In this document: positions 1-29,423 of the stretch, piece after piece
How the letters are laid out: each line of letters starts with the position of its first letter
Position numbering within the stretch: the first letter of the stretch is position 1
Source of the DNA: Candidatus Woesearchaeota archaeon
GTDB taxonomy: Archaea; Nanobdellota; Nanobdellia; Woesearchaeales; SM23-78
DNA length: 29,423 nt
Direction: 5' to 3'
NCBI GenBank assembly: GCA_965603625.1
Contig: CBFDDS010000001.1
Location: 1 to 29,423 of the forward strand
Made by a program: the position numbers and the translations under genes
Notes under the pieces: model-generated
Databases searched by the model: none
The model's input: only the letters and a program-made list of their open reading frames with translations
What the model was told of the DNA's origin: nothing

Positions 1-614
1 ATTTCATAGAGTTCAATATTCGTGGAGTAGGAGACGTAACTAATAAGCTAATAGAGCTTGAAACAGGGGACAGGATATGGCTTAGAGGCCCTTACGGAAC
101 AAGTTATCCAATGGAGGAGTTAAAAGGAAATAGTCTTGTGATTATTGGCGGAGGCACAGGAGTGGCTCCTTTGAGGGGTGTTCTTAAGTATCTTGAGAAA
201 TACAGAGCAGAATATGATAGAGTGCATTTGTTTTTTGGTTTTAGAAACCCTGATGAAACCCTGTTTAAGGATGATATGAAACAATGGGACAGAATCTTTG
301 ACTTGAACCTCACAGTTGACAAGGCAGATAAGGGTTATAAAGGCAGGGTCGGCCTGGTGACCCAGATTGTAGAGAAGTCAGGCCTTGATAACAAGAACAA
401 GGTTGCCCTGGTTTGCGGTCCTCCCATAATGATGAAGTTTACTATAAAGACTCTTGAAAAGCTTGGGTTTAACCATGACCAAATCTTCCTCAGCTTTGAG
501 AGGAGGATGAAGTGTGGGGTTGGCATGTGTGGCCACTGCATGATATCAGGCTTTTACGTATGCAAGGACGGCCCTGTTTTTAGGTATGACAAGGTTAGAG
601 GACTGCCAGAGTGA
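1..614 (+). CDS. hydG: Group 3b [NiFe]-hydrogenase (sulfhydrogenase) gamma subunit, FAD/NAD(P)-binding with 2Fe-2S; 5'-truncated by the window edge
   Basis: The frame is open from position 3 (FIEFNIRGVGDVTNKLIELETGDRIWLRGPYG), so ATG 111 is internal. Motifs: GGGTGVAP, CGPPIMM, SFERRMKCGVGMCGHC...CKDGPVF. Lies upstream of the delta and alpha subunits. Confidence 0.9.
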   Translation, partial: FIEFNIRGVGDVTNKLIELETGDRIWLRGPYGTSYPMEELKGNSLVIIGGGTGVAPLRGVLKYLEKYRAEYDRVHLFFGFRNPDETLFKDDMKQWDRIFDLNLTVDKADKGYKGRVGLVTQIVEKSGLDNKNKVALVCGPPIMMKFTIKTLEKLGFNHDQIFLSFERRMKCGVGMCGHCMISGFYVCKDGPVFRYDKVRGLPE

Positions 615-634
615 ATAAACTAAGTAAATAAAAA

Positions 635-1438
635 ATGCTGAACAAGAGAACAAAGCAAAGAAAACCAAGAGTAGGGGTTCATAGCATCACTGGCTGTGCC
701 GGATGCCAGCTGAGCTTCTACTTTGTGGAGGATATTCTGCTTGAGCTGATTGGCAAGATTCACCTTGTGGCTGCCCCTATGCTTAAGGGCAAGAACGAGG
801 AGGGTAATTATGATGTTCTCTTTGTTGAGGGCAGTGTGAGCTCAAAAGAGGATTTAGATAACCTGCTTAAGTGGAGGGAGCAGACCAAGTATTTGATAGC
901 TCTTGGGGCCTGCGCTTCTCATGGCTGCGTACAGTCTATGAAGCACATGATGAATGAAAAGCAGGTTGAGAAGGAGGTTTACAAGAAGTTCCCAACAGAC
1001 AAGAGATTAAAGCCAATAACCGCTGTTCCGATCCATAAACATGTGAAAGTTGATTTTTACATTCCCGGATGCCCGCCGGATAAAGAGGAGATTGCACAGG
1101 TTATAAAAATAGTTTTACAGGGAAGAATCCCTAGAGTTTATGACAAGGCTGTTTGTCATGAATGCAGCTTAAAAGAAAACTATTGCCTGCTTGACCAGGG
1201 AATAGAATGCCTTGGGCCTCTGATGAACGGGGGATGTAAAGCCCTCTGTCCAAGCTATAATCATCCATGCACTGGGTGCAGGGGCATGCTTGATGATGCT
1301 AACCTGGAATCAGGAAAAGAGATGCTTAAGGATAAGGGCTTTGACCCGGATACCATGATTAAGAGGATGACTAAATACAATACCCTGCAGTTCCTTGAGT
1401 TTGAGAATAAGCCAGAAGACGAGAGTGCTAAAAAATGA
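635..1438 (+). CDS. hydD: Group 3b [NiFe]-hydrogenase small (delta) subunit
   Basis: GCAGCQ, FVEGSV, GACASHGC, IPGCPP, and C-terminal Fe-S Cys cluster VCHEC...C...CLGP...GGCKALCP...PCTGCRG. Confidence 0.93.
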   Translation: MLNKRTKQRKPRVGVHSITGCAGCQLSFYFVEDILLELIGKIHLVAAPMLKGKNEEGNYDVLFVEGSVSSKEDLDNLLKWREQTKYLIALGACASHGCVQSMKHMMNEKQVEKEVYKKFPTDKRLKPITAVPIHKHVKVDFYIPGCPPDKEEIAQVIKIVLQGRIPRVYDKAVCHECSLKENYCLLDQGIECLGPLMNGGCKALCPSYNHPCTGCRGMLDDANLESGKEMLKDKGFDPDTMIKRMTKYNTLQFLEFENKPEDESAKK

Positions 1439-2355
1439 AAAGAATAACCTATATGTTGTTAGTTCCATTGTTAATCATATTTTTCTCTATGAATGTTGTA
1501 GGTGAAGTTGCTAATGAAACCAATTCTACTGTAGAATATGATCCGGCAATCTTAGATGCTTTTAATAATCAGTCATGGGTTAATGTTATTGTGAGATTAG
1601 TTGATAATTCTAACATAACTATTACTAGCACAAAAGAAGAAAAAACAGAGTTAATAAGACAAAGAGATGGGTGGTTTGAGCCAAAAATTGATGAAGTGTT
1701 ATCTACGCTTTCGGAAGATGAGTTTGTATCTCTGCGTAAGTTATCTAATGGATTTGGTGGTAGTATAACAATAGAAGGCTTTGATAAACTGATAAATAAC
1801 CCTGCAGTAAGTGAGATTCAGTTGGATATTGGTGGAAGTATTGCTCTTGATGAGAATATATCTGTATATACAGTAGAACATACTGTTGATTATGATCCTG
1901 AAATTTTAGAGGCTTTTTATAATCAAACACAGGTATCTATTATCGTAAGATTAAAGGATAATTCGAATATTACTGTTATTGGTTCTAAGGATGAGCGTCG
2001 CGCTCTTTCAAGGCAGAGGGATGAATGGTTTAAACCAGTTAGAGAAGAAGTTTTAGCTACTCTTTCAGAGACCGAATTCGAGTTAAGTAGCAGACTTTTT
2101 AATGGATTTAGTGGAACAATAACTAGGGAAGGCTTTGATAAATTACTAAATAATACTGCTGTGAGAAAAATCATTTGGGATAATACGCCCCTACCAGAAG
2201 CTACTACTAATGAAAACGTTTCTGTAGCAGAGAATGTTACAGAAGAAAACATAACAAATGAAACTCAAATCAAAGAAGAACCAACAGAAAAAGAACCAGA
2301 AAAACAAAATATATTTCAAAAAATAATAAATTGGGTTATAAATTTATTTGGATAG
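1435..2355 (+). CDS. Secreted/surface glycoprotein with two tandem subtilisin-propeptide (I9-like) domains and no catalytic domain
   Basis: N-terminal hydrophobic signal (MKR + LLVPLLIIFFSM), two 99-aa repeats, 12 N-x-S/T sequons, acidic linker, amphipathic C-terminus IFQKIINWVINLFG. The fold assignment is by pattern (VxVIVRL...NGFxGxIT.EG..KL..NP.V..I..D). Confidence 0.6.
   Translation: MKRITYMLLVPLLIIFFSMNVVGEVANETNSTVEYDPAILDAFNNQSWVNVIVRLVDNSNITITSTKEEKTELIRQRDGWFEPKIDEVLSTLSEDEFVSLRKLSNGFGGSITIEGFDKLINNPAVSEIQLDIGGSIALDENISVYTVEHTVDYDPEILEAFYNQTQVSIIVRLKDNSNITVIGSKDERRALSRQRDEWFKPVREEVLATLSETEFELSSRLFNGFSGTITREGFDKLLNNTAVRKIIWDNTPLPEATTNENVSVAENVTEENITNETQIKEEPTEKEPEKQNIFQKIINWVINLFG
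1531..2181 (+). repeat. Intragenic tandem duplication: unit 1 at 1531-1827, unit 2 at 1885-2181 (297 nt each)
   Basis: A hand alignment of the two 99-aa units is gap-free with 59 identical residues. Confidence 0.92.
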
Positions 2356-2358
2356 AAA

Positions 2359-3642
2359 ATGACTAAAATAGATTTACACCATATATGCAAGGTTGAGGGA
2401 CATGGAAGCCTGCACGTTGAGATAAAGGGCAGTAAGTTGACCAAGTGCGAGCTAAAAGTAGTTGAGGGAGCAAGATTCTTTGAGGGAATTGTTAAGGGAA
2501 AACGGTTTGATGATGTCCAGGAGATAACCTCAAGGATTTGCGGTATATGCTCCTGCTCTCACACAGTCGCTTGTTTGCAAGCCCTTGAGAATGCCATGGG
2601 TGTGGAGATTTCTGGGCAGACCAGAAGGTTAAGAGAACTCCTGGCAATTGGTGAGAGGATAAGAAGCCACGCAACCCATCTCTACTTCCTTGCTCTGCCC
2701 GATTACCTTGGATATGAATCAGCTCTTGCAATGGTGGGCAAGTATAAAAAAGAGGCTCTAAGAGCTCTGCATCTTATGAAGCTGGGTAACAACATGGTTC
2801 AGAGGATTGGGGGCAAGGAGATGCACCCCTTTACAAGCGTTGTCGGAGGCTTTACAGCTGTTCCTGACAGAGCAACTGTTAAATACCTTAAAGCAGAGCT
2901 TAAGAGGGCTCTGCCAGAAGCAGTGGCTACTGCAAAACTCTTCCTGAAACTAAGGCAACCCAAGTTTGAGACTGAGAAGGACTTCTTTTCTTTAAAACCA
3001 GAAAAAGATGCTCCTCTTATATCAGGCAGATTATGCTCTTTGAGTGGGTTAGAGATAAAGCCAGAAGAATATGATAAGCATATTGATGAAGAGATAATAC
3101 CCTACTCCATAGCCAAGTTCTCAAAACTCGACGGAAAAACCTTTTGTGTAGGTGCCCTTGCGAGAATTAACACGAATTATAACACTCTTAGCAAGACTGC
3201 TAAAAAGCTTTTTGAGAGGGCAAAACTAAAACTGCCTATGATGAATCCATACTACAACAACCTAATGCAGGCAATAGAACTTGCTCACTGGGTTGAGAGA
3301 GCAGGTGCTCTTCTTAACTATGGCTTTAAGTTTGATGGTCTTCCAGAGGTAAAAGCAAGGGCCGGGAGAGGAGTGAGCGCAGTTGAGGCCCCGCGGGGAG
3401 TGCTTTTTCATGATTATACTATTAACAAGCATGGCTTTGTTGAGAAGTGCAATATTATAACACCTACTGCTCAGAATCTTAGAGCAATGGAAGATGATGT
3501 TAGAAAACTGATTGAGCAAATGCTTAAGCAGAAAAAGAAAAAGGATAAGATTGTGTTGGAAGTGGAAAAGCTTATAAGAGCTTATGATCCTTGTTTTTCA
3601 TGTAGTGCACATTTCCTAAAAGTGAAATGGATAAAAAGGTGA
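2359..3642 (+). CDS. hydA: Group 3b [NiFe]-hydrogenase large (alpha) subunit
   Basis: KVEGHG, L1 RICGICSCSH, EAPRGVLFH, PTAQN, and L2 RAYDPCFSCSAH followed by a 9-aa tail (FLKVKWIKR). Confidence 0.95.
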   Translation: MTKIDLHHICKVEGHGSLHVEIKGSKLTKCELKVVEGARFFEGIVKGKRFDDVQEITSRICGICSCSHTVACLQALENAMGVEISGQTRRLRELLAIGERIRSHATHLYFLALPDYLGYESALAMVGKYKKEALRALHLMKLGNNMVQRIGGKEMHPFTSVVGGFTAVPDRATVKYLKAELKRALPEAVATAKLFLKLRQPKFETEKDFFSLKPEKDAPLISGRLCSLSGLEIKPEEYDKHIDEEIIPYSIAKFSKLDGKTFCVGALARINTNYNTLSKTAKKLFERAKLKLPMMNPYYNNLMQAIELAHWVERAGALLNYGFKFDGLPEVKARAGRGVSAVEAPRGVLFHDYTINKHGFVEKCNIITPTAQNLRAMEDDVRKLIEQMLKQKKKKDKIVLEVEKLIRAYDPCFSCSAHFLKVKWIKR

Positions 3643-3648
3643 GGTTTG

Positions 3649-4629
3649 ATGAGAGCGTTTATTGATAATATCAAAGAAAAAGCAAAGCAGAATCAAAAGA
3701 CAATTGTTTTTCCAGAGGGAACAGAAGAAAGGATTATCAGAGCAGCAGAGCAGATAATCAAGGAAGGAATAGCAAAAATCATTCTTCTGGGAGATGAGGG
3801 AGAGATAAAAAATAAAGCGCAACAACTCGGAGTTAATATTGACGGAGTAAGAATAATCAATCCTTCTAATTATGAGAAATTTGATGAATATGCTAATGCT
3901 TTTTTTGAACTTAGAAAACACAAAGGAATAACACCTAAGCAGGCAAAAGAGACCATGAAGGATGTGAGTTATTTTGGTACAATGCTGGTTCAGATGGGAG
4001 AGGCAGATGGCTTGGTGTCAGGAAGCACGCATTCAACAGCAGACACTGTGAGACCGGCATTGCAGATAATAAAAACCCATGAAAAGTTTCACAAAGTATC
4101 CAGCTTTTTTTTCATGCTTCTTAATGACAAGCTCTTAATCTTTGCTGACTGCGCAATTGTAATTAACCCTGATGCAAAAGATTTAGCAGAGATAGCAATT
4201 GATACTGCCAAGAGCGCAAAGAAGTTTGGAATAGAACCAAAAGTAGCAATGCTTTCTTTCTCTACAAAAGGCTCTGCAAAGCACCCATATGTTGATAAGG
4301 TAAGGGAAGCGGTTAGTATTGTAAAGGATAAGATGCCTGATTTGGTGGTTGATGGAGAGATGCAGGTAGATGCTGCCCTTGTACCCGAGGTATGTGAAAA
4401 AAAATGTCCTGTTTGTAAACTTCATGGAGATTCAAATCTGCTTATTTTCCCTGATTTACAATCAGGTAATATTGCTTATAAGCTTGTTGAGAGGCTTGCA
4501 AAGGCAAATGCTGTTGGCCCAATCCTACAGGGGCTAAGAAAACCAGTCAATGACCTTTCAAGAGGGTGCAGTGTTCAGGATGTTGTTGATGTCACTGCAA
4601 TTACAGCAGTAGAAGCTCAAGGCAATTAG
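3649..4629 (+). CDS. pta: Phosphate acetyltransferase
   Basis: IVFPEG, SGSTHSTADTVRPALQII, FADCA, DGEMQVDAAL, FPDLQSGNIAYKL, GPILQG..KPVNDLSRGCS. ATG 3649 is preferred over TTG 3646 (GGTGA SD 6 nt upstream). Confidence 0.95.
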   Translation: MRAFIDNIKEKAKQNQKTIVFPEGTEERIIRAAEQIIKEGIAKIILLGDEGEIKNKAQQLGVNIDGVRIINPSNYEKFDEYANAFFELRKHKGITPKQAKETMKDVSYFGTMLVQMGEADGLVSGSTHSTADTVRPALQIIKTHEKFHKVSSFFFMLLNDKLLIFADCAIVINPDAKDLAEIAIDTAKSAKKFGIEPKVAMLSFSTKGSAKHPYVDKVREAVSIVKDKMPDLVVDGEMQVDAALVPEVCEKKCPVCKLHGDSNLLIFPDLQSGNIAYKLVERLAKANAVGPILQGLRKPVNDLSRGCSVQDVVDVTAITAVEAQGN

Positions 4630-4667
4630 ATGGAAAATTTGGGATTAATAGGAAGAAGAGAAAGAAA

Positions 4668-5840
4668 ATGAAAATACTTGTCTTGAACTCAGGCAGCAGT
4701 TCATTAAAGTATAAGCTGTTTGATATGAGCACTGAGAAGCCCCTGCTCTCAGGCCATGTTGACGGCATAGGCCTTGAGAGATGTGCTGTGAAGATAGATT
4801 ATGGTGATAGAACAGAGCAAAAAAAGGTGCTTGTCAAAGACCATGTTGATGCAGTGATGCTTGCTTTAAAATCATTAAAGGAAAAAAGGGTTATAGAGGA
4901 TTATTCTGAGATTGATGCAGTTGGCCACAGAGTTGTGCATGGAGGAGAGCACTACTCTAACTCGACTCTGATTGATAGCAAGGTAATCAGGACGATAAAG
5001 GCTCTATCAGACCTTGCTCCCCTACATAACCCGCCCAATCTTGCAGGCATACTTGCATGTAAGAAGATGCTTCCCAAGCTTCCCCAAGTGGCTGTTTTTG
5101 ACACTGCTTTTCATCAGACCATACCTCCAGAAGCAAGCTTTTACGGCCTGCCCTATGAATTATATGAGAAGTATAAGATAAGAAAGTATGGCTTTCATGG
5201 GACCAGCCACAAATATGTTTCTCAGCAGGCAATAAAGCTTCTCGGTAAAAAGGAGAGCAGGATAATAACCTGTCATTTGGGTAATGGCGCTTCACTAGCA
5301 GCTGTTCTGAACGGAAAATCAATTGACACAACCATGGGCTTTACACCCTTGGAGGGTTTGATAATGGGGACAAGAGTTGGAGAGGTGGACCCAGAAATAC
5401 CCCTCTATCTAATAAGGGATAAGGGTTACAAACTAAAAGAGGTTGAGGATATGCTTAACAAGAAATCAGGCTTATTAGGAGTGTCTGGCCTGACCTCTGA
5501 TGTAAGAGACCTGTACAGGGCAGCAGTAAAGGGGAATAAAAGAGCAAAACTAGCCCTTGCACTCTTTGCTCACAGAGCAGCATTCTACATAGGAGGATAC
5601 ATAGCTCTGCTCGGAGGACTAGACGCCCTTGTATTCACTGCAGGAATAGGAGAAGGAGCCTGGTTCATGAGAAGAGATATATGCAAGTACTTTAAGCACT
5701 TAGGCATAGAGATTGACAGGAGCCTTAATAAGAAGAACAAGATAATCATTTCAAAACCAAGCTCAAAAATAAAGGTTTATGTAATACCAACAAACGAGGA
5801 GCTGCAGATAGCAAGGGAGACAAAAGAATTAATTAAATAA
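4668..5840 (+). CDS. ackA: Acetate kinase
   Basis: NSGSSSLK, GHRVVHGG, APLHNP, FDTAFH, YGFHGTSH, HLGNGAS, MGFTPLEG, FTAGIGE, PTNEE. Adjacent to pta. Confidence 0.96.
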   Translation: MKILVLNSGSSSLKYKLFDMSTEKPLLSGHVDGIGLERCAVKIDYGDRTEQKKVLVKDHVDAVMLALKSLKEKRVIEDYSEIDAVGHRVVHGGEHYSNSTLIDSKVIRTIKALSDLAPLHNPPNLAGILACKKMLPKLPQVAVFDTAFHQTIPPEASFYGLPYELYEKYKIRKYGFHGTSHKYVSQQAIKLLGKKESRIITCHLGNGASLAAVLNGKSIDTTMGFTPLEGLIMGTRVGEVDPEIPLYLIRDKGYKLKEVEDMLNKKSGLLGVSGLTSDVRDLYRAAVKGNKRAKLALALFAHRAAFYIGGYIALLGGLDALVFTAGIGEGAWFMRRDICKYFKHLGIEIDRSLNKKNKIIISKPSSKIKVYVIPTNEELQIARETKELIK

Positions 5841-6438
5841 CCTTTTCTTCTTTTAATTTATTTATTACTATTTTTTGCACATCTTCTTTGCTGTTTTTTT
5901 CTACATCAATTAAAATATCAGCAAATTCTTTTGTCGGCTCAACATATTTTTTATGCATGGGTATTAAAATTTCCTTATTATATTCTTCTTCATCGTAATA
6001 GGTTATTTTATCTCTCCTTGGTAATCCAAGTTCCATAGATATGTCAAGATATATCTTTAAATTACAAAGTTTTCTTACTTTCTCGTCTAATAATGAGAGA
6101 AATCCTTCGATAATAATAATTCTCTTTGATTTCATTAAATGTGGTATTCTTCCTTTTTCTTCATATTTTGGATTTAGAATACTGCTTTTGGTCATCACAT
6201 TCACATCTTGTCCTGAAATTAATTTTTTTAGATCATCATGTAACTTAGAAAAATCAATTCCATCTGGATGATCCCAGTTTCTCATACCATGTAAAAGTGG
6301 CACATCTTCTTTTTCTTTTTGATAATCATCAAAATGCATAACTTCAACTAAGTTTGGAAACCTATCCTTTAGACCATAAGCTAAAGTTGATTTACCACAA
6401 CCAGAACCACCAGTAATTGCAATAACATATTTGTCCAT
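5833..6438 (-). CDS. udk: Uridine kinase family P-loop kinase
   Basis: GGSGCGKST, HFDDY, NWDHPDGIDF (NFDHP-like), IIIEGFL. AT-rich gene whose 3' end overlaps that of ackA by 8 nt. Confidence 0.8.
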   Translation of the reverse strand: MDKYVIAITGGSGCGKSTLAYGLKDRFPNLVEVMHFDDYQKEKEDVPLLHGMRNWDHPDGIDFSKLHDDLKKLISGQDVNVMTKSSILNPKYEEKGRIPHLMKSKRIIIIEGFLSLLDEKVRKLCNLKIYLDISMELGLPRRDKITYYDEEEYNKEILIPMHKKYVEPTKEFADILIDVEKNSKEDVQKIVINKLKEEKVI

Positions 6439-6460
6439 ATGTAAAAGAAGAGATATGAAG

Positions 6461-6468
6461 TTTATAAA
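6461..6468 (-). promoter_or_regulatory. Archaeal TATA box for a near-leaderless udk transcript
   Basis: TTTATAAA lies 23-30 nt upstream of the ATG at 6438. Confidence 0.6.
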
Positions 6469-6483
6469 TTTATATGTTAGAAT

Positions 6484-7410
6484 TCAATCCTTCCCACACA
6501 ACTTCTTCAGATGCTCCCATCTTTTGTCAACATTGGCTTGAAGTTGCTCTACTATGTGGGCATTTTCTGGCTTCATTAAGTGCCTGAATCTTTTCTGCAT
6601 CTTGAGCCACTCCATTATTGGCTTTTTGTTAGCGCCAGGGTCGTAGTTTAATTTCCACTCATCATTTTCTACTTCAAACAACGGCCAGAAACAGGTGTCA
6701 ACTGCCATTTTAGCTAGTTTGATGGTTTTGTGCATTGGATACTTCCATCCTGGAACGCATGGGCTTAGAACATTGATAAATGCGGGTCCATTAACTGCAA
6801 AGGCTTTTTCTGATTTTCTTATTAAGTCCATGTAATTATGAGGGCTTGCCTGTGCAACATAAGGAATGTGATGAGCTGCAACAACAGCTGTTAAGTCTTT
6901 TTTGAATTGTTCTTTTCCTTTGTGAACTTTTCCCACTTGTGATGTGTTTGTCCATGCTCCATATGGAGTACTTGAACTCCTTTGGATTCCTGTATTCATG
7001 TATCCTTCATTGTCAACGCATACATAAACAAAGTTATGCCCTCTTTCTAGTGAGCCTGATAATGATTGAAGTCCAATATCATATGTTCCTCCGTCTCCGC
7101 CAAAAGCAAGGAACTTTATCTCTTTCTGAATCTTTCCTTTCTTTTTCAGTGCTTTGAAGGCTGATTCTGCTCCTGTAATTGTTGCTGCTGCATTTTCAAA
7201 AGCATTGTGTATCCATGGAACATTCCAAGCAGTGTAAGGGTAGATGGTTGTGCTTACTTCTAAGCATCCAGTTGCATTAGAAACAACTATTGGGTCCTTA
7301 GTCCCTCTCATAACTGCTCTTGCAATTATTGACAATCCGCAGCCAGGGCAGAGCCTGTGTCCTGGTGCAAGTCGTTCTCCATCCAATGCAAGTTCACGAA
7401 TGTTTGGCAT
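6484..7410 (-). CDS. porB: Pyruvate:ferredoxin oxidoreductase beta subunit (TPP-binding)
   Basis: GHRLCPGCG, NATGCLEV, GGDGGTYDIG, DNEGYMNTGIQRSS, SPCVPGW. Confidence 0.95.
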   Translation of the reverse strand: MPNIRELALDGERLAPGHRLCPGCGLSIIARAVMRGTKDPIVVSNATGCLEVSTTIYPYTAWNVPWIHNAFENAAATITGAESAFKALKKKGKIQKEIKFLAFGGDGGTYDIGLQSLSGSLERGHNFVYVCVDNEGYMNTGIQRSSSTPYGAWTNTSQVGKVHKGKEQFKKDLTAVVAAHHIPYVAQASPHNYMDLIRKSEKAFAVNGPAFINVLSPCVPGWKYPMHKTIKLAKMAVDTCFWPLFEVENDEWKLNYDPGANKKPIMEWLKMQKRFRHLMKPENAHIVEQLQANVDKRWEHLKKLCGKD

Positions 7411-7434
7411 TTTGTTTTCTTTTCTCTTTCTTAT

Positions 7435-8619
7435 TTACTCTCTAACTCCTAAGTACCTTACAAGTTCTCCTAAATTACCATTTTTTACTTGTTCTAAATC
7501 TGAATAAACCTTTTTTATCTGGGCAATATCCAGCTCCCTGCCGCCAAGTCCATAAATATAATCAATGATGTGAGGTTTTTGCTGTTGTTCATGGAATGAG
7601 CTTCTTACTTCGCTGAAGATTGGGCCTCCAAATGCTCCAAAGCTGTCGCTTCTGTCTAATACAGCTACTGCTTTTGCTCTTCCAAGTTTTTCAACAACCA
7701 TTTTGTTAAGGAAAGGCCTGAAAACCCTCATTTTTAGCAAGCCAACTTTTTGCCCTTGATCTCTTAGCTCGTCGACAACAACCCTTATTGTTCCTGCGCT
7801 GCTGTTAGCGCAAATAATAACTTTTTCAGCGTCTTCAAGCTTGTAGCCTTCAAAAAAATCATAGTCTTTGCCTGATATTTTTCCAAACTCATCAAAGATT
7901 TCGCGAATAACCTTTACAGAGTTCTGCATTGCCAGCACTTGCTGCCTTTTATGCTCAAAATAATAATCAAATAAATCTAGAGGGCCATATGTGACTGGCT
8001 TCTCAACATCAAGCAAAGGATAATGTGGCTTGTACTCTCCAATAAAATTCTTCACAGTTTCATCATCAAAAAAATCAACTGTTTCAACACCATGGCTTGT
8101 TATAAATCCGTCCTGGCAAACCATTACTGGCAAAAGAACTTCTGGGTGCTCACCAATTCTCATAGCCATAATAGTATTTTCATAAACTTCTTCACCATTT
8201 TCAGAATAAAGCTGTATCCATCCTGAGTCACGGCACCCCATGCTGTCAGAATGATCGCAATGAATATTGATTGGCCCGCTTAATGCCCTGTTAACAATGT
8301 TCATGACAATAGGAAGCCTTGTGCTTGCAGCAATATAGACAATCTCCCACATTAAAGCAAGTCCATTAGCGCTTGTTGCTGTCATGGTCCTTGCTCCTGC
8401 TGCACTGCTTCCAACACACGCACTCATAGCACTGTGCTCAGATTCAACTGTTATGAATTCAGTATCTACATCTCCGTCAGCAACAAACTGGGAAAAAGAA
8501 TGCATGATCTTAGTTTGGGGAGTGATTGGATAAGCAGCAACAACATCAGGATTAATCTGTCGCATAGCCTCAGCTGTGCACTCTGCTCCTGTTTTTGCTT
8601 TTCTTGTTTTCTTGACCAT
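7435..8619 (-). CDS. porA: Pyruvate:ferredoxin oxidoreductase alpha subunit
   Basis: AYPITPQT, VESEHSAMS, TATSANGLALM, NRALSGPINIHCDHSD, YGLGGR. Confidence 0.95.
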   Translation of the reverse strand: MVKKTRKAKTGAECTAEAMRQINPDVVAAYPITPQTKIMHSFSQFVADGDVDTEFITVESEHSAMSACVGSSAAGARTMTATSANGLALMWEIVYIAASTRLPIVMNIVNRALSGPINIHCDHSDSMGCRDSGWIQLYSENGEEVYENTIMAMRIGEHPEVLLPVMVCQDGFITSHGVETVDFFDDETVKNFIGEYKPHYPLLDVEKPVTYGPLDLFDYYFEHKRQQVLAMQNSVKVIREIFDEFGKISGKDYDFFEGYKLEDAEKVIICANSSAGTIRVVVDELRDQGQKVGLLKMRVFRPFLNKMVVEKLGRAKAVAVLDRSDSFGAFGGPIFSEVRSSFHEQQQKPHIIDYIYGLGGRELDIAQIKKVYSDLEQVKNGNLGELVRYLGVRE

Positions 8620-8632
8620 TTTTATCTTAAGT

Positions 8633-9019
8633 TCAGTCCTTAAACTCCTTTTCTTCTTTCATTTCAATTGCTTTGAAAGGGCATTCCTCTGCGCAAATAC
8701 CACATCCTTTGCAGAAATCCAAGTCAAAGCCTCCAAAGTTGCCAAGGTTTGGTTTGTTACTGACCCCCTTTTTTCCTTTAGCAGGGTCATCAACTTTTCC
8801 AACTTTAATACATGAGTCAGGGCATACCATCCAGCAAATCATGCAGTTGGTGCATTTCTCAGGATTATGAACTGGCCTGAAAGTTCTCCAGTCGCCGGTC
8901 TTATACTCTTTACTGTTGCCAGCTTCAAGAATTTTTCCACCAATAGGAATCTCTTTCCAGTTCTTTAGCTTAGATTTATGTTCTTCATGATGAGTATGCT
9001 GTCCATTACCTTCTGTCAT
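8633..9019 (-). CDS. porD: Pyruvate:ferredoxin oxidoreductase delta subunit (2x[4Fe-4S])
   Basis: KTGDWRTFRP, CTNCMICWMVCP, DFCKGCGICAEECP. Start overlaps the porG stop (ATGA). Confidence 0.93.
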   Translation of the reverse strand: MTEGNGQHTHHEEHKSKLKNWKEIPIGGKILEAGNSKEYKTGDWRTFRPVHNPEKCTNCMICWMVCPDSCIKVGKVDDPAKGKKGVSNKPNLGNFGGFDLDFCKGCGICAEECPFKAIEMKEEKEFKD

Positions 9020-9588
9020 ACTTGAACCTCGTTATAAGCTCTTTCAAAAGCCTTAACATTTTTTTCAGCAAGATCTTTTCCTATATGATACTCGAAATGT
9101 TTGAACATGTGTGATTTAAGGGTTTCAAAGTCAACAATATTAGTTAGTTTTTCAACTGCTCCAAGCATTGCGGTGTTGGTAACAGCTCTTCCAAGTTCTT
9201 CAAGAGCAATTTTTACTGCGTCGATCACAAATATTTTTCCATTAAAGTTAACCGTGGCTTTTACTTCATCAATTGTTTGATTAGTATTAATTATTAAGAG
9301 TCCGTCTTGTTCATTTAGGCCTTCTGTCACAGGAATGCTTTTTAGAAGAGTCTGGTCAACAACAACCACAACATTAGGGTTGGTAACCCCTGAATGAAGA
9401 TATATAGGCTTATCACTAATCCTTGTGTAAGCCTTGACAGGAGCCCCTTGTCTCTCAGCACCATACTCAGGAAAGCTCTGCACATACTTGCCCTGCTCAA
9501 TAGCAGCCTCTGCCAACAGTGCAGCAGCAGTCTTGGCTCCCTGGCCTCCTCTGCCATGAAACCTTATCTCGAAGATATCACTGGACAT
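9016..9588 (-). CDS. porG: Pyruvate:ferredoxin oxidoreductase gamma subunit
   Basis: EIRFHGRGGQGAKT, FPEYGAERQGAPV, NTAMLGA. Confidence 0.95.
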   Translation of the reverse strand: MSSDIFEIRFHGRGGQGAKTAAALLAEAAIEQGKYVQSFPEYGAERQGAPVKAYTRISDKPIYLHSGVTNPNVVVVVDQTLLKSIPVTEGLNEQDGLLIINTNQTIDEVKATVNFNGKIFVIDAVKIALEELGRAVTNTAMLGAVEKLTNIVDFETLKSHMFKHFEYHIGKDLAEKNVKAFERAYNEVQV

Positions 9589-9774
9589 TTAGATTAAACC
9601 TCACGCACTCTCTTTTTATGTATATTAATTAATAAAAGCTAAGTAAACAGCTGTTTAAATGTTTTTTGGAAGATAGTTCTGGGTTTTCTAGCAAAAGATT
9701 TATATATCTTGTATTCATATTTAGGTTTTAGGTAGGTTAGCAGTAAAAAGCAGCAAAAAAGAGGTGAAGTTGAT
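9589..9774. promoter_or_regulatory. Divergent por / ppsA promoter region with two TATA boxes and a 14-bp palindrome
   Basis: Minus-strand TTTATTAA near 9630-9637; plus-strand AAAAGA-TTTATATA at 9693-9706; perfect palindrome TAAACAGCTGTTTA at 9644-9657; SD GAGGTGA at 9761-9767. Confidence 0.6.
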
Positions 9775-12195
9775 TTGGACAAGGGGAAGGCTTTTATTCT
9801 TTGGTTTGACCAGATCGGCATAGAGGACACTCCCCTTGTGGGAGGCAAGAATTCTAGTCTTGGAGAGATGTATACCCAGCTCACCAACAAAGGAGTCAAT
9901 ATTCCTAATGGCTTTGCAATAACAGCAAAGGCTTATTTCTATCTTCTGGAAAAAGAGGGTATCAAGGAGGAGATTAGAGACTTATTAACAGGACTTAACA
10001 CAAGGAACATACGCGATTTACAGGAGCGGGGGCGTAAGATTAGAGAGCTTATAAGAAAGGCAGAGGTACCTAAAGACCTGAAAAGAGAGATATTTGAGAA
10101 TTATAAGGGCCTGTGCGGAGCTTACAACCCTGAGAAGAGCGATACTGATGTGGCTGTTAGGAGCAGTGCAACAGCAGAGGATTTACCAGACGCCAGTTTT
10201 GCAGGCCAGCAAGAGACTTATCTTAATGTTAAGGGAGAAGAACAGTTATTAGAAGCCTGTAAAAAGTGCTTTGCAAGCCTCTTTACCAACAGAGCCATAA
10301 GTTATCGGGAGGATAAGGGCTTTGACCACTTCAAGATTGGCCTTAGCATTGGTGTGCAGAAGATGGTGCGTTCTGACAAGGCCTGCTCAGGGGTTATGTT
10401 CAGTATTGATACAGAATCTGGTTTCAGGGATGTTGTTCTTATTAACGGATCTTATGGTTTAGGAGAAAATGTTGTACAGGGGGTTGTTAATCCTGATGAA
10501 TTCATTGTTTTCAAAACCACTCTTAAGCAGGGCTACAAACCCATCATTGGTAAGAAGCTTGGTTCAAAAGAGATAAAGATGGTTTATGATACCCATGGCA
10601 ACAAAAGCACAAAAAATATTACTGTACAGGCTGAGGATAGGAGAAAGTTTGTGCTTAGTGATGATGAAATCCTTACCCTGGCTAACTGGGCGTCTGTTGT
10701 GGAGGAGCATTATTCACAAAAAGCAGGATATCATAAGCCCATGGACATAGAATGGGCAAAGGATGGTATAACCAAGCAGATATTCATTGTGCAGGCAAGG
10801 CCTGAAACAGTCCACTCCCTTAAAGACAAGACCAAGCTGATACAGTATGTTCTTAAGGAAAAGGGGAATGTGTTGCTTAAGGGAGAATCTGTTGGCGAGA
10901 GGATAGGGAGTGGAAAGGTAAGAGTTATAGAGGATGTTCATAACATTCACCAGTTCCAGGAGGGAGAGGTTCTTGTGACCGATATGACAGACCCGGATTG
11001 GGAGCCCATAATGAAGATAGCCGGGGCAATAGTAACCAATCGCGGTGGAAGAACCTGTCACGCTGCTATTGTCTCAAGAGAATTGGGCATTCCATGCCTT
11101 GTTGCGACAGAGCATGCAACAAAGCTCCTGCATAACGGTCAGGAAGTAACTGTTGATTGCAGCCAAGGAGCAGAGGGTCTTGTCTATCAAGGAAGACTGA
11201 AGTTTGAGCTCGAAGAACACGACCTTGGAGCTATACCCAAAACAAAGACCAAGATAATGATGAATGTTGCTAATCCAAGCCAGGCGTTTGAGGAGAGCTT
11301 TATACCCAACCAGGGCGTTGGGCTTGCAAGGGAGGAGTTCATCATAAACTCTGAGATAAGGATTCATCCCATGGCGTTGATAAAGTTTAATGAGATTGAG
11401 GATGAAAAACTAAAAGCAAAGATTAACTCTCTAACCAATGGTTATGCTGACAAAGAGGAGTTCTTTATCAACACTCTTGCCAGGGGGGTGGGCATGATTG
11501 CAGCAGCCTTTTATCCCAAGCCTGTGATTGTTAGAACTAGTGATTTTAAGAGCAATGAATACGCCAACCTGATTGGAGGCCACTTGTTTGAGCCGAAAGA
11601 GGATAACCCCATGCTTGGATGGAGGGGAGCATCCAGATATTATAGCGAGGACTATAAAGAGGCCTTTGCTCTTGAATGCCAGGCCCTTCTAAAAGCAAGA
11701 AACGAGTTTGGTCTCACTAACATTAAGGTTATGATTCCCTTCTGCAGAACTGTGGAGGAGGCAAAGAAGGTAATAGAAGTGATGAAAGAGAATGGCATTG
11801 TCCAAGGGGAGAATGGCTTAGAGGTTTATGGTATGTGCGAGATACCAAGCAATATCATACTAGCAGAGGAATTCCTTGACATCTTTGACGGATTCAGCAT
11901 AGGAAGCAATGACCTTACCCAGCTAACTCTTGGGCTTGACAGAGACTCAGAACTTGTACAGGAGATTTATGATGAGAGAAACGAGGCAGTTAAAAAAATA
12001 ATAAGACAGGTGATAGATGTGGCTAAGAAGAAGGGAAAATACATTGGCATATGTGGCCAGGCCCCAAGTGACTTTGAGGACTTTGCAGAGTTCCTTGTAG
12101 AGGCAGGCATAGACAGCATCAGCCTGAATCCTGACACTGTTCTAAAGACAACTCTTATAATAGCTGAAAAAGAGAAGCAGATGGGCATTAATTGA
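9775..12195 (+). CDS. ppsA: Phosphoenolpyruvate synthase (pyruvate,water dikinase)
   Basis: VRSSATAEDLPDASFAGQQET, VQARPET, phospho-His GGRTCHAAIVSRE, RTSDFKSNEY, FSIGSNDLTQL, GICGQAPSD. TTG start 7 nt after GAGGTGA. Confidence 0.96.
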   Translation: MDKGKAFILWFDQIGIEDTPLVGGKNSSLGEMYTQLTNKGVNIPNGFAITAKAYFYLLEKEGIKEEIRDLLTGLNTRNIRDLQERGRKIRELIRKAEVPKDLKREIFENYKGLCGAYNPEKSDTDVAVRSSATAEDLPDASFAGQQETYLNVKGEEQLLEACKKCFASLFTNRAISYREDKGFDHFKIGLSIGVQKMVRSDKACSGVMFSIDTESGFRDVVLINGSYGLGENVVQGVVNPDEFIVFKTTLKQGYKPIIGKKLGSKEIKMVYDTHGNKSTKNITVQAEDRRKFVLSDDEILTLANWASVVEEHYSQKAGYHKPMDIEWAKDGITKQIFIVQARPETVHSLKDKTKLIQYVLKEKGNVLLKGESVGERIGSGKVRVIEDVHNIHQFQEGEVLVTDMTDPDWEPIMKIAGAIVTNRGGRTCHAAIVSRELGIPCLVATEHATKLLHNGQEVTVDCSQGAEGLVYQGRLKFELEEHDLGAIPKTKTKIMMNVANPSQAFEESFIPNQGVGLAREEFIINSEIRIHPMALIKFNEIEDEKLKAKINSLTNGYADKEEFFINTLARGVGMIAAAFYPKPVIVRTSDFKSNEYANLIGGHLFEPKEDNPMLGWRGASRYYSEDYKEAFALECQALLKARNEFGLTNIKVMIPFCRTVEEAKKVIEVMKENGIVQGENGLEVYGMCEIPSNIILAEEFLDIFDGFSIGSNDLTQLTLGLDRDSELVQEIYDERNEAVKKIIRQVIDVAKKKGKYIGICGQAPSDFEDFAEFLVEAGIDSISLNPDTVLKTTLIIAEKEKQMGIN

Positions 12196-12248
12196 GCACC
12201 AAAACACTTTTTCTTATAACTTCAACTCATATTGCACCTTTCTAAACC

Positions 12249-12256
12249 TTTAAATA
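12249..12256 (+). promoter_or_regulatory. TATA box for the membrane-anchored regulator
   Basis: AAACC-TTTAAATA about 26-33 nt upstream of ATG 12282, with no SD. Confidence 0.5.
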
Positions 12257-12281
12257 TGCTATAATCTTCCGTATTAATATC

Positions 12282-13082
12282 ATGCCAGAAGACCCATTTT
12301 TACTCGTATCTCTCGAAGAATCAGAATCAAAAGAGCTGGCAAAGGTTATTAGCAATAAGACCAGCAGGAAGATACTTGACCTCCTTAGCAAGAAGGACGC
12401 TACAGAGACACAGATTGCAAAGGATTTAAAACTGCCTCTATCAACAGTGCATTACAATCTTCAGCATCTCCTCAAAGCTAATCTGGTAAAGGTTGATGAA
12501 TTCCACTATTCTGAAAAAGGCAAAGAGGTTAACCACTACTCTCTGGCCAATAAATTGATTATTATTGCGCCTAAGAAAACTTCAAGAGAGTCCTTTATGC
12601 AGAAACTAAAGGGCTTGCTACCAGTGGGTATAATAGCATTAGCAACAGCAGCTGTTATCAAGGCAATAACCCTTTTCAAGTTTGGTGCTTCAAAGACCCT
12701 GGCAGCAGCCCCTGCAGTCACAAGAGAGGTTTTTAGGACTACAAAAGAAATCGGAGAAGAAGCAGCTGTTGCAGGAGGAGAGGCAGTAGTAGGTGGGGAG
12801 GCAGGTGCAGAAATAGCAAGGCAGGCTGTACCAGAAGCAGCAGATGCCTTTGTGGCTAATGTTTCTAATGTATCCCAGAAGGTTACACAAAACATGACCC
12901 AAAATTTAACTCCAACAACTGAAATAAGTGAACGGGTTGTTGAGACAATCAGAGAAACCGTGTATGTTCCTCAGCCGTCAGAGCCCAGCATTGCTGTATG
13001 GTTCCTGCTAGGAGCAGTCTTTGTGATACTCCTGCTTGTTATTTGGTACTGGTTTGTTACAAGGAAGAAGAAGCATAAATAA
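12282..13082 (+). CDS. Membrane-anchored ArsR-like winged-helix transcription regulator (two predicted TM helices)
   Basis: N-terminal wHTH (LAKVISNKTSRKILDLL...ETQIAKDLKLPLSTVHYNLQHLLKANLV). Hydrophobic segments LLPVGIIALATAAVIKAI and IAVWFLLGAVFVILLLVIWYWFV; basic tail RKKKHK. Confidence 0.8.
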   Translation: MPEDPFLLVSLEESESKELAKVISNKTSRKILDLLSKKDATETQIAKDLKLPLSTVHYNLQHLLKANLVKVDEFHYSEKGKEVNHYSLANKLIIIAPKKTSRESFMQKLKGLLPVGIIALATAAVIKAITLFKFGASKTLAAAPAVTREVFRTTKEIGEEAAVAGGEAVVGGEAGAEIARQAVPEAADAFVANVSNVSQKVTQNMTQNLTPTTEISERVVETIRETVYVPQPSEPSIAVWFLLGAVFVILLLVIWYWFVTRKKKHK

Positions 13083-13096
13083 TTCCCATATTAGGT

Positions 13097-13948
13097 CTAT
13101 GTCCTCAGAGTGGCATAGAAAGTCTCGAATATGGGCCTATTTGTTGTGATGCTTATAAAGTCATGCCCCAGGTGCTCGCAGACTGATTTTATTGCGTGGA
13201 TGTGGTGCTCCATCTTATCTGTGTAGTTCCTTATTAATCTGTTGCTTATGAAGGTTCTTAGCTTTGTATGGAGCTCGCTGTCCTCAAGAACAACATCCCC
13301 ATATAATGAGAGCCTTCTCTCCTCTGGGTCAAGCACCTGCACCACTATGACTTCATGCTTTGTAAATCTTGTGAGAACGGTTTTTATTTCCTCAATATCG
13401 TACAGAAAGTCTGATATTATTACTACAAAACTCTTGGACCTTAAGTATTTTTTGTACTCATCAAAGGATTTCCTGAATTCTGACTTGCCTTTAATCTTGA
13501 GTTTCTCCAATATATCAACAATGCTCAGCAGCTGGTTCATCCCTTTTCTTGCCCTTAGATAATTGAGTTTCTCAGAAAAGGTTGAGAAATTAAACTTTTC
13601 ATTATCCCTTAAGGCCATGTAGGCAAATCCCATGCCTATCATGCTCGCATAGTCAAACTTTTTTATCTTTCTTCCAAAATCCATGCTTGCGCTTGCATCC
13701 ACGATTATGTGCACAATCATGTTTCTCTCTTCTTCAAACTGCTTTACAAAGAACTTGTTGGTGCGCGCATAGACTCTCCAGTCGATTGTTCTGAAGTCGT
13801 CACCTGGAACATAGTCTTTGTAGTCAGCAAAAACCAAGCCCTGCCCCTCTGCATGGCTCTCTCTTTCTCCCTGGTATCTTGAGAGCACTCTCTTCTTTAG
13901 AACAATGTTGAAGCGGTCAAGTTCCTTTAGGAAGGATATATCTATCAT
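13097..13948 (-). CDS. DUF58 (COG1721) vWA-like MoxR partner
   Basis: FADYKDYVPGDDFRTIDWRVYAR, VDASASM (MIDAS DxSxS), VIISDF. Directly downstream of MoxR. Confidence 0.9.
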   Translation of the reverse strand: MIDISFLKELDRFNIVLKKRVLSRYQGERESHAEGQGLVFADYKDYVPGDDFRTIDWRVYARTNKFFVKQFEEERNMIVHIIVDASASMDFGRKIKKFDYASMIGMGFAYMALRDNEKFNFSTFSEKLNYLRARKGMNQLLSIVDILEKLKIKGKSEFRKSFDEYKKYLRSKSFVVIISDFLYDIEEIKTVLTRFTKHEVIVVQVLDPEERRLSLYGDVVLEDSELHTKLRTFISNRLIRNYTDKMEHHIHAIKSVCEHLGHDFISITTNRPIFETFYATLRT

Positions 13949-13973
13949 CTTGCTCTATGTCTACTTATATATG

Positions 13974-14930
13974 TTATTTCATTATCTCCCTTATCACATC
14001 ATCAGGGGTTTTTCCCTCTCTCTCAGCCTTGAAGTTGAGTATAATCCTGTGTCTTAGCACTGGATAAGCCATCTTTTCAATATCCTTGGCACTCACGTAC
14101 TTCCTTCCATTGACAAGGGCTTTTGCCTTTGCAGCCAGGATAAGACCGATGCTTGCTCTTGGGCTTGCCCCATACTCTATAAGGTCTTTCTCAGTCCTTG
14201 TCTTGGTAACAACCTCAAGAGCCCTCTTCTTAATATCATCTGCTATTGGCACCTGCCTTGTAAGGTTTTGCAGCAGTTTCAATGAATCCTTGCTCAGGAG
14301 GGTTCTGATCTTTACAGTCGCTTTTTCCGTGGTGAACCTGTTTATTATTTCCATTTCATCATCAAAGGTGGGGTAATCAACAAGTACCTTTAGCAGGAAT
14401 CTGTCAACCTGTGCCTCTGGTAAGGGGTAGGTTCCTTCCATGTCAATAGGGTTCTGGGTTGCCAGTACAAAGAAGGGCGTGTCTAATTTCATGGTTTGGT
14501 TGCCCACAGTCACCTGCTGCTCCTGCATTGCCTCTAAAAGAGCGGACTGTGTTTTCGGGGTTGCCCTGTTAATCTCGTCTGCAAGGATTACATTCGCAAA
14601 CACAGGCCCTTTCTGGAATCTGAAACTCTTCTTGCCCTTTTCCTCTTCAATAACATAGGTTCCTATGATATCGCTGGGCATTAGGTCAGGAGTGCTCTGG
14701 ATACGGCTGAACTTGAGGTCAAGCACCTCTGCTATGGTCTTTACCAAGGTTGTTTTTCCAAGCCCAGGATAGCTCTCCAGCAGCGCGTTTGCATCGCACA
14801 GGATGGCAATCAGGATTTGTTCAACCACATCCTCCTGCCCTACAATAATCTTGCTTATCTCCTTTGCAACATTACTAAAGGTGTCTTTTAGCTTCTCAAT
14901 ATTACGAACGCTCTCAATGCTTTTTGTCAT
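13974..14930 (-). CDS. moxR: MoxR-family AAA+ ATPase
   Basis: Walker A ESYPGLGKTT, TPDLMPSDI, Walker B LADEINR, ATQNP, YPLPEAQVDRF, YGASPRA. Confidence 0.95.
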   Translation of the reverse strand: MTKSIESVRNIEKLKDTFSNVAKEISKIIVGQEDVVEQILIAILCDANALLESYPGLGKTTLVKTIAEVLDLKFSRIQSTPDLMPSDIIGTYVIEEEKGKKSFRFQKGPVFANVILADEINRATPKTQSALLEAMQEQQVTVGNQTMKLDTPFFVLATQNPIDMEGTYPLPEAQVDRFLLKVLVDYPTFDDEMEIINRFTTEKATVKIRTLLSKDSLKLLQNLTRQVPIADDIKKRALEVVTKTRTEKDLIEYGASPRASIGLILAAKAKALVNGRKYVSAKDIEKMAYPVLRHRIILNFKAEREGKTPDDVIREIMK

Positions 14931-14979
14931 TTTTAATCCTCCAAATCTTTTATTTTATTATTTTTCCTTAAAATTTGTC

Positions 14980-15774
14980 TTAAATATTTTTTATTCTCTG
15001 ACTATAATTTGCTGCCTGTTCTGCTTCTTCAAGAACTTCCTGGTTACTAAAGCTGTCTGGATTCACACCAATCTCCTGTGGAAGCCCTCCTTCTCTCAGG
15101 CTTTCTCTCTCTGTCTCGCTTATCTTGTTGAAGTCTATCTCGCTCATGCTTGGGTTCATGTTGAGATCTATCTCCTCATTGCCCAGCTTCGCAATGCTTG
15201 CATCTCCGTAAATTGCCTCTGTTTCATTGAATACAATGTCTATTAGACTTCCCTCTTCATGAACTCCGTCACCTGTGCTTGGTATCATGAATTTGAGTTT
15301 TTCAAAAGGGATGTCAATCTTTTGTATGTTGATGTTGAGAGAGGACACAAAGATTATGAGGAAGACAACAGCCACGGCGCTTATTATCCTGGTGATTATT
15401 TTTTTTGATTCCAGGAGATTTCCAGTGGAAACAGTTTTCATCTTTTTCTTTAGCTCACTAAACAGGGCGACTGTCATGATGTTTTCTTCGTCCATGTTGT
15501 CATGGGCTGTTCTGAGCATCTCCTTGACCTGAGGATTGGCATCCTCCATTAGTTTCAGCTTTAATCTCTTTATTCTAATAATCGTGCTCACAAAGAAGAA
15601 AACCATTGTTATAAGCGCAGGTATTGATATGATGAAAAGAAACTTGATGTTAAAGAAAGACACAATGATGTATGTGATAAAGAAGACCATGATTGCGTTT
15701 AGAAAGGTGTTGATGAGAACTACTTTTAGCAGTTCAATTTTCACTTCATTAAACAAACCCTTTATTTTTGGCAT
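14980..15774 (-). CDS. Hypothetical membrane protein (about three TM segments, acidic C-terminal region) of the MoxR operon
   Basis: Hydrophobic stretches near aa 17-66 and 127-146, acidic tail, co-oriented within the operon with short gaps. Confidence 0.75.
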   Translation of the reverse strand: MPKIKGLFNEVKIELLKVVLINTFLNAIMVFFITYIIVSFFNIKFLFIISIPALITMVFFFVSTIIRIKRLKLKLMEDANPQVKEMLRTAHDNMDEENIMTVALFSELKKKMKTVSTGNLLESKKIITRIISAVAVVFLIIFVSSLNINIQKIDIPFEKLKFMIPSTGDGVHEEGSLIDIVFNETEAIYGDASIAKLGNEEIDLNMNPSMSEIDFNKISETERESLREGGLPQEIGVNPDSFSNQEVLEEAEQAANYSQRIKNI

Positions 15775-15809
15775 TTTCTATGTTTCCAGGTCATAATATA
15801 AGGATATAG

Positions 15810-16325
15810 TTATATGCAATCGTATTCGTCTCCATCATCCGTGGATAACAGGCACGCAATCTCGTCCTTTCGGTCATCAATCTGGCTGTTCAGGCTGTTG
15901 ATTTGCTTGTTCTTACTCTCTATTGTTTTGTTAAGATTAATCATCCGTGTATAAGCTGCATCTACCTGTTTTTTATAGACCTCTTTTTGCAGAGTGGTCC
16001 TTGTGAGGTCTGCTTTAACATCACCCAGCTCATCTGCTTTCTCCTTGAGCTCCCCTGCTTTTTGCTCGTACAGGAGATCATACTTCCTTATGTCTGTCTC
16101 TGTGCTGTTCAGATTCCTCAGGGTTGTCAGCAAGGAGGTTGTTGTATGGCTTAGATTCTGCTCACAAATTCCCAGGTTGGTGCTTAAGGTGTTGTATTTA
16201 TTATTTACATCCTTAAACGTGTACTGATAGTAAACAGTCGCTCCTCCGAATCCCAACAGGACTAGTAGCAGCATTAGCAATAAGAATAGGTTCACCTTTT
16301 TACCCATGAATCCTGAAGTCGCCAT
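15810..16325 (-). CDS. Single-anchor coiled-coil protein
   Basis: N-terminal TM (LFLLLMLLLVLLGFGGATVYY) followed by a long heptad-like helical region; three Cys; SD GAGGTTGA upstream. Confidence 0.75.
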   Translation of the reverse strand: MATSGFMGKKVNLFLLLMLLLVLLGFGGATVYYQYTFKDVNNKYNTLSTNLGICEQNLSHTTTSLLTTLRNLNSTETDIRKYDLLYEQKAGELKEKADELGDVKADLTRTTLQKEVYKKQVDAAYTRMINLNKTIESKNKQINSLNSQIDDRKDEIACLLSTDDGDEYDCI

Positions 16326-16348
16326 TTTTAATCAACCTCTTGACTTTT

Positions 16349-18784
16349 TTACCGATTAAGCCTCTTCTCTCTTACTTTTCGAATACCAATCTCTATTAAA
16401 AAGATTATCACTGCCAGTAAGATGAATGGCCAGATAATAGTTGTCCTTTCAATCTTGCTTTTCTTTGAAGCACTCTTTACAAAATCAACAATATCCTTAG
16501 TCTCTGAAGATTTAAAAATCTTTCCTCCGCTCATACTCACAACTTCCTCTAGTCTTGGGTTCATGCCAAGGGACTGGTACTCTGTCTCATAGTTTACAGC
16601 GTAACTTTTTCCAAGCACCTGGCTAAACCCGAGTTCCTCGGCTATTATTGTTGATTTGTACTGGTTCTCTCCAACCCGGGTAAAGCCCAGGCCCTCAGCA
16701 CTAGGATATTTATCACTCTTTACAATAACATCAATTGGTGTGTTTATCCTTGAGTCAGGTATCACAACATAATAGGGTTCTTTTCTCTGAGGGTCTCCTA
16801 TGACCCAGTTGGTAATCCTAGTGAGCAGGATGGAGTTCCTCTTGTTAAGCAGGTCCCCAAGATTATTGTTGCCACTGAAGACATTAAGAGTGGCCACTCT
16901 GCCGAGCCCATAGTTCCACACAGTAACTGCTGGCTCTCCATGCTGGGTTGTGACAAGGAGCTGGGCGCTGCTCTTGGGTATTACCTGGTTGAATCCGTAG
17001 AGAGAGGCATCCAGCAATAGGTCTTGTGTAATGAAATGGTAGGGATTAATAACAAAGAGGTCAAATAGTTCGCCAAACTTGGTTTCTTCTGGGTCTCCAA
17101 ACAGTATCTTAAGCCGGTTCTCTTGGTCTGCTGGGAAGTAGATACCCCCTCCGTTATAAGCTATATCTTTTAAGAAATCCTCAGCAACATTCCTTCCTGT
17201 GCCCACAACATAAACCTTGACCCCTCTTGCATTAATGGTCTTTGCAGTGTCGAGAGTCTGTTTTCTTATGCTATCACTGCCTGTATTGCCATCTGTGATT
17301 AGGATTATATTATTTGTGCCTACATGGTCTTTTAGGATTGAGTAGGCACCTCCAAGCCCTATATGGAAGAAGGACTGGCCTGCTGGCTGCTGAACTCTTG
17401 CTATTTTATCAATGAGCTGCTCCTTTACTAAGAAGAGCGGTTGGAGGGACTCAACAATAAAGCTTTGGGTGTGAAATCCAGTAACACCAACACTGTTGTC
17501 AGGGCCCAGGCTCTTGATAATGCTTACAGCAAGGGCTTTTTCTATGTCCTGGATATCAGACTTCACCTTTCTTAGTTCAGTAATCCTGCCTGTCTTTGGG
17601 TCTCTTACGACTTCATATCTGTCTCCACTGCTGCCTGAGAAGTCAATGGCCATTGCAATGTTGCTTGAGCCTCTTTTTCGTGCAGCCTTGCCGACATATA
17701 CAGGGAGATATGATTCCAGCAGGGAGTTCTTATAGTCCCCTCTGTCAAAGCTGTCAAAGCCGCCTATAACAAATAAGCCGTTTCCATAGTAGCCCCCCTC
17801 CTTATCGATAAGATAGTTAGCAAGCCTTTCAACTCCTCTGATGTTGGCGGGCTTGTCATAGAGGATAACAGCGTAGTAGTCATTAACATTCTCTGGTATG
17901 TGATTAAGCTCAGTAACATCATAAAGATTCTTGATTATCTTTTCAATAGGGGCATAGCTGTCGCTTACAAGCAGAATCTTTGGTTTTTTCACAACACTCA
18001 CGCTCTTGTAGAAAATATTGTTATTTTCAAAATAATCCTGGGGCGCACTTACCTCTGCTATTATCCTATGGTTGCCCTCCTTGAACTCCTTTTCAAAGAC
18101 ATATCTATCCTTCTTTGTAACCTCATTGATGATAACCTCGTCATCAACTGTGACTTTTAGCCTTGCCTCTTGACCGCCAATATTTATTATGTTTACACTA
18201 AAGGTATTATTCACACCCACAACAGTGCTCTCAGGACCAGAGATATACAGCCCGGCCTCTTTTTCCTTTTCCTCCAGCTCAATAGCGCTTATAGTGCTGT
18301 TAAGATTTGCTGCCAGCAGGGCAACATCTCCAAGTTCTGTGCCCTTGTTAACATTTCCATCAGTTATTAACAACAGGTTGGTGTCTTTTTCTAAATAACC
18401 GAGAATGCTGTCTGCTAAGTCAGACTCCATGCCAGAGCTGAGAGTCTTAATGCTTACAGGGACTTCTCTCTCGAGCTCCTGCTTTAGTATGTTCATAAAT
18501 CCAGTATCCATAATTTTCATGGAGGTGGTGTTGTCAGCCAGAATGATTAGCTTTGGGTCTCCATAAGTGGTTGTCTTTACCTCGCCAAAAGGCTTTGCAA
18601 GCACGATGACCAGGAGTATGAAAATTAGAATTCTTGTTATCAGGATTGTTCTCCTAAATCTCTTTTTCTCTTTTTTATCACTGAAATCAAACTGGATAAA
18701 GTCTCTGAAAAGAAGGATTATAAAGACTATCAGGATGGGGATTAATACCAAGAGCACCTTTGGGTCTAGTATGTTATCTATCAC
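16349..18784 (-). CDS. Large membrane protein: BatA-like N-terminal TMs, degenerate vWA, Ig/CARDB-like domain, GATase1-like domain with inserted vWA, C-terminal TM
   Basis: ITRILIFILLVIVLAKP; LADNTTSM; DYFENNN; LFVIGGFDSF...LESYLPV; AIDFSGSS...LITDG; WNYGLGRV; WPFILLAVIIFLIEIGIRK. GTG start with GAGGTGA SD. Confidence 0.8.
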   Translation of the reverse strand: MIDNILDPKVLLVLIPILIVFIILLFRDFIQFDFSDKKEKKRFRRTILITRILIFILLVIVLAKPFGEVKTTTYGDPKLIILADNTTSMKIMDTGFMNILKQELEREVPVSIKTLSSGMESDLADSILGYLEKDTNLLLITDGNVNKGTELGDVALLAANLNSTISAIELEEKEKEAGLYISGPESTVVGVNNTFSVNIINIGGQEARLKVTVDDEVIINEVTKKDRYVFEKEFKEGNHRIIAEVSAPQDYFENNNIFYKSVSVVKKPKILLVSDSYAPIEKIIKNLYDVTELNHIPENVNDYYAVILYDKPANIRGVERLANYLIDKEGGYYGNGLFVIGGFDSFDRGDYKNSLLESYLPVYVGKAARKRGSSNIAMAIDFSGSSGDRYEVVRDPKTGRITELRKVKSDIQDIEKALAVSIIKSLGPDNSVGVTGFHTQSFIVESLQPLFLVKEQLIDKIARVQQPAGQSFFHIGLGGAYSILKDHVGTNNIILITDGNTGSDSIRKQTLDTAKTINARGVKVYVVGTGRNVAEDFLKDIAYNGGGIYFPADQENRLKILFGDPEETKFGELFDLFVINPYHFITQDLLLDASLYGFNQVIPKSSAQLLVTTQHGEPAVTVWNYGLGRVATLNVFSGNNNLGDLLNKRNSILLTRITNWVIGDPQRKEPYYVVIPDSRINTPIDVIVKSDKYPSAEGLGFTRVGENQYKSTIIAEELGFSQVLGKSYAVNYETEYQSLGMNPRLEEVVSMSGGKIFKSSETKDIVDFVKSASKKSKIERTTIIWPFILLAVIIFLIEIGIRKVREKRLNR

Positions 18785-20650
18785 TTATAGGTCACCTCTC
18801 AGTTTGATGTACAGGAATTCAAGCAATAACAGGACCAGAGCGGCGATTATAATGTAATTTGTGAGCTCAAAGGGAACCTTGTCCTTGAACTTGGAGCTCG
18901 CCTGGTAAATCCCCTGCTCGCTAAGGCTTTCCTCGTTATTGATATCAGACTCTCTTTCACTTAGAAGATTAATAGCGATTACCCTGTCATTCAGGGTGTA
19001 CAATCCTGCATTCTCAAGGCTCAGGGTCTTGGTAGTAATTTTTCCTGTCGGAGCCTGTATTTTTTGCTCTTCTTTGAAATTCATAATGTTTCCTGTGTTA
19101 TAATTCAGGTTTTTTATAGAGGGAGTGTCTGTGGCGAAGTCAACAAGCCTTTTCCAGAATACAAAATAAGCAGGGCTCTTTGCAAAGCTGGTTCCTGCCT
19201 GCTTATCCTCGTCAAGGATACCATAAAAGAACACTTTCCCTTCTTTTAGGGTGCTGAAGGTTATCAAAGGAGTTTTGTCCTCGGCAGCAGCCAGTACCAC
19301 CAGGTTTATCCCTTCGAGGGGGCTTGCCTTGAAGTACTTCTTTGTGATTCCGAACTCAAGGTTTGCTGTGATACCCTCACTGCTGCTGGCAAGGATGTTG
19401 GTGCTTGTAGTAGCTGTGCCATTGACTCTTGAGGGCATAAGGCCGTAATAGTTAATATTCATAAGATCTGCCTGTGCTGCAATTATCACGGTTTTGCCTT
19501 TTTCCTCGACCTCTTTTTTTACACCCTTAAAAGTTCCTGGGAGGATAAGGTTGGGATTAGCATCTTTAAAGATAAAAATCTCATAGGCTTTAAGGTCGGG
19601 TATTTTAGGTGGAATAGCAACATCAATATCAGTGTTCTTCATCACATCAAAGGCATTGAACAGGAAGGTCTTCTTGGGGTCGGCGTTGTTGGTAATCAGG
19701 AGAGCCCTTTTTTTGACGTTTTCTGGTGTACTTACATAGATGGTGTTGTCTGCTTCAAAACCGTCTTTTAGGCTTGTAACCTTAAGCTCAAGCTTGCTTG
19801 TGCCTGCAGGCGTTGAGAAAGTGAATAATTCCTGGGATTCTGAGGGTATGCTCATCTTCTCTTCAAGAGAATTGACCTTGAGCTCTATCTCAACACTATT
19901 AGCATTATAATTCTTTATAACAGCGCTCGTCTTTTTCTCGTCGATGTCCAGGTCAATTATCCCTACATTGTTAGCAGGCTCAAACACTCTTATGAAATCC
20001 ACCTTTATGCCCTGTGCTTCCAGAGTCTTCTTTGCAGTGTCAAGATTGGTGTCTGTTTCTGTGTCAATGAAATCACTAATCACGACAATTCTTGAATCAC
20101 CTCTTGCGTATCCCCCTGCCGTGCTGATAGCATCATAAAGATTAGTTGGGGTGTCTGTCGGGTCTAGCCTGGTAAGATATGTCTTAATCCTGCTGGCAGG
20201 CTTGTCAATAAGCACTACCTCTGGTGTTTTTTTAGCGAGCACAAGGGTGTTTATCGAGCCAAGATTCTTTTTTGCAAGTTTAACAGCCTCTTCAAAGCGG
20301 GTTTTTCCGTCATAATCCGCCTTCATGCTTGCGCTCACATCCAGCACAAGAACAGTGTTCTTGAAGAGAGACTCCTTTGTGACATTGATAAATGGCTTTG
20401 CAACTGAAAACAAGAGGAAGAGCAGGACTAGGAGCTGGAGCAGGAAGAGCAGGTCTTGGATGAGTTTCCTGAAAAAATTGGTCCTTCTATCCCTGCCCAG
20501 ATCCTTGAAGAGGAACATTAGGCTGGGAAGCACCTTATGCTTTGGTTTTGGCTTGATGAGGTAGAGGAGAATAAAAGGGATTAAGAGGAGAAGAGCATAG
20601 AGCCAGATAGGTTCAAGGAAAAAATTGCTGGCACTCTCTAAAAAACCCAC
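18785..20650 (-). CDS. BatA (N-terminal double-TM) + vWA domain protein with C-terminal TM
   Basis: FLEPIWLYALLLLIPFILLYLIKP...PSLMFL, LLFLLQLLVLLFLLFSVAKP, MIDAS VLDVSASM...T...VISDF, C-terminal IAALVLLLLEFLYIKLR. GTG start with GGTGA SD. Confidence 0.85.
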   Translation of the reverse strand: MGFLESASNFFLEPIWLYALLLLIPFILLYLIKPKPKHKVLPSLMFLFKDLGRDRRTNFFRKLIQDLLFLLQLLVLLFLLFSVAKPFINVTKESLFKNTVLVLDVSASMKADYDGKTRFEEAVKLAKKNLGSINTLVLAKKTPEVVLIDKPASRIKTYLTRLDPTDTPTNLYDAISTAGGYARGDSRIVVISDFIDTETDTNLDTAKKTLEAQGIKVDFIRVFEPANNVGIIDLDIDEKKTSAVIKNYNANSVEIELKVNSLEEKMSIPSESQELFTFSTPAGTSKLELKVTSLKDGFEADNTIYVSTPENVKKRALLITNNADPKKTFLFNAFDVMKNTDIDVAIPPKIPDLKAYEIFIFKDANPNLILPGTFKGVKKEVEEKGKTVIIAAQADLMNINYYGLMPSRVNGTATTSTNILASSSEGITANLEFGITKKYFKASPLEGINLVVLAAAEDKTPLITFSTLKEGKVFFYGILDEDKQAGTSFAKSPAYFVFWKRLVDFATDTPSIKNLNYNTGNIMNFKEEQKIQAPTGKITTKTLSLENAGLYTLNDRVIAINLLSERESDINNEESLSEQGIYQASSKFKDKVPFELTNYIIIAALVLLLLEFLYIKLRGDL

Positions 20651-20731
20651 TTACCTCACCACTAAAATGTTATGTTAATCCATCTATTGAAATTAAAGTC
20701 CTATACTTAATAGATTTTAGACATAAGTTTT

Positions 20732-20750
20732 AATATAAATGTTTTTCTAA
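20732..20750 (-). promoter_or_regulatory. BRE/TATA promoter of the vWA-MoxR operon
   Basis: The minus strand reads TTAGAAAAACA-TTTATATT about 80-100 nt upstream of GTG 20650. Confidence 0.45.
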
Positions 20751-20770
20751 AGTTTCGAGAAACCCGAGAC

Positions 20771-21634
20771 TTAATCGCAGAAAACCAGCTCAGCAGCGCC
20801 TAAGACGCCGGAATCATCACCCAGAGCGTTCTTTTTGATTTTGCATACCTTATAGAGTGCTGGAAGAGCATATTTTCTTGCTATTTTTTGCACATCTTTA
20901 TAAAAAGGCAGGTTGCTTACTCCCCCACCTACAACAATGCAGTCGGGGTTAAAAGTATTTATGAGATTTGCAAAGAACAATCCTGTGTAAAAAACTGTTT
21001 CATCATAAGCCTTTTTCGCGGCCTTATCTCCTTTTCTTAAAATAGCTCTCGGTGTATGGGCTCTTTTGCCACTAAGCTTCTCATATCTTCTGACAATGAA
21101 AGGGCCCCCAAGGAGTTCTTCAATATGTTTTATTCCTTCATTTGTTGCTATGTATGTAAACCCTGCTTCGCCTGCAGCTCCTAGGGTTCCTCTGTAAATT
21201 TTGTTGTTAAGTATTAATCCTGTACCAACCCCAGTACCTAAAATAACTCCGATTGTATTATTGCTTCCTTTAGCAGCCCCTAGCTTGTGCTCTGCAAGCG
21301 CAAATAAATTAGCATCATTATCTACTTTAACTTTTATTTTTACTTTTTTCTCTAGTTCTTTTGCTAAATTAATACCAACAAGTTTTGTAAGTGTTCCCCC
21401 TCCGAAAGGCACCACTCCGTTTGGAAGTATAAACCCAGGCATTCCAACACCAACACCTACAACCCCTTTTGTTTTCATTCTTTCAATTACTTCAACAATA
21501 TTTGCAATGACTTTTTTTCTTCCTTTGTGGTGCTCTGTCGGCCTATGGTAATGCTTATGAATTCTACCTTTCTTGTCCATAAGGATGCCATATATCTTGG
21601 TTCCCCCTAGGTCAATTCCAATTGCGTATTTCAT
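20771..21634 (-). CDS. ROK family sugar kinase (probable glucokinase)
   Basis: IGIDLGGTKI, GVGMPG, DNDANLFALAE, LGTGVGTG, VVGGGV, GVLGAA. Confidence 0.88.
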   Translation of the reverse strand: MKYAIGIDLGGTKIYGILMDKKGRIHKHYHRPTEHHKGRKKVIANIVEVIERMKTKGVVGVGVGMPGFILPNGVVPFGGGTLTKLVGINLAKELEKKVKIKVKVDNDANLFALAEHKLGAAKGSNNTIGVILGTGVGTGLILNNKIYRGTLGAAGEAGFTYIATNEGIKHIEELLGGPFIVRRYEKLSGKRAHTPRAILRKGDKAAKKAYDETVFYTGLFFANLINTFNPDCIVVGGGVSNLPFYKDVQKIARKYALPALYKVCKIKKNALGDDSGVLGAAELVFCD

Positions 21635-21643
21635 TTTCTTTTT

Positions 21644-22501
21644 TCAAATCCTTTTCTCAGCCTTGAAAATAATTATGTGGCTCTCCACTTCTTTTGAAAT
21701 GGCATCAATAACCTCCTTCATGTAGTGGTAGGGGACATAATCCTCTCTGTGATGCAGGGCTTTGAGAAGGGCCTGCGCAAAAGTTACTCTCGTTTCTGTG
21801 TTAATATTGATTTTGTCTATTCCCAGCTTGATTGCTTTTCTGAAATCTGCAGCACTAATACCAGAGCCACCGTGCAACACAAGAAACTTGCCGGTCTTCT
21901 GCTTGATTTCCTTTAATCTGTCGAAGTCAAGCCTGGGCCTGTCCTTCCAGATGCCATGGGCATTGCCAATACTGATAGCAAGGGAGTCAATCCCTGTGAG
22001 CTCAACAAACTCCTGTGCCTGGTCAGGATTGGTCATGATGTCTTCTGTGAGCACGTCCTTTAACCTCTCCTTATGGGTTGTTGAGCCGCCAGTTATGCCT
22101 CCTAGTTCCCCCTCAATAAACACGCCATTGGCATGAGCATAATCAACTGCTTTTTTAGTCTCCCTTACATTGTGCCTGTATGAGAGCTTGGAGCCGTCAA
22201 AGTGCACAGAGGGATATCCAGCATCAACCACCCGCTTCAGCTCTTCAAAAGATTTGGTGTGATCAGCGTGCAGAATCACATGAGGATACCTCTTTCTAAT
22301 AGCATGATAGACAGCAACGCTCTCCTCGAGCCCGAAGAAATCCCTCTCGCCCTCACTAGTCGCAATGATAACCGGTGCTTTGAGCTTGATAGCAGCATTA
22401 ATAATTCCCTTGAGAATCTCGCTTGTAGAAAAATTAAAAGCTCCAAGGGCAAAATGCTTATTTTCTGCCTTCTTATAGAGCTTGATAATCCTGTGCCTCA
22501 C
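21644..22501 (-). CDS. fba: Class II fructose-bisphosphate aldolase
   Basis: ALGAFN, HADH, HFDGS, EGELG, AISIGNAHG, VLHGGSG, KININT. GTG start with GAGGTG SD. Confidence 0.92.
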   Translation of the reverse strand: MRHRIIKLYKKAENKHFALGAFNFSTSEILKGIINAAIKLKAPVIIATSEGERDFFGLEESVAVYHAIRKRYPHVILHADHTKSFEELKRVVDAGYPSVHFDGSKLSYRHNVRETKKAVDYAHANGVFIEGELGGITGGSTTHKERLKDVLTEDIMTNPDQAQEFVELTGIDSLAISIGNAHGIWKDRPRLDFDRLKEIKQKTGKFLVLHGGSGISAADFRKAIKLGIDKININTETRVTFAQALLKALHHREDYVPYHYMKEVIDAISKEVESHIIIFKAEKRI

Positions 22502-22558
22502 ATCTCCACCTCTTTTCCAGGAAATAGTCCTTCTATTGATTTAAATGTTTTGGTTGGA

Positions 22559-22576
22559 TTAGGAAAAGTTTAAATA
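22559..22576 (+). promoter_or_regulatory. BRE/TATA promoter for the 22607 hypothetical
   Basis: TTAGGAAAAG-TTTAAATA ends 31 nt before the ATG. Confidence 0.5.
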
Positions 22577-22606
22577 TGAGAAGGGATAGAGTTTAATTGA
22601 AGCAAA

Positions 22607-22999
22607 ATGTCATTGTTAAGAGAGTTAAGAGATTTGGTTGATAAATTATACCAGAAGGAGGAAAAGAGAGAGCACACTCATGAAAAACAGATAAAGCTAT
22701 ATCCTCCTGGTTCAAAAGCAACAGCAATGAATGAAGAACTACTCCATGAAGCAGTTGAAGCCAAGAAAATCCTCCATGACATCTCAGTGAGTCTTCGGTT
22801 AGTGCATAATGCCCTCCATGGCCATGAGGAGGGCTATGAGAAACCTTTCGAGGCTGCAATAGAACAGCTCAGGGGCGCAGGTGTTGATCATGAATTAGAT
22901 AGGCGTATTGAGAGGTTGAAATGGGCTGATAAAATCATCCATAATGTCTTGGATCATATTAAGAGAGCTCAGCATGCAGGAGCCCCTGCCAACATGTAA
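22607..22999 (+). CDS. Hypothetical His-rich all-helical protein
   Basis: 130-aa ATG ORF filling the gap between fba and mre11, with a promoter upstream, host-like codon use and 11 His. Confidence 0.7.
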   Translation: MSLLRELRDLVDKLYQKEEKREHTHEKQIKLYPPGSKATAMNEELLHEAVEAKKILHDISVSLRLVHNALHGHEEGYEKPFEAAIEQLRGAGVDHELDRRIERLKWADKIIHNVLDHIKRAQHAGAPANM

Positions 23000-23012
23000 C
23001 TTCTTATTTCTT

Positions 23013-23029
23013 TTAGCAAGCTTTATAAT
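23013..23029 (+). promoter_or_regulatory. TATA box for a leaderless mre11-like transcript
   Basis: TTAGCAAGC-TTTATAAT, with the TATA 23-30 nt upstream of ATG 23052. Confidence 0.55.
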
Positions 23030-23051
23030 CTGAGGTTGATTTCCTTTCTCT

Positions 23052-24257
23052 ATGAAATTCGCTCATCTGGCAGATATTCATATCGGCGCTTGGAGAGACC
23101 CGGCTCTGAAGAGCCTTGGCCTAGAGGCCTTCAAGAGGGCTATTCATATAATCCTTGAGAAAGAAGTTGACTTTGTGCTCTTGGCAGGAGACTTGTTTAA
23201 TACATCCATGCCTTCTATCGACCACTTGAAGCTGGCGGTGATTCTCCTTAAGAGACTTAAGAAAGCAGGAATTCCTGTCTATGCTATTCCTGGCAGCCAC
23301 GACTATAGTCCCTCTGGAAGAACCATTCTTGATGTGCTTGAAGAGGCAGAGCTCCTGGGCAATGTGATGAAGGGACAGGTTATTGATAAAAAACTGAAGC
23401 TGAGATTCAGGATTGACAAGAAGACAGGAGCCAAGATTACAGGGGTGAGAGGGAAAAAAGGAAGCCTTGAAAAAAAAGACTTTGAAGTGCTGGACGTAGC
23501 CAGCTTGGAACAAGAACCTGGCTTTAAGATTTTCATGTTCCACACAGCCCTTGACGAGCTAAAGCCAGAAGAGCTCGAGAAGATGGAGTCAATACCAGCT
23601 ACAGAACTGCCGGGAGGCTTTGACTACTATGCTGGAGGGCACGTGCATATTGTTAAGCACAAGGATGTTTCTGATTACAAGAACTTGGTTTACCCAGGCC
23701 CTGTTTTTCCTACTAACTTTGCAGAGCTCTGGAAGCTTGGAAGAGGAGGATTCTATATATATGATAGTGGAAGGCTTGAGTTCCAGCCCATTAACATAAA
23801 GAATATTTACAGGATAGAGATTGATGCCGAGGATAAGACTCCCGAGCAGGTTACCCATGAGCTTGAAGCAACCATTCAGAACAAGGAGTTTAACAACACC
23901 ATCGTGCTAATAAGAGTTGGTGGCAAACTGAAGAGCGGAAAGCCAAGCGATATTAGTTTTAAGAACTTTTTCAAGGATTTATACAACAAATCTGCTTATT
24001 TTGTTATGAGAAACACTTCCAAACTCTCATCACATGAATTCGAAGAAGTAGGGATTAGCTCTGGAACAGCAGACCAGATAGAAGAAGAGTTAATCAAAGA
24101 GCACTGCGGCAAGACAAAGACGAGTTTTTCTGATAAAGAGATGGAAATAACCAAGAGCCTTATCAGTCTGATGAGCGAGGAACAAAAGGAAGGAGAGAAA
24201 AAGTATGAATATGAGGCAAGAATGAAGAAAGAAGTTGATGAAGCCCTGAGTCTTTAG
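23052..24257 (+). CDS. mre11: Mre11/SbcD-family metallophosphoesterase DNA repair exonuclease
   Basis: ADIHIG, AGDLF, PGSHD, FMFH, GGHVH, YPGP; capping domain VLIRVGGKL; acidic C-terminal helices. Confidence 0.85.
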   Translation: MKFAHLADIHIGAWRDPALKSLGLEAFKRAIHIILEKEVDFVLLAGDLFNTSMPSIDHLKLAVILLKRLKKAGIPVYAIPGSHDYSPSGRTILDVLEEAELLGNVMKGQVIDKKLKLRFRIDKKTGAKITGVRGKKGSLEKKDFEVLDVASLEQEPGFKIFMFHTALDELKPEELEKMESIPATELPGGFDYYAGGHVHIVKHKDVSDYKNLVYPGPVFPTNFAELWKLGRGGFYIYDSGRLEFQPINIKNIYRIEIDAEDKTPEQVTHELEATIQNKEFNNTIVLIRVGGKLKSGKPSDISFKNFFKDLYNKSAYFVMRNTSKLSSHEFEEVGISSGTADQIEEELIKEHCGKTKTSFSDKEMEITKSLISLMSEEQKEGEKKYEYEARMKKEVDEALSL

Positions 24258-24261
24258 GTCT

Positions 24262-24911
24262 TTAAGTATTTAAATGAGGAAGAACATCTCTCAAATCATT
24301 GCTGTCAACAACAATATGCGCGTGTTTCTTGAGTTCTTTTGATTCAGCATTAAAAGCAATGGCTTTGCCGACGATTTTAAATGCTGCAAGGTCAACATCA
24401 GTGTCCCCAATGTATATAACCTCTTTTAAATCAATATCTAGCTTTTTGCAAACCTCTTTGATAATATCAGCTTTTTTATTTTTTCCAGCTTCTGTTCTGG
24501 CATTATATCCCTGGACTTTTCCATCTTTAATAACCAGTTCATTTGCAAAGATATAATCAACACCAAAATCCTTTTCCACTCTCTTTGAAACTGCAAAGCT
24601 GCTTCCACTAACAATTGCTGAAACCCAGTTATTTTTTTTATAAGCTCAAATAAATCTTTTATGCCTTTCATGTACTTACGGTTTTTAACTAATTCAAGGA
24701 AAGGAGTTGCATCTTTTCCTTTCCACAGCTTATGTACAACCTCTTCAACCAGTTTCTGGTAATCATTATGAAGATATTTCTTTGTCAAAGCCTTGCCCTG
24801 GTCATAGGTTCCAAAAGCTTTATGAGCATCCATCCAGAAATCCCTGCCTTCAACCAGAACTCCATCCACATCAAGGCAGATTAATTTGTATTTTTGTTCA
24901 TGCTTACTCAT
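24262..24911 (-). pseudogene. HAD-superfamily (SerB-like) phosphatase split by a -1 frameshift at an A8 run; pseudogene, slippage-dependent gene or assembly error
   Basis: Frame 0 carries motif I (LDVDGVL). Adding one A at T8 24632-24639 gives IKKNNWVSAIVSGSS (motif II) and continues into GKNKK (III) and YIGDTDVD (IV), for a total of 216 aa. Confidence 0.85.
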
Positions 24912-25408
24912 TTTTTCAATGCTTCTTTAAAGGCCTCAACCATCTCATCATCAATATCAATAAGGATTATCTTTTCAAGATTCTTGAAATCTGTTTCATT
25001 AATAACCTTAAGCATGGTCCTGGCTGCTTCTAGTTTGTCGAGCCCACCCACACCTGTGCCTAGGCCGGGCATTGCAAGGCTCTTAAAGCCCTCTCTGTCT
25101 GCCAGCTCAAGAGCAGCCTTTGTGGCGCATAAAACTTTATGAGAGTCTGTTATTTCAGCAGGGTTATGCATGGTAGGAGCATGGATAATCTTTTTACACA
25201 CGAGGTCACCAGAAGAGGTTACAGCTGCCTGTCCGACCTGGATTGGAGCTTGTGCTATGGCCCCCTCCTCAATGGCCTTGCCCCCGACTCTTTTGATAAC
25301 ACCAGCCACGCCGCCGCCCATGTATCCAAAGCTGTTGGCAGGGTTGACAATGGCCTCTACTTGGAGGGTGGTGATGCTCCCTTTTTTTACCTCAATAACT
25401 GGCTTCAT
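24908..25408 (-). CDS. Macrodomain (ADP-ribose binding / Appr-1''-p processing) protein
   Basis: AIVNPANSFGYMGGGVAGVI, IIHAPTM, MPGLGTGVGG. Confidence 0.93.
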   Translation of the reverse strand: MKPVIEVKKGSITTLQVEAIVNPANSFGYMGGGVAGVIKRVGGKAIEEGAIAQAPIQVGQAAVTSSGDLVCKKIIHAPTMHNPAEITDSHKVLCATKAALELADREGFKSLAMPGLGTGVGGLDKLEAARTMLKVINETDFKNLEKIILIDIDDEMVEAFKEALKK

Positions 25409-25430
25409 AAAGGTACGGAATATACTTATC

Positions 25431-25448
25431 TTAAAAAAGCTTTCCTAA
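25431..25448 (-). promoter_or_regulatory. BRE/TATA for the leaderless macrodomain-HAD transcript
   Basis: The minus strand reads TTAGGAAAGC-TTTTTTAA, with the TATA 23-30 nt upstream of ATG 25408. Confidence 0.5.
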
Positions 25449-25511
25449 AAACAAAAAACATATAAAATACGTTTCATGTATGTTTAATAAATCTTAAAAA
25501 GGGGTGTTTTA

Positions 25512-26525
25512 GTGGCAAATAGTTCGAATCCAAGAGTTTCTCACAGGAAAAAGAACTTAGAAGAGGGATTTCTAAAAGCAGAGGAGATACCTGAATCCAA
25601 GAAAAAAGAAAAAGAGGGAGAAAATGAGGAAGAAGACTAGAGTGGAGAGACAGAGGAGGATAAGGACCATCTCCCTTTTGAGACAGTTCACAAGGTTATA
25701 AGGGCAACCTGCCTGGTGGCTCTTGTGCTTTGGTTTGTAATAATAGTTTTTCTGAGCATAGTGACCCGTTCAAACCCTTTCAACACTCTTCTGGGGCTAT
25801 CACCGGTTCTTCTTACAATAATACTAACATATATCCTGGTGGATAAGTATCATATGGAGAATGGCTTCTTGTTAATCCTTCCTTTTATCCTTACTGCTCT
25901 CCTTTATATGCTAGGAAAAGGGGGCATGATGGAAGGGATTGACTACAGCACCCTTAGCGGGGTTAACATAATCTTTGGTGTCTTGTTTGAGGCAGTTATT
26001 CTTGTACATTATAATATACTAAGAAAGCAGGAGGAGGTTGAGACAAAAAAAGTCAAAGAAGAGAAGCTGGTTATTAAGCTTGATAATGAGGAGGGAGTAA
26101 AAACCTTTGTAAGCTGCATTGAAGACAAGGTAAAAGCAATTAATGCTGCTATTGGAAGGGTGTACAGTGTTAGGCGCGGGGGAACAGAGCCCTTAAGAAA
26201 GAAGATAAAGATAGACGCTGCTCACTACAATGAGTTCAATGAATTAAAAAATGAGAAGCCTGCACAAAGAAAGGCAACTGCTATAAAGCTGTTGAATAAG
26301 ATAAAGGACAGGCTTGAGCTACTTCAAAAACCTGAAAAAGAGGTATTTGATAAAGACGATATGGATAGCTTATTGAGGATTGAGAGAGATAAGAAAGGAA
26401 ACGACAAAGTAATCAACGTTCTCATAAAGAGTGACAAAGACCCTGTTAAAGCCTACTATGAAGGGGCTATGAAGTTCTGTGAAGGCGCAATTAAGGTTTT
26501 AGAGAAGGAAGAAAAAAAGAGATAA
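25512..26525 (+). CDS. Hypothetical 4-TM membrane protein with acidic N-terminus and helical C-terminal domain; in-frame TAG at 25638-25640
   Basis: GTG 25512 follows GGGGTG SD and is in frame with the tracked ORF 25716-26525. Only one TAG interrupts the frame (...ENEEED*SGETEEDKDH...). Confidence 0.7.
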
Positions 26526-26557
26526 ACTCTAGCCCTGGGTTTCTAAAGTTTCTAAAT

Positions 26558-27853
26558 CTAAGGTTTCCACCTCAGCATTGTTCTTGGGAAGGCTATGGCG
26601 TCTTTTATGTTATCGAGTTTGCAAATCCATGCTATCACTCTTTCAAGCCCGACACCATACCCGCTATGAGGAACACCTCCGTATTTTCTGAGATCAAAGT
26701 ACCACTTATAGTTTGAGGGGTCTTCTCCTATTTTCTTGAGGTCATCTTTCATCTGCTCAACATCCATACTCCTCTGGCTTCCGCCAATGATTTCACCATA
26801 TCCCTCAGGTGCAAGCATGTCAAAGCACAAGGCCTCGTCAGGATTCTCAGGGTCTCTAGGCTTGTAAAAGGCCATGATCTCCTTTGGGTAATGAGTGATA
26901 ACAATAGGTGTGTCAAAATGCTTCATTATCTTGTCCTCCTCAATAGTTCTGAGGTCTTTACCAAAGGGAATATTCTGGCCCTCTTTTTCTTTCAAAATCC
27001 CCAGCACTTCTCTGTACTTTACTGTTGGCCAGGGCTTTTCAGCAATCTTTTTGAGCTTTTTTACATCCTGCCCTAAGAATTTTAAGTCTTCTTCATGCTT
27101 TTCAAGCACTTTTTTTAGGCAGTATCTTATCTCATCCTTTCCAAACTCAGTCACCTCTTTCAAATCCATCCATGCTGCCTCCATTTCCACCATCCAGAAC
27201 TCTGACAGGTGCCTGGAGGTCTTCATCTTCTCAGCTCTGAAAGTAGGTGCTGTGTCATAAACCCTTTCAAGGCTGTGGACAGCTGCCTCTGCGTATAACT
27301 GCCAGGTCTGGGCAAGAAAGGTTTTGTTCTTGTAATACTTGACTTCGAAAACAGTGCTTCCTCCCTCACTCTGTGTGGGCTGCAGGATTGGAGGGTCAAA
27401 CTTGTAAAAGCCCTTTTTCTGGAAGAACTCTTCTCTTGCATTCACATAAGTGCTTCTAATCCTGAGAATAGTGTTCATCTTTGTGCTTCTAAGCCAGAGA
27501 TGCCTGTTGTCTAGAAGAAATTCAGGGCTCTGGTCCTTGGTTATAGGGTAATTATCACACCAACCAACAACAGTGAACTCATCAACGTCAATCTCAAAGC
27601 CAGTGGGAGCTCTTTTATCAGGCTTTATTGTTCCTGTAATCTCCATGGAGCACTCAACCTGTATCTTATCTGCTTCTTTGAATTTTCCCTCATCAAACTT
27701 TTCCTTCTTGATAACACACTGGATGGTGTCCTCAGCACCTCTTATGACCAAGAACTTGAACTTATTACTTCCTCTCTCCCTGTGAACCCATCCCCTAATT
27801 GATACTTTACCTGAACCTTTCTTCATGGCTTCATTAATTGATATGAATTTCAT
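26558..27853 (-). CDS. asnS: Asparagine--tRNA ligase
   Basis: OB-fold IRGWVHR, RHLWLRS, LAQTWQLYAE, FRAEK..TSRHLSEFWMVE, EIIGGSQR, PHSGYGVGLERVIAWI, AFPR. SD GAGGGTG. Confidence 0.9.
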   Translation of the reverse strand: MKFISINEAMKKGSGKVSIRGWVHRERGSNKFKFLVIRGAEDTIQCVIKKEKFDEGKFKEADKIQVECSMEITGTIKPDKRAPTGFEIDVDEFTVVGWCDNYPITKDQSPEFLLDNRHLWLRSTKMNTILRIRSTYVNAREEFFQKKGFYKFDPPILQPTQSEGGSTVFEVKYYKNKTFLAQTWQLYAEAAVHSLERVYDTAPTFRAEKMKTSRHLSEFWMVEMEAAWMDLKEVTEFGKDEIRYCLKKVLEKHEEDLKFLGQDVKKLKKIAEKPWPTVKYREVLGILKEKEGQNIPFGKDLRTIEEDKIMKHFDTPIVITHYPKEIMAFYKPRDPENPDEALCFDMLAPEGYGEIIGGSQRSMDVEQMKDDLKKIGEDPSNYKWYFDLRKYGGVPHSGYGVGLERVIAWICKLDNIKDAIAFPRTMLRWKP

Positions 27854-27890
27854 AATAATACACCCTCTTATTCTGTTTAGTCAGAAATTC

Positions 27891-27907
27891 TATATAAAAT
27901 TAACTAA
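27891..27907 (-). promoter_or_regulatory. TATA box upstream of asnS
   Basis: The minus strand reads TTAGTTAAT-TTTATATA about 38-45 nt upstream of ATG 27853, leaving room for the SD. Confidence 0.45.
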
Positions 27908-27910
27908 TTA

Positions 27911-28372
27911 TCAAGCAGAAAACTCCTCAATCCTGGGCTTTAACAACCCCAGGTAATCCTGTGTTTTCATCTTTAATGATTTGGTTTGCTCTCCAGCATT
28001 AAAAGCCATGTACTCGTTCTGCATAATGCTCTTATCAACTATTAATTTAAGACCAAACACCTGTGCAAAGGGAGGAACTCCCCCGGGCACACACCCAGTT
28101 TTTGCTTTTACTTCATCAGCAGTTGCAAACCTCAGGCTCTTAATGCCAAGAATTCTTTTCAGGGCTTTGGAGTCAATCCTCTTAGCAGCACTGATAACAG
28201 CAAGAATAAACTCCGTGCCTGCTTTTAGCAGCAAAGCCTTGGCTCCAATCTTAATATCCTCTCCACGGACAGCCGCCGCCTCCTCGCTAGTACGCACAGG
28301 CTCATGCTCTTTAAACTCATAAGAAACATTATTTTGGTCAAGAAAGGCTTTTATTTTGTCAAAGGCAGTCAT
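27911..28372 (-). CDS. YbaK/ProX-superfamily aminoacyl-tRNA deacylase, YeaK (ProXp-y)-like
   Basis: EHEPVRTSEEAAAVRG..GAKALL, TGCVPGGVPPF, AFNAG...S. ATG 28372 is preferred over GTG 28381 (GGTG SD upstream). Confidence 0.85.
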   Translation of the reverse strand: MTAFDKIKAFLDQNNVSYEFKEHEPVRTSEEAAAVRGEDIKIGAKALLLKAGTEFILAVISAAKRIDSKALKRILGIKSLRFATADEVKAKTGCVPGGVPPFAQVFGLKLIVDKSIMQNEYMAFNAGEQTKSLKMKTQDYLGLLKPRIEEFSA

Positions 28373-28381
28373 TAACCACAC

Positions 28382-29251
28382 CTAAACCTCTATTCTCATG
28401 CCATCAAAGGCAAACTTAATGTTATAATCCTTGTATTTTTCTTCTAGCTTACAGTAGTCATCATAAGACTTGCCCCACATCTCTTCTATATGTATAATTA
28501 TTGTTTTTTTAATATTGAGTTTTTTTATCTGTTCAATAAGTTCTTCCATAGAAAAGAGTTGATGTCTTAAAGGATGGTTTTCTGTAATTTCTTGTCCTTT
28601 ACTTAGAGGAGAGAACCAGGGATTGTTCATTATTAATAAATCTGCATCCTTTAGTCTTGAATCATTCTTCCAGGCCTTTGTATGGCAAGGGAAATAAACT
28701 ACTTTTTTATTGCCTTCTTTTATTATGTATGCACACACATTTGCATTTGTGTATTGCCTTATCTTTTCTGCAGTGATAGTTAAATTTCTTATTTTATACT
28801 CTTTATCAGATTCAATCTCCATTAGTTTCAGAAAGCGCATTCTTTCGCGATATGCTAGAAAAGAATCTAATGGAGAACGTATATTTTTTAGGTCTTTCAT
28901 GACTTCTTTGGGTGCGATGTACTTAATAGGCTCCCCTTCATTCTTTAATTCATAAGGTTCATGAGCAGTCCAATCATCAGTAATCTCTTCTGCAAGCCTA
29001 AATCCCTCTGTGTGGTCTGGGTGCCAATGTGTGAAGAAAACCCTTTCAACTTTTTTTATATCTTCTCTATTGATAGAATTAATTATGTCTTTTGGTGTGT
29101 CAATAATTGCATTTATATCATCTATAAATATTGAGGGCCCATTCCTAGAATAAGGAACTCCTTTTTTCCTTGCTTCTTTGCAAACCCTGCACTGGCAGGT
29201 TGGTATTGGTATTGTTTGGAATCCTCCAGAACCAAGAATTATGAATTTCAT
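28382..29251 (-). CDS. Metallo-beta-lactamase-fold hydrolase, PhnP-like
   Basis: ILGSGG...P.PTCQCRVC (structural Zn site), [29 protein letters not shown]-rich. Confidence 0.88.
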
Positions 29252-29423
29252 TTTTTATCTAATTTTAACCCTAGCTCATCCAGCTGCTCCTGTGTTACTT
29301 CAGAAGGCGCATCCATCACAGGGTCTCTTGCTGCTTTGTCCTTTGGGAAAGCAATCACTTCTCTAATAGAGTCTTCTCCCATTACCACCATGAGCAGCCT
29401 GTCAAGGCCTGGCGCTATTCCCC
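29248..29423 (-). CDS. aspS: C-terminal end of a bacterial-type aspartate--tRNA ligase (5' part lies outside the window; not in the ORF track)
   Basis: The minus frame from 29421 reads [57 protein letters not shown]: class II motif 3 plus the bacterial AspRS C-terminal extension. Confidence 0.85.

Follow-up and report, generated by a model that had tools for sequence, protein, structure and literature searches.

The window, by which we mean the whole stretch of 29,423 nucleotides that was analysed, derives from the small genome of a Woesearchaeota archaeon (contig CBFDDS010000001.1). Six open reading frames, termed A to F, form one block on its minus strand at positions 13097–20650, and all features given below lie on this strand: gene A (18785–20650; 621 aa), gene B (16349–18784; 811 aa), gene C (15810–16325; 171 aa), gene D (14980–15774; 264 aa, DUF7502), gene E (13974–14930; 318 aa, MoxR) and gene F (13097–13948; 283 aa, DUF58). 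ORF calling recovered exactly the positions of the co-oriented genes given in the preliminary description, together with intergenic gaps of 0, 23, 35, 49 and 25 nt in order from A to F, and thus confirms the six-gene operon. A hydropathy scan assigns 3, 3, 1 and 3 transmembrane (TM) segments to A, B, C and D, in agreement with the four membrane-anchored products of the preliminary description, and none to E and F. The locus is thus predicted to comprise a cytoplasmic ATPase, its adaptor and four membrane proteins that are mostly outward-facing.

Direct reading of the region upstream of A (20654–20747) displays a candidate BRE/TATA-like AT-rich stretch at about 20731–20747 and a Shine-Dalgarno-like GGTGAGG (20654–20660) directly ahead of the GTG start of A. 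In several orthologous loci the ORFs of A and B overlap by 4 nt, an arrangement consistent with translational coupling of these two genes. The same genome contains two more MoxR modules elsewhere, which the preliminary description does not mention, and the window also encodes pyruvate:ferredoxin oxidoreductase.

The gene order ABCDEF is kept in all 50 of the 50 public loci that are long enough to display it, across families of the host's order and also in other orders of the class. These data support the view of the six genes as one conserved unit, whose order is kept beyond chance; the two small genes do accompany the MoxR and vWA genes, and related clusters do exist in other archaea, as the preliminary description had supposed. 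The locus is an ordinary copy of a cluster with the same gene order in many archaea. In one orthologous locus gene C was missed by the HMM, and a gene with C-like architecture, including a terminal Cys pair, fills the same slot.

For DUF7502 and DUF7408 (a domain of A), the set of genomes with a match is identical, comprising 28 of 41 relatives, and the two share one contig wherever the assembly permits. Among 14 control genomes, both models match Haloferax volcanii and Methanosarcina acetivorans only, the DUF7406 model (another domain of A) likewise matches these two, and none of the three matches Bacteroides thetaiotaomicron or the other bacterial controls. At the level of the phylum, DUF7502 was found in 76 of 201 genomes, all-or-none by family, so that many DPANN lineages do without the cluster; it was not found in the remaining 125, nearly all of which are at least 90% complete, and the system is therefore dispensable for many relatives. 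The proposal that retention in a reduced genome signals an important role is thus only half true. A literature search retrieved no paper that assigns or tests a function of the six-gene cluster, and we found no published name for the archaeal DUF7502 / DUF7406–7408 cluster.

The paralogous membrane proteins A and B

Protein A displays Pfam matches to BatA_N (48 bits, cut-off 25.9), VWA_2 (34.2 bits), DUF7407, DUF7408 and DUF7406, and a score of 24.1 bits with TIGR02226 (cut-off 23.05). From the N- to the C-terminus it comprises two TM segments (BatA_N), a vWA domain (approximately residues 93–225), a beta-sandwich (DUF7407), a GATase1/ThuA-like domain (DUF7408, 312–510), a beta-sandwich (DUF7406), a juxtamembrane strand, TM3 and a short tail that is predicted to be cytoplasmic. 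With its N-terminal double TM, a vWA domain bearing a MIDAS, and a C-terminal TM, it is a protein of the BatA type. In the AlphaFold model (pLDDT 86), strand 589–595 is followed straight by helix 597–618, and vWA fold alignments span residues 93 to about 590. Foldseek and VIA-align place the vWA domain onto BatB (3ibs, Z 15.1) and residues 312–510 onto 2gk3 (Z 20.6) and 3rht (Z 19.4); the latter domain also matches the N-terminal domain of IFT52 (Z 13.7).

The BatA_N domain and the structural matches to BatA and BatB bring to mind the aerotolerance or redox-stress function first assigned to the Bat operon of Bacteroides fragilis. Such a function would be plausible for an anaerobe, with pyruvate:ferredoxin oxidoreductase genes in the window, and Borrelia bat-like genes respond to oxygen (PMC5700661). 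However, BatC, BatD and BatE have no counterparts among the six products, the family models match the aerobe Haloferax volcanii too, and in spirochaetes Bat proteins have no demonstrated specific function (PMC3557215). We regard this explanation as highly improbable.

The MIDAS of A (DVSAS, residues 104–108; 20327–20341) is invariant at D104, S106 and S108 in 76 of 76 orthologues, and so is D193. Two further segments equal it in conservation, and both are predicted to face the cytoplasm. The first is the PSLMF motif (20513–20527), located in the loop that joins TM1 to TM2 and is rich in K/R (10 K/R versus 2 D/E in residues 33–65); P42 is kept in 75, S43, L44 and M45 in 72 each, and F46 in all of the 76 orthologues. 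The second is the C-terminal tail KLRGDL (18788–18805), with the consensus KxRGD[LIV], i.e. L, I or V as last residue (K616, R618 and D620 75/76 each, G619 76/76). The short BatA of the same genome has no counterpart of this tail.

The whole of protein A contains no Cys, and the orthologue alignment displays no invariant His in residues 312–510. A catalytic class I glutamine amidotransferase is therefore ruled out, the Cys-His-Glu triad being absent, and the GATase1-fold domain is a non-catalytic look-alike, as are the ThuA-like and GH42-trimerisation domains to which it aligns. This fold (GATase1/ThuA/GH42-trimerisation) belongs to the class cited for the arCOG01314 system (PMC5898192). Taken together with the match to IFT52 and the largely membrane-bound or predicted external components, it may hint at an apparatus for secretion or surface translocation, similar to the one predicted by Makarova and co-workers for archaeal DUF4350 (arCOG01314)-MoxR-vWA clusters, in which a GldG/GIFT-like domain would serve a translocating or gliding-type machine. 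However, the cluster lacks a channel-forming polytopic protein, a secretion ATPase and a conserved cargo gene, the additional genes that interrupt some of the orthologous clusters are of mixed kinds (an MFS transporter, an LPG_synthase_C protein, an Ig-like protein), and Pfam detects no DUF4350 in the six products. A secretion apparatus thus appears very unlikely.

Protein B is a paralogue of A (hhalign probability 98.9%, E 1.5e-17, residues 57–416 of A onto 36–370 of B), a relationship absent from the preliminary description. The paralogy runs from TM2 onwards, and B displays no BatA_N match; its Pfam match is VWA at 418–558. A TM hairpin is followed by a first vWA domain (vWA1), a beta-sandwich and half of a GATase1-like domain; a complete second vWA domain (vWA2) is inserted at approximately 374–560, and the C-terminal part adds more beta-rich domains and a TM segment with a basic tail. 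The model (pLDDT 86) matches vWA domains and a CARDB-like sandwich, and strand 774–782 followed by helix 785–810 repeats the layout seen in A.

All four MIDAS sequences of the preliminary description (DVSAS, DNTTS, DFSGS and DASAS) are present in the operon. Its labels for the two sites of B, however, have to be inverted. DNTTS of vWA1 (residues 84–88; 18521–18535), formerly called degenerate, is a DxTxS variant of a conserved site, and the label is misleading because D84, S88 and D142-G143 are kept in 73 of 73 orthologues and position 86 holds either S (64) or T (9), while DFSGS of vWA2 (residues 381–385; 17630–17644), formerly called intact, has its third Ser in 41 of 73 only. The latter position otherwise holds G (22), T (7) or A (3); D381, S383 and D498-G499 are conserved in all 73. 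Judged from these alignments, the putative external MIDAS sites are under selection.

Coiled-coil protein, DUF7502 protein, MoxR ATPase and DUF58 protein

Protein C begins with a short basic N-terminus and one TM segment; a coiled coil of about 110 aa, for which an external location is predicted, then leads to an acidic C-terminal tip between two Cys. Its profile matches are weak and restricted to coiled-coil families. In an alignment of 40 sequences, the leucines of a zipper (L51, L58, L65 and L72; 16110–16175) are each at least 90% conserved at exact 7-residue spacing. The pair C158 and C170 (15816–15854) flanks the acidic stretch, and most orthologues of C end in this way, with a Cys pair around a short, often acidic stretch. 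The products do look like the membrane-bound scaffold with a coiled-coil stalk that was envisaged initially.

Protein D is a DUF7502 protein (Pfam E 8e-25), a family with 730 clusters in the 50% identity library (E<=1e-3). A TM hairpin precedes a conserved helical segment of about 60–75 aa, predicted to be cytoplasmic, which is followed by TM3 and an acidic C-terminal region of about 115 aa, predicted to be external. The predicted cytoplasmic segment carries the motif E77–D92 (15499–15546; consensus E..P.L.E.LRTA.D), in which E77, E85, L87, T89 and D92 are at least 90% conserved among 67 sequences.

Protein E matches AAA_3 (211.7 bits, cut-off 27; E 4e-63) and AAA_lid_2 (79.7 bits) in Pfam. 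Its alignment with the MRP-type MoxR structure 2R44 extends over 301 residues (E 3.5e-83) and covers PGLGKT, ILADE, ATQNP, VDRF and GASPRA; Walker A (PGLGKT; 14751–14774) and Walker B (ILADE; 14574–14588) are both intact, in agreement with the intact AAA+ ATPase of the preliminary description. By sequence, E is assigned as an intact MoxR AAA+ ATPase of the MRP (MoxR proper) subfamily, paired genomically with the DUF58 protein F, 25 nt downstream, and with the vWA proteins A and B. Protein F matches DUF58 (PF01882) with 144.1 bits (cut-off 23.4; E 5e-42). D84, S86 and S88 of its MIDAS (DASAS, residues 84–88; 13685–13699) and S179-D180 are at least 95% conserved among 56 sequences. F has no TM segment and is therefore placed in the cytoplasm.

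NorQ-NorD, CoxD-CoxE and the Mg- and Co-chelatases likewise pair MoxR-like ATPases with vWA proteins, and E weakly matches BchD and CobS, which could suggest a metal-inserting or chelatase-like chaperone for an envelope metalloprotein. On the other hand, these chelatase matches remain far short of the curated cut-offs, none of the loci examined has a linked metalloenzyme gene, and the prediction places the vWA domains of both A and B outside the cell, with the ATPase inside. The earlier suggestion of metal insertion into an envelope substrate hence finds no support, and we give it very little credence.

Membrane topology and a possible mechanism

The positive-inside rule predicts that the vWA domains of both A and B face outwards, with E and F in the cytoplasm. 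K/R residues number 10 in the TM1–TM2 loop of A and 8 in that of B, the C-terminal tails of both are basic, the N-terminus of A has no K/R, and the predicted external region of D is acidic. We infer this topology from charge bias and from one bacterial precedent, the BatA family protein BB0173, for which three TM helices and a periplasmic vWA domain were mapped experimentally (PMC5700661). The supposed ectodomains show no enrichment of N-glycosylation sequons, with 2 among the 507 residues of A and 3 among the 718 of B. With the vWA domains of A and B outside and the ATPase inside, as predicted, the motor cannot directly touch an external substrate.

Our best reading, to which we assign a probability of roughly 0.5, is that of a Bat-like transmembrane MoxR-vWA machine, in which the motor would act on the membrane subunits from their cytoplasmic side. 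A and B, as three-pass paralogues, are probably paired in the membrane. On the outside they would present three MIDAS-bearing vWA domains as well as non-catalytic GATase1-like and beta-sandwich domains, and C would supply a coiled-coil stalk that is held by the zipper and ends in the acidic tip between the two Cys. On the inside, a MoxR hexamer (E) would partner F as its cytoplasmic vWA adaptor. In the NorQ-NorD system a finger of the NorD vWA domain enters the NorQ pore, and the MIDAS is proposed to bind acidic residues of NorB, thereby remodelling a TM helix (PMC9976466, PMC13036017). By analogy, the MIDAS of F may grip an acidic residue that the membrane subunits expose to the cytoplasm, with D620 in the near-invariant KxRGD tail of A, or E77, E85 or D92 of D, as the foremost candidates, and ATP hydrolysis would then pull on TM helices. 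Such a pull could switch or assemble the external MIDAS, because in the models of A and B TM3 directly follows the juxtamembrane strand that fold alignments count in the vWA domain. Among MoxR systems, no proven precedent is known for a motor and adhesion sites on opposite sides of the membrane. The protein-protein contacts and the direction of action are throughout those we infer for this model. The likely role is to assemble, anchor or remodel an envelope or surface partner.

Action of the ATPase may also be confined to biogenesis. MoxR and DUF58 would then act once, in folding, insertion or oligomerisation of A to D, and the finished complex would be a passive adhesin, spacer or scaffold without ATP-driven transmembrane signalling. 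The literature presents MoxR proteins as chaperone-like factors in the maturation of dedicated complexes (PMC3893208). Extracellular vWA domains such as those of the CMG2, TRAP and Mfa5 type serve passively in adhesion, and the coiled coil of C with its Cys-capped tip appears structural. However, this leaves unexplained why conservation of the KxRGD tail and of the PSLMF loop equals that of the MIDAS, and why the three-TM protein D with its invariant cytoplasmic motif is constantly present. We consider a role in biogenesis only to be possible, if rather doubtful.

A bolder form of the Bat-like machine would be an archaeal 'inside-out' adhesion switch, in which the MoxR ring and DUF58 seize the KxRGD tail of A, pull TM3 and toggle the external MIDAS. 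Integrin I-domains are thought to be switched by a shift of their C-terminal helix. Such a switch is unlikely in our view; if it existed, it would represent ATP-powered transmembrane signalling that governs surface binding, possibly attachment to a host or to an S-layer in DPANN, and the first mechanism for Bat-type systems in general.

Comparison with known systems

Among prokaryotic gene clusters that lack an assigned substrate, MoxR-DUF58-vWA ('Bat-like') operons rank with the most widespread. The archaeal version is unusually well defined, in that its set of six genes is fixed and its parts are predicted to separate clearly into cytoplasmic and external ones. Sharply conserved motifs on the predicted cytoplasmic side (PSLMF loop and KxRGD tail of A, acidic motif of DUF7502) offer precise targets for mutation. 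Since the family models match the genetically tractable archaea Haloferax volcanii and Methanosarcina acetivorans, the long-standing question of the role of such operons could be addressed directly in archaea, which, lacking an outer membrane, provide a simpler setting for the question. In DPANN, a conserved surface machine with several MIDAS domains would be a candidate for envelope maintenance or cell-cell contact.

Bat operons (Bacteroides aerotolerance, spirochaetes), which encode MoxR, DUF58 and BatA to BatE, share with the archaeal cluster a MoxR of the MRP type, a DUF58 protein and vWA membrane proteins anchored by BatA_N. The vWA folds correspond to those in the crystal structures of BatA (4jdu) and BatB (3ibs), and three TM helices are common to the vWA proteins on both sides, with an external vWA domain mapped in BB0173. 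In contrast, the order of Bat operons is reversed, as the vWA genes lead and moxR-DUF58 end the archaeal cluster; A and B contain large inserted domains (beta-sandwich and GATase1-like ones, and in B a second vWA domain); and a TM coiled-coil protein and DUF7502 are added beyond the Bat set. No TPR, SH3 or BatD family matches any of the six products (Pfam, E<=0.01). A complete Bat operon was rejected, since BatC, BatD and BatE are missing and C and D belong to other families. Leptospira biflexa bat mutants reportedly display no clear phenotype, so Bat-type roles may be subtle or conditional.

An MRP MoxR is also found in the 'broadly conserved operon' RL3499–RL3502 of Rhizobium leguminosarum, a bacterium with an outer membrane (Vanderlinde et al., 2011, J Bacteriol 193:2684, as cited elsewhere). 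RL3499 is reportedly important for membrane integrity and cell morphology, both being affected upon its loss (PMC3893208), and Tn-seq indicates impaired growth on TY medium for RL3499 and RL3500 (PMC5118466). This phenotype is the best experimental hint at an envelope role. To our knowledge, no DUF7502 or coiled-coil partner is known at that locus.

The arCOG01314/DUF4350 complex (PMC5898192) similarly combines an archaeal MoxR with vWA/DUF58 proteins and anchored proteins that have an external flavodoxin/GATase1-like (GldG-like) domain; its function is predicted from genomics only (Makarova, Galperin and Koonin, 2015, PMC5898192). Its DUF4350, Ig-like S-layer-type and 5-TM proteins are absent from the six-gene cluster, and BatA_N, DUF7406/7407/7408, DUF7502 and the coiled-coil protein lie outside its description (PMC5898192). 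Membership in this system was rejected: DUF4350 is not matched, and A shares the fold class but belongs to another family and has another topology.

Inside-out control of integrins serves as an analogy only, and beyond the vWA fold no further homology is claimed. There, too, an external MIDAS is tied to TM helices with short conserved cytoplasmic tails, and the last element of the vWA fold may be placed to pass on a pull. The RGD of A is predicted to face the cytoplasm, where it would represent a ligand rather than a receptor site. NorQ-NorD, finally, combines a cytoplasmic MoxR ring with a single MIDAS-bearing vWA adaptor. NorQ belongs to the CGN subfamily, whereas E belongs to MRP, NorD is not a DUF58 protein, and the target of NorQ-NorD is a respiratory enzyme, with iron insertion as the outcome. 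Its combination of ring and adaptor nevertheless resembles E and F and provides the mechanistic template for this pair.

The six-gene cluster and its occurrence

The window carries an ordinary copy of a gene cluster that represents a widespread archaeal variant, so far unnamed, of the Bat/MoxR-vWA systems and whose function is putative. The ORF list gives six co-oriented genes on the minus strand (window positions 13097–20650), at exactly the positions claimed in the preliminary description, and the intergenic gaps from A to F amount to 0, 23, 35, 49 and 25 nt. Gene A (18785–20650) encodes a BatA-like vWA protein of 621 aa with the Pfam domains BatA_N, VWA_2, DUF7407, DUF7408 and DUF7406. Gene B (16349–18784) encodes a double-vWA protein of 811 aa, in which Pfam detects one vWA domain (residues 418–558). 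Gene C (15810–16325) encodes a transmembrane (TM) coiled-coil protein of 171 aa with weak coiled-coil matches only. It is followed by gene D (14980–15774; 264 aa, DUF7502), the MoxR gene E (13974–14930; 318 aa, AAA_3 and AAA_lid_2) and gene F (13097–13948; 283 aa, DUF58). Upstream of the GTG start of A there is an AT-rich TATA-like stretch together with a GGTGAGG site.

The operon is flanked by genes of central carbon metabolism, namely PEP synthase, pyruvate:ferredoxin oxidoreductase, ROK kinase and class II aldolase, a neighborhood common to the closest relatives only. A conserved seventh gene was considered and rejected, since beyond these closest relatives the genes for ROK kinase, class II aldolase and PEP synthase no longer flank the cluster, and inserted genes are heterogeneous. 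Extra genes do occur within some orthologous operons, none of which recurs: E and F are separated by a gene for an LPG_synthase_C (MprF C-terminal-like) protein at L050:15615-16646, B and C by one for an MFS transporter at L037:13232-14482, and D and E by one for an Ig-like protein at L077:15589-17358. A membrane-tethered winged-helix regulator is encoded convergently with gene F (window 12282–13082, plus strand). In more distant relatives such a regulator is also found near the cluster, 5–9 kb upstream of A (loci L054, L067, L090 and L105); this linkage is loose and could be due to chance.

The source assembly comprises 0.83 Mb in 173 contigs and is 81% complete, and the closest protein homologues carry the names Woesearchaeota or Nanoarchaeota, which identifies the source as a member of the DPANN archaea. 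Of 41 related genomes, an identical set of 28 contains DUF7502 and DUF7408 (27 of 40 without the unpublished genome G002, which contributes no sequence to the alignments), spaced by about 4 kb on one contig wherever the assembly permits. All six genes are present in unchanged order in twelve loci that belong to other families of the order, with detectable similarity also for the small proteins C and D. Among the best 80 public loci matched by the profile of A, all 50 that are sufficiently long display the order ABCDEF; the remaining ones mostly end at a contig edge, while L053 and L098 extend past the last detected gene. The same order occurs in two other orders of the class. In one locus C was missed by the HMM, where a 181-aa ORF with a TM segment, a coiled coil and two C-terminal Cys residues occupies its slot. 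As judged from gene order and co-occurrence, the six genes form one unit. Because order and co-occurrence are kept across relatives, families and orders, the two small genes go with the MoxR/vWA genes elsewhere, which leaves the operon reading standing on this point.

Within the phylum, DUF7502 was detected in 76 of 201 genomes, nearly all of them at least 90% complete, and families either have it or lack it in an all-or-none pattern (18/20, 7/7, 0/22 and 0/10 are examples). The system is firmly retained where present and absent from many DPANN lineages. In genome G087, the DUF7502 match (C14:8213-8884) is interrupted by two TGA and one TAA stop codons, such that this gene may be broken.

The models of DUF7502, DUF7408 and DUF7406 were also run against 14 named control genomes, of which only Haloferax volcanii and Methanosarcina acetivorans gave matches. 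Single-sequence and profile word-indexed searches with D yielded no haloarchaeal or Methanosarcina homologues, nor were such homologues among the best 150 matches of a HMMER search of representatives (all close relatives) or reached in the ESM Atlas. The best 80 matches of a degenerate-pattern scan of genome contigs, the public loci mentioned above, were essentially all Woesearchaeota-type MAGs, several of them misleadingly labelled, and tblastn of A against plasmids gave no match. Many public MAG records with a Woesearchaeota-type cluster, such as L032, L036 and L038, are titled 'uncultured Methanosarcinales archaeon', and a single one (L068) bears the title 'Candidatus Binatia bacterium'. 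These titles look like binning or naming errors and are no guide to taxonomic range.

Architecture, motifs and predicted topology of the products

AlphaFold models were computed for A from 76 and for B from 73 orthologues (mean pLDDT 86 each). In the model, A begins with a TM hairpin, followed by a vWA domain (approximately residues 93–225) that resembles the crystal structures of BatA (4jdu) and BatB (3ibs). Two beta-sandwiches enclose a domain (residues 312–510) with a predicted GATase1/ThuA/GH42-trimerisation-like fold (2gk3, Z 20.6; 3rht, Z 19.4), which in fold comparison also matches the N-terminal domain of IFT52. A catalytic GATase role of DUF7408 is ruled out, as A contains no Cys. A short strand (589–595) then leads directly into TM3. 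A and B are paralogous (hhalign probability 98.9%, E-value 1.5e-17, A 57–416 onto B 36–370), and the model of B displays a complete second vWA domain inserted at about 374–560, with the same strand-then-TM ending.

The MIDAS motif (DxSxS) of A is invariant, with D104, S106, S108 and D193 each present in 76/76 sequences, and that of F is at least 95% conserved. The DNTTS motif in the first vWA domain of B had been taken for degenerate. Among 73 orthologues, D84, S88 and D142-G143 are each kept in 73/73, and residue 86 is Ser in 64 and Thr in 9; DNTTS in the window is therefore a DxTxS variant of a conserved site that has not decayed. In the second vWA domain of B (DFSGS), D381 and S383 are kept and the third Ser is retained in only 41/73. 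Two further motifs of A lie on the predicted cytoplasmic side: PSLMF, kept in 72–76 of 76 sequences, and the extreme C-terminus K-x-R-G-D followed by L/I/V, kept in 75–76 of 76. This tail is absent from the short classical BatA encoded elsewhere in the same genome.

Protein C has a basic N-terminus, one TM segment, a coiled coil of about 110 residues with near-invariant leucines at an exact seven-residue spacing (L51, L58, L65, L72), and an acidic tip flanked by two Cys. In protein D, a conserved segment (E77, E85, L87, T89, D92) links a TM hairpin to a third TM, after which the protein ends in an acidic region; the family of D comprises 730 clusters at 50% identity. The JGI label 'DUF106 family' on some homologues of D was rejected, as Pfam supports DUF7502 only. 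E and F have no TM segments. E aligns with the solved MRP-type MoxR structure 2R44 over 301 residues (E-value 3.5e-83) with every ATPase motif present; F has no sequence match among solved structures. Several Woesearchaeota carry an intein (Intein_splicing and a LAGLIDADG homing endonuclease) in the orthologous moxR, at the AAA_3 end near sensor 1. Such genes span about 830–860 codons (L028:1558-4149, minus strand; L055:14614-17115, plus strand), L073, L096, L106 and L115 have moxR genes of similar size, and the moxR of the window is intein-free.

The TM1–TM2 loops contain 10 (A) and 8 (B) K/R residues, and both proteins end in a basic tail. K/R residues are absent from the N-terminus of A, and D is acidic in its C-terminal part. 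From this charge distribution, the positive-inside rule predicts that A and B expose their large domains outside the cell, as does C its coiled coil and D its C-terminal part. The loops and tails of A and B are predicted to lie inside, together with E, F and the conserved segment of D. The experimentally mapped topology of the BatA-family protein BB0173, with three TM helices and a periplasmic vWA (PMC5700661), agrees with this prediction. Sequons are not enriched in the predicted ectodomains of A and B and hence add no support for it.

A possible transmembrane machine

In the NorQ-NorD system, a finger of the vWA adaptor enters the pore of the MoxR ring, the MIDAS of NorD is proposed to grip acidic residues that the membrane protein NorB exposes on its cytoplasmic surface, and a TM helix is remodelled by ATP hydrolysis (PMC9976466, PMC13036017). 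In the most likely reading, which takes this established system as its template, E and F would by analogy dock on conserved parts of A, B and D at the cytoplasmic side, where the tail residue D620 of A or the acidic motif of D would provide the sixth MIDAS ligand, and that the motor would act upon TM helices. A pull on TM3 might then alter or assemble the external MIDAS sites, which could respond to it because TM3 of A and B directly follows a strand that fold alignments count within the vWA domain. All contacts between the proteins in this scheme are inferred. As the main rival explanation, E and F would serve once only, in biogenesis; roles in secretion, metal insertion or aerotolerance appear weaker.

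The interpretation given in the preliminary description is partly supported, and its observation is confirmed. New here are the A-B paralogy, the way in which domains are inserted in both proteins, the correction of the MIDAS assignment in B, the near-invariant KxRGD tail on the predicted cytoplasmic side of A and the predicted inside/outside split, which together yield a concrete and testable mechanism for the proposed Bat-like machine.

Comparison with known systems

No publication on DUF7502, DUF7406, DUF7407 or DUF7408 turned up in the literature searches, nor any on the archaeal cluster (MoxR, DUF58, BatA, Haloferax, archaea). An apparent Haloferax 'DUF58' paper (PMC11023807) was discarded, as it concerns DUF5821.

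The source genome (about 0.83 Mb) contains at least three MoxR-type modules, three full DUF58 genes and two weaker DUF58-model matches. A second, classical Bat-like module on contig C33 (L110:868-3874, minus strand) has the bacterial gene order and encodes a MoxR of 336 aa, a DUF58 protein of 298 aa and a short BatA of 319 aa (BatA_N, vWA and C-terminal TM), followed by a cohesin-domain protein, with a large Ig-domain protein nearby. On contig C10 (L111:5644-7843, plus strand), a third, AAA_5/ChlI-like ATPase overlaps with a vWA protein (463 aa) and adjoins a glycosyltransferase. Another DUF58 gene is located at C139:1107-1739.

MoxR, DUF58 and BatA-type proteins are common to the six-gene cluster and the bacterial Bat operons. 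BatC, BatD and BatE are missing from the cluster, which has the reverse gene order and in addition encodes DUF7502 and the coiled-coil protein, as well as large insertions in A and B. Similar but not identical is the complex of DUF4350, MoxR and vWA proteins that Makarova and colleagues predicted for archaea (PMC5898192); the external domain of both is of the flavodoxin/GATase1-like fold class, and this is all that they have in common. Among experimental work, that on Rhizobium RL3499-RL3502 gives the best hint of an envelope role.
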